From NCBI GenBank assembly GCA_000708835.1, contig DF236960.1, positions 214,982 through 278,981 on the forward strand: a DNA stretch of 64,000 nucleotides. Reading direction: 5' to 3'. How positions within the stretch are numbered: position 1 is the stretch's first letter; each line of letters begins with the position of its first letter. Of the stretch, positions 1 through 64,000 are shown piece by piece. The stretch is from Klebsormidium nitens (taxonomy: Eukaryota; Plantae; Klebsormidiophyceae). Both the position numbers and the translations under genes were made by a program. Under the pieces are notes generated by a model that worked only from the letters and a program-made list of their open reading frames with translations, had not been told where the DNA came from and ran no database searches.

Positions 1-255
1 AACCAGCACCGGTAGCAGGGAATGAAGGGGCTCACGGCAACGAATTCGTCCATGGCGTTGAGTTCTGGCCAGCGTGTCCGTTTGCACCCTGAACAGAATC
101 GCGCGGTGCTGAACCTCGTTGTGCAAGAAGCTATCCCTGAGTTTAACTCCTCCAGACCGAGCACCGGCTCTGTGATCAGAGAAACGCGGTGACGAACTTT
201 CCAAAACATCGCTTCTTTGTTGAGATTATTGATCTCTACGACGCTCCATCGGCCT
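1..255 (-). CDS. Possible coding exon running off the window start
   Basis: Stop-free minus frame after a CTGAC/pyrimidine tract: RWSVVEINNLNKEAMFWKVRHR...FCSGCKRTRW...PCYRCW. No family recognised. Confidence 0.25.
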
Positions 256-1833
256 CGAAAATATGGAAACGAAAGTCAGGGTCCTGGTTGGAAGGTCTTT
301 TCAGCTTTTTTCAGCCTTCGTTTTCAGTTTAAATGTTTACTGCAAGCAGAGTTGCCGGGGGAACTAACGCTGACGGCAGGAGAGAAAACAATCTCTCATC
401 CCGAAGCGGGCGTCCGCATCCGGGGGGCGAAGTTTGGATGGAAATGAGAAAGTGAAGACAACGCCACGAGCGACGAGCGGGAGCGGAAGAGGCAGCAGCT
501 GAATGAAACTCTCTGCGAGCGGAACAAGGCGAGCGGAACAAGCCGATGACTGGAAGTACTGAAAAGCAGCGGAACTGGACTAAACATAAACGTACTACGA
601 CTGGATGCGGGCGGAAGTCAAAGCCGAGCAGGAGGTTATGCATACAGGGGCGGACGAAAGGTTCTCAGGGGCGATACGGAGGTCGGACGGATCGAACATA
701 CGGGCGGAAGCAAATGGATATCGAACGGAAAGGAGGGACGTGTCGTTCCGCGTCGCTGTTCGCGGAACGGCGCGGACAAGAACGCACGGCCGGAACGGAA
801 CGAAGCTTTGGAGCAGAAAAGAACGTCGTGCCCAAGACGGCAAAGGTCGTCGAGCCTCAGGAGCTTGAAGCAAAACGGAGAGGACACGGAAGAATACAAC
901 AGAGTGTGAACGGGCGGTCACTGCCCGTGCCACCCGAGGGGATCACCAAACAGCGCATGCAGACGGTTACGAGAATTTGGAGACAGGTGCCAGCAACTTC
1001 AAGAAAATAATCCCAGAGGCTGCGAGAGGGAAGCTGATTAAGAGTAACCCGTTGAAAGCGGAAGCAAGCGAACGCTGAACAGGTTCCGAAATTTTTTATT
1101 GAGAGTTAGGTAAAGGGACCCGGGGGGGGGGAGAAGGAGCAGAAAAAGTAGATTGATGTGAGGGACAAAAAGATGGGAGCCGAAGAGAACTATAAGGACT
1201 TGTGTCGATATCAATCTGGAACTGGTACTACATGGATTCCAAACTTCTCCGCCCGTGCTGTTGAATCGACAGCGCGGTTGGGCGTTCCAGATCATTTGAG
1301 GAGCATCAGATACCAACCTCTCTCCCAGAAATTATAGGAAGTACTAAGTAGCGGCGCGTGGTCCAATCACTTAAATTTCGCATTCAGCCGGTTTCTTACT
1401 GTCATCTTGAGGCGGTATACAAGACACCTCGAAAGGTAAGCAGTCGCTGCATGACGCTCGATCCTGGCGTCAACAATAGGAACAGAGCTCTTCTAAGATG
1501 ACATCAGCGGACCGCACGCGCAAAACAACACCTTCTGAAGGCGAGTAGAACCTTGACGGGGCGGCCTTGCACGAAGTCGTGCCGGAACCCTCTAGATTCT
1601 GATAGCAAAGATCAGAAACCCCAAGAGCGGTCGGAGATTGCTCACCGTCTTCCAGCCGTGCATGAAAGTAGTCCTGCAGCATGCCGGAGAAGTAGGGGTG
1701 CGCGTCGACCGAAAAGCTGCAAAAAGCTTCCCAGTTTTCTTAGCCAATCGGATGGCTTTGAAGATCCACGTGGTAGACCAAGGTACATAACCAGAGGAGT
1801 AATATGGCCTGAAAAGGACCGTACCTCCTACCT

Positions 1834-1950
1834 NNNNNNNNNNNNNNNNNNNNNNNNNNNNNNNNNNNNNNNNNNNNNNNNNNNNNNNNNNNNNNNNNNN
1901 NNNNNNNNNNNNNNNNNNNNNNNNNNNNNNNNNNNNNNNNNNNNNNNNNN
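1834..1950. other. Assembly gap
   Basis: Run of N. Confidence 1.
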
Positions 1951-4900
1951 CGCGCAACCTAGGGCGCTAGCCTAGTGGGGCTCGCTCGGGCCGTGCAAAA
2001 TGGCTAGCCTGGTACGCCGTGCACGCCTCGATGTCTAAGCGCAGGCCCGTCATCTTTGCGGCCGCCCGCAACCCCTCCCGCTCTTCCTGGGCGAGCTTCA
2101 CCCGCTTTCTTACGTGTAGAAGCAGCTCCCCTTTGTCAGTGTATCCCTTGAACGACTCCGGTTCCGGCTCTTTCCCAAACCCAACTAGATGGGCGCACTG
2201 GGGGTACTCTCGCGGGCTCTCGATCAGAGCCCTCTTTAGCAGCAGGATGTTCATTATCAGCTTCTCTGGATCTCGCGTCAGCTTCGCGTGGGTAGTGCAG
2301 GCTTTCAGCGCCTGGTTGCCTCGTTTAACCCACCACTCCGATATGGCTCGCACCTCCCCCGTCTGAACCTCCTGCCTGGGTGTTGCGAGGCGACGTGGAG
2401 GCAGTGAATGTCGCCACGTAGACGGGAAGTTCCTGTGGACGAGAAAAGTACGAGCGGATCGGAATGGACGCCATGACAGTACACGAATCTCGGCGCCGGT
2501 CCGAAGAAGGTTAACCTCTAGCAATACCCTAAAGGCAAACTCGTCGCACAAGGGTCCTCTGATCTCTCCGTCTTTCATATGGAGTTGACGACGATCCTAC
2601 TCCAGATAGTGGATTCGAACAGGACCAATCACTGGTTCTCAGAAACTCGAGCTGACAATATCAAAACGGAGTATCGGAAGCAGTCAGCTGCTGTATAGGA
2701 TTTCAGTTGCTGACGTCACCCTCTCCTGAATGAAGCACACGTAAGAGCCTACCAGCGGCTCCAGCAAAAGCGAGCTGACGTCATGCGAAAAACCGGTAAA
2801 CTAGAAGGCCGTAAGTAATGTCTTGAAGTAACACAGTTTTCTTGGATGATGTAAGTGCTTAGAAAAGCTGACGTCACCCTCCGCTCAATCTTTTTTTAAC
2901 GGAATCAAGACCGGCAGTGACGTCGCAAGCTGTTGAATTTGAGTCGAAAGTTGCTCGCTGCTTATTGCTTGAGTGTGGTACAAGGCAATTTATTGGACCT
3001 TCACTTTCGGACGCAAGATGTGATCAACTCTATTCTGGACTTTTTAGAATGTCTGCAAATCGTTTAAGCACACCAGAGGAAAAAGTAGCTCTATGCTCAT
3101 CATCTGCTTTTGGAAAAACTAATGCAGATACCCAATTAGCGTTTTCGTTACGTCGCACCGCTTATGATCATTGCTCTAGCGACCTGGCCTAGGGACTTCC
3201 AGGCGACCGCGCGCAAAAGCAAGAGCCGGGGCATCTTGTCGCCAGGTCGTCCCCCAGCTCAAGCGACACCTGACTCGACTTAGAAGAGCCTGAAAAGCTA
3301 CCTGCTCGACGATCTTTGCATACTACTCCAGATGCGCCGCGGCCGCCCGCCTCCGCTCCGCGTCCAGGGAATCTTCTTCGCCGAGTAGTGTAGCACCACG
3401 ATTCGAAGGTGCTTCCAGGGTGAGGCCATCTCGCGGGTGAAGCAGTCATTGACCAAGAACAGGGAGTCCGATTCGGTAAAGTGAAGCAGCTATTCCTTTG
3501 CGAAGGACTTGAGGTACTTGGTGATGACGTCGGTTGCGGTCGAGCGGCGCCTTGATCTGGCGCCACTGGACGACCTTCCGTTAAGAGTGATCGGCATGAC
3601 TTCGGGTGGCCCTTCCTCCCTCTGTCTTGTATGGCTGAAATTGATGCAGCTAGAATGACTAAACGAGCCCGAGGAGAAGGCCGTGAGTGACTGGGAGAGG
3701 GAAACATTTGATGAGGTCGATCAGGTTGAAGTAGGGCAGGTAGCCGCGAGCTAGGGCGCAGCACAACCCTTTGTCCTCCCGTTCCTCCGGTTTCTCTAGC
3801 TGCCATGCCTCTACTCGTTTTCCGTAATCGACGTGGTCCGCATGCGTTCTCCGGGTTGCGTCTTAGTCCGCCAGTCGTAGGACTGTCTCCATTCGAGCTC
3901 CAGGCAACAGACCTCAAAATGGCCCAAAGGCGGGAACCCAAAAAGGTTGACTAATTGTAACCGCCTTCAACTGTCGACCTTCATGTCTACAGGCCGTACG
4001 TGGCGCCGGCGCTCCTCACAACTCTGACAGCCCAGTATTAAAACGGTTCTTCTTTTCGGCTAGTTCAACCTGTTCATTTAGGCGCTTCTCGGCGCCGCAC
4101 TTCAGGCCGGCCGCAGTAGCAACAGGTAGCTTGCAGAGTATTTTCACAGTCATTGGCCTGCAGTTAGTAGGACGAGCTCGGGATACGTCAGATTAGGACG
4201 GCTGTCTACAGCCGACCACCGGCTTTGGGCCAGCCTTAATCCGGACGTGTATCAGACGCTTATTTTAAACCAATCGGACGTTCGAAACAATTGCTCGACA
4301 ATTCAATATGAGGCTCATATAAACATCTTTAATTGTCTGAAAAGTGTCTAAAACGTGTCTGATCGTTGTATCGGTTACTTCTAGTTGCGGCCGATGGACG
4401 GCCATGATTGCTCGACTTTATTAACATGTCTCATACATCTCTGACCACGGTGTCTAAAGCGCGTCTGAGACTGGTCACTTCAGATCAGACATGCTTCAGA
4501 TCACATGGATCAGACAAGCTAGCATGTGCTTTCTCACAATGATTGCCGAGTATGCAACCAGCTTTCCTGGCAGTGAAACGCAATGCAGATGTAATAATCC
4601 AGGAAGGGGATCGCCGTGTGTGACGCGTATACTACGGGTGCACTGAGGTGTGCACTTTGTACGATGGACCAGCCGCCTTTCAACCGCCTGACGCGCGAAA
4701 CGACCTTGAGTGTTACCTACGGAGGATCTAGAATCTAGTGTCTTTGTGTACACATGTCTTAGCCGAACTACACTGCCAATATAACGGCGCTGGACACAGG
4801 AAGGTTAACTGTTTTGCTGCTAACCAGGTTCGATAAGCAAACTTCACTCTGGTTCTTTGACGTAAACCGCGTTGTAGCCACGTGTAAAACCTGCTTACTC

Positions 4901-5490
4901 AGGTTACTCAGGCTGCTCGAGTCTGGTCATTGGACACTTAACTGGCAGCTTCGAACCAGCCCGTAACCGACTGTGGTTAACCGCCAAAAAACCTTTGTCG
5001 GAAAACGATTCCGAATATGCAACCAGCTTTAATCCTGGCAGTGAAAACGCAATGCAAATGTAGCTACATCAGCAGATTCTGTGTGACGCATACGCCGTGC
5101 AGTGCGCTGCTGCCGCTGTGTATATGATGGACCAGTCGCCGCCGGCGGGCCCTGGCCCGGCCGGGCCGCCGGCGCTCGCGGCCGCCTCGTCGTGCCGAAA
5201 GCCGACCGGCAATACCGTATACCGGACGTCGGTCGAGACAAACAAAACCGTACCATCCGTGCCTCCGAGTCAATAGGCTATCGCCCCGTTCCCGCGCCCA
5301 AATTTGCGGCATGCATTCCAGCTGCAAATTGCCTGGAACGGCCTGGAATTCTGGATGATAAATATCATAAGCAGGTATGTTGATACTTTAGTGACCGGTG
5401 ATCCATTCCTGGTCGCCTAACCCCGGTCCCCAACTACTGATTCCTTGCATCCATTTTTATGGTCTCCGGGTTTCTAGGAATACAGTACGG

Positions 5491-5799
5491 CCAAGGTATG
5501 ATTCCGAATGCTCGGAATATGCAATTATTTTACAGAATGCAAGTCCAAATCTTGTATTATTTTATAGAATCCGACCCTAAATCGGAACGGGGTCAGAGGT
5601 ACCCAGGTACCCTTACTTCCTGGCTTTTCAAGGGGTGCCGGTACGTACCTTAATTTATATGGGCTTTGACATCACTTTCCGAACAGGATTTAGCAATTAT
5701 TTTCCCTTTCCAAAAAAGCAGATTCCGACTGCTTATTTCGAGTTTCCAACTTTCCGAATGCAAATAATTATTTAATTTTTAATCGGAATCATACCTTGG
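5491..5799. mobile_element. 309-bp MITE with 17-bp TIRs and a probable 8-bp TSD (hAT-like)
   Basis: CCAAGGTATGATTCCGA (5491-5507) and TCGGAATCATACCTTGG (5783-5799) are perfect inverted repeats. Flanks CAGTACGG (5483-5490) and TAGTACGG (5800-5807) match 7/8. AT-rich interior. Confidence 0.7.
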
Positions 5800-6049
5800 T
5801 AGTACGGTATATAGGAGCTGCCGAGGATTCAGCGTCGAACCGGGCACAAAGATGCTGGACTACCCGGCCAAAGATTATGCTGAAAGCTTATATGCTACAA
5901 CTTATACGTGCACGGTAAATTAAGGCCTTGGAGGAAACACTAGACTCAGAGCCTAGGGTACGTCAATGCGCAGCTTCACAATACCATTGCATGGTACCGT
6001 ACGGTATGTTGGTATCAGACATATGGCAGGCAGGTCAACGCCAAATTAC

Positions 6050-6726
6050 AAGATGACGTCAGACTCGCTGTGTTCCAAGAGTAACTTTAATTCAATGAAT
6101 GCTGGGATACACCCCGTTTTCGCGCTTGGCTGGTTGCAACACGTTGCAATGTATGTATATCAGGCCTTCAACTTCAAGCTTGTTTCTCAGAGGAATCACG
6201 CCCTGGAACACCCATCTCCTATGCTGACCAAGCGGGAAGCCAGCTCAGGAAGAAAGGTGGTTTTTCCAAACAACCGGCCCGCAGTCAGCCGTTCAAGAGT
6301 CGGGATGCAAACCCCTGGTTGCTTAACGTGTCCCATTCAAATGCAACGAGGATATCCTTTGCCGGGATTATCCTTTGCTTGTGATCAGCTCAGCTCTCAT
6401 AAGCATGGAGATCTTTGGATACGGCGGAAAAGTTGCCATGCAAACGCTCTCCAGCTGTAGACTGCATGCTGCACGACAGCTGTCACAGCCACCTCCGATC
6501 AGCTCATTGTTATGATGGCATCGCTCCTGCTCTCAGCTAAACGTCAGAACTATGCTGATCACTCACAAATTATGTGAGGGCTGCCCATTGGCTCATATAC
6601 CTATACAGCCCCCAAGCTGCAATCTGGCCTATAAAATCCACGCCCACACACCTTCATTCCCTAAAACTTCAAATCGTTCCAGAACAAACTTCAAAGCTCA
6701 GAGTCCACCTTCTCTCAGCAGCCGCC
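6050..6726 (+). promoter_or_regulatory. Conserved promoter of paralog 1 with TATA box
   Basis: TATAAAA at 6630-6636, 97 nt before the ATG. Region aligns block-wise with 13075-13790 and 18050-18718. TGACGTCA at 6054-6061. Confidence 0.65.
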
Positions 6727-9700
6727 ATGGCTTCCGCTGCGCGCCTCTCCCTCCTCTTCCTTGTTTCCGCTGCGGTCCTTTCCGGCTCAGCCGCGCAGCA
6801 GGTCAATGTTCCGGTGACGGTGCAGTGCCTGAACGTGCTGGAGAACAACCAGATCCTCAACATCCCTGGTGCCAATGTGGGCGTCGTCCAGGTCATCGCG
6901 GCAGCTCTCGGTGGCGCCGGCCAGGCCCCAAGCGCGCTCTTCTTCAACAGTAAGTCCCTAGCTCATTCTCCTGCAGGCTCAAGGCCTGTGCTTTTCTTGC
7001 ATTTGTTCCTTCGCTTATACCTTTTTCTGAGTCTGTCTGCTGGGGTCTCTATATTGATGTTTGTGGCTGGCCGCGAGAAAGCACTCCATGACCTGCCTCT
7101 AAAGAGATTCGTTGTGACGGCTCAGCAGCCAGATGAGCTGGGTTTCAGTAGGGAGAGGCAGTGGACAACGCGTTCCAGATTCTGCATTGCCTGCTCTTGC
7201 ATAATCTTCTCAGCAGCTGAGATCTTTGAGCTTCTTCCTGTGAACTTCACAATAAGGGAGATCTCCTTCCTGAGCTGACTTACTCAATGCCGGTTTCTCT
7301 TTTAAAATGGCTTTTTGAGGCAAACAGACTAGCTCTTTGATGGTTGCGGGGTCGTCTCTAGGTTAGAGGATTGAGACACGTGAGAATCTGGATCGCCGCT
7401 TGAAGCCTGCAAGCAGACATTTGACTCGAGGAAACAAAGGTCAAGCTGGGTTCTTAATTTGACATTGAATGCTTTGCGCGTCGTTAATTCTGTTCAGCAT
7501 GTGTCCTGTTGCGAGCTGAAGTCACGGCTCAAGAGCAATCTGCATAGGCTCCTCGTTGTGCAGGACTCACCTTGATGGTTCGGCTCACGTCGCGTGCAGA
7601 TAGTTTGATCCTGCACTCCAAGGCAATCCGAAGCAACAATTTGACATGTTTCTGGCCCTCTCCTGCAGGCAGCAGCAGCACCAACAACTGCACCAACAAC
7701 CAGAACTTCAACAGCAACTCCACGTGCAGCTCCGCCATTGGCCCCGTTAACCTGGGTGTTCTAGGCCAGGGCACTCTCACCCCCTGCTACAACGGGGCGT
7801 TCGCAGGGTCAAGTAGGGCCAAAATCGTGTCAGCATATTTGCAGAAAAATACTCGATACGAGAATAGCCGCCGTTTCATCGTTTCTTGGTCAAATCGACT
7901 TCCGTTTTTTGCATTGAGTACGCAACTCGTACCTTTAAAATGTACAACCCTCACTTTCGCCAAAAGTGACGAGTGCCCGGTAGTTAGAAATAGTGCCCGG
8001 TACATCAACGATTTCGAAAGGGCGCCCCACGGAAGTCGGCCTTGGTCCAACTTTCGGAAGCCGACACTTGGGCACAGGTTAGGCCTTGGGAAAGTCTAGT
8101 GCACCACATTCCTACTTCCGGAAAATCCGCGCAGATTTGACCCCGGCAGGGTATTTAAGGTATTAATAAATACAGAAAATATAAATAAAATAAACATATA
8201 TCCTCCCGGGGCCGCATCCGATGTGAATTTTGAAAAGTAGGAACGCAGTGCACAAGAGGTACCCTAGGTGGGCTCAGTGCCCGAAAATCACCTCAAAAAA
8301 GTTGGGCCGGGTCCGACTTCCGTGGGGCGCCCTTTTCAATATCTGCATGTACCGGCCACTTTTACCACCGACCGGTTGGCAGGCGGAAGTGAAAATTTCT
8401 ACCGGTATGTTGCAATGTGCTAGCGATGGGGTACCGGTAGCAAAAATCAGAAGTCAATTTGGCCACGATTTGAGTAAATGACGAGATCAAACGTCAAAAT
8501 GCCGAAAAGCTGACAGTGCTGACATGACGGCGGGTTGTACTTGGAGCGTACATGTGTACTTTTGGGTCCGTCCGGGTGTACTTTTAGAAAGTACCGAAAT
8601 GTACCAACCTTCCGAAAGGTCCTAGGATCGATTCCCACCATCGACCATTGAAGTTCCATTTTTTTGGCATTATTTTGCAATTGTTTTAAAGAGTGCCAGG
8701 ATTGGCCCCACCTGATCCTGCGAACGCCCAACGAGCCTACCGCGGGCGGACGCAAGCTGCTGCAGCAGATCAACGTTCCCGTCACCGTCCAGTGCCTGAA
8801 CCTGCTGGAGAACAACCAGATCCTCAACATCCCCGGACTAAATGTGGGCGTTATCCAGCTTATCTTGTCGGCTCTCGGCGGTGCTGGCCAGGCCCCAACC
8901 GCGCTCTTCTACAACAGTGAGTCATAAGTGTCGCACTTTGAAAAGTTCCGACTGATGATTTCTCAATCTGCATCTAGTGATCTGATGCTTTGATCCTTGT
9001 TCCTTTCAAGTACTCTCACGCTCTGTTGATGAGCAGTGAAGGATCCAGTGAATCAAACTGAAGTAAAAATCGAGGGCAGAGGGATTGTTTGTACAATCTG
9101 CAAGCTAGTTCGATTGTGATCTACAAAACCCGAAAATTATCGTGAGTTCTGAGCAAAAAGGAAAGTAGCCTGTTCTGAAAGGCGGGTCGTATTGCTCTTA
9201 CGGTTGTGTACGTGTCAGTACTTGACGAAAACTATTTGAGACTGATGGTCGGGTACATAGGGCAGACGACTGATAACAGAAGCACCTTACACCCCACGTG
9301 GAGTTTTCATAATACTTGGCGTTTTCAAAACACTTGGCGCCTCTCCTTCCGTCGAGCAAACGTGTCGTCCCAATGCGAACTGTTTCATTCACTTTTATTT
9401 TACCTTTGTCGCCAAACCCATGGCGCATATTTACCACTTCATTATTGCGTCTCCGCAGCCGGCAGCAGCACCAACAACTGCGTCAACAACCAGACCTTCA
9501 ACAGCAACTCCACGTGCAGCTCCGCAATTGGCCCAATCAATGCTGGCATTTTGGTCAGGGCACTCTCATCCCCTGCTACAACACCCCCGCCACCCCCGCC
9601 CCCACCGCCGGCGGCCGCAAGCTGCTGCAGCAAGTTAACGTGCCGGTTACCGCCCAGTGCGTTAACCTGCTGGACAACTCCCAGGTCGCCACTGACATCC

Positions 9701-11165
9701 CCAACGCGGTCGTCCAAGTCATCGGAGTGATTGCCGCAGTAGCCGGCGGAGGTGGCCAGACCCCATCTGCCATCTTCTACAACAGTGAGTCGCACCCGAC
9801 AGTTGACATGCACTTGTTCGGATACTGCTTGGATGCCTCAAGAAACTGGTTAGATACGTTCAGAGTGTAAGTCGATACGTCTTTTGTCGTCAGCAAGGAC
9901 TCTTCCTGAGATTTTTCTGGAAGCGAAGCAATGGAGGTCCTCGCTCTACTAGCAACCTCGAACCTCAACGCACCCCTTCGCGCTCGCTCCTTTCCGTTTA
10001 CCATCTCGAATGTCAGATTCAAGCCGAGCCTTGCTAAATTTCGCGTGCCCAAAACCCCGTTTTCTTTCGAGCTTGTAACTCGGTCTTTCCATTCTGACCG
10101 TCATCTTTATCTTCGAACCACTCTCCGTAATCTGAGTTCGTAGGATCTTGGGACCAGACTCTCCGCCCACAAAGTACAACAGGTTAACCGCCAACCTACC
10201 TTTCTTCTCGACCTTGACGCTTCATTTCCCCCCTTGCAGCCGGCACGAGCACCAACAACTGCAAGAACCTGCAGGAGTTCAACTCCAACAGCACCTGCAG
10301 CTCCGGGGTTGGCCCTGTGAACGCTGGCGTGCTCGGCCAGGGAACTTTTATCACGGGCTACCCCACCCCCCCCGCCGGCGGCCGCAAGCTGCTCCAGCAG
10401 ATCAACGTCCCTGTTACCGTTCAGTGCGTGAACTTGCTCAACAACAACCAGATCCTCAACCTCGCAAACCTGAACGTGGGCGTCATCCAGCTCATCCTGT
10501 CCGTGCTCGGCGGAGGAGGCCAGACCCCGAGCGCCGTCTTCTTCAACAGTGAGTCGCGAAGTTTTGCTGAATGATCGTCAGATCGAATAAGGAACCCGAG
10601 ATGTGTGCCAGCCGTCAAGATTCTTCTGATCGAAGATTCCGTGATGCCACGTATTCTTCATCCTTGCACTGCCGTCTTTCGACGTTGGCTTTTCAAAAGG
10701 TCCCCGGTACTCGACTCTTGTCATCTTCTAGCCTTTCGTCAGCCTCAAGTTTGCATGTTGTCCCATAGTTGCTAGACAAGTAGTACCAATGTTCACCACG
10801 CTTGGATTGATTTGTCTCTGCAACATCTACTTGGCGCCTACTCGGATTTTGCAGCGCGCGCTTAGAAGAGAATTTTGCGAAGCCGCCGCTCATCCTTGAA
10901 TCGTCCTGCAACGCTGCCTTCGTTTCCATCTCCGTGACGACATGGAAGGAGTGTGAAACACTTGTCAGTCTAGTTGCCGTTGCTGTATTACAAACCGTAT
11001 GTTATCTGACCCATGTTTCACCTACTCCTTGCAGGCGGCACCTCCACCAACAACTGCCAGAACAACCAGGAATTCACCAGCACCAGCAACTGCTCCTCCG
11101 CGATCGGACCCGTCAACGCTGGTGTTCTCGGCCAGGGCACTCTCATCCCTTGCTACGGATCTTAG
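6727..11165 (+). pseudogene. Paralog 1 of the secreted RKLL-linked Cys-module precursor (4 modules); disrupted
   Basis: Exons 6727-6949, 7669-8916 (interrupted by TIR element 7795-8729 plus TSD), 9459-9784, 10240-10548, 11035-11165(TAG); all introns phase 1 GT..AG. Signal peptide MASAARLSLLFLVSAAVLSGSAA then QQVNVPVTVQC. 1-bp deletion in exon 3 near 9553 (ATTTTGGTCAG vs ATTTTGGGTCAG in copy 2) shifts the frame. Exon 4 has ITGY where copy 3 has ITCY. Confidence 0.85.
7795..8729. mobile_element. 935-bp non-autonomous TIR DNA transposon inserted in exon 2 of paralog 1
   Basis: 28-bp TIRs 7795-7822 and 8702-8729 (GGGCGTTCGCAGG..., 25/28 match). 4-bp TSD AACG at 7791-7794 and 8730-8733. Removing the element plus one TSD restores TAC AAC GAG CCT (YNEP) and the 309-nt exon length of the paralogs. 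Internal perfect 23-bp inverted repeat 8017-8039/8313-8335. No transposase ORF. Confidence 0.9.
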
Positions 11166-13074
11166 GTTATTCCCTCGTCTGGGTAGATTGGGAAGAGAAC
11201 CTCGCCGGGAAGGAGTCGAAGTGGGAATTGCTCAGAACAAGTGGGAGAGAACAGTGGAGTGCTGCCAATTGCTTGCAGATACTTTTAAGGACGTGTAATA
11301 AAAGACGGGAGTGTCTGGCAGGCTTCGTGAAAGTATGTGAACATGCTCCCTCGTAGATGCGCGCGCGTAGATTTTGATAGAACGTTGTGACCATGAATTT
11401 AGTCAGGGAGATAACCTGATTGTCCAATTCTGAACTCTAGTGCAGGGTCCGTTTTTGTCGCCAACAACCAGCGCCACTAGACTAGGGGAAGGTGAAAAGA
11501 CGGTAAAGCACACATGTAACCTTACAAAATCAGTGGAATAAACCTGCGATGCTTTCGCATCTTATTATACCAGCGTTCAGAACTTTGTTCTCGTAAAAAC
11601 TTTCAAATGTTATAAACTGATCGACCTTATCTCAATGTCTAACAATCCCTGTGACGTAAAATATCTACCGTGAATTATGAATTACTACGTTAAATACTAA
11701 TCGAATGAAGTGAAGAACCCAATCAAATTATGCTGCATACTCGATCGTCAGTGCCACATGATCAACAAATTAGGTAAACTACAGACTTTATGATCCTTTG
11801 CAAGTCGCTTACGACCGCCTGCAATTCATTTTCTGCTTCAAGTGTGCAATATTTTCCTCAAATCTACCTGTCCAACTTATCCACTACTTTCACTAGTGGG
11901 AATGATTCCGCATGTGCAACCTTGTTGGACTTAATCAGCTCAATCTACTACACAAGAGCGGCCTGATTACCACATAAGCTGTACCGCACATACTAGTACT
12001 GCAAGCGAGCAGATTGAGACCTGTAAAACTTGCCCTCTTCAGATAAAGTACGAAATTCCAGCCCTGTTCCAGTACTTAGACTCTATCATGCCAATTATTT
12101 TGCCATTGAATGTCTGAGGCTAGGAGCCCATCACTTAAGTGAAGTGGCAGCGGGATAGCTAGTTATTCTGATACGTGGGGGGGGCTGAGGCTTGGTACCC
12201 AGCTCGATCGACGAGGGGGGGGAGCTAGCGATCTTAAAGGCTTTTAATTGGCGGGCTGCTAAGCGGCCTCGGCTGCATCTCACAGCTGAAACCGGGCGAA
12301 ATCCCCCTTATTCTGACCGGCGGTTTGTAGCTTTATGAGGCCTTCAAAGCTTCAGGCCGGCAATGTTCGACTAGTGGTTGAGCTCCCCCCGGGGGGGTGC
12401 TTGTGGCCCTCTAAGAAAGTGGCATGTAGAATACCTAAGGCTGGTGCCACTTCAAAATGACGGTACCCTTTGATACCGCACATGAGCTACCAGGTGTACA
12501 GCTGTACAGAGCCTGCTCTGTGCATGTATGATAGTGCCGGACATCCCCGGACAGGCTCCGGACTCCACAACCCACTGAGGTCGTCGGCCGGGCGCTAGTC
12601 TCACACGCCGCGACTCGGATAAAGACTGCCCTTGTCCTTTTTGTGGTGCATGATGCACCGGCGGGCGGCTGGTTGCGCTACGTAAGGGACCGGCTTGAAA
12701 TTGAAGGTAGTGCATTCTACCAATGCAGTCGACTGAGGACTCAGTGGTGAAAAGTTCCGTACAACCAGCGATCACTCCGTCACCATAGGTTATGGCCCCA
12801 CCGCCGCCAGAATTTGCGGCATGCATTCCAGCTGTAAAATGCGATGGGTCGGAAGTGCTGGAACCCTGGACGACGTCTGCTGGATGACAACCATGCTTGA
12901 TGGTACTTTACTGACCGGGGTATAAGTCCCGGTCGCAACATCCCCACCAAGCCAAAGCCTGAGACCACTGCAGGTTGGAATTTGGAGATCTTCGGCCGAG
13001 GAGTCTTTTCTGACCGGGCTACCCGACCAAAGCTTATGCTTAAAGTAATTCAAAATGAGTACAATAAGCGGATA

Positions 13075-13790
13075 TTGACATCAGAAGCCTCTGCCGCCTA
13101 GACAGAAGTAACTTTCAATGATTGCTGGGATCCTCGTTTTCGCGCTTGGCTGGTTTCCACACGTTGCAATACTGCCCTACACGTAGCCTAAACCTTTGTT
13201 CCCCCGGGAAACTACCAGAGATACGCCCATCTCGTATGGGCTTTTAAGCAGCTCAGTTTCCTAGTAGTATATATACCTAATACCACATTGCTGGAAACGA
13301 ATGAAGCGGAAAGCCAGCTCTGGAAGAAAGGTGGTTTTCCGATCAACCCGCAGGCAGCCTGCATTTGGGAATCAGGATGCAAACCCCTGGTTGCTACGTG
13401 TCTCATGCACATGCAATGAGGATATTCTGCGCCTGGGATACAATATCCTTCGCCTGTGTTCAGCTCAGCTCTCATAAGCATGAAGATCCTAGGATACGGC
13501 GCCACTCCCTGCAATGCGGAAGAGCTGCCACGCAAACGCTGCCAGAGAAATGACAGCTGTCACAGGTCATTCCCTGCTCTATCTCCGCCTCCCAGCTGGA
13601 TTGAAGCTATTTATCAGAGCATTGCTCCTGCTCTCAGCTGAAACGATGCTGATCACTCATATACCTATACAGCTCCGCAACCTGCCATCTGACCTATAAA
13701 GCCGCGCTCACATTCCTCAGAATCTCGACACTTCCAAACTCACAAATCCTGCTCCAAAGACCAGGGCGCAAATTCCTCCCAGCAGCCGCC
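13075..13790 (+). promoter_or_regulatory. Conserved promoter of paralog 2 with TATA box
   Basis: TATAAA at 13695-13700, 96 nt before the ATG. Homologous blocks such as CGTTTTCGCGCTTG and GGATGCAAACCCC are shared with the other two copies. Confidence 0.65.
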
Positions 13791-16482
13791 ATGGCTTCCG
13801 CTGCGCGCCTCTCCCTCCTCTTCTTTGTTTCCGCTGTAATCCTTTCCGGCGCTGCCGCGCAGCAGGTCAATGTTCCGGTGACGGTGCAGTGCCTGAACGT
13901 GCTGGAGAACAACCAGATCCTCAACGTTCCCGGAGCCAATGTGGGCGTCATCCAGGTCATCGCGGCGGCTCTTGGCGGCGCCGGCCAGGCCCCGTCCGCG
14001 CTGTTCTTCAACAGTGAGTGCCTTGTTTTTATTCTGATGGGTTCGAGGCTGATGTTTCTTTCACACGCCTGCGCTCTTCTAGCTGCTGTCTCTTCACATG
14101 CCTGCGCTTCTCTAGCTTAGAAACTAAGTTTTTTAGTATGCGCGGGCGACCCTTAACTGCACTCTTGCTCAGAGCTAGTACCTCAGGGTTGGTTGTGGCG
14201 CTTTGCTGAGCTTGCTGTCGAGTGAGCTGGACTTCAGTAGCAAGGAGCAGGGGACAATGCATTCTATATTGTGCACTGCCTGCTTATGCATAACCTGCGG
14301 AGCATTCTAACTTGTGGTTGGTTGACTGGGGCGCTTAGATGGTTGGAAATGTGGGTCCTTCTTTCTTCTTAGAGCAGGTTTGCAGACTAGCACTTTGATG
14401 ATTGCCGGCTCATCTTTTGGAATAGAGGCTTAGTCGGGTTGATAAATAGAGTGTGGAATGACATGCCAGTCCTCTTGACCAGAGAGCGTGAGGCCAAGCT
14501 GGGTTCTATATCTTTTACCGGGTACTTTGCTCGTTGATGCTCGAGAGTCCTACCCTGAGCTCAGCTGATATCACAAAATGGTTTGAGGAAGTTTCTCGCT
14601 GTGCGGGGCTCTCCATGAACGAGGTATTCAAGTGGTTCAACTCACATAGAATGCACCAGACTGCCTGTCCCAGCAGTCCTATCTGCTCTTCTCATTTAAC
14701 AACAAATCGTTGCTAATGCATTCCTTACCGCACTGTCCCGCAGGCGGCAGCAGCACCAACAACTGCACCAACAACCAGAACTTCAACAGCAACTCCACGT
14801 GCAGCTCCGCCATTGGCCCCGTCAACCTGGGCGTTCTCGGCCAGGGCACTCTCACCCCCTGCTACACCGAGCCCCCCGCAGGCGGCCGCAAGCTGCTGCA
14901 GCAGATCAACGTCCCGGTTACGGTTCAGTGCTTGAACCTGCTGGAGAACAACCAGATTCTCAACATCCCCGGACTCAATGTGGGCGTCATCCAGGTCATT
15001 GCGGCGGCTCTCGGCGGTGCCGGCCAGGCCCCAACTGCACTCTTCTTCAACAGTGAGCTGCACTACATCGTTTTCTGAAAGAGATTTGTCAGATGGTTCC
15101 CTAATTGCATTTGTTTTATGCTCTATGCACTGAGCTGATTAGGCTTTGAGTGAGCTGGACTTCAGTACAGCTAATCTGGGGAGAGGAACTCAATTGTACA
15201 GTCTGCAAACTCGATCACTTGCTATCTGTCAGCCCGTGAAAATGTTGAAAGCTTACCGGAAGGGAAAATAGCAAACATCTGAGAGGTAGTTCAATCTGCT
15301 TAGTCCGGATTGTTAGCACTCGACGAACTTGTAAGAATGTAGGTCCACCGGGCAGACAAATGTGCACTTCTACCCTTGAAACGTACCTTGGGAAGCTTAC
15401 AAAACGGTAACCTGAAGCTTCGAAGGTTTGGCGACTACTAAAACAAGCAAGTAAGCTGGTTATTGATGGCGTGATCCCAACTTCCGTTGTAACGTTTTAC
15501 TCCGGACTTCTCCATTTTACTTCTGTACTCTCCTTAGTGTTCAAAATCATGGAGCGTATACTAACCTAGCTTCTCATTCGCGCGCCCCCTCCGCAGGCGG
15601 CAGCAGCACCAACAACTGCGTCAACAACCAGACCTTCAACAGCAACTCCACGTGCAGCTCCGCAATTGGCCCAATCAATGCTGGCATTTTGGGTCAGGGC
15701 ACTCTCATCCCCTGCTACAACACCCCCGCCACCCCCGCCCCCACCGCCGGCGGCCGCAAGTTGCTGCAGCAAGTGAACGTGCCGGTTACCGCCCAGTGCG
15801 TTAACCTGCTGGACAACTCCCAGGTTGCCAACATCCCCAACGCGGTCGTCCAAGTGATCGGAGTGATTGCCGCAGTGGCCGGCGGAGGCGGTCAGACCCC
15901 GTCTGCCATCTTCTACAACAGTGAGCGACACCCGACAGCTGATACTTGTTCGAACACTGCGCGGATGTCTCAAGAAACTGATTTGACACATTCGAAGTTA
16001 AAGTTAATACGTCTTTTGTCGTCAGCAAGGGTTCTCTTTGAAATCACTTTGGGATGTGGAAGCGGAGCAGTGTAGATATGCACGCGGAGACCGATTGGTG
16101 CATGTTTGGTCGTCAGCAATCATTGTGCCCGCGTCATCCAGATGTAAAAAGGGAACCTGACTTTTATTTGGCTGTGCATACAAATGTTCGTTCAGTGACA
16201 ATGTCGCTTGCGAGAATTTCGCAATTTGTCCGTAAGCCAAGAGCTGACGTCGACACCCGTCCAAGTTCTAAGTCGCCATCCTTACGGTTGTGAACCGGCT
16301 GAGTGTACACTCTTTAAGGTCCTCTAAACCAACTCCATTCCTTCTTTTCAGGCGGCACCTCCACCAACAACTGCCAGAACAACCAAGAGTTCACCAGCAC
16401 CAGCAACTGCTCTTCCGCCATTGGACCCGTCAACGCTGGTGTTCTCGGCCAGGGAACTCTGATCCCGTGCTACGGGTCTTAG
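13791..16482 (+). CDS. Paralog 2, intact: secreted precursor of three ~92-aa 4-Cys modules joined by Pro-rich GGRKLL linkers (328 aa)
   Basis: Exons 13791-14013, 14744-15052, 15597-15920, 16352-16482(TAG) total 987 nt, open throughout, phase-1 introns. 23-aa signal peptide. Modules begin QQ(V/I)NVPVT(V/A)QC and end GQGTL(T/I)PCY. Confidence 0.9.
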
Positions 16483-18049
16483 AACATTTCCGCGTCTGTG
16501 GACAACTGAAAAGTCAACTACGCCGGGCAATACTCATAAGCGGGGAGTTGTGTAAACAGGGGGGAGACAAGAGAGAAAGTCGGTAAGAATTGCAGGCAGA
16601 TACTTCCGAGTATTTGGAAGAAAGCATGATGTAGCGCTTGGCAAGCTTTGTGAAATAATTGGTCTGAAGCTAGTGAACATACTCGCCCGGAAAGCGCGCG
16701 CGTAGATCCTGATAAAACGTAATAGTAACGTGCGAACAAGGATTTCTTTAGGGAAAGAACATGCTCTGTGCTATTTTGGAACACTAGTGCAGAATCCGTT
16801 TTTGTAACCAGCGCCATCAAAGTAGGGAAAGGTGGAAAACGGTTGAATTGACTCGTTCCCAAAAAGTACCAATGCAATAAAGCTGCAACACTCCTCGTGG
16901 AGTGTCAACCCTATCCAAATCTTCTGTACCCACAATCTTGACGATAATATGTCACCAATACACTGATTCCTCGTTTTCAATGCCGAGGTACGCACTAAAA
17001 TGTTGAGATTGTTTCCAACCTGCCAAAATTGTTGCTGCTGCACCAGCAATGCAGAAAACAGAACATGTCATAGCCAACTTGATCAGCACATGTTTACATG
17101 CTACGTGGATAAACGTGGAGCAACCAGCTCCCTCTTCACAAACGTATCACAAATTCTGTGAATATAATGCATAACCATCACCAACTGCTGAACAAGCGTT
17201 GATCATGTTCACCTTAAAGTCACCTCGATATCTTTCTTTGGAGAAATATCTGACAAATTCAATGCTTTCCAATAATCACCGCACGTCACTGTATGATCAA
17301 ACAGGCTTGAAAGGTTTTCAGCGGTCGTAACTTCACTACTGCCCACCACAATTAGCAACAAATCTTGTTGCACAATTTGCAGTTGATTAATTGACTCTAC
17401 CCGTCTCTTCAAGTTCACGGGTTACTAACAAGCTAAGTCCTAATGCCTGCACTCGGCTCGGTCTGCAGAAACAAGTGAACTGCTCAGATGTTCATTACTG
17501 CAAAGTTCAGAATGCTGCTGCAGGCCAGCTAGGGTCTGAAAACTTTCGAGAACCCGCTCTTTTTCCAGGTCTTGACAGAAGTCCATGTAATTAGAGTTCA
17601 GGCTTTGAACTTTATTCTGATACATACTACAGTGCCGGGCAATCACAGACTCCAGAAACGGGGCCGCGCGCGCTGGCTACTACTACTTACTAGTCCCACA
17701 TGACGCGAAAAAAAGACTGCTGATCTGTGGTGCATGCATCATCGACCGCCGGTTTCCGGCGGGCCGAATGCCGGGCTGCTGGTCGCGTCAAACAAGGGAC
17801 CGGCATTGGGCTAGCATACCGGTCGACAGAGTTCCGTACAGTCCGCGACTCCAACTCAATAAGCTATCACACCACGGCCGCGCCGAATTTCCGGCATGCA
17901 TCCCAGCTGCACATATTTAAGCTGGGTGGGAACAGACTGCAACTCGGGATGAAAAGCCGCCGCCCCGACTGCAGTTCAATAGGTAATGTAGGCTTGCCGC
18001 TTCAGCCTTATATAAGCCTTGAGGCAGCTAGATATCAACCCCATGTTAT

Positions 18050-18718
18050 GAATGACGTCAGACTCGGTGTGCTCCAGAAGTAACTTTCAATGAATTCTGG
18101 GATACCCCGTTTTCGCGCTTGCCTGGTCTCAACACGTAGCAACATGATTGCCCTATACGTAAGGCCCTTGTTAGAAAGTAGGGACGCCCTGCAATGCCCA
18201 TCTCCTATGGGTCTTCTGAGCTCACCTTGCCTAGCTATAGCATCATGTGTAGGACACCAACATTGTGAAAGCCAGGTCACGATCAGGAAGGAAGGCGGTT
18301 TCCCAAACAACCCCGCAGGCAGCCGTTCAGGATTCAGGATGCAAACCCCCGGTTGCTACGTGTCCCATGCACATGCAATGGGATATCCTCTGCCAATGCT
18401 ATTTCAGCTCAGCTGACCTCATAAGCATGAAGATTTGTTCCGGCGCAGGTCCCTGCAATCCGGAAGAGCTGCGTACATGACAGCTGTCGCAGCTCGCTGC
18501 TTGCTCTATCTCCGCCCTCCGTTGAGTTAGAGCTCAGTATGATGCCATTGCTCCTGCTCTCAGCTTTTGAGAGCTGAACCGATGCTGATCATCATTCTTA
18601 TACCTATACAGCCCCCCGAGCAATCTGGCCTATAAAACCCGCGCCCACATTCTCCAGGCACCTCAAACTTCCAAAAGAAGCTCCTCAGCTCAAAGCCCAC
18701 AGCTCCTCAGCAGCCGGC
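18050..18718 (+). promoter_or_regulatory. Conserved promoter of paralog 3 with TATA box
   Basis: TATAAAA at 18631-18637. TGACGTCA at 18053-18060. Homologous to the other two upstream regions. Confidence 0.65.
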
Positions 18719-21700
18719 ATGGCTTCCGCTGCGCGCCTCTCCCTCCTCTGCCTTGTTTCCGCTGCGGTCCTCTCCGGCGTTGCTGCGCAGCAGGTCAATG
18801 TTCCGGTGACGGTGCAGTGCCTAAACGTGCTGGAGAACAACCAGATCCTCAACATCCCTGGAGCCAATTGGGCGTAATCCAGGTCATTGCGGCGGCACTC
18901 GGCGGCGCTGGCCAGGCCCCGTCTGCACTGTTTTTCAACAGTAAGTTCCTCAATCTTCCACTGAAGGGCTTTGCCTGATGCTTCTCCGCACAGCTCATTC
19001 TTCCGTTGGCGCTGTCCTCTGAACCTGTGTACTAAGTTCTGTTTGTTGATGTTGAAGGATGATACTTCATTGCACTCATTTGGGTTCCTCAGAATGCATG
19101 GAGCTTCTGTTGAGCTTGAGCGGTCAAGTGAGCTGGATTGGTAGCGAGGGCCAGGAGGGAATGCATTCTACAATGTGCACTGCCTGCCTATTTGATAACC
19201 TGCTCAGCACCCAAGACGTCTTCTGAGCTATTTCTCCACATACAGTGGTCTCGAGTGAAAGCGGATCCCTTTCTAAGCTCTGGGTGTAGGCTTGCTTGCC
19301 GCCAAGTGAATGGGGCGCTTGAATGGTACAGGTTTTTGATTCAGAATGCGCCTCCTTAGACCGGTCTTCCAGATGAGCAGTTTGATGATTGCGAGTGATC
19401 CTGTAGAGCAGAGAATCTAGTTGAATGGAAAAGGCGGAGTTGGAGCGCACAGAACACGATCTGATAGCAGACTAAAGCGTGTGAGGCCAAGCTGGGTTCT
19501 ACGTTCTACACCAGAGAACCTGCTCATTAGTATTCGCGCTCAGCTGTATCCTTCCGCAAGCCGAAGTGATGTTTCAGATTGAAATTGTGGAGGCTTTTCG
19601 CTTCGCAAGTCTCTCCTTAAACTACGCACCTCATATAATCAGCTCACATCACACAAAGACTACCTCTAATCCAGCAGTCATGGCTGTTCCCCTAATTTGG
19701 CGGAGAACAAAATTTTTGCAAGCCTATACTAAGTCCCCCCTTCTGGCGCTTCCCCGCAGGCGGCAGCAGCACCAACAACTGCACCAACAACCAGAACTTC
19801 AACAGCAACTCCACGTGCAGCTCTGCCATTGGCCCGATTAACCTGGGCGTTCTTGGCCAGGGCACTCTCACCCCCTGCTACAACCAGCCGCCCGCAGGCG
19901 GTCGCAAGCTGCTGCAGCAGATTAATGTCCCGGTTACAGTTCAGTGCCTGAACCTGCTGGAGAACAACCAGATTCTCAATATCCCCGGGCTCAACGTGGG
20001 CGTCATCCAGCTCATTCTGGCGGCGCTTGGCGGCGCCGGCCAGGCCCCCACCGCGCTTTTCTACAACAGTGAGTCGCTGGCTTTTCCCGTGGGGAGTTTT
20101 GTCCGGTGTATGCTCGTTCACTCAGTTCAGCTTTCTAATTCTCGAGCTTTATCCCCAGGAAATGATACTTTTGATTCTTGCTCTTTGGGCAACACTTGTC
20201 CGCGGTCATTCGTGTCCCCAATCAGTCCTCATCAAGCGTGTTGCTTCTCTGTGCTGAATGAGAATTGGGCTTGTCAGTGTTACACTGCACTGGCAGGGGG
20301 ATCGCATCCGTGACTTTCCAAGCTTGCCCAAACTTCCACTTGCTAAACCGCGAAATTGTGGACGCTCACCGTAGGTGGAAGTAGCTTCTTTCTGAGTCGC
20401 GGGTAGAGCCTCGCTTGTTGTTGGCGCTGGTACCACTTGAAACCTTTCCAAGAGTGGTAGTCTAGAGGCCAGACAAACGTATCGGTAATTCTGGGAATCG
20501 AGGACTAGATGCAGAAGGCGGAGATTCGGGAGTTTAGAAGTGCAAGCGACTACTACCGTTACCTTTCAACGTGAACTGGGCCGTTTCCTCGACTACGACA
20601 TCTTGATCACCGATATGATTATTCGGCACCTCTCCGTCCGTCAATCTGAAATGACAGACCCCTCAGCGTGTACTAACCCACAGTGGGTTAATTACCCAAT
20701 CCTCACCGTCCCCCTCCGCCACAGTTAGTCTCCAAGACCACATTCTAACCTACTCCTTACCATGCCCCCTCCACAGCCGGCAGCAGCACCAACAACTGCG
20801 TCAACAACCAGACCTTCAACAGCAACTCCAGGTGCAGCTCCGCGATTGGCCCGATCAATGCTGGCATTTTGGGCCAGGGCACTCTCATCCCCTGCTACAA
20901 CACCCCTGCCACCCCCGCCCCCACCGCCGCCGGCCGCAAGCTGCTGCAGCAGGTTAACGTGCCGGTTACCGCCCAGTGCGTTAACCTGCTGGACAACTCC
21001 CAGATTGCTAACATCCCCATGGCGGTCGTCCAAGTCATCGAAGTGATTGCCGCAGTCGCCGGCGGAGGCGGCCAGACCCCGTCTGCCATCTTCTACAACA
21101 GTAAGCAGCCCGAGCTTTGTGTCCCCATTTCCGCCATTCTAATTCAAAAGGCTACTCGTGCTTCTGCAATCAAACGTGCTCGTAGACAAGTGCGGGAGGG
21201 ACGGTCTCCTGCTTTTCCGCATGTTGCGCCAAAGAGTTTCGTCTTCGTACTTCAGACGGAAGAAATTTGCTCATACGCGTACGACTTCTGGGCCCTTGCA
21301 TCAATTGATCGAACAGTTTCGCAAGCGCCGCCCTCTTAGTACCACTTACATCACATCTAGCACGAAAGCATCGATGACTCCGGTCTTGATTCCATCCCCT
21401 CAACTCAGATGTTTTTCGAGAGCCCAAGTTCCGAGTATTCCTTGACTAGGTGATTCCATCCCGAGAACTTTCCTCCCTGGCCGCTCGCAGCCGGCAGCAG
21501 CTTCGGTGTTCTCCCCAACCCCCCAATCCAAACGATCCCTTAAATTGGCCGATTGTGATCTGCCTGAGCCCAACATCCCTCAATCCAGAAGCCTGAACCC
21601 TTTTGGAGCCCAGAAGCCTGAACCCTTTTGGAGCCCAACTTAGAAACCAGAAACCCCTGAAACCTTTCTCCCCGCCCCCTCGCAGCCGGCACCAGCACCA

Positions 21701-22871
21701 ACAACTGCCAGAACATCCAGACCTTCAACACCAGCGGCTACTGCAGCTCCGCGGTGGGCCCCGTGAACGCTGGCGTGCTCGGCCAGGGGTCTCTGATCAC
21801 GTGCTACCCTCCCCCCCCCGGCGGCCGCAAACTGCTCCAGCAGATTAACATTCCCATCACCGTCCAGTGCGTTAACCTGCTTAACAACAACCAGATCGGC
21901 AACATCCCCAATCTCAACGTGGGCGTCATCCAGCTAATCTTGTCCGCGCTCGGTGCCGGAGGCCAGGACCCCACGGCCGTCTTCTTCAACAGCCAGCCAA
22001 GCGGCAGCTGTAAGCCTCCGAATTCTCAAACCATTTAGCTTGAAGAAAACTCTGGTCTCCTTACAAAGTGTCGTTTTGGATTGGAAGTCTTTGCGCGTCC
22101 GTTTGTTCTCGCCCACACACCGACGGCCGTCTTCTTCAACAGCCAGCCGAGCAGCAGCTGTAAGTCTCCAGAAGATCGATCTGTCTCATATGAGAAGTAT
22201 AGACTGTACTTTTTGTCATGGTGTCTTTTTGGGTTTTGTACACCAAGGCCTTGTCGCATGTCTTGTCTCAAATGATTGTTCGGATGGCCAGCCAAGCGGC
22301 AGCTGTAAGCCTCTCAAATACTGACCCGTTTGCGCGAAGCAGATATGGTCGCCAGAACGTCTGTCGAATTCGTTTCACTTTGTCCGTCTATTTTTGGGAA
22401 CTTTGTCACACAAACGGTATGCTGCCGACGATGCTTGATAAACGACGCGATCTCGGTCGAAGTTCCTGACTTGTTCTATTATCCACATTCTTGAAGCTCT
22501 TTCGCAGTATACTTGTCTTCTTCTATCTTAGTTTTGGCGGCGCGGCTCTGTTTGTTGGCATTCCTGCCCAGTACCTTTCAACAACTTTCTGTGAAGCTAT
22601 CTTCAGCTAGCCTGCTACTCACGACAGGTTTAGGATCGGTTTCGGACCGTACATAATCAGGAATCTGAAATTCCAATCGGTAATTACCTTTTAAAGGCAG
22701 TCCTTGAAAGACGGATGGATTCACACCTTCTTCGTCCACACAGGCGGCACTTCCACCAACCACTGCGAGAACAACCAGGAGTTCAACAACTACAGCAAGT
22801 GCTCGTCCGCAGTCGGGCCCGTGAGCGCCAGCGTTCTTGGCCAGGGAACTCTCATTGCCTGCTACGGTTAA
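18719..22871 (+). pseudogene. Paralog 3 of the RKLL-linked precursor (4 modules); exon-1 frameshift, or a sequencing error
   Basis: Exons 18719-18940 (222 nt vs 223 in the other copies; GCCAATTGGGCGTAA gives a stop at 18875-18877), 19760-20068, 20777-21100, 21686-22009 (shifted donor), 22744-22871(TAA). Downstream exons are open and conserved. Confidence 0.75.
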
Positions 22872-23785
22872 AGTCTTAGTCTGCCGTTGACTGATTTTAA
22901 TCACTAGGAATGGAGAGGAAGCAGTAGTATACGTTTAAATCTGCGGTATGCTGAAGAGATCATCTTCAAGGGATTTGGCAATACATGCCACTGGTTTGTC
23001 CGTCTTGGATCAGAAGGAGGTGAAAGGTAAACGTGTAAGTACTTCTCGCACCAAATCGCTAGCAAAAGCCCAGGAACCCTTATGAAAGACGTGGTTCTCG
23101 GAACACTTGATAGACTTTGGCGTTGAGAAGATGCGAAAGCTCGCAATGGAATTAGGCGCGCGTAGGCTCTGAAACTCGTAGGACGTGGAAGAAAAGGAGT
23201 GGGTCGGAATTATTCTGGCCGCTCCGATTTTGGACTTTAGTGTAGAGCCGCTTTTTCCGGGATAATTCTGGCCAGCGGTCCTAGAATAGGAACATTATAA
23301 AAGCGTTCGCTTGTTCCAGGAGACTATAATAGAATAAAACCTGATACCTAGATCCGACTTTTGTCTCTACACATTGACGGGCTTCAATGATCAACACTCT
23401 TTTCTTGTACCCAATTGTCTGCCGTTGGCGGTATACGTTTGACTCTTCGAATGACATATCCATACATGAATTATGTGATACGACAATGAAAGAAATCCTC
23501 GATGAGAAAATGTTATTAAGCACTTTACAGAAGGATAACGACTCTTTGAAGAATCCTGTTTATCGTACCAAAAAGTGGAAACAAGCTAAACTATCTGGTA
23601 TTCGCCCTCTGCGAAAATCTGTTCACACTACTTCCTACAAAAGAAACTTATGTAAGGTCTTTCTGCACTTGTAGCAAACGCCTTGGATACCGCGTTCAAT
23701 TCGAATCGATGATGTCTAGGATCCAGCTTCCTCCACTTGTCTCTCCATAACATTCTGTCAGATCTTCCTTCACTCCATCCATCAA

Positions 23786-26541
23786 TCACTGACTCTCGCC
23801 ATCTTTGCGCTCAAGAAACTTCTCGAAGTGTTTCTTTTTCTCGGCAACCGCCGCTCTGGCTGCCGCTTTCCAACTTGAACCGCTCTCTTTATCTCCACTT
23901 TCCGGACCACGCGTATCTGTCGCAAAACCTGACCGGGGAACGTTCCTCGCCTGCGCTTTTTGTCCGCCACCTTTTGCTTCGACCTGGGTTTTCCCCCCGT
24001 TGATTGTCACCGAGGGAGCTTGGACCCCGTTCACACCCTCAGGTTCACCTTGATCCCTCTGTGCCGGTGCTTGCTTAAACCGCTCCTTCCAGGCCTCCGT
24101 CTTCGATTTGACTTTCTCCTGCGCGTCGAAACAATGTCCATGAGCTTCTGCATCTAACGTTTCGTCCGTGCGCAGACTATTTTGATGGTACGCTCTTTAA
24201 ATCTGCTGGTAAACAGGCGGCTGTCCATGTCGAATCAGTTCCTCATGAAACGTTTGTCAGAGAGCACCCATGTACGCTGAATCGATCCGTTACGAAAGCC
24301 CGTCTCACTTTCCTTCAAACGCTTCCGGTCTGTTAAGATGGCCAAAGGGTGACATGTATATTCGATTCAGCATCCGTTTGGGCAGCTCCGCACAGACTGA
24401 GGAGGCCGGAAATGACCTGAAGTTCAAGAGCCGTGTGCGCTGCGCGCTTCAGCTCAATTCGACTGCAGCCCGATAAACCTACCCCTTGACTTTCAATTGC
24501 TCTTTTCTGGCTGTCCTATAGGTATTCAAATGGACGACTGCCTGCCTCCGCAACACTTCAAAGCGACTCGCGGCCGCGCGCGTCGTGCAATTTGCCCGAC
24601 CGCCTGGGCGGCCGCGAGGGACGACGAAAGTTAAGCCGCGGCCGCTCTGCGCCGTAGCGCGCGGCCGCCCGCGGATGTGCACGGCTAAAACGCGCTCTCG
24701 CGCGAGCAAAAAGGCTTTTGTTGAAACGGTTGGCAGAGTGATTTATCTGTAGCGCGGTCCGGCGCGCCGCCACGTTAGTGGGCGCGGCGCCGAGCGCCCC
24801 GCGGGGCACTTCCAGCGCGCGGCTCAGAAACAGCCGCCGACTGGGAACTCAACCAGACGCGCAGGCCTCGACAGCGTCACCGGAAGGAAAACAAGGTATG
24901 CTGTTCACTTGTTCCGCTGCACCTTAGTGAGTCGGCAGGCGCCAGGTAATAGGCCGAGTTCTGAAACGAGGCCGCTCCCAAAGCTCAGGTATGTTTCTCG
25001 ACTGAATGATACTTCTGAGGACGCGCTTAGTTTCCAGAGTTCTACCATCGACTCTGCGGCCGCTGGTCCAAGTTCGAAAAAGGTTCAACTGGGCAGATCG
25101 GAGGGGCTGTCAGGCGAACTGCAGAAAATCGAAATGGCTGGGGGACAGGACAAAACCGCGTCGCTGTCGTCTAGTTTTTGACGTCAGAAAATGGACGCTT
25201 CAAATTCGTCGTTTCCAAGCAGTTTGCAGAATTTACCTGGTTTGCCTAGCTTTTCTTATGCATATCCTGTTTTTTCTCAGCAAGGATATGACAATCCTAA
25301 AGAGGCGACTGGTAAAATCGGTCCGGTAACCGCTATTGAACTCCAGGAAGCTAAATGTTGCAGACTGGGCTTGTTATGTGAAGTTCGGACGGCTGCAACG
25401 CGATTTCGGCCATCTTGAGCTACTGCGGTCCGCCTGCTGTAGACTCACCTTTCCGGCGGCGTACTTTTCCCCAACCGCTTCCACCGGGCCCCACAGCATC
25501 CCGGCCGCTTTCCCCGCCTTGTAACCCACGTAGGTTCCCAGGGCGCCCATGGCGGTTCCGACCCCGGTTATGTATAACCAGGGGCGCTGGCTGGGGCCGT
25601 TCTGGAAGTGGAAGTTGAGCTTGATGCCGCCCGGTAGTTCCAGCGCTTCCCCCGACCTGTTGCAGATACAAGAAAAAAAGGAGCCTGATGATCAGGCCGT
25701 GATAGACCTTATCTTTCTGGTATAAGGCAACCGCGTCTGGTCATCTTCTTCTTCTCCTCGAAACTCAGGATAGGAAGTTAAAGTGCCTGTTGTTACCGAT
25801 CATCGGTCAGCTGACCGGCCTGCGGATCCTATCATTCGAGCAGCTTCAATTTCAGAAAGCGCTTCCGAAAGAAAGGCTTTCAGCACACCTGAAGCGCGGA
25901 GTGGCAGCCAAGTTACACACAGCATGATTCACATGCACTCCACCTTCCAGAAGTACAAAGACCGTCTGTCACAAACCTGCCAATACAAACAAATGTTTCA
26001 GCGCTCAGTCCAATTGTGATCTGATCATAAGCGCTGGCCAAAAAGGACGAACAGCACCATTCCTGGAGAAGTTCCTATCTCGCGGAGAGGAATGACAGCA
26101 CTCTGATCACTTAGGCGGAATCCCAATTTCGGGCAAAGGAAGGGCTAGAAAACCCCGTAATCACGAAATCACTTGCAAGGTCATCCTTCCGTTTCAGCAA
26201 CAGAACGGCGATTCAAGCTATGAAACGTTCAAACTCGGAAGGTGTTCAAATATTCAGGTTCTAATTGGAGCTGAACTTGCAGGCCTTAGAGCAAGGCGTA
26301 AAACAACCCACCTGGAGCTATTAACGTTGACGTCTTGGGCAGTCTCTTTCAACCGGGCTCCAGCCGCCTCCGTAACGCTCCCCTCAGAGGCCGCCCCGCT
26401 AGCGTTACGGGCCTGAGGCGCAGCCGGACTCCCCCCCGGCCTGAGAGGCAGTCGGCCTTTCGACAGGAGCGGCCCCTCCGCTGACGTCACCCGTTTCATG
26501 ACCTGGGTCGACATTCTTCTGAAGGCAAAGCGAGCCGCCAT
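23786..26541 (-). CDS. Hypothetical single-pass membrane protein with mitochondrial-type presequence (256 aa)
   Basis: Exons 26541-26312, 25656-25449, 24118-23786(TGA) join in phase (2, then 0), 771 nt. N-terminus MAARFAFRRMSTQVMKRVTS is R-rich with no acidic residues. TM-like WLYITGVGTAMGALGTYVGY. K/E-rich C-terminus. No family recognised. Confidence 0.65.
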
Positions 26542-28479
26542 AGGTTGCTACAGGAAAGAGTGAGCCCCGAAGCAAAGTATCGACAAACTGTGGTACTCAA
26601 GGTGGAACTGCAGAGGAGCAGAGGTACGAGTATAAGAGTTTGCGGTCCAAGTTGACAGCGAAAGCAATCCAGTTCCTGTAAGCCTGGACGTTCTCGATGA
26701 GATTGTAAGAAAGAGCACCGAGCTCACCCCCTCGTGCTTATTGAAGGGCGATTTCCCAAGCTTTGAAGGACACGGCCTCTTATAGGCCTAAAGCAGCTTC
26801 GGACGCAGTACATTGCTTCTGTTTACAAAGACATTAGGGACTCGCTTCTGTCTAGTGGACTCGCAATCTGCCAGCTGTCGAGACAGCTTCTCTGCAATGC
26901 CCTGCCAGTTCAGTCTAGAATGATGATCACCGCTACCGATATTTGGCAATCTGGGCTCTAACATCACACGCAGTCTGAGCCAAAGAGGGACCCAGATCTT
27001 GTGAGTGCGCCCCTCTCCAAGTCGAGTCAACTGCAGCTAAGTTTTAAACGGGATGCTGGTCATGTCGATCATAGTATGCTTTCATATGGTGTCACGCACC
27101 TTTTTGGGGTAGCGACACCCTTGCGACCCGCTTCCCAGGCAAGCGTCATGATGACGTCGATTTTGGAGAGCTGGTCACGTCAAAGAAACAGAATCGGAAA
27201 TGGTGCAAGCTTCTAGTCGACGTACGTTTCATTCGAGTGCACCAATGATTGGACGTCCGGAGTGCCCAAGTACGCATGGGGCCATATACGCGTCCATTTT
27301 TGACTTGGGGGGGCGGCAATTCAGCTTACAGTGCCCCACTGCGCCTTCGGGGGCCTGCTGGCCAGGCCGGGCAGCGCGGACGCGGCCGCGAGCAGCGCGC
27401 GGCGGCCCCTTGCACGTGCAGCTAGGCAAAGTAGCAGTTGCGTTAGCGACTCCATCATCTGGTGCGCTGTGATTGGATCTGCCATTTCTCATAAGCTTTG
27501 ATGCCCGGCCAGCTCGGGCCCATGCAGACGGCCCGTCTTCTGAAACTATACCATCCAAGCAAGTGAACCGCTAATCTTGACACGCTTGTTCGTCAACACG
27601 TGTTGCACTCTGCTCGGAGTCCGACACTGCGACAATCCTGCATGCACAAGCTAGTAGCCTAGCCTAAGCTACCGCTCATGCACTGAGCCGCACGACCGGA
27701 AGATTGCATACAAATAAGATGTGCAGTATGCATGAATGCTGGCAGTGGCACGCTTGCAAAGTGTACACATGCTTGCAACTATGTTATAACAAGCGGCAGG
27801 CCTGGCGGCAAATCATTCTAGCTTGAGAATTAAATGATCGTTGATCCGCGACAGGAGAATTAAGAACCGTCCAAAAGCAGTTTGACTTAGCGGCCAAGAA
27901 ACGTACGTCGCAATGATGGTACGACATAATTGATAATGTCCATCCGTCGTCTCGAACTTGAACGTATATTCGTAGCATGTAGGCAACATCCGTGTACTTA
28001 AAGAAGCCGAACGTATCTCGTAACTGAGTGAAATACTATAAGCGTGTGATGAATTGACGAGATGCTAGGCTTAGTGTCGCTTTGTAAGAAGAACTATGTA
28101 CAGATTTTGTTAGCTACAGAGGCGCGCTTTGACGGGCGCAAAGAAGGCAACTGTCGCTTTGCTTCGCTAAATAACTCGCAAGCCCAAAACTGCGAGCAGA
28201 GACTGCCCTTTCGTGGGGAGAACCAGGAGTTGTTTATCGTCCGAAGGGCAGGTTCTCGACCTTTGATACAGCCTTTTGACTATTAACTGGCGTTACGTGC
28301 ATGTCAATCAAAAGGCACCAGGATGCTTGAAAGCGCGAGACGATCAATGTCTTCTTATACCAGATTACTCTATAGGGATGAGTAACGGCGGCCTGTCTTC
28401 GATAAATAACGGCCGTATAGTGCGACGTGAATTGGCGACTCACACTCGCCCCTCTTCTCGGACTTCGTTTTCAGGGCCG

Positions 28480-29667
28480 ACGTCCTCCATCTGCAGTCAT
28501 GAAGAACAAAGAGTACGGTCCTTGAGCTGAACTCGATGACCTTCAAATCGTACTTTACTTGAAAAAGGCGACAATCAAGGAGGACCTCGCGCGCTGAGAA
28601 ACAGGGTAGAAACAATTCTGACAGAAGCTCGGCTGTCGAGTGTAACATCGCCAGTCTAGATCGGATACAGGGCAGCTTCTGGGGAGAGCAGAGAAGACAG
28701 AGAGAGATTCCCGCCAAGACGGAGCGCGGATTGCCTTCCTTATTTCGGATGTTCTCCCTATTGCCTAAAACACGTCGAACGAGATTGCTAATGTCAGTTG
28801 AATCTTCGGTCGGTCCACAGAGTCTGCATAAAAACCTGCAACACCTGAGCCGTTCCGGTTGTTCAAGGTTGAGCGAGTAAGGCTTAAGGAAAGAAAGTAC
28901 GGTCTACCTGACGAGATAACGTGCACGGGAGTGAGGTAGACCAAGGGCCCGCACATTGCTGTTTGTGATTGGCTCTTAGAAACCAAAGCCTTATGAGCAG
29001 ATGTATTGCGGGTGTAAGTTGTCTGAATCCACTGGGTTAGCCCATAACCTACGTTGTTCGCTACTGACTCGCATTGCGCCCGTTTGCTTCAGCCAGGGAG
29101 TCCTGGTCCAATGACGACGGCGACAACTAATTTGGGCCCCCGGCGGTAAACCAACTTCGAAGTCTAGTGGTCAGAACCGGAGGGTCGGCTATTGATTGAA
29201 ACACGTTTCTCGCTAACCCTGGATTGCGTCGTCTTGCTTCAGCCAAGGAGTTCTGCTTCACTGACGACTGCGATTTGGTGGGGACCTTTCGGCGTCGCAC
29301 CAGGAATGAATCTGGTCAAAACTGACGGGTTAGGAACTGAACCCGCTGCGGGGTTTGGTACTAACCTGGATGGCGGCATCCTGCTTGGCCAGGGAGTTTT
29401 GCTTTAGGGAAGAGACGGCGCTCTGGTGTGGGCCCTTCGGCGCTTGTCAAGACAAACTTGGTCAAGATGACGGGTCAGCTACTGACCCGAACGGGTTTGG
29501 CACTAACCTGAATGGCGGCGTCTTGCTTAGCCAGGGAGTTTTGCTTCATGGAAGACGGGGCTTTGGTGTGGGCCCTCCGGCGTCGCATCAAAAAAGACGG
29601 CCACGGCCAAGACGCAGCACAGAGCGACGCCACCGACCACTCCAATCAAGATGTAGTACCACTGTAA
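28480..29667 (+). pseudogene. Probable degraded gene; last exon preceded by three echo copies
   Basis: 28480-28760 reads as coding-like sequence with in-frame stops (..EYGP*AELDDLQIVLYLKKATIKEDL..). A putative terminal exon 29531-29667 (REFCFMEDGALVWALRRRIKKDG...VVPL*) follows CTAAC...TTGCTTAG. Confidence 0.3.
29080..29600 (+). repeat. Four degenerate ~148-bp tandem units (branch point + acceptor + exon start)
   Basis: TTGCTT(C)AG|CCA(G/A)GGAG recurs with the AG at 29091, 29241, 29387 (mutated to GG) and 29529; CTAAC precedes the last three. Confidence 0.75.
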
Positions 29668-29998
29668 AAGAGGTGACCCGATTTCAGAAATCACTTTTGA
29701 GCCAGTGTATCTCTAGATACGACTGCGATCGGTTCATGTTTTGGCCACACGTAGGCCTACGTACGACTTCGCTGTGATGAAGAAATGTGTTTTGACTTTT
29801 GCAAAGAAATTTTACCGGGTGTCACGAAGTCGAAAGCAGGCCTACAAGTCCGCTGCGAAGGAGAAGGCAAAGCATTGAAAGTGCAATCGACGTTTTCCGC
29901 AGTTGACAAGGCTTGTCCGACAAAAGAATCTAACTTTCCACACAGTAACAGAGGCGGCCGCGAGGAGCCCATTCTCATGGGGCAGAAAGGAACCGAGA

Positions 29999-32900
29999 TC
30001 AAATCACCTGCAAAAAATTGATTGATTGTCATCGCAGAAGCGAAATTTAAGCAGCAAGTTCGCTCCTAAACCCACGCGCTTTACCACAGTCAGCTGTGTG
30101 TAAAAACCTTTGGCTACTGATAAGGAGAAAAGAAAACGAAGTTCACCAACAGGGTTTTGGAAGACTCTGGTACTGAGGAAAAGGGCAGGTCGTCTATTGG
30201 TCGAGCAAAGCCTCCGACATGAGACGAAATCAAGTTGAATCAACACTTGCATCCTCAATCGAAACTGGCAGGAAAGGCCACAAGGACTTGATTTTACGAC
30301 AGTAACCAGACATGAATCGAACACTCTCAACCGAGAATCTGAGTGAGCAAAGGCAGGAAAGGCGTCAGCTTACTTTCGCTCCCGAGCTGCTGCTCGGTGA
30401 GGTGATGATGGAGTTCGACGGCGGCGTCGAAGGCGCAGTCTGGGCAGTGGCGGCGAGCGCTTTCGTATCGAAGATCGAGCAGTCCGCGCCGCTGTATCCC
30501 GCGGCGCAGGTACAGGCCTGCTGGTTCTGAGAATCGATTGTGCACCTATGGGGGGGGGAAATAAGACGCTTAATGAGGGATACGTTGGGGGGGTCCGCTT
30601 TGGGGGGTGTCAGTTTGTGATGAGAGGGTTCCCTTTGTTGAAAGCGTTGACAAACGGAGAATGACTCTGCGGCGAGCGATTTGAACATCGAAAGCCGAGC
30701 AGTTGGGCGGAGGTGCGGGCCGACTGCTTCTGGGAATCGAGTCCGCACCTAGGAAGAAGAGGAGATACTACTTTGCGTCGACTAATACTAGACGACTATT
30801 GGTCGAGCGCTTTTGAATCGAACGGCGACTGGTCCACCGCACCGCTCTCTTTGGCCGGCAGTTTGTTTGGGTTGAGAAAACGGCTCCACATGTGGAACCC
30901 AAGCAAACTCCCACTGCCGTAGAATGGCGACTCTTTCGCAGGGGCACCTACGAACTACGGAATCTTCGCCAGACGTGTAGTAGTCAACATACAGCGCCAC
31001 TTTAGAAACAAAACTTGCTTGCCGCCGTTTTGGCAGATACCCTGTCCGCAGGTGAAATCGAGCAACTCGCACTGCATGCCGTAGAAAGGCGACTTTTTCA
31101 CCAGGGCGCCCGCCAAATCGTCGCCGGATGCTCAACCATAAAAGTCGATGTACAGCTGAAAGAAAATTTGCCTGCCGCCGTTTTGGCAGATAACCTGTCC
31201 ACAGGTGAATCCGGCCACCTTGCACTGAGTGCCGTAGAAAGGCGACCTCTTTCGCCGGGGCATCTGCGAAACCGTCGCCGGATGCGCAATCATAAAACTC
31301 AAGGTAGAGCTCCACTTTAAGGGAGAAAACTTACTTGCCGCCGTTTTGGCAGATAACCTGTCCACAGGTGAAACCGGCCACCTCGCACTGAGTGCCGTAG
31401 AAAGGCGCCTGGCAAGCACACGTCCCGGTCCCTGAGGCCGGGCATCTGCCCCCGTGCGTGCAGTAGAACCCGAACTGGTTGCAAATCGTCGCAGGAATCT
31501 CGCACTGCTCCCCACTGCAGTTGAAGAGGAAATATATGAAACATTACTGTAGTCGTACTCGATGCCCTTTTTTACATTATACTGTATCGGTCCCCGAGGC
31601 GGGGCACCTGTCGCCGTGTGTGCAATAAAAGCCGAACTGGTTGCAAATCGTCGCCGGAATCTCGCACTGCGCCCCACTGCAAATGCAATAAGCCGAGTTC
31701 ATTGAAGCAAAACCTGATGAAGGATTCGATATTCCCTGCTTCGACCGTTACTACTGTTTACTGTGGTCGTGCGTTTGCCGCCGTGTGTGCAGTAGAACCT
31801 GAACTGCTTGCAGATCGTCACCGCGTTTCGCACTGCTCCCCGCTGCAGTTAGAGATAACCCGATATGCTTAATGCTTAAACAGTTCCGGTTGGAGTTTTT
31901 AGGACCGTTTCCTGAGGCGGGGCACCTGCCGCAGTGCGTGCAGTAGAAGCCGAACTGGTGGCAGATCGTCGCCGGCGTCTCGCACTGCGCCCCCCTGCGG
32001 GTACAATGAACTCACTTGATTGAGGCAAGGAACAACAGTCCCAAACTTGGGCTCCCTTGTTTCGGCTATTTTTTCCGATTCCAGAGTCCGGCTGTGCGTG
32101 CAGTAAATACCCGGCCGGCGTCTCGCACTGCAGCACCCTACGTATGCAAGAAGCTGAGTCGATGCGACGAGGGAGAGAACGATCTAGAACTGAATCCTCC
32201 TGTTCAGGTTGTTTTGGTATTGTTTGCTGTGGCAGGGCATTTGCAGCCGAGCGCGCAATAGAGGCCGGACTACTTGCAGATTATTGGCGGCGTCTCACGT
32301 CGTCCTTGGTTCGGCAAAAAGACTAGGTTAATGAGAGTAACTGGGATTCGCTGATTACACGTTGGAAAGCATGATTATGAATGCGATCCGACGGGTCACC
32401 TTCTTTCAACAGCTGGTGTAACAGGGAGGTGTGAATCTTGTTAAGAGCTTTGGGTGGAAAAAAGCACATGGTAATAACTATTTTGAGTTCGTCGAAGGAG
32501 CAATCTCGGGGGTTTGTTAGTGTTTTGGGATGCCGGTTCTCGACGCGACAGACGTGGAAGCGTCTGAGCACGACACGAAAGAACTCCAGAAGGAAGAAAG
32601 AAGAATAAGTCTAATAGAAAGCGAAACCAGGTAGAGATGGGAGGAGGGGGGGAATTCTCATGTAGACGTCTGCACTTCAAGCTTTGACTGCGGCTCTAGA
32701 TTGAGGAGACGCATCGCGGTGCGAACTGAGAGCATCAGAAAGTCGACTTCGTCAGCACGACGTCAGCGTCGGATACTCACGTGAAGAACAAGCTGCCGGC
32801 GGTGTTGTCGGAGGCGGGGCACTTGCACGTACAGCCGCGGGAGGAGCTCAGCTGACGTCACAGAAGCGACAGGGAAAACGCATCAGTCCGGCGACGCAAC

Positions 32901-35649
32901 AAGAGAAGCCTCCGGCCAGTGCAATAGATTCATCGGATCCTCCCAACAGAGCAGCTATTTCAATTTTCCGAGAACCGGCGTCAGGCGTTCTTGTTCTTCT
33001 TTGTTCAAGACAAGGACAAAGAGTCAGTTTGGAATCATTGGTGTCATAGCTGTAAGGGAACGGCGCTTGCCAATCCGATAGGCGATTATGCCGACAGGTG
33101 CCCAATGCTCAAACGCTCAAGCTCTGCTGCTAAGATTTCTTTCGACGACAGGGGTCGAGAACGTCGGCCATCTGTTCAACCATGTACTTTCCATCACGCA
33201 AGTTGGTGCGTATCTCCTTTTCTGATTGGAAGTCTGCCGTCTGCTTCCGGACGTGAGGGCCAGTGATCCTTTTACTGCATGGAACCGCCGTTTCAGCCAT
33301 ATCCAATACTAGCTTGTCAACTGTCTGGAGAAGAACGGGCCGTTCGAAAGGTCAAGCGGAGCCATCAGACGGGCCCGATCGTGCGATACTGAACCAGATC
33401 GACGTTGCAGGGAGAAGCTACAATTGACCAAGCTGGTAACGAACACCCCCACCTTTGCGGTTTTTCTCCTGAACTCCTCGTTCTAGTTTCTGTATAGAGA
33501 ATCTCACCTGCCCAACTCCGCCGTTCAAACAGGGGGGGTCACACTGGACGCTCGCTACGGGAGCTGGTGGTGTGAATATGCTAGCGTTGTAAGTTGCGGG
33601 TGCGACATAACCTGGACGGTGCAGAAGATTAAGTTGGGTAATGATGCTCCACCTTGAGTTGCTCAGGCTGAGCTGTGAACGTCCATACCAGCACGTCAAA
33701 ATGCCTTCCAGAAAGCCTGATCGTAAATAACTTGACACCCTTGGCTGGTGATACCAACGACCGTCAGATGCTGATTTCTACCTCAAACAGGAGGATCACC
33801 AGTAGAAGCCTTCAGGAAGTAGATTCGGCATGAGAAGATCTTGTGGGTTACTTGCGGTCATTATCAATTCTGGTGAACCAAATGAACGCATGCTAGCCTA
33901 TTCAGGTGTTCAGGACGGAGGAGTCAGCAGAAGAACCACTTGTCACATTGCCCTCTTAAACCGATTGGAATCGAGCAACGGGTCCTTCTAACCAGACCAG
34001 AACTTTGAAAGAAATCAGGCGCCAATCTGCTATCAGAGGGAGGGAGAAATAACTGTCCAGATTTGTGGATATCAAAGACCTGAAGCAGACCACAAGCAGA
34101 TTGAAAGAAGTGAGTCAATGGTGAGCACATTGCGTGGGCTTCAAATTGACACAAGCTACCTTCGAAGCTTGCTGAGAAGGAGGAGCACAAAGGTATGTAT
34201 CAACCATCAGAGCCACCCAGAACTCAGAACCCCAAACCCAACCCTCAAAATTTTCAGAATCCAAGCCCCGAACGCCCCGAACGCCCCGAACGCCCCGAAC
34301 GCCCCAAACCCTAAACCTTCAAACAGACAAAACCATAAAACCCTACAATCAGGAGAGTCACTGTTTTTCCTGCGGGAGAGAGACCAGAAGTCGACATTGT
34401 ACCTGGAGGCGATTGGAGTGGTCCGGGAAGAGGCGCAACGCCGCCAGGGTTCGGATCGACCGGTGCGTCGATGATGCCGAACAGGAACCGCTGGATTTCT
34501 GCAATGACAGTGGCAAGATGCTCTGAGATACGAGGGCCACAAAGAGAAAAATTACATCTGAACTGATATCAGCGCTCCCAGTACGAATTACATTCTGAGC
34601 TCATTGCCTTTGGCAAGAGAATGACTACCAGGTTCCGACCTGCACAGATTCAAAGAGAGTTCCCAACCTTCTGCGAGAATTTTGACACACACATGCACAT
34701 GCTTCTGCATTCACAGGACCTGCAACTATTATGAACCCGAAAAGATAAGGCAATCTATTGCTCAGCCCTTCGAAGCTGCGACCGCGGATCAAAAGCAGAG
34801 CCTTGTTGATGGTAAACTTTCCGTCGAACCTTTTTGCATCTGTCGCACTACACGGCCAATGCCCCTTTTCAAGCCTATACTGAGAGAGTTGAGAGGCGAA
34901 CCGTCAAGTGACCACCAAACAGACTCTGTGGCAGCCTTCAACCAGCTACTAAAGAGGCTTGCATAGTTGACAAGACCCAACCTGGATTAGCAATGTCGCT
35001 TTGTCTATCAAGCAAGGGATCCGATCACTTTTAAGATTGAGTTTGGAGTCACCCGTTTGTGACTTTGCTCTAGGGTTTGCTTCCTCCCTTTGCAACAAGT
35101 GGCTTCAGCTTTTGACCAACAGGAAAAACATTGTCTTTAAAGGAGGGATTGCTTTAGATCCAAGCCGAGGGAATAAAAAATCTGATTTCAAGAACTTACG
35201 CCATTTCCATGCTAAATTCAGACATGTTAGCCTAGTAAGCCATACTTTCACAGTTTGAGCATGAGTCAACTGTTTCCCTCAATCTCCAAATCGTTTCAAG
35301 AAATGTGGGCAGCAGGTTTGACCCTTTCATCTTCTGGTCAACCTCATAACTGGGGATCAACGGAATGCTGCAGAGACCTGACAAAAAAAAAGGGGAGGCC
35401 CATCCATAAATTGCACACATATCACAAGGATTGGCTACAAGAGATCCTCAGAACTTGCAATCACCCTCGCCAAATCCACAGCTTACCAGCCAACGCATTT
35501 CGGGTGAGGATCAGGCCCGGCCTCCGTCCGCTTATGGGCACTCCATTGCTTACGCGGCTCCCAGCAGCTACGTTGCAAACCAGCATCAACGTAGTAATCA
35601 CCAACTGCAGCGAGCGCTTATGCCCACATATACTCTTTCGGAGAGCCAT
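29999..35649 (-). CDS. Secreted protein with three EGF-like domains (264 aa)
   Basis: Exons 35649-35487, 34498-34403, 33611-33508, 32851-32781, 31514-31335, 30545-30374, 30007-29999 join in phase (795 nt). Signal peptide MALRKSICGHKRSLQLVITTLMLVCNVAA. EGF patterns CNQFGFYCTHGGRCPASGTGTCACQAPFYGTQC and CGQVICQNGGKCTIDSQNQQACTCAAGYSGADC, plus an atypical first repeat CDPPCLNGG...CTCKC...TGEQC. The 2-codon last exon is the least certain part. Confidence 0.8.
34265..34315 (+). repeat. 9-bp tandem repeat (GCCCCGAAC)x4 grading into telomere-like AAACCCTAAA
   Basis: Read directly; lies in intron 2 of the EGF gene. Confidence 0.9.
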
Positions 35650-37211
35650 TTTCCAGCTCAACCTTTCTGACTCCTCACTTTGACAATGCTGACCCGCGAA
35701 AAGATCTCTCAAGATTTAAAAGCACCGTGCCTTTTCAATGTAGCTGGCGCCCTGTCAATTACGCATCGACCTATACGGCCAAGGTTTTCCAAGCGCAATA
35801 AGATTCGCTCACGGCGGAGCAAGCTGAATATGTGATTGCGTGCCCAGCTTTAGCATCTGAGGTCTGGTTTCGATGCTGGCTGCCGGCAATGCAAGGCCAC
35901 CTGCTCCCCACCTTCTTCTAAAGCCTAAGCTGGCTATTGCCCATATCGGTATTACAGCTAAGGGTTGTGTGAATGGACTTGGTTGTGCTTATCCCTTCTG
36001 AACTACTAAAGGGATGCGCACTTAGCGGCTTCCAAATGCTCTTCAAGGGCTCAACATCCATCATCGAAAGCGACAAAGCTGGCCAGAAACCTGATTGCTC
36101 GCGCATAATGCTGTCCGTCCAATTTCGGCGGAGCCCTTTTCCTCAGAAGCAGAATTCTTTCAGCTCTAAGCTAAAAGCGGGCGTATGCGCCAGAAATCTC
36201 CATCACAAAACGCCAGGTACCGGAACAAGCCCGAATGTGAACTGGATTCCTGTATGGCCCATGGCCGCTCCATCAATCCATCACTCAAGTTGACAGCCTG
36301 CTCATGAATCAATCCATCACTCAAATTGCCAGCCTGCTAGTCCTTGATTCCATTGCTGCCGATGATTTGTCTTCATGCGCCGGTTTCTCAACTTTCTGCA
36401 GCTACAGGTTTCACGAATCACGACAGTTTGCAAGTGCACCTCGCAGAGCAGACTCAAGCTGAGCGCATGCAAACTGCTCAGTGCACATGCACGAAGTTGC
36501 AAGTTGCAACCACTGGCACTGGCAGTCTGGCTCTCTTGCGACGCCTCAAGGATGATGGGAGGTCTCAGTTGATAACCGGCAGCTAGCGGTGACGTATATC
36601 AAACTGGATACTTGTCCGTCGAAAGAGAGCCGGCTAATTTACCCGAAACTTGATTAGACGGTTCAAGCGCCGTGCGCACGACGGCGGTTCTCGCCGTCAG
36701 TTCGCGGCGAGTCGAGGGCCATTTTTTGGCCGACTGTGGACGTCAGCAACATGTGCATCACATGAACCACGTGGGACGCGGCACCGCGCACGCACAATGT
36801 CGACATTATGGCTGTCAGGCACCCGGTTGCTGAGGAAGATGTCGCAACATGATCGGCAAGCGTGCCCTAGGCTCCGAGCTCAGCCTCTGTTGGGAAATTG
36901 CGCTCGGAAGTCTAGGCTGAGAGAGTGCTCGACTTTCAAATAGTCCTGTACGGTCCCCGGAAGAGGATGCCCGGCCGCCAATCTACCGATCGCAGGAGTC
37001 CGATCGCTCGTCTGCATGGTGAAGGAGGGCGCATGCATGGGCGGCGGGCCATCCCGGCCCATGTCTAGGTAAACAGATGGTGTCTAAACCTGGATTGCAT
37101 CCTAGCCAAGGTGCTACCCAAGCTAGATTTCATCTTGGCCAATTATTGCAAGCTCATTCGAGCTGCCAACCAAGAAAGTCAGGATTTTTGGAATCTTGGC
37201 AAACCTAGCTA

Positions 37212-37417
37212 CCGTACCAAATGTCCGGTTGGGCAGATTTTTGCCCAATATTTAATTTCGTATCTCATGGATATTGGGCAGCTTCATTTATCCATTTATT
37301 TTGTTTTTTTACGGGGCAAAATGATCTGCAAATCGTTAATTGGAATTTATTTTCAATTCAGATTTTTGGGCAAGTCAAACAATATTTAATTGTTGCCCAA
37401 CCGGACAATTGGTACGG
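37212..37417. mobile_element. 206-bp Tc1/mariner-type MITE
   Basis: TIR CCGTACCAAATGTCCGGTTGGGCA (37212-37235) vs TGCCCAACCGGACAATTGGTACGG (37394-37417), 1 mismatch. TA TSD at 37210-37211 and 37418-37419. AT-rich interior. Confidence 0.8.
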
Positions 37418-37823
37418 TAGTGCCAGTGGTAGACTCAAGAGGAGTGAGTACCTAAGAGGTGGCAGGTAGAAGACATACCTGCCAGGTATACCTGCCATCT
37501 CGTGAATCGTTTCGGATGCAAAAGAGACATCCAAAGTGCGGGGAGCGTGCTACGCGGCTAACAGTTTGCGTCGGTGCAGCAGCCAATCAGCTGTCCTCCT
37601 CATGATCATGATTCCAGCTGGAAGCATCGCCCGGATAAAAGACTGCAACAAATACCTATGACAGTCGTCCTGCCAGGGGCGTAATCCCTTCTCCGCTACT
37701 TTGTTCTGCTCACATTCGCAATCAACGAGCTGTCGAAGCTTCAAACCTCCGAAAGGGCGTCCTGATTCTGAACTAGCTTGTCAAAGCTGAACGCCCTTGG
37801 AAAGCTGCTGGAGCGTGCCCGCC

Positions 37824-40800
37824 ATGATGGCTACTCGCGTCTTCATCCTCGCGACACTGCTGGCGGTAGCGGCGGCGCAGGATTGTGCTCTGGTAAGGAA
37901 GAACCGGTTTCTCTTGTGCTGGAAATGTTCTCTTTGTGCATTCAACACTCATGAGCAATGCACCGCTTTGCTCTCAAGGTGATCCAATTTTTGATGCCAA
38001 TGTTTTGGCAAGGAACTTGGGGCTGCTTTTGGGCAGCTCAGATCTGAAAAGACAAGGTTGGAGCTGCTGTGGGCTTGGACCCACTGATCGGCATTGGGGC
38101 AGCTTTGGTTCTGAGATGACTTTCGTTGAGCCAGCTTGTATCTGAGGGAGCCAATGCTGCAAGCGAGATTCCCAGGAAATGCATGGCTGCAGAGTGGGCT
38201 CTTTTCACAAGTTCGTTGGATCTTTGGAAGCTCCATTTCATTGTAATCCGGATTTTAGCACTCATGGGTTGACTGGCATTGCTTTGCAGAGGGCCTTCAC
38301 ATCTTCCTAGTTCCTGCGTTTTGGAAATCGTTTCTGCATCTGCCTTGCAATAGAAACAATTTGAGGAGTGCAACCGGGTACTCTGCACTTAGGTTGAACA
38401 TGGGACCCAATTCTTTGTATCACGACTGTCCTTTCCTCAGCTCTAAGGTGTCTCATTGACGAGTGTTTTTGGTTGGACAGCTGCCCACTGGCCTCAGAGT
38501 CCCTACATCAGTGCAGTTCCAATGAGACCCCGTGTCTGCCAGGCTTTCTTTCACCACTTTTGAAAACAAGGGTAGATCCATCGCCCGTTTGCTGCAAAGC
38601 AGGTTTAATTACAGTTGAATGGACTTACGAATACAAAGTGTGGACGTCAGTCCATCAGACTCTCGGCACTGTTTGGCAGGCTCTTCTCAGCACTTCGCAC
38701 AACGTGCAAGAAAGTCTCTTTCTTTGTCAATGGCTATATATAGAGACCATGTCACCGCTCACATTTGAATGACACGATTTCAATGAGGTCGATGACCAGC
38801 ACCCTTCAACAGCATTATGATGTCTTGCACTTCATTGCCAAAGACTTGCATTTTCATAGTTACACCCCCTTCTTGCAGCCTTCAACCACCTACCTCGCAG
38901 CCAACAGCAAGACCGTCGTGCACGGCCTTTTCGACCCATCCATTCCCCCGGTGGCCCACGTGCGGTCGGGCGACACTCTGGTTGCGGAGTGCGTGTCTAC
39001 CAATGCCAACTCGGATTACGCCAAGATGGTCAAAGGCGACCCTGGAGTCGAGGACATCTTTGTAAGTTGCATTTATTCATTCCAGCGGAGTCAAAGTCTA
39101 GACCTTTAAAGCTCCGACGCTGGTACTTCATTGCTCTGCATTCGTGTTGGTAGACTTGCCTCCCCATCTGTATCCTTCGAGATTCCTCTTGTTCCAAGAG
39201 AACCCATGGCTGCGCAGGATACATGTGAATCTTGGTTTAAGCAGCCCTCTTTTGTCGGCAGTTTAAACCTGGAGCTGACATGGTTCTTCAAAACATGTTT
39301 AGCACAGTCTTCAAAAGTCGAATAGCACGAACGCCAAGTTCCCCTCTTCAAGAGTCCAGATTGAAGGTATACCTGTGCCACTGGAAGTCTTCCATCTTTT
39401 CGACCAGATTGCCGTCCTCAGTTGCAATGCTGAAATGACAATCCGTGTGGCCAACTTTCTGCAAGGAAGGCCTTTGATGTCTGCACACTTTTGACAGTGT
39501 GCTGAACTTGCCTGCAGTACTGGCCTAACGGAGTGCCCAGGCTCAACAAGTCTACGCCCCAGTGAGTGCTTCTTTCCTGTGCCAGCTATTGTTTTACCCT
39601 CAAGTCTACCTGCACTCTTGAGTTCTGACCTGTCAAGTTTGAAGCTGATCTCATCAGGTACCAGAATCAGATGAGAGACAAAAGGTTTTCAACAAAAAGG
39701 ACACTTAAGCCCAACCTCAAACGAGGCTCTTGTGAGCATCTCTTGCTTGTGACATTAAGGTCGGTCAAGAGACCCTCTCACCTATCTGGATCCGCTGTCC
39801 ATCTTCGGATATTCTTTTGAGTCCTTTTACGTCGACCAAAGAGTGCTTGGGTCTCCAGCCTTTTCTCTAATAATCAACTGCACGGAGGTGAAAATCAACC
39901 AAAACGCGTAGAAGGCAAGTACTCATACCACAAGATCGACTGAAAGCGTTATCGCTCACTGGAGGACCACAGATGCCATCTTCCCTCCTTTTCTGGTCCT
40001 CTAAAACTGAGGGGCCCTGGTCAAACAAAGTGATGGTCCTACAGGTATCCCAATTCCGGTGGCCACTTCCTGACCGGACCCGTCCGCATCTGCGGCGCCC
40101 TGCCAGGAGACGTCCTCAAGGTTCGTGCGTCATGCTGACACGTGTTCAAACCTCCACGAGTTCCGCTGCTGCCTGCTTCAGAACTTCGATCTTATCCGCT
40201 TGCCTAGGAGCTGCGTCGATCTTAGAAAGCTGCTCTTTCATCCTTGCAAGTTCGATGCGTTATGACGAATGACGTACTCTTTTTAGTTTTACTCTGCACG
40301 TTGAGATCGTGGACGTCAAACCCCCGTGCGAACCCTTCCACCGGGCGCACTTTCGGTGCGAACTTCGAGGAGCGCTCCTACAGACTGTGCTTTCACCTAC
40401 CTGACGTTCGCTTTACCAAATAAAAGCTAAGCTGACGTCATCTATCTCTGGAGATTGGATATCTGGACGTTAAACCCGTCCATTGGGCGCACTTTCGGCG
40501 CCAACTTCCAGGGGGCGCACCCACGCGAATTAAATTCCGTCTGCCTGACATCCTCTGAAGAAACAAGGACAAAGCTGACGTCATGTATCTCTGCAGATTG
40601 AGATTCTCGACGTCAAGCCCCGTGTGAACCCGTCCACCGGGCGCACTTTCGGCGCCAACTTCCAGGGGCGCTCCTACACGCAGAGCTACATCGGCACGCG
40701 CTACGGCGACTACAACTTCTCGGCGACCAACGCGACGACGATCGTGTACGAAGTCATTAAAGACGCGTACGGGGACTGGGCCCAACCGGTGTACCAATTC

Positions 40801-43800
40801 ACCACTCCGCAGTACATCGCACCAGGTGAGAGATGTTATTCTTCTCAGCTTGAAGATTTCGGGTTTGTCGGTCTGTGATCTTGAAGACTCAACGTTGGTG
40901 ACATCTGTTCGTAAAGAAGACGCGTATGGGGAGCGGGCCCAACTGGTGTACCAATTCACCACTCTGCAGTACATCGCACCAGGTGAGAGCATCCAAATCC
41001 TTCTCTCCGAGTGTTCCCGAGTGACTGTTTGGGGTTTAGTACCCTTGATTTTCCTTCATTGTGAAGGGCAGCGGGGCCGTATAAGCCGTGTTCCAGTCCA
41101 TCACTACGGGCCGATTCGCAAGAGGTGACATTTTCTGGGTTGTTGTTTTCGGGCTTACGTTCTCAACATTTGAGTCGTGCTTTAGAAACCAATGTTCTGA
41201 TTTGGAATTCTCAGTATCTAGGACATGGTGAGAGTCGCTCGCAGGAAGAGGTTGACGCCCTCGCATTTTGCGAAATCGATAAACAAGACTGACAACTAAG
41301 CCGGACGTTATTTCTTCCTCAGACGGAAGGGCCGGAGGCGTGGCGATGATTCCCCACACTCAGAACATTGGGATCGCTGCGGGTAACTATACCCCGAGCA
41401 ACGGGGAGGACCCCAGGTGAATACGGTCGCCTAACCCAACATAGAAGTTCCGGGGCTTTTTTACCTGCTTTCTTTTGAACGCTTCGTCAAGTTCCGTCTC
41501 ATTGTGAAAGGGCGCTTCTTTGAGAAACTTCATCAACCCTTGAAGCCGAGCACCTTTCTACAGAAACCAGCTTTGAAGAAAAGCGCCAACGGCTTCGAAA
41601 CGCGGCTTCAGGGTTACTTCGTTTCCATTTCTGAAAGCACGAACCTCGTCAGTTGCATCTAACGTATTTGTGTTTTCGCACGTTTCCTTCGCACTGATTC
41701 TTCCCTGCCCCCTTACTAAGAGCCAGCAGGACTCGTCAGGCGGCATTTGGTGCTAACAGAACGCCGTCGATCCGTTCTGGTTCTCTTGACTGGACTCGAG
41801 TGTCGTTGTCGGATGCTTTCTCTTCCATGTCTTGAGGTACGGAAGAGCCATTCTCGCTTGAGTCTGTGCGTTCTTGACGGCTGCTTCAATCGCCGCTAAG
41901 CATTTCTCTCATCAGCAGTGCCCAACGGAGGTTCAATCGAAATTCAACTGGAAAGATCGTTTCATATTGCACCCTGCCATGACACCCAAAGCTAAAACTT
42001 CAATTCCTCTGTTTCAGGACTTTCCCGTCGTTCGAGAATGTCACGTATCCGGACGGCTATCAGGTACGTGTCCTGCTCCTCGAATCTTAAGGCTCAATGT
42101 TGATTAAGTGAACCCTAAAACATTCGACTTTCTTCTTCGACCGCAAGGTAGAGCAAAAAAGCGTCGCACGCTTTGAAACCCTGGAACAGGAGAGGGCAGC
42201 CTCTCCCAAAAATGGTTCTTAAAACCTCTGAAACCTGGGGCCAGAATCTTTGGAACCCGAAACCACAAGGTTGAATAGATACTGGCTCGCACGCAGCAAG
42301 CAAGTTTAGGCTTCTGCGTAAGACTTGTACATCGACTTTAAACCGTGGAGAAGACTTTGATACTTTGTAATGCTGAACCGTTTGGTCTCCCAAAAGCGCT
42401 TCTTTCATACCGAGGCCGCTTGTGTGCGGCAGATGCTTCGTAGGTTACATACCACAGAGTTTCTGAGTGGGCCCTTTCTGGGGCTCCTCTTCTCGAACGC
42501 GCATTCTCCCCCGCTCCAACGCAGCGGCAATTCTTTTAAGGAGCTACGAAACTGTCATTCTTATCACTCTCAGAGTTGAGAAGATCGTAATTTCCATTGA
42601 CGCTCACCAAAATTGTTGGCAACCATTTATACAGAGCACAGAAGAGAACCAGTCGGGGCCCATTCCGTACACGAAAAATATTGAGATTCTACAAAGCCTA
42701 ATCTCATAGTTTGCCGGTTCCGCACCCCTCTAACCCACTCGAAACCCTCCGACTAACCTCACCCGTCTCGGGCTGGTGACTATCATTTCTAAGGCTTATC
42801 TAGCTCAGACTGTATCTTTCCTTGACGTCCACCTAACGATTTCTTTGCATCCGTTTCTGCAGAGCGCGTTGAACCAGTCTGGGCCAATCCAGTACCAGAC
42901 GGGGCCTAAGCTGAACTGGCGCGTGCCCCTGCGCCAGCACTTCGGTGTGTTGGCGGTCACACCCAAGGACGCCAAGAACTGTAAGCGAGCGTGTCACACC
43001 AGGATTGGATACGGTTGCCAATACTGCGCCGCGAAATCAAAACGAGATCATCATGCGATATGGGCTACTCGGGCGTGTCTGAATTCGCAATCAATCATCC
43101 GAACAAACAGGTGGCCAAAGGCTCTTTTCCAAAGGCCTCCAAAACGCGACATAAGCTTCTCTTTCCGCAGGACAAAATGTTCCTTTCTTCGTTGCCTTTT
43201 GTCTTTGAAATCTTCTATCAGATCGACGCGTTCAAATTCTTGGAAAGAATACCATTTTTGAGATTTTCTCAGTCTTACTCTCCTTTTTCGCTCTCAGGGG
43301 AAAGGACTGGTCCCCCCGGCTCACTCGGTGCCGGATCCGGGCCCCCCTCCAAGTTCGGAGGCAACATCGACAACTGGTAAGGCAAAATATTACTCACTTT
43401 TTTTGGTATTGTCGATGTTTAAAGGCAAAAAAGAAGTGCGGCTTCGCATCACTTATGCCTGTTGGCTGTGTTTTTAAGCGGTCTTCTATACTTCGCTTCA
43501 AGTTCGTCAAGTTTTGCGCGAATTCGTGAGATTCGGCGTCATCTCAAGTGAACAATGTGGATATGGGTCGAAAGCGTGCTTCGAACACTAAACGTGGGCT
43601 GTCACTAGATGCAGAGAGCTATAATTTCCTTATCTTCAGCTCTTCTCGCTTCACTTCAGGATCTTCTCGCCGCTTTTTCGCTCATCCGCTCGTTTCGGCT
43701 TTCCGCTCTCTTCCGCTCTCCTCGGCTGCATTTACCCCACTCTGTGCCACTTAGCTTAAATGTCGAGCTCTCTCATTTCCCTTTTTCCAATCTACAGATT

Positions 43801-46800
43801 AGCCACTTTCTTTCGCGTGTGGAACAGCACAATAGCTGTTCAAAGACAGATATGTGCCTTTAAACAGCAGTCTCGTAATTGATTCGCTTGTATCCCAGCT
43901 TTTCTGAGACCGGTAATGTTTTCCTGCAACATTCTGGCGTCTTCCTGAATCCTTCACCTTTTTCGGCCTTCGTATGTTTCACCGCATAGACGAAAGCATG
44001 ACTGTTTTTCCCACGATCCGCCTAAGCCGTCTTGTTCCATCGTAAAGTTTTCAGAAATTTCTCTTTCAGGCGCATGGGCAAGGGCATCACCGTTTATCTC
44101 AAGGTCCAGGTCCCCGACGCGCTCTGGACGTTCGGCGATTGCCACGCGGCGGAAGGAGACGGCGAGACCTCCAGCTCCGCCATCGAGGTACGTAACGCAC
44201 CCCCTTGCAATAGGCCCAGCGTTCCGATTCACCATGGTGTCGGTTGCTTTTCCTGCAGCCAATTGCGCCTCCAGTAGTGCTGAACATGTGTGCAGCGCAT
44301 CCTGGTAGAATCGGTTCGTCCAACAGAGTTGGCTCGTCCAACTGAACGTGAGGTGGAGTCTGGGTCGTTCTTATTTCCCCAGTCTTTCTGAAGGTTCAAT
44401 CAATGGGTACCTTTTACAAGCGAATCAAATGAAGGTTCCTCATTCTCAGAGTGGAACACCGATCGTTATTGGGCGGTCTTGAACGACTTTACTCTGCTTC
44501 GACTTATATTTTTTCAGGGACAGAGATATCTTCAACTTATGTGCTTGTAACATTCATTGCAGTTCCTCTTTCAGATTTGTGTTTTGAGAAGTTGCCACAA
44601 TTCATTCCTGGCCTTACGCAGGGTAGAGATTGAGTTTACGTTGCTTCACGTATGATGAAGTTCATTCCGTCTCTTTGCAGTCGTCCAACACCGGAACGTT
44701 CCGCTTCACGCTCATCAAGGAGGCGGAACTGCCCAAGGGGCTCGCCTCACTCAAGGGCCCGCTCTACGAGTTCGAGGATAGCTTCTCGCTCCAGGGCTTC
44801 TCCTACATGGACTACCTTAACGAGGTAAGGGTCTTGACTCTTTAGTTGATAAGCGTATCAGGGGGGAAGTGAAACCCATCTAAGAGACGTGTTTGCCCCG
44901 GGAGGGGATCGACTGTCGGGGAAAGTGAAGTTGGGGGGCAAGTGGGGTAGGATAGGGAAAAAGGGGAAGGGGGGAGGGGGGGGGTAATATTAAAGACCGT
45001 TCTCGTGTTCAAAGGGGACTTGGACGCTTTACCAAGGAACGTATTTTTGCTGGGGGGAAATTGGCTGTTGCGGGGAAAAGGGGGGCCAGCAAGGGAGGTC
45101 ACGGGGAGGGGGGACGCGGGGCAAAGTCGCATTTCCGGGGGGACGGGCAGGGCTCCTCGGGCGGTTGAAGAGGATGGAACGTGTGAGGGGGAGGGGAGAA
45201 GGGGAGGGGGGTGAACATGATGGCCTGAAAAGCCCGTGGGAAATGCGTTTTTTGACAAAGGGAGGGACGGGAATGGAAGCCAGGAGAGAGGCGAAAAGGA
45301 GGAGGGGGGTGGGGGGGTTCATTGCCGGCCCTGGTAAGCCAAAACAAATCTGCGAAAATCTGCCAAAAAAGTTTGTCTGACGGTTCATACAAAATCTAAA
45401 CCTCAAACGTTCACTACCTGCAAATTTTGTAAGCATTCAGGAATCGGTGATCGCATAAGTACGTCAGGAGGGGTGCGGCCAAATGAGACAAGGAGACCTC
45501 CAGACACTGTCGAGCTCGCTTGAAACTTCGAGAAGGATCTCCAACTTTGTAAGCTATATACCGATCCCTGCTGCTGGGCCGCTAACCAGAAACCCTTAAC
45601 CCGCAGCTCCCGGTTCCCAGCGCGATCATCAAACCGGAGCCTGACGAGAACTCGATCAAGCCAATGGCCAACTCCTAAAAGCCGACGCGCGATTCCCTAA
45701 CTTTTCAAGGTTTTCTTAACCGATTTCAGACACTTGGAAAACCCGTCTAAACCGAACCCATCACCTTGCAGCTCCCGGTGCCGAGCGCGATCGGCAGTCG
45801 CAGCTGGGCGAGCACCTGAACAAGCCGATGGCTCGCGACTTCCTAGCTTTTCAAGGATTTCTTAATCCAATTCAAAAACTTGGAGAACCCGTCTAAACCG
45901 ACCCTTAGCCTTGCAACTTCCGGTGCCGAGCGCGGTCGGTAACCGGAGCCTGGGCGAGGACCTGAACAATCCCGCGACTTCCTAGCTTTTTAAGGGTTTC
46001 ATAACCCAATTGAAACACTTGGAAAACCCGTCTAAACCGACCCTTAATCTTGCAGCTTCCGGTGCCCAGCGCCGTCGGTAACCGGAGCCTGGGCGAGGTA
46101 CTCAACAAGCCGATGCCCAGCTCTGCCGTATAAGGCGACGCGCGACTTCCCAACGTTTCTTAACCCGATAAGAAACACCTAGAAAATCCGTCTAAACCGA
46201 CCCTTAACCTTGCAGCTACCGGTGCCGAGCGCGATCGGCAATCGCAGCTTGGGCGAGGACCTGAACAAGCCGATGGCCAACTGCTACAAGGCGACGCGCG
46301 ACTTTTTGATGGACAGCTTCGACCTGGAGGAGCGCGAGACGCTCGCGCTCATGTCCGTCGGCGTCGACTTCGGCATCACCGAGGTTGTGGACGGCAACTG
46401 GGGTGAGACATTTTTGGCTTTTGTGAGCCTTTCGTTTGCTTGACCTTGTTTCTGGGGTGAGATATGTTTAGATTTTGTGAGCCTTTCGTTTTTGCTTGAC
46501 CTTGTTTCTGGGGTGAGATATGTTCAGATTTTGTGAGCCTTTCGTTTTTGCTTGACCTTGTTTCTGGGGTGAGAAATGTTCAGATTTTGTGAGCCTTTCG
46601 TTTTTTCTTGACCTTGTTTCTGGGGTGAGATATGTTTGGATCTCGTAAGCGTTCTTCTGCTGCACCTTGTTCCGGTTGCGCTTTTGTTAAGAGCCGGTCT
46701 GGTATCCGAAAAGGAGAAGCGCGAGACGCTCACTCCGAGTCCCGTCGGGCGTCACCGAGGTTGTCGACGGCTACTGGGGTGAAAAGCAGACTCAGATTTG

Positions 46801-48467
46801 TAACTGCTCCTTTTTTAACTCTGTTCTGGGCTGCTGCATTTATAAAGGAAGACTCCTGGCGATCTGAAGCTGGAAGAGCGCGAGTCGCTCGCGTTTTTGC
46901 CCTCCGGCGTCGACTTTGGGTCGTCGACTGGAGCTGGGGTGGACCTTTGGGGTTCTTGGGTTTTCATGATTCTAGGGTTTTGAAGGCTTGCTCTTGGGTC
47001 CCTCAGCAAACCCTCGTCTCTCTCCTGTCTAACTCCAAACACTAACTCACCGGGCCCTGTTTTTCGCGCAGGCGTCCACTCGTTCATCAAGAAGTCCTTC
47101 TTGTCGCGCCGCTTCACTTCGCAGCAAGGCCCTACGTTCCTCACATCGTCAAGCTCTAACCCCTAACAGCTTCAACCTTTAACCCTTAACCCCGAAGCAT
47201 AAACCCTAACGTACCGGGCCCCGTTTTTCGCGCAGGCGTCCATTCTTTCATCAAGAAGTCCTTCTTCTCGCTCCGCTTTACTTCGCAGCAAGGCCCTACG
47301 ATCCTCACATTGTCAAACTCTAACCCCTAACAGCCCCAATTCTCAACCCTTAACCCCTAAGCATAAACTCTAACGTACCGGGCCCCGTTTTTCGCGCAGG
47401 CGTCCATTCTTTCATCAAGAAGTCCTTCTTCTCGCGCCGCTTCACCGCGGACCAGGGCCCCATGTCGGTCGGCGGGTCGATCGCAAGCGCGCGCAAGCTG
47501 CGCACCTTCCAGGTAAGTCGCGCGCGCACACTTCATACGGGCCAACCGCGCGCTTTCAGGTGTTATGCGGAGCCGCCATCAGTTGCGGCAGCGGCCACTT
47601 TATGCGTGATAGATTGGGTCAATCCGCTTCTTGGACACGTCTCGTCGGCTTTCACCCAAGCACTTGAAAAGGGACAGTGAAGAGTGAACCCGTTTCAATT
47701 TGTTGGAGGAGAAGGTTTGGAGAGCGCATCTGACTGCTTATTGACTAGACACTTCATACTTGCGCTCCGGCCGGTTTCTTCCTCGTTCTCCAGCGTATCG
47801 CCGCCCTTCAATGGCTCCCTGCTTTCCAGGGCTCTCCACTTCTCATCCCCTCGTTTTGCACCGTTCGAGTCGGTCAGTTGGATTGTTCGAAATGCCTGCT
47901 GATTCAGCCGCGACGGCTTGGAATGCCAGCCTCATTAACGTCTGTATGCTGCCTTTCAAGAACTCTCGCCCTCATGCTAAGACAGAAGATTTGGCTGAGC
48001 CTCTTGTTTTCGAATAGATAAACCGGGCTTAATTGATCTCGGTCCAAGGCTGGTTACCGCCCAATCCTGGTTATTGGATTGTCAGCCAGCTTTAAACCAG
48101 CCCATAGCCATCCCTGGTTAAGGGCCAAAACATCATGTGTTTATAGACCCTCAGCATTCACAAAATAGCGGGATCGTCGGGCGCCCTGAAACTTCCCGTT
48201 TCCCTCTCTTTCGACCGTTCCGTTGTCACGTTTTTTTATGGATAATTTGTATACGAAAAGCCTGTTGAAGGACCTCTACTGAATCGAACAATCTGGGTTT
48301 TCGGTTCAGCCGGGTCTTTCGGGCCTTTTAAGGTTCAAAGCTTCAACTGAAACTGGTTTTGCCCTCTCCAGGATCTTCCCGACAGCGACAGCATCTTCCG
48401 CCCCGATCTGCTGGACCTGCTCAAGGCCTACGAAGAGGATGACGTCAGCTTCAACTGGAGCGCCTAG
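37824..48467 (+). CDS. Secreted acetamidase/formamidase family protein (FmdA_AmdA-like, 535 aa, 15 exons)
   Basis: Exons 37824-37892, 38879-39061, 39518-39561, 40045-40120, 40597-40825, 41072-41124, 41364-41416, 42018-42063, 42863-42980, 43298-43376, 44070-44187, 44681-44824, 46216-46402, 47400-47512, 48372-48467(TAG) total 1608 nt in frame. Family motifs GHFLTGPVRICGALPGDVLKIEILDV, VPLRQHFGVLAVTP, PPSKFGGNIDNW, GDCHAAEGDGE, DFGITEVVDGNWGVH. Signal peptide MMATRVFILATLLAVAAA. Exons 6-8 are less certain. Confidence 0.85.
46398..46640 (+). repeat. ~55-56-bp tandem repeat (x4+) whose unit starts with the exon-13 donor context CTGGG|GTGAGA
   Basis: GGGTGAGA(T/A/C)AT...TTTTGTGAGCCTTTCGTTT..CTTGACCTTGTTTCTG repeated near-perfectly. 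Confidence 0.9.
47055..47512 (+). repeat. 164-bp tandem triplication of acceptor plus start of amidase exon 14
   Basis: TTTTTCGCGCAG|GCGTCCA at exon starts 47072, 47236 and 47400. The first two copies run open for 30 codons to TAA (47164-47166, 47328-47330). Confidence 0.9.
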
Positions 48468-50077
48468 AGGTGACGCAACCGGAGGACTTGGTGACGTCAG
48501 CTCAAAACTGTCAAATAGCCGGAAGGGCCGACTGTTTATAAACATGACTGTTGGCGTGTTGTTGAAGCCCAACGTGGGAAAAAGAAGTTGTTGAAGAAGT
48601 AAGATGGTGACGGACGAGGAGGTCAGCGTTGTGTAGAAGGGTTAGAGTTATACCCAGGTTGCAAATTAAAGTCCAGGGGCAAAATCATGGGCGGTTCAAA
48701 ACAAGGGTTAGGAGGGCCATCAACGGCCTATTTTGAGCATGCGACGAGCCGCCGTGACTACGTCTCCTGTTGGGCGCAAGCGACCACGGACCTGTGCTAG
48801 ACCATATCAAACGAGGTCGGCTTGCTTACCTAATCTGCACACGTCTCAGAAGCTTTTGGAAGCTTTGTTTGTGCAGAATCTTCACAAGCAGCTCAAAATT
48901 TCAATCAACACCAAGTACATGATTTTACGACCTTCAAATGCTTCTCAACGGAGGGGGCTTCCGTGGGGTGAACGGTGAAGTCCGCCCCGGCCCGGCCCCT
49001 TCCACTGCATCATGACGGAACTATATGTACTGCAAGTTTTACAAGCGGCCAGGGCCCAGAGCCGGGCGGGCCGCGTGCGGCAGAATCCCGTACGTCATTA
49101 CAGTACGACATGCTTTTCAGATATTCTAGAATGAATCCGTCGGACACAGGATCCGCATGCCATGATGCAGACTCGCGCCGCCCTAGCGCTGACATCTTAT
49201 TGGCATTTCCCTAGTTTATCCTACTATAACGATTGTGACGCCGGCATACTAACTGTGTGGCGGCGAGGTAGCAGTGTCAGGTAATATGCATGTGTTTTGT
49301 TAATTGCGCAAATGGTTCGTTGCCAGGGCGCCCGCAATATGATGACGGACGTAGCATGCGAGCAATTTCTTGATTCCAGCCACCCGCCTCAGAACCTAGC
49401 TGGCACTCAGTCTGAGCTAGTTCAATGAGATCTTTGCCAGTTGCAACAAATTTGAACTGAGTCTGTCGATCACTCGTTCTTTTCACATATCATTGCATGC
49501 GGCGGCAGTCACTTCAAGCCGTCGATCGGCCGCCCGCCACCGCGCTCGTGTCCGATCTAGCTTCCGTTCCGATGCGTGTATCATGTGACCGGACGTATGC
49601 TCAAGTATAAATACAGCCGAATGATCCTGTCATTCTATATCTACGCTACTTAGTAGGATATATACGTACTTAATTTTTCCAGTCTAGTTAGCCGCGGGCA
49701 TGCTGACGATTGATCAATCGGTTGACTGCGCATTGAACTTCGCCGTCTGTCCTGATTTCCGATCATTGTCACTGAAAAGAGATCAACAAGACCGTGACCG
49801 CCGCCATGACTCAGTGACCGTACAAATGCACTCGAATACAACGAATTAATTTCAAGAACACAAAATTTGACATTAACTTGTTTCACACTGCCACCGTCTG
49901 TTCCAAAATCAGCCGGCTCGAGCATGCGCGCGACCAATCCCACATGATGAGAGCGAATATATGATAGTTGAATCATCCATCTGACAATCGGCGGCGGTTT
50001 AAGTTTACTCTCCGAAGTGGTGTATCTTACTTCAACTCAACAAGAGGGATTTTAGGTGATCTCAAGCTTCTGCTCTG

Positions 50078-53000
50078 CTAAGCCGGCCGGAAATAGGTGC
50101 TGATCGTCATAATTCCTTCTCTACTGACCCACTTCGACTTGAGAAGCTCTTCGACGGTCAGCCCATCAAAGGCATCCCCCCTGCCCCACCCTTCGTCTAT
50201 TTCTTTGAACGTTTGCGCATGCATTGGATCCACTTGGACTCTCCACCCCGACGGCCAAACTTTGACCCCCAGATCGAACCGCATCTCCCTCTCCCAATCC
50301 GGTTCGTCCACGTGGATCGTGCTCGTCGGATTCAAAAACACCCCAACCTTTTCGTCCTCGCCCTCGGGGTCCATGACTTGCACCCGCAACTGCCAGAACG
50401 TACCCCGGACATCTAGACCGACGTCAGAGTACACGTCGGTGTTTTCTCTCAGTTGCGACGCTAGGAAAGGAAACTCCAGAAAGTTGTGGAACGAGGAGAC
50501 CCTCTCCCGTTCCCGGAACTGAGCTTTTCCGCCGGATTCCGCCGCTGCGCGCGCCTTCTCTTCGTCCGTCATCGACCGGAACCACACTGCGTCCATTACA
50601 ATCTCCTTCGAGAGTTGCATTAAATCCAGACCGATCATTGCCCGGAGCTTCTCCCCGCCTATCATCCGATAGCGTATGTGCTTCGACAGGTCTGACATCA
50701 CGTGCGCTTTTCTTTCCGTACCTCCGGGCATGTGGCTAACCCATCTCAAAACGCCGTCGAACATCTCAGCCTCACTCGGCGCCTCTAGTAGTTCCGAATG
50801 GAGCAGAAAGGCGACCGTGGCCCGTGACAGGGCCAGGAATTCGTCGCCCTTCCACGTTGCTGCCACGTCCTGGAAGTGAGTCAACAGGATGCACTTAACC
50901 CGCATCAAAAACTGGCTAACCCCTTCGTGCCTAACCAGAAAAGCGTGCTCTTCCAACATATTCAAAGCGCCGTCGCAGAAGGACACGGTCAAGTCGGACA
51001 ATTTGAGAGAAACCAGCGAGGCGGCGACAGCTGTCACAAAGGAAGAACACTGGTACTTGTCGCCAATGAGGAGTTGCTTGAGGAGAACGTCGCTGTTGGG
51101 GACGGGTTCCGGCGGAAGTGCTCCGGAGTACATGAAGCGGAGCATCGTCACGATTGCAGCCTCGTCTGCACAGGAAGAAGTTTGCAAGGTGAGGAGTCGA
51201 GCAAGAAGAAGCTTTGGTTCTGTGCAGTTGTTGTCACTTTGTGTTTCCGATAGTTGGTGCAAAGGAGCTCCCCCGAAGGGTACTCTCAAGCCTCGCGCGA
51301 ACGAAGATTTGTAACGCATAAGAAGCCTGTCCTGAGAATGATAAAGTGGCAACTTGTTTCAATCATCTGCTTCTGAACAGCCGCCAATTATCCGATCCGG
51401 TGCAATCCACTTATTTTCAGAGCCTTCTGCGCACGCGTCCCTTTTATTATGAACCACGCTTTCGTGGCTCAACATGTTGTGGCTCGGTTTCCCGAACGCC
51501 AGACTTCCAAGAAGAGAAGACTGTCAAGCCAGAAGCGCCAAGTGCAAAATTGATTCCGTAGCCCCTGTTCCGAAAACCAATAGGCGTGGCCAGATTCTGA
51601 GGGATAAATCTAGTATTGGAATGCCTGCGTACCGTCCTTGACGATCCTGAGCACAATCACTGGCTTTTGTCACCAGACATACACTATCGACAATCCAATC
51701 TCGAGAACCTGGAACCCACAATTCCGAGCGACAATTCGCGAACCACAAAAAGCGACTACAAACCCTGAAATCTCAGAGGACGGACTTCGAAGATTGCAGG
51801 CAGACCGCCACTTGCAATTTTGAGCCCAATGGTGGCCTTACTCAACCCGTACTTCCACATCCAGAAACCTCATCCTAAGGGTCCAAATCTCAGAGTACTA
51901 GGTGAATTGTAACCGTAAGCTGGGACTCACAGAAGTGCGACTCTGAAACGAGATCTTGGAGAAGAAAGGCGTACCATCCTTGGCTATTTTCAAAGTTAAT
52001 GGTGGGCTTGTCACGCAGAATTCGCCCACCTCAACCGGATGCCGAGGCTTTTCAAAATAGAAATTTAAACTGGGCACAAATAACGGAAGAGGAAAGTCGG
52101 TCTAACAGCAGGCGTACCATCCTTGGCAATCTTGAGCACGATCGTGGGTTTGTCCCGCCCAGCCTCGCGCATCCCGCTTAGGAGCATCGTACGGAAGAAG
52201 TCGCTACGGGCCGCCAGAATGAGGCTGTTCACTTTGATGTCACGACCGGGCGTCGTCGCACTTCTGGTCGACCCCTCTGCACAAAGTTGGGGTTCAAAGC
52301 CCGTCAGCATCGGTTTGGGGATAACCCAGTCAGCATAGTTTCTTAGAAACCTCGGCAGCCTCGGTTGGGTGACTCTATAAGCACTGATTTCGCCTTTCCA
52401 TCTCATCGAGGGGTTCTTGATGTCGTCAAGCTCTGGTCTGGTTTCTGGTGGACCCCTTTTTAAAGAATGAAAAAGATTGTGCCGATCATAAACACCACTT
52501 TCCTCTTATTGGTTGTGCTCTGAGTTCAGCTGTTGCACGCTGAAGCGACCACGCAGACTCGGAATGACAGTGCTCCTCCTGGGAAGCCAGAGAACCTGAT
52601 CAGGAAAGGGGTTGAACATCGAAAAGCCGCCCATCTACGTCGAATCCCCACTCTCAAAAGGCCCAGTTATGCTTACCAATCACAGACCCGGATAACAACG
52701 TGGGTTATAGCTTGTGAACCTGGTTATGAAGCCGGCCAAAGTCCACCGCAGGTTAGGGGGTAGTGAAGACTGAGTGATGAATCCTGGTTAGAAAGATGGT
52801 TATAGTAACCCACCTGACTCGCGGTCGTCTCTGCCGCCCTCCAGCTTCCGCCGTGAGCGGCGCGTTTCGTACACCTGGCGGCCGGAACCTTCTGGCTCGC
52901 CAGCGTCTGTGGCAGAACAGAAGGGGCACACCATCAGCTTCAATGTTGTTGAATGGTGGTGTGACTTGTTGGTTTTGGATCAGTTTCTAGATAGGCTCCA

Positions 53001-53848
53001 TGTTTCCGGACTCGCTCAATTCTCAAAGGTTTTGAACACCTGGCGGCCAGACATTCTGGCTCGCCCGCAACTTGCGAGGGGCATGCAGTCAGCTTGAAAG
53101 GCAGTTGATGGCTTGATTGCTTCAAACAAGCTTTGAAGTTCTCTGCATTATCTCAAACGGCCTTAGTCTTGTCAAATTTGACAATCCTGTTGCCCCCATT
53201 TTCAAGCAGGCCCGCTCAACGAAACTGTCTCTACACTGTCCCTATTCTCCAGGTGTCATCTAATCTTGGGACATATAGTGAAATTCAAAGCAATCGATGC
53301 TGTCACTTCGGGCTGAGAAAGCTTAGGAGACTGGAGCAAAGAGACATCAGGGTTGAGCAATTGCTTGGAAAAGAATAAAGGAACAAGTTGAAGGGAGTGA
53401 GTGCTTCCATCAGCTCTTTCAATCTGCCTGTGTAAGACCAAGTTGCGCCTAACACTTTAACATTCAAGACTATTTATACATAACCAAATGAACTTTCTTC
53501 TTGGCATGAGTCAGTTGGGAAGAAGCAGTCAGAAGTGAGCTAGGAGCAAAGAAACAAGGCAGAAAACGACCATCACCAGCAGATGTGAAATGCAACTGCA
53601 GGATCTATTTGCTGAACACCTCGATATCAAATGCAAGTACGAGAAAACAAACAGAATGTAAGCAGGAAAGAGTAGTGAAAAGACAGGGGCAAGGGAAGAG
53701 CCGGCAGCCGCCCACCTGTATCTTCAAACTGCAAGCGCAGGATGCGGTCGCTGAACTCCTCTGTATCAAAGCCAAAGTCGAAGCTGGGCGGTCCGGAAGC
53801 AGCGGTTTCCCGGGCCCAGTCTTCGGGCAGCTCCGATGCGATTGTCAT
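50078..53848 (-). CDS. BTB/POZ-BACK protein, LRB/POB1-like, with MATH-like C-terminus (459 aa)
   Basis: Exons 53848-53716, 52276-52118, 51165-50078 (phase 1; 1380 nt). Contains SFDFGFDTEEFSDRILRLQF, IKVNSLILAARSDFFRTMLLSGMRE, DEAAIVTMLRFMYS, LLIGDKYQ, LLHSELLEAPSEAEMFDGVLRW, matching the plant LRB/POB1 BTB-BACK pattern. Confidence 0.85.
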
Positions 53849-55564
53849 TTCACCAGCACAAGAAGAACCCCCTCAACAAGTTCTGCCAAAAGTCAATGGC
53901 ACAGTTTCCTCAATGGTGTCACCGCGCAAGGCCGTATTGCTTCATAGAGAATGCAAGCTGGACGATGGTATGTTTCACAATTCCATTAATATGCTACCGA
54001 CAATGCAGCGTTGGCAGCTTCATCAGAGGCGCTGGCAGCAATTTGCTTTCTGCAAAGAGTGCCAACCCCAATGTACCACATTGATTCAGCTTGTCTCTGA
54101 CAGTTGCTAGCACGCTACACGCTTGCTACACGCTAACGCCTTATCAGTGCAATTCAGTCTTCCTGCACAGGAAAGCCTTTGCAAGCCCAATGCGCCAAAT
54201 GCGCCTCATGGCCTGCTGGACATGGACCTTCTGTTGTCCTCGGAAGTGAAAGCGCAACCCTTGATTGAGCTCAGTTCGGCGCAGCAGCTAGAACCTTCAA
54301 GGCTTGCGGGGCCTGGCATTTGCGGCGGCGGCCGCCCGGCCCACGGATGCGGTCGCCGGCCGCGCTTCGACCCCCCGGACCGCGCGCGGCCGCTCGATCG
54401 GCTGCGGCCGCCACCTTCGTTCGTTTGTGTGCAGCTAGGCGGCAGCGTTTCATCTTCTCGTGATGGTTGTGCCTCAAGCCGGACGCTTTGCAGCTTCGCT
54501 CGTACCACTTATTTGCAAACATAGTAGCAACTCATCAACTCAGCAATTTACTCTGAGGTAAATTTTTGAATTCGATTTGAAAGGCGCACTTCCTTGCGCT
54601 CGAGATACACGCCCGACACACGCGCATATTGAAGTCGATATGTTTCTTATCTCGTGAGGCCTTTTCATCAGTATCCGTCCTCCAAAGCCATTAATTCATA
54701 TGTGCGACGAGCCGAAATGACATAAGGTAAGATGGAGCAAGCCAGGCACATCTGGATGATTGGCAAGTGATTACATCAAAGGTCGATCCATGGTGGTATG
54801 ATCATGGCCGTATCGATGTCTTGGTGGCAGGAACGTAATGGCTGACAATCTCAATTCCAATGGCGGCTGATGAAATGCATTTTTTGTGGGCCTCTGCTTA
54901 TATCGGCTGATTGTGTCGAAGAATCTCTGTAGCGGCTTGGGGGCGAGTATATGCTTTGTTGTCGACGTATTGACATGTTGAGTCGGGCCTCGTTGAGATT
55001 TACGAACATGCCTTTCCTTCAATAAGGAAAATGGGCTGCTGCGCTGTGCTGCTTTCAGCTCACCAGGAACAACGCGTATGGTGCTCTACACAATCATTAC
55101 TCAACCGCAAGTTGTTCCTCGATCAGTATCGCCTATCTCCGGAATCACCTTCCAGGAGTCATCGTAAGTATTTATCAGAGTTCCCACGCACACATGAAGA
55201 ATCTGTTTGAATATGCAACATTCGAATTCGTTTGATGCATATCGTTTGAGTATGATGCGTAGTCCTGATCTGATTTGCAAACTCCAGTTGATTTTGATGC
55301 TCTCATAGCATGCCCAATCTTAGTCAGGCATACGGTACTGTTCTCTAGCACGACGTTCCTGGCCGACTCCAAACTGAGATCCAAGCCTAACTATATTTGG
55401 GCTGGCATGCGTAACTTGTACCCAAAAATACCTCTTTCTCCACCATATTCGGGAGAAATGTTACATAAGACCCATCGAAAAAGCAAAGCACTCAGCCATA
55501 ATCAAGGCCTCGAGAGACCGAGGGACAGTTGCTTACTCCAAAGCGAGTCCTATTTATAACGACA

Positions 55565-56676
55565 TCACGCCTTGAGTCGCCAGTTGATGAAATAGAAGTC
55601 AGAAACCAAAGCCGCAATAGCGAGGACAATCAACAAAGGGACCCACTTGTCGTCGTCTAAGCCTGCCAAACTAGTGTGGCGTTTCTGCTCCTGCTTATCG
55701 CTTTCACAAACCTGCCACCGTGAAGGATGAAGTGAGTGCCAGTGTGTACTCAGATGAGTTCTCTTTATTGGAAGGAAAAATAATGGGAGAAAGACTTATT
55801 CTGCAGTAGTGAAGAAAAGCGCATCTTGTTTCGGACTCAGAAAGAAACGGAGGACGTCGGAATACCAACCCCTTTTTCCATTTGCCCAAGGTCAAACCAT
55901 CACGATGACAATTTGAATCACCAAGAAAACCCTTTGATTGTACGAATGGCGCACACTGATCCGATGCGGATATATTAAAGCCATGTAACTTGAATCCGTG
56001 GGCATTCTCACCTTCAGGTGCACATGCGTTTGCTGCTTGTCAATCTTCTGTGCTTTATCGTCATCTTTATTTCTGGCTTTACTCTCATTCGCTGGTCTTG
56101 TCGTTGATTTGGGCTTTCTTCTTGCGTGACACAGAACCTGCATCGCAGATTTAGAGATTGATAGATGTGCAAAACAACTAGCAAACTTAATCCATTATGC
56201 CACGAGTCAGGCTGTCACAGTCCAGCCAGCAGAATCGGGCAAAAAACTCCGCAGCTTTTTACAAAAACAGCACCGTTTTACCATTCCAAAGTGCAGGGAC
56301 AATATGCAAAGTCAGTCTGAGATCTCACTTTCAAAGTGATCCCTTCAAAAGCTGTCTTCTGTTGATTGTTCCTTAGAAAAGACGAGGGTGCCTGGGAAAG
56401 ACAGTAAACAGTAGAGTTAGCGCGCGGTTTGTCGAGACGAGCTGTGATTCATTCGGATGCAGCTGCAATGAAAAGGATTGCACTGTGACTTGTCTACCAA
56501 AAATGTTCAGGAGAGGAGGAAGATTCTCATAATCATAGTCAGTAACTTACTATGTCGAAGCAGCTTCCCTTTAATGCCTTGCCAAAGCTGTCATGATTTT
56601 GCAAATCACGTGCAGCCAAAGGAGAGAAGCCGTAAAAATGCGCTGTCTGCAATGCCATGTGACTGATTCCCGCCAT
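55565..56676 (-). CDS. Small hypothetical protein with C-terminal TM helix (132 aa)
   Basis: Exons 56676-56551, 56137-56012, 55711-55565(TGA), all phase 0 with strong donors (GTAAGT, GTGAGA). Ends DDDKWVPLLIVLAIAALVSDFYFINWRLKA*. Confidence 0.55.
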
Positions 56677-57049
56677 ATTGAAGGCCCCCACAGCACCCAA
56701 GCTCAACTACTTTGAACGTTCTGTCCGGGTTGACCTGAACTTTGGGTCTAGATTGCTGCTTCTGACGCTTCCATCATTCCATGGTCTGCGCACGGGCTGC
56801 GGTCCACGTGAGTTACGGTGACCAATAGGGGACCAATATGACGAACTTTCCGGAACTTTTTTCACTGCATGAATTCTCAAGCTTGAAGAATGGAAAGCTG
56901 AAAACGTCTGGCTCCCAACGAGTGAACGAGCATGCAGGCGCATTCTGAGCAAATTGACAAGCGACCTACCGCACCTGATCATGGAACCTATCAATATAGC
57001 AGCCCTGACAAGCTAGGTGTTAACATGCTGCGCCTTTTAGAAAGGCTGA

Positions 57050-57220
57050 TGAGCTTGTCGTCACGTCGCGCGGCCTCGCCAGGATCGCGCTCGCGTCCGA
57101 TCGACGGCCCGGCCGGCAGCCGCGCCTGCCGCCTCAGTGCAGGCTGGTTTTTTCGGAGGTTTGGGAAAGGGTTTGGTTGCATGGGGCGCGCCGTGCCCGC
57201 GGGGAGTACATTTGGGTTGA
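57050..57220. promoter_or_regulatory. GC/CpG-rich island between divergent genes
   Basis: Dense CGCG/GGCC tract between the minus-strand TM gene (ATG 56676) and the plus-strand hydrolase (ATG 57487). Similar islands occur at 27330-27420, 36650-37060 and 54300-54420. Confidence 0.45.
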
Positions 57221-57486
57221 CTGTTTGGGTTAGAAGGCTGCCTAATACTGATTAGAGGTTCTTCTAACCAACTATGTATTTGAGGTCCTTGAGGAGATCG
57301 TTAGAGATAATCGGGCCCTGGTGACGGCTTTGGTACTGAACCTTCTTTCCGCAGCAGTGACGAGGACTCTAGTCTCTAGCTTAGTCTTATTAGTAGTACT
57401 ACTAGCTAGCTGTGCTCTTGGAAGTTGAAGTTGAAAATGAATGCAAGGGACAAGGAAGGAGAGTTGAATAAGAAGGCGGTGTTCAA

Positions 57487-60400
57487 ATGAGCAGCATTCA
57501 TGTTCAGCAAGCTTTCCGCAGCGTTGGTGAGGCTGGATCTAACACTGCAAGCTGTGAGTTACTTCGTAGGGAAAAACCCTGCGGCCAGTTCGCATCTCCT
57601 CCTCGGCACATTAGCTCTGCATTGCTGACTGCTCACATTTCACGAGCGCCCACAAAATCCAAGCTTATTAGCGCCCCAATCATTGAAAGCTTATGCGGCT
57701 GTAGAGGTCTCAGATTGCCCGTTGGTCCAGCAGGGGGACCAAGATTTACAAAAGCGTCTGGCAGAGGTTTACTTAGAATCAGCTCTGAAGTTGAGCAGAA
57801 AGCATCCAAGGTTTCTGAAGGGAGTTGCTGCGAGACGATGGAGGGCATTGAGGAACTCTTTGTAAGTCTTTCAAAGTTTCTGCTTCGTGCTTCCAAGCCA
57901 AGTGACTCCCATCTGATGGATGGAACTCAGGACAGCTGTGCAATGCCAGGGCAGTCTGTCATTGCTCTACTTTTTGTGATGGAAAATTGGGGGCTGAGCT
58001 ATGAAGGCAGGTCGAAAAAGTGCAGATTTTCTCTTTGAGATCTGGTAGACAATGTTGGGCTGATCAGAACCCCATATGACAGCAAACTTAGTTGAATGAT
58101 AGAGGCAGAGTCAGGAACGAAAGGGGTGACACGTACGAAGCGTGGGCTTTCTAGGCCAAGTTCAAGTGAATGATGGGGCAACAGCAAACAGATTCAGGCA
58201 TAGACAGCGATTGATCTTCTTCTGGTTGCTTCTTACGTTCAGATCTTTTGGTGCCCATGTTACGGTACCAATAAACCACCAAGGACTTGAGATGCTAATC
58301 GGCCCAGTTTACTTGGGGGGATTGAGAAACTTGGAGGGACCTGGTCGGCACTTGACACTCTTGAGAAACTGAACGGCTTCGGATATAATGCTCTCCTCTC
58401 CGGGTTCCGGCTTTTAAGACAGTTCTTTGTTCTGCACGGTTTTCCCGTGGAAGACGAGCCTTCCTGGGAAAGCTTTTGACAAAGGAAAGCTTGTGAATCG
58501 TGCCAAGCGCTGATCCTCCCTTAAACATCAGTTGATCTTGCGAAGGATGTAATGGGCCGGACACCCCTTGTGTTGAACGGTCCAGAAGTGATGGAAACTC
58601 ACCGGATCAGGGTGACTCTTAAAGATAAGAAGCTGTGAAGTACAGCAGATCAAAACTATAACCAGTTTGAAGACCCCTCACAGTGTGCTTTTCACTCTTG
58701 CAGAAAGAACGACTTGTGGATACTACGGAAGGTACGCGCTTCTTGCGATGCCCATTTCTCCATGGAAAAGCCTCTATATTTTGGCTTTTTTCCGTAAGGG
58801 TCTGGTCTGGGAAGCCCTTGGAAGTTCGGTTTGGAACAGGAAAGGAAGAAGAGGATGTAGTGACAGCAAATACTTGACTCTGGGGCAACTCTTACATCAT
58901 TACTAGACAATCTAGAGGAGCTCACTTTTCTTGCACTCGCTATTTTGAATCGTCCTGCATTACGGGATGTCTTATGGCTTCCTTGAAAAGAGTACGCTTG
59001 TGACTCATCTCGGCTAGATTTCAGTGAAGTTCTTGAGAGCAGTGATCTATCTAGCCTATTGCGGGCCAGTCTTATCTCACTTGCAAGTGCCCCTCTCGCC
59101 GGCCATGGTTTCTGAAATACTGCCTATCTTAAACCTTTTGCGATATGTGAGGACACGTTGCATAGGTTTCATGTTGCAGTAGTAGAGAAGTAGAAATGCC
59201 GTACATACATGATGTGGCCACAGCCCACAAGAAGGGAATCTGCGCGCATGTCTAGTTGCCGCAGCCATCAGAATTTTTTCGATAGCAACAAGTTGAAGCT
59301 GTCACCCTCCTTCTGAAAAACTACTTTCTGCCTGGAAAAGTCTTCGTCCTGTAAGCAAAGAATATATATTCCTGTCGTATGTTGGTAGATCGTCGATACT
59401 TTCGAACTGCAGTTTTTGATGCAGGCCCTTTTCACGTGCTGCCAAGCCACCAAACCATTGTCAGGATTTTCCCCCACCTGGAATACAACTTGACAAGAAG
59501 CAGAAGACTGTCTTTACTGCACTTCTGATGGATCAAAAACGCCCCTTTCTGTTCTTCAAGTCCAACCGTTGATTGCAGGCCAGATTACGTGCTCCCAAAG
59601 CATCAAAGTCTTCACGAGCACCTGGGATCCTTCTTCCCGTATGCTCCCGTCTGAATTACCGCACACCAAGAAAACCAAACGCTGCTTCATCAACTGTCTC
59701 CACAGCGCAGCGAAAATCTCCTGAGACCGATCCTTTTCCTGCAGGCCACTTTACATGCTCTCGAGGTGTCAAACTGTTCACGCGCACCAAGCACAAAGAA
59801 TAGCGAGTCGTTTTCTGTTTGCTTCTCACCGCCGTTTCAGACTCGGACTGAGAACGGCCATTTGCCTGCAGGGCACTTTACGTGCTCCCGCGGCGTCAAA
59901 CTGTTCACGCGCACATGGACGCCCTCCAAGCAGAAGCCCAAGGCGCTCGTCTGCATACTGCACGGGTTTGGGAGCAACATCAGTTGGCTCGCCCAAAGTG
60001 AGACCGTCGATTCAAAATCTGAGCTTCTCATATCTGCGAACCACATGCTTCGACGTTTCTTGTTCTGGTATGTTGAGACACGGAGAGTTGGCGGGTTTAG
60101 GAGCAACATCAGTTGGCTCGCCCAAAGTGAGACCGTTGATTCGACAGTTTAGCTTCTCATGTCTGCGCGTCACATGCTTCCACGTGTTTGGGAACCACGG
60201 GTCCTGTTATGCTGAAGGGATTGGCGAGTTTGGCAGCAACATGACTTGTCCCGCCCAAAGTAAGCCCCTCCGTTCACCTTAAAAGTCGGCTCGGTCAGAC
60301 TTTCACTGCCTTTTTAGGAGATCGATTGTTGTTGACCATGACCCACAACTATGAGGCACCCCAAACCCTGGCTAGGGGAATATATGGATCCCGTATTTTC

Positions 60401-63400
60401 CCAGAAAGACCACCCTCCTGTTGGTCAATGCTGGCTATGCCGTCGCGCACTCGATGCCCAGGGCTTCGGACATTCAGACGAACGTACGCGGTAATGTGAC
60501 TTGATTGTGCACTATCTGGAAAGTCGATGCGAATCCAACTTTCACAGAGCTCGCCCCGCTTTCTCCAGAGAGACTGCCCTCTTGGTTATCGCCGTTGGCG
60601 GCGTCCTTGCGCGCCTCAAGGCTCATTGTCTCGAACGCTGAGACAGCGGCTTAGCCTCAAGTATCTCCGCGTCGGACGCCCGCTAATAGTCTACTGGCTC
60701 GCAAATTGCCAGAGGTGCGAAAAGGGGGAAAAACAATTGGTGTGCAGAGACTGCCCAAGGATTTGGACGCTTGGACGCTTGGACTGCCATGTCTAAACTT
60801 CCGTCTTAAGCCCGCTTCATCCCTCGATCATGTTGCGAACTCCACTCCGAGCCTGCTTATCTGCCAGAGGCCGCCCTCTTCTTTAGCGATGCCGGGTACT
60901 AAATTGTGGGCATCGACCACCGGGGCTTCGGACGCGCGGACGATTTGGACCCGATCTCGGGGACCTCGTTCTGGATGGCCAAAAGTATGAATCACCACTT
61001 TACAAAACGAGGTTATCTGCTTCGCACTTGATTCCACTATCTTCTGCCGCAGAGACTGCCCTTAGCTTCAACGACGCCGGACGCGGGCATGAACGCCGAG
61101 GGCTTCGGACGGTCGGACGGATTGAACGGCTACATTCCCAACTTCGATCACCTGAGTTCGGACGTTAATAACTGCTTCGCTCCCGAAAACTAACTAAGCG
61201 GCTTTCTTTCGCAGAGACCGCCCTTTTGTTCACCGATGCCGGCTACGCTGTTGCGGACCTTGACGCCCGGCTTCGGACGCTTGGACGGACTGGACTTAAA
61301 TCCAAGGACCTCTACATGCCCAAAAGTGTCTTCGATTAAGGTGATCTGCTTCTTACTTGGTTACGGTATCCTTCGCTGCAGAGACCGCCCTTTTATTCAC
61401 CGATGCCGGCTATGCCGTTGCGGGTCTTGACGCCCAAGGGTTCGGACGCTCGGACGGTCTGGACGGCTACATCCCCGACTTCGACCACCTGGTTTCGGAC
61501 GCCCGCGAGTACTTCGGCACGGTCCGAAAGTTGGATCGATTCCAGGAGTTGCCCGCGTTCTTGTACGGGGAGTCGATGGGGGGGGCAAGTGCGCTGCTGC
61601 TGAGCTTGGACGAGCCGGGGGAGTGGGCGGGTGCGATCCTGTCTGCGCCGATGGTGAAGGTGGGTTAAGACATTTTGGTTTGAAGCATATGAATCCTCGA
61701 CTTTCTATTGTTTCTAAGTTTGGAATATCGTGTTGTGGAGAGTTGGTGGAGGGGGCAAGTGCGCTGCTTCTGAACTTGGACGAGCCGGGGGAGTGGGTGG
61801 GTGCGATCCTGTCAGCGCCGATGGGTAAGGTGGGTTGAGAGTTTTGGGTTTGAAGTTTGTGAGTCTTTGCTTTCGGAGTCTATAAGGTTTAGAATTTGAG
61901 GAGAGGTTAAGGGGGGCGCTAGCGCGCTGCTGCCGAGTTCGGACGAGCCGGGAGAATGGGCGGGTGCAATCTTATCAGCGCCGATGAGTAAGGTGGGTTT
62001 CGGAGGTTAAGAACTTTGGGTTCTCAAAGTAGGGTTCTGTGGTACGAAAACAGAGTGGGAGCGCCCATGCGGTGCTGCCGACTTTGGATGAGCCAGGGGA
62101 GAAGGAAGGTGCGATCTTGCCGCCGCCGATGGTCAAGGTAGGTCTTGAAGGTCGACGTCTGCGTTTAGTCAAATTGCGCTTTGCGAGGTTTCTGAATTCT
62201 GGAGTCATCGGGTTGTCTGCCGCGATAATGTAAATGGGGAGCGGCAGTGCGGTGCTGCTGAGCCTGTAGAAGTTGATAGAGGGGGCGTTCGCGGTGCTGT
62301 CTGTGACAAGTGTCAGGATGGGTTCTCTAATAAGGGCTTGAGAATGTCACGAATTTGCGGATCCGGCAATTCTCTGCTGGTCCGCTTTAACCAGCTTAAG
62401 GGTTTTATTATATCGGCCCTTCGACAACCTAGGAATTGGCGCTGGGCTGTGCGCAGACGGACAAGGTGAGCTCCCGGGTTGCGGGCTTTTGTGGCTTGAA
62501 TGTTCATAACTTCCAGTCTTGGACTCGCGTTACTTCTGGCCGCGATGGCTCCGCTGCAGCTCTTTACAAAAAACTTGCCGCCCCCATTTGAAGTTCCTGG
62601 GGTGGGCTTTCCCAACCTTGAATCGTCGGATGCTGTTTCCTTGTCGGTCTTACGGTCAGGATCGGTAAGCATAGTCCGGGCAGTTGGAATCCGATGGCAA
62701 GTCTGACGCAAACAGCTGTACTCAGCCTACACAAAGCCTCGGAGCCGTTTAAGGCCAATCTGTGCGCGCCAATGGTTACCTGAGCTAGTCTTCGATCGTC
62801 GAAGCTGGGAATCGAACCCAAATCCGGTCGCTTTTGTGACGTCGAAAGCAGCGGTTTGGCAACATGATGTTTGAAGGTCGGTAAGCCTCAAGGTTCTGAA
62901 AGCCCTTTTTGTCTCTTACAGATTCTGGACAAGTACCGGCCCCCGTGGATCGTTGAGCAGCTCGGGCTCCTGTTGGTCCACGTCATCCCCACGTGGCCCA
63001 TCGTTCCGGTCCGCAACCGGGTCGACAACTCCTTCCGGGATCCGGCCAAGTGCGAATTGGTGAGCCGGTTTCAAGGCCGCATATGTTGCTCCTGTAAAGG
63101 GCACCTGAATGGATAAAAAGGTTAGCGAAAGGTTTGTAGTACGTGGAGTTCTATAAAGGAAGGTTCAAACTTTGCTTTTCCTGAAGTCAGTTCCAAGTCG
63201 CTCTTTCGACTGTGCTTGGAGAACTCTGTTCGAGCTCCCGAGCTTTCTGTGCAGCAAGGAGCGTACGTTTACTTTGAGCAAGCCGGGGCTCGAGAGCGCA
63301 CGAACAATACGCCTTTTTATCATGCACCTTAACCTAGACTTATTTCAGGATTCTCACAGCAACTCTACTTGCAAATAATTTGAAGTCAAGATGGCGTCGA

Positions 63401-63728
63401 AGTCGAAGGTGAAAAATCTGCGGCACTAGGTTGGGCAGGAACTTCCAGTCAAACCCGAAAGGGAAGCGTCAAACCATCTGACCCCTATTTCGAACCAAGC
63501 GAGCATTCGGGCGAAACTGAAACAAGCTTCGAAGCAGCTGAAGATGGACCCGTACGTGTACTTAGGAACAACTCCAGGCATCGCTGATTCCAGAGGGTAT
63601 TTCGTGAACCCAGAATCTCATGCTTGCAGGCGAAGAAGGATCCGTACATCTACGTGAAGAAGCCGCGGCTCAAGACGGGGCAGGAACTTCTGCGGGTCAC
63701 GCTCCACCTGCAGCAGCGGCTGCAAGAG
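57487..63728 (+). CDS. Monoacylglycerol lipase / caffeoylshikimate-esterase-like alpha/beta hydrolase, 3'-partial
   Basis: Exons 57487-57861 (transit-peptide-like, least sure), 58704-58731, 59872-59997, 61382-61659, 62922-63059, 63630-63728. Motifs SRGVKLFTRTW, KALVCILHGFG, AGYAVAGLDAQGFGRSDG, nucleophile elbow LYGESMGG, GAILSAPMVK, KPRLKTGQELLR. The catalytic Asp/His exons lie beyond the window. Confidence 0.85.
60400..61300 (+). repeat. Six degenerate copies of the acceptor plus 5' part of the 61382 exon
   Basis: CAG|A(G/A)A(G/C)..CC(T)..GA(T/C)GC(C/T)GG..GGCTTCGGAC recurs near 60405, 60565, 60745, 60865, 61050 and 61210. Confidence 0.8.
61745..62310 (+). repeat. Three to five degenerate copies of the 3' end plus donor of the 61382-61659 exon
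   Basis: GAGCCGGG..GAGTGG..GGTGCGATC..GCGCCGATG..AAG|GT(G/A)GGT recurs ending near 61830, 61992 and 62138; weaker copies follow. Confidence 0.8.
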
Positions 63729-64000
63729 GTAAGCAGGATTTGCCACGTGGCATGCGATGGAATGTGCCACGTGGCCGTGCTTTGCTTCCCGTATGTACCA
63801 TGCATAAGGTGTCTTTTTGGCAGGTGCTGTTGCGATCCAAGTTCAACCTGCAGCAGCGGCCACAGTTCGTACGCAGAGATTGCGACGTGGCCTGTCTCTG
63901 TCTTCCCACGTTGGCCACGTGACAGTCTTTTCGCCAAACTTTCAAGACTTGTCGCTGCGGGCAAAACCAGATTTGCTCCGTGCGGGTTGTTGGTTGCAGC

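Follow-up and report, generated by a model that had tools for sequence, protein, structure and literature searches.

Tandem paralogous genes of the streptophyte alga Klebsormidium nitens encode a repeat protein whose precursors, to judge from their sequences, have a probability of roughly 55% of being lineage-restricted secreted proteins that an S1P/SKI-1-type subtilase cuts into extracellular units starting with Gln. The predicted precursors consist of a signal peptide and 2-5 modules of 92 residues, connected by Pro/Thr/Ala/Gly linkers that end in R-K-[L/M]-[L/Q]. The subtilase would act in the secretory pathway and cut past the fourth residue of this motif. Each module would thus be freed as a protein of ~10 kDa that presumably contains two disulfides and invariably begins with an NH2-terminal Gln, which could cyclise to pyroglutamate. 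The freed units would function extracellularly and would probably make up an abundant structural or surface part of the wall.

Structure of the gene cluster

Scaffold KFL_000110 carries four paralogous genes, three of which lie in the window (the whole 64,000-nucleotide stretch of DNA that was analysed): KFL_000110220, KFL_000110230 and KFL_000110240, here copies 1, 2 and 3. All three are annotated publicly as "hypothetical," and they contain 11 modules (4 + 3 + 4). The span for which an earlier note on this DNA had described a repeat protein starts precisely at the copy 1 ATG (6727) and ends with the copy 3 stop codon (22869-22871), and its observation is borne out by the three tandem paralogues, among which copy 2 is intact. 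The upstream five-module gene P0009 is likewise intact. Precursors of the family contain two modules (P0012, P0013), three (P0011, P0002, P0003), four (P0001, P0010) or five (P0009). The region upstream of copy 2 is also conserved, with blastn aligning 13103-13700 with 18075-18636 (69%) and 13304-13501 with 6230-6426 (82%).

Table 1. Coordinates of the paralogues and associated features in the window.
Feature	Position	Strand	Description
Copy 1 (KFL_000110220; public model P0010, 407 aa)	6727..11165	+	Signal peptide and 4 modules, degenerate
Terminal-inverted-repeat element, non-autonomous, 935 bp	7794..8729	.	Inserted in copy 1 exon 2, within the stretch coding for the linker
Promoter and 5' UTR region of copy 2	13103..13790	+	Conserved, common to copies 1 and 3 (blastn)
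Copy 2 (KFL_000110230; public model P0011, 328 aa)	13791-16482	+	4 exons, intact
Copy 2 exon 1	13791-14013	+	Signal peptide (residues 1-23), module 1 N-half
Copy 2 exon 2	14744-15052	+	Module 1 C-half, linker TEPPAGG, RKLL (14887-14898), module 2 N-half
Copy 2 exon 3	15597-15920	+	Module 2 C-half, linker NTPATPAPTAGG, RKLL (15755-15766), module 3 N-half
Copy 2 exon 4	16352-16482	+	Module 3 C-half, ending ..PCYGS, then stop codon
Copy 3 (KFL_000110240; public model P0001, 392 aa)	18719..22871	+	Signal peptide and 4 modules, broken exon 1
Copy 3 exons after exon 1	19760-20068, 20777-21100, 21686-22009, 22744-22871	+	

The predicted product of copy 2 is identical to the public model P0011. The signal peptide, assigned by eye, has an n-region with R6, a hydrophobic core at residues 7-19 and an A-x-A motif before Q24. 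It is followed by three modules of 92 residues (24-115, 127-218 and 235-326), each of which begins with QQ directly after either AAA at the end of the signal peptide or RKLL at the end of a linker (TEPPAGG-RKLL and NTPATPAPTAGG-RKLL). The protein contains 12 Cys residues, four per module, and its only basic residues are R6, R123, K124, R231 and K232. The earlier description of copy 2 as a signal peptide plus three such modules, with QQ starts, RKLL linkers, four Cys per module and no Lys or Arg other than Arg6 and two RK pairs, thus matched the gene in every detail. All copy 2 introns are of the GT..AG type, and a phase-1 intron splits each module at the identical position. Since each internal exon consequently comprises a C-half, a linker and an N-half, unequal crossing-over in this intron would change the number of modules.

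Copy 1 retains motifs for all module halves (N-half motifs at 6796, 8763, 9628 and 10395; C-half motifs at 7677, 9467, 10248 and 11043) and carries three lesions. The first is a transposon in exon 2, inserted between PCYN and EPTAGGRKLL, with inverted ends of 26 nt (7795-7820 and 8704-8729; 0 expected by chance) and an internal palindrome (7977-8375). The second is a frameshift in GILGQGTL within the exon at ~9459-9784, where the in-frame stretch 9461-9783 has a length modulo 3 of 2, and the third is the replacement of Cys by Gly in the third module (GTFITGY). Exon 1 of copy 3 reads ..PGANWA-stop, reflecting the loss of one base and a stop at ~18870, and the public model P0001 splices around it. 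In the last module of copy 3, a shifted donor adds QPSGSC and with it a fifth Cys. With only copy 2 of the three intact in the window, a high dosage from this portion of the cluster is evidently not needed.

Expression and purifying selection

The genes are real and expressed. The earlier note had named lack of a transcript as a case against its proposal; contigs derived from metatranscriptome RNA instead cover the four exons of copy 2 but not its introns and cross the predicted splice junctions. They start at ~13776, upstream of the copy 2 ATG, and 7 of the 42 contigs on this gene are at least 99% alike. Exon-1-type sequence occurs in the contigs at a joint (14013>14745) and at a loose end (14744); exon 2 is covered and both neighbouring introns are not; a loose end past 15920 continues into next-exon-type sequence, and another ahead of 16353 has exon-3-type sequence. 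Three small contig sets labelled as the same species yielded no match to copy 2, a result that does not prove absence. For other members of the family, JGI contigs with lengths of 1.0-1.5 kb contained full-length ORFs free of introns (P0002, P0003, P0012 and P0013), a transcript was found from a K. subtile culture (P0014), and introns were found at matching positions in a genomic contig (L003).

The exons are under purifying selection. Omega for exons of copy 2 versus copy 3 was 0.096 and 0.167, and almost nothing of the introns of these copies aligns by blastn, save two short stretches in intron 1. The transposon, frameshifts, stop, lost Cys and shifted splice donor of copies 1 and 3 might otherwise be read as signs of a decaying lineage-specific repeat family that is transcribed but has little present function and is heading to pseudogenisation. 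We regard this as highly improbable, in that omega between copies is 0.10-0.17, with exons conserved and most intron sequence unalignable, that copy 2 and P0009 are intact, and that intact two- and three-module orthologues are expressed in other samples.

Composition and distribution of the modules

In an alignment of 22 modules, four Cys per module and the first Gln (Q1, 22 of 22) are invariant, with the N-half of the module being hydrophobic and the C-half rich in Asn, Ser and Thr. Three properties previously put forward for the modules proved to be narrower than proposed. N-glycosylation sequons are present in P0011 (NCT81, NST91, NQT188, NST194 and NCS304) but are not conserved across the family, with none in 6 of the 22 modules, all six from the two most distant relatives. 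A near-zero charge characterises K. nitens and close kin, whereas modules of the distant relatives contain 3-6 acidic and 0-2 basic residues. The proposed amphipathic beta-strand, with strict alternation of hydrophobic and polar residues, holds for the first ~11 residues (beta moment of 3.2, reached in 8 of 1000 column shuffles), but the rest of the module is arranged in blocks, hydrophobic at about residues 26-34 and then polar and rich in Asn, Ser and Thr at about 50-66.

The repeat modules had no match in Pfam or the PDB, and searching 1.84 billion proteins with a profile returned 8 clusters, whose named sources were two Klebsormidium species and no others. These results uphold the earlier view that the modules belong to no described family, and they support a lineage-restricted, presumably secreted repeat protein with no described relatives. 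The module thus represents a protein family without a Pfam model or a structural template. The AlphaFold modelling suggested earlier was run with AlphaFold2 but gave no confident fold (pLDDT of 46.8 and 36.0), with no autonomous folded module seen in the model at 46.8, a low value that may be due to nothing more than the 22-row, low-diversity alignment.

Putative processing at RKLL

All 27 sites listed, at which a module starts after a pro-piece or linker, have the form R-K-[L/M]-[L/Q] followed by Gln, and the linkers ahead of this motif differ in length and sequence. P0003 departs from the common pattern in one RKLQ site and in three modules that begin with QL rather than QQ. Outside K. nitens, all seven first modules are preceded by a signal peptide, a pro-piece of 3-12 residues without conservation, and RKLL or RKML. 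In the four K. nitens paralogues, the end of the signal peptide (AAA, VAA or SAA) directly adjoins the same Gln, with no RKLL before module 1. The same NH2-terminal Gln would therefore be reached by two routes, signal peptidase and RKLL, a pattern that fits a cut after RKLL and not after RK. These sequences favour cleavage after RKLL. A unit released in this manner would keep a C-terminal tail of linker plus RKLL unless trimmed, so that the "uniform, almost uncharged" proteins of the earlier note would require an extra step.

RKLL is a documented processing motif of S1P/SKI-1-type proteases and of pectin methylesterases (10.1101/2022.07.28.501549; PMC4926184). RKLL, RKML and RKLQ all conform to the S1P/SKI-1 substrate pattern of R-x-(hydrophobic)-L or R-x-L-x in a protein predicted to enter the secretory pathway. 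K. nitens itself has a candidate protease, GAQ86362.1, which is listed as a Peptidases_S8_SKI-1_like subtilase (PMC6713707, supplementary file 2). The precursors also show the features of repeat polyproteins: a signal peptide, nearly identical tandem units, a conserved short basic motif and a varying number of units.

Nevertheless, RKLLQ could belong to the repeat as a structural element and not be a cutting site. The protein would then be an uncleaved multi-domain secreted wall glycoprotein resembling beads on a string, in which each repeat opens with RKLLQQ as its first strand and the linkers are possibly O-glycosylated spacers. Algal wall proteins often feature Cys-containing tandem repeats linked by Pro-rich segments, the repeat can equally be drawn as RKLLQQ...PCY plus linker, and the first repeat of the relatives also begins with RKLL, as expected for part of a domain. 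We consider this arrangement rather unlikely. In none of the four K. nitens paralogues does RKLL precede module 1, yet it precedes every later module, a distribution that is hard to explain for part of a fold and easy if signal peptidase replaces the cut. In addition, apart from the R and K of the motif, the mature protein of K. nitens contains no basic residues, and the pro-pieces ahead of the first RKLL are variable in length and not conserved.

Comparison with known systems

The repeats of silaffin precursors end in RRIL or RRNL, an RXL motif directly follows the signal peptide, and the precursors are cut into single units (PMC4557024). Diatom silaffins and silacidins resemble the Klebsormidium proteins as algal secreted precursors with a signal peptide, an early RXL-type motif and repeat units ending in R-[R/K]-x-L. 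The sequences are unrelated, however. Silaffin units are short, rich in Lys and Ser, and heavily modified for silica formation, whereas the Klebsormidium units have 92 residues, four Cys, an abundance of Asn, Gln and Val, and almost no charge, and occur in a streptophyte without silica. Land-plant substrates of S1P/SBT6.1, namely the pro-regions of group-2 pectin methylesterases (PMEs; RKLL or RRLL) and RALF23 (RRIL), share the identical RKLL, passage through the secretory pathway and an enzyme class that K. nitens also encodes. They differ in that one cut removes a pro-domain, compared with the putative 2-5 cuts that would yield equal units, and no PME, PMEI or RALF domain was found in the repeat modules with Pfam.

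Nematode polyprotein allergens and the Nicotiana alata proteinase-inhibitor precursor are secreted precursors that also contain tandem, near-identical units of ~10-15 kDa that are cut at a short basic motif, but their folds, functions and cleavage motifs (RxKR, furin-type) are different and there is no homology. Rep1 of Ustilago maydis follows the logic proposed here, in that a single secreted precursor yields numerous small wall peptides that resemble one another and render surfaces hydrophobic; it differs in being fungal, in cleavage at KR by Kex2 and in its peptides of 34-55 residues, again with no homology.

The resemblance to Streptomyces chaplins and fungal hydrophobins, which are likewise small, secreted and of low charge, failed every test run. 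The module has a short V-x-V-x-V strand beside a Cys (QQVNVPVTVQC), which the earlier note had likened to a chaplin motif. The Pfam search that had been proposed, an hmmscan of Pfam-A with all 22 modules and the exon translations at E <= 10, detected neither chaplin (PF03777, ChpA-C, formerly DUF320) nor hydrophobin (PF01185, PF06766). The module contains four Cys as opposed to two in chaplins and eight in hydrophobins. The actinobacterial chaplin domain has ~40-50 residues, the streptophyte module is twice as long, and its alternation is confined to just 11 residues.

Possible functions

Processed units need not form a coat. It is possible that the precursor is processed but that its units serve as an adhesive or matrix, lectin-like, ice- or desiccation-related surface, or defence protein. 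The evidence for processing applies equally to such roles, and the data show nothing that specifically indicates water repellency, with a GRAVY of just +0.2 to +0.36 and ~25% of residues being Asn or Gln; on the other hand, no family match singles out any one of these roles. Charge argues against a role as an antimicrobial: peptides of this kind are usually cationic when they derive from multi-copy precursors, but the units here are neutral to acidic.

Klebsormidium serves as a model of how algae moved onto land. Its surface is reported to bear a chemically unexplained superficial "hydro-repellent layer," or cuticle-like hydrophobic layer of lipid and glycoprotein (PMC4927632). A water-repellent coat or amyloid role for the units, for which the sequences show just a composition and one amphipathic strand, is speculation, and we think it doubtful, at long odds, that the ~10-kDa units capped with Gln or pyroglutamate are the protein part of this layer and an independently evolved streptophyte counterpart, by way of S1P-type processing, of hydrophobins, chaplins and repellents. 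If true, this reading would be relevant to the handling of air-water interfaces by early land-dwelling algae.

Should the cuts not occur, the family would be an orphan wall protein with repeats and nothing more. If processing at RKLL by an S1P-type subtilase does take place, the family would be a green-lineage example of an RxLL-type site used repeatedly to release equal units; we know of no other such case in this lineage, and to our knowledge RKLL in land plants serves only the removal of a single pro-domain. The cluster provides a concrete, expressed and lineage-specific candidate for an abundant extracellular protein of Klebsormidium.

Organization of the gene cluster

In the window, which is eukaryotic DNA with a G+C content of ~51%, scanning of all six frames for module motifs and searching for repeats revealed 11 split coding modules that form three tandem genes of four, three, and four modules (copies 1, 2, and 3: KFL_000110220, KFL_000110230, and KFL_000110240), publicly annotated as "hypothetical protein". 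A fourth paralogue with five modules, KFL_000110180 (P0009, 538 amino acids), shares the scaffold KFL_000110 (460,846 bp). The spliced product of copy 2 is identical to the public model P0011 (328 amino acids), and its features agreed with those described in the earlier note: three 92-residue modules (residues 24-115, 127-218, and 235-326), all starting with QQ, 12 Cys residues, sequons at NCT81, NST91, NQT188, NST194, and NCS304, and K or R limited to R6, R123-K124, and R231-K232. RKLL follows each of its two linkers, TEPPAGG and NTPATPAPTAGG.

Each module is interrupted by a phase-1 intron, located between ..FFN-S and G-SSTNNC.., so that each internal exon comprises a C-terminal half, linker, RKLL, and N-terminal half, and its duplication or loss can leave the reading frame intact. 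Such gain and loss accounts for the absence from copy 2 of the extra exon found in copies 1 and 3 as well as for relatives with two to five modules. The exons of copies 2 and 3 show 91.6-91.9% identity, whereas almost nothing of their introns was aligned by blastn save two short stretches of intron 1. For this pair, exon 2 had an omega (Nei-Gojobori) of 0.096 and exon 3 an omega of 0.167. Codon usage across the RKLLQQ sites was almost uniform and thus said nothing about selection that the exon-wide omega had not. Given that conservation among the paralogues (66-82% identity) extends to ~600 nt upstream and ~170 nt downstream, the duplication unit takes in the promoter and 3' end, and these flanks are candidates for a promoter and 3' UTR common to the family. 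Unrelated to the cluster, a separate ORF containing a BACK domain (PF07707, E = 2.2e-9) probably represents one exon of a gene of the BTB/Kelch type.

Positions of features in the window and in outside contigs
Feature	Position	Strand	Details
Module cluster, copies 1 to 3	6727-22871	+	11 split coding modules
Conserved upstream stretches	13103-13700, 18075-18636, 6035-6426
Conserved downstream stretches	11337-11504, 16673-16843
Copy 1, TIR element in exon 2, linker-coding part	7794-8729		935 bp; 26-nt terminal inverted repeats
Copy 1, internal palindrome of element	7977-8375
Copy 1, apparent one-base frameshift	exon at 9461-9783		real lesion or assembly error
Copy 1, extra exon	10242-10547	+
Copy 2, exons	13791-14013, 14744-15052, 15597-15920, 16352-16482	+	introns all GT..AG
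Copy 3, extra exon	21688-21990	+
Copy 3, 3' end of exon 4 and its re-copies	21970-22019, 22120-22169, ~22290-22315		one re-copy 92% identity, one partial
BACK-domain ORF	50078-51352	-	424 aa
Adjoining family genes, Logan contig (SRR23617307)	L007:1-2292
Most divergent relative (JGI sample 3300060284)	L005:971-2040

Lesions in copies 1 and 3

Exon 2 of copy 1 contains a non-autonomous DNA element with a long internal palindrome; the window has no second copy of this element. Copy 1 also carries an apparent frameshift and, in its third module, a replacement of Cys by Gly. In exon 1 of copy 3, an apparent loss of one base, either a real lesion or an assembly error, leads to a stop codon directly after ..PGANWA, and the public model P0001 splices round it. 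The last module of copy 3 has a shifted donor with QPSGSC inserted. The 3' end of exon 4 of this copy, together with the shifted donor (..FFNSQPSGSC followed by gtaag), is re-copied within the following intron, which represents local duplication at the site of the lost ancestral donor.

Expression and splicing

The cluster genes are real and expressed. Over positions 13500-16900, contigs from the public metatranscriptome X1 covered only the four exons of copy 2, with 7 of the 42 contigs aligned on the copy 2 region being at least 99% identical. The splice joint 14013>14745 was present, and loose ends at 14744, 15920, and 16353 run on into sequence of the neighbouring-exon type. Some contigs also showed joints between exons 1 and 3 (14013>15597) or between exons 2 and 4 (14964>16352). 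Such joints are most likely cross-joins made by the assembler between near-identical repeats or paralogues, with alternatively spliced, module-skipping transcripts being the less likely reading. Copy 2 had no match in three contig sets labelled with the species of the window, which are small, of uncertain type, and not proof of absence.

JGI contigs of 1.0-1.5 kb carry four full-length ORFs without introns, which encode three modules (P0002 and P0003) or two modules (P0012 and P0013) and read through the module midpoints, as does a transcript from a K. subtile culture (P0014). A genomic metagenome contig (L003) contains a two-module gene with introns at the matching places.

Distribution of the family

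A search of 1.84 billion cluster representatives with a HMMER profile built from six exon translations yielded eight proteins at E ≤ 0.001, every one of which had an E value of ≤ 1e-10. The named sources were only K. nitens and K. subtile, with the others derived from metagenome or run contigs. The earlier note recognised no described family in the modules, and the searches agreed: Pfam gave no family match for the exon translations and 22 modules (only Cnd1_N, E = 0.24, and DUF4342, E = 1.4, each for single members), a profile search of PDB sequences at E ≤ 10 gave zero matches, and a feature search of the ESM Atlas with one P0011 module and P0002 gave no usable match. A scan of metagenome contigs with the module profile returned only an already-known contig, and the identifiers KFL_000110180, 220, 230, and 240 and their kfl00011_ forms were not found in the papers searched, including supplements of two K. 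nitens RNA-seq papers. As judged from these sequence searches, the module represents an undescribed family, seemingly confined to Klebsormidium and close kin.

On contig L007, two family genes follow one another, with ~2 kb separating the end of the first (..GQGTLIPCYGS and stop) from the start of the second (MASAMRLSLL..), and the tandem layout is therefore retained in another strain or species. The most divergent relative, on contig L005, has a 12-residue pro-piece (WEVPRGFGWEP) ahead of RKLL and the module intron at the usual place; given a further intron directly past the last Cys of the module (..PCTSTG before gt), its architecture may differ downstream.

Precursor processing

Wherever a module comes after a pro-piece or linker (27 module starts), the motif R-K-[L/M]-[L/Q], with R and K invariant, stands directly before it, and Gln is residue 1 in 22 of 22 modules. 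The linkers ahead of the motif vary in length and sequence, and include PPPPGG, GAGGN, GAAGHK, GRAGN, and NTPENGG in addition to those of copy 2. Between the signal peptide and the first module, all seven relatives from outside K. nitens have a short pro-piece that is not conserved and that ends in RKLL or RKML (such as AADSRKLL, ADRKLL, KERKML, AESRKLL, or WEVPRGFGWEPRKLL). The four K. nitens paralogues have no pro-piece, and the end of the signal peptide (..SGAAA) adjoins the same Gln. These two routes to one N-terminus are as predicted by a cleavage site, and they place the predicted cut after the fourth residue of RKLL rather than behind the basic pair. We estimate a probability of roughly 55-60%, on the basis of sequence comparison, that the precursor is processed into single units. 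The main rival, that RKLLQ belongs to the repeat of an uncleaved, beads-on-a-string wall protein, is less likely, and the fact that K. nitens has lost the RKLL ahead of its first module speaks against it.

The predicted cut between RKLL and Q fits the way in which subtilases of the S1P/SKI-1 type cleave. RKLL has been named as a processing motif of Arabidopsis pro-pectin-methylesterases (10.1101/2022.07.28.501549) and, in the glycoprotein precursors of nairoviruses, as a motif of SKI-1/S1P (PMC4926184). SKI-1-like subtilases have been found throughout Archaeplastida, with K. nitens GAQ86362.1 being listed among them (PMC6713707 and its supplement). In layout, the protein most closely resembles the diatom silaffin precursor, which has RXL straight behind its signal peptide and in which each repeat unit ends in RRIL or RRNL, motifs that are missing from the mature peptides (PMC4557024).

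Processing at RKLL, as proposed in the earlier note, is consistent with the comparison across relatives, but the proposed uniform and uncharged units would require additional trimming, given that the linker and RKLL would otherwise stay as a C-terminal tail of the released unit. A pyroglutamate at the N-terminal Gln, which we infer entirely, would be plausible chemistry. Among the papers listed in our literature searches, none linked glutaminyl cyclase to Klebsormidium, and none was a Klebsormidium secretome or wall proteome.

Module properties and possible role

The N-terminal half of the module is hydrophobic (GRAVY of +0.54 to +0.68), and the C-terminal half is polar, rich in Asn, Ser, and Thr, and contains three of the four Cys residues; Asn and Gln together make up 18-27% of residues. 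The amphipathic alternating strand attributed to the four-Cys modules is present but limited to the first ~11 residues, and the sequons and near-zero charge of copy 2 are not conserved in distant relatives. The protein ends two residues past the last Cys and therefore has no C-terminal anchor signal. AlphaFold2 gave no confident model for one module (22-row alignment, pLDDT of 46.8) or for the three-module mature protein (9 rows, pLDDT of 36.0).

Membership in the chaplins, to which the modules had been likened, or in the hydrophobins fails in that none of the 22 modules matched the Pfam models of these families at E ≤ 10. The idea of a water-repellent coat has some footing, in that a "superficial hydro-repellent layer" has been described in Klebsormidium species, with the remark that "there is no chemical evidence" for it (PMC4927632); that released units serve such a coat nevertheless appears improbable. 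The original observation is confirmed and its interpretation partly supported. The modules constitute a new protein family in an arrangement of a known kind, in which a secreted precursor of tandem units carries a conserved basic motif of the processing type, and the lineage that holds this family is of interest for evolution.
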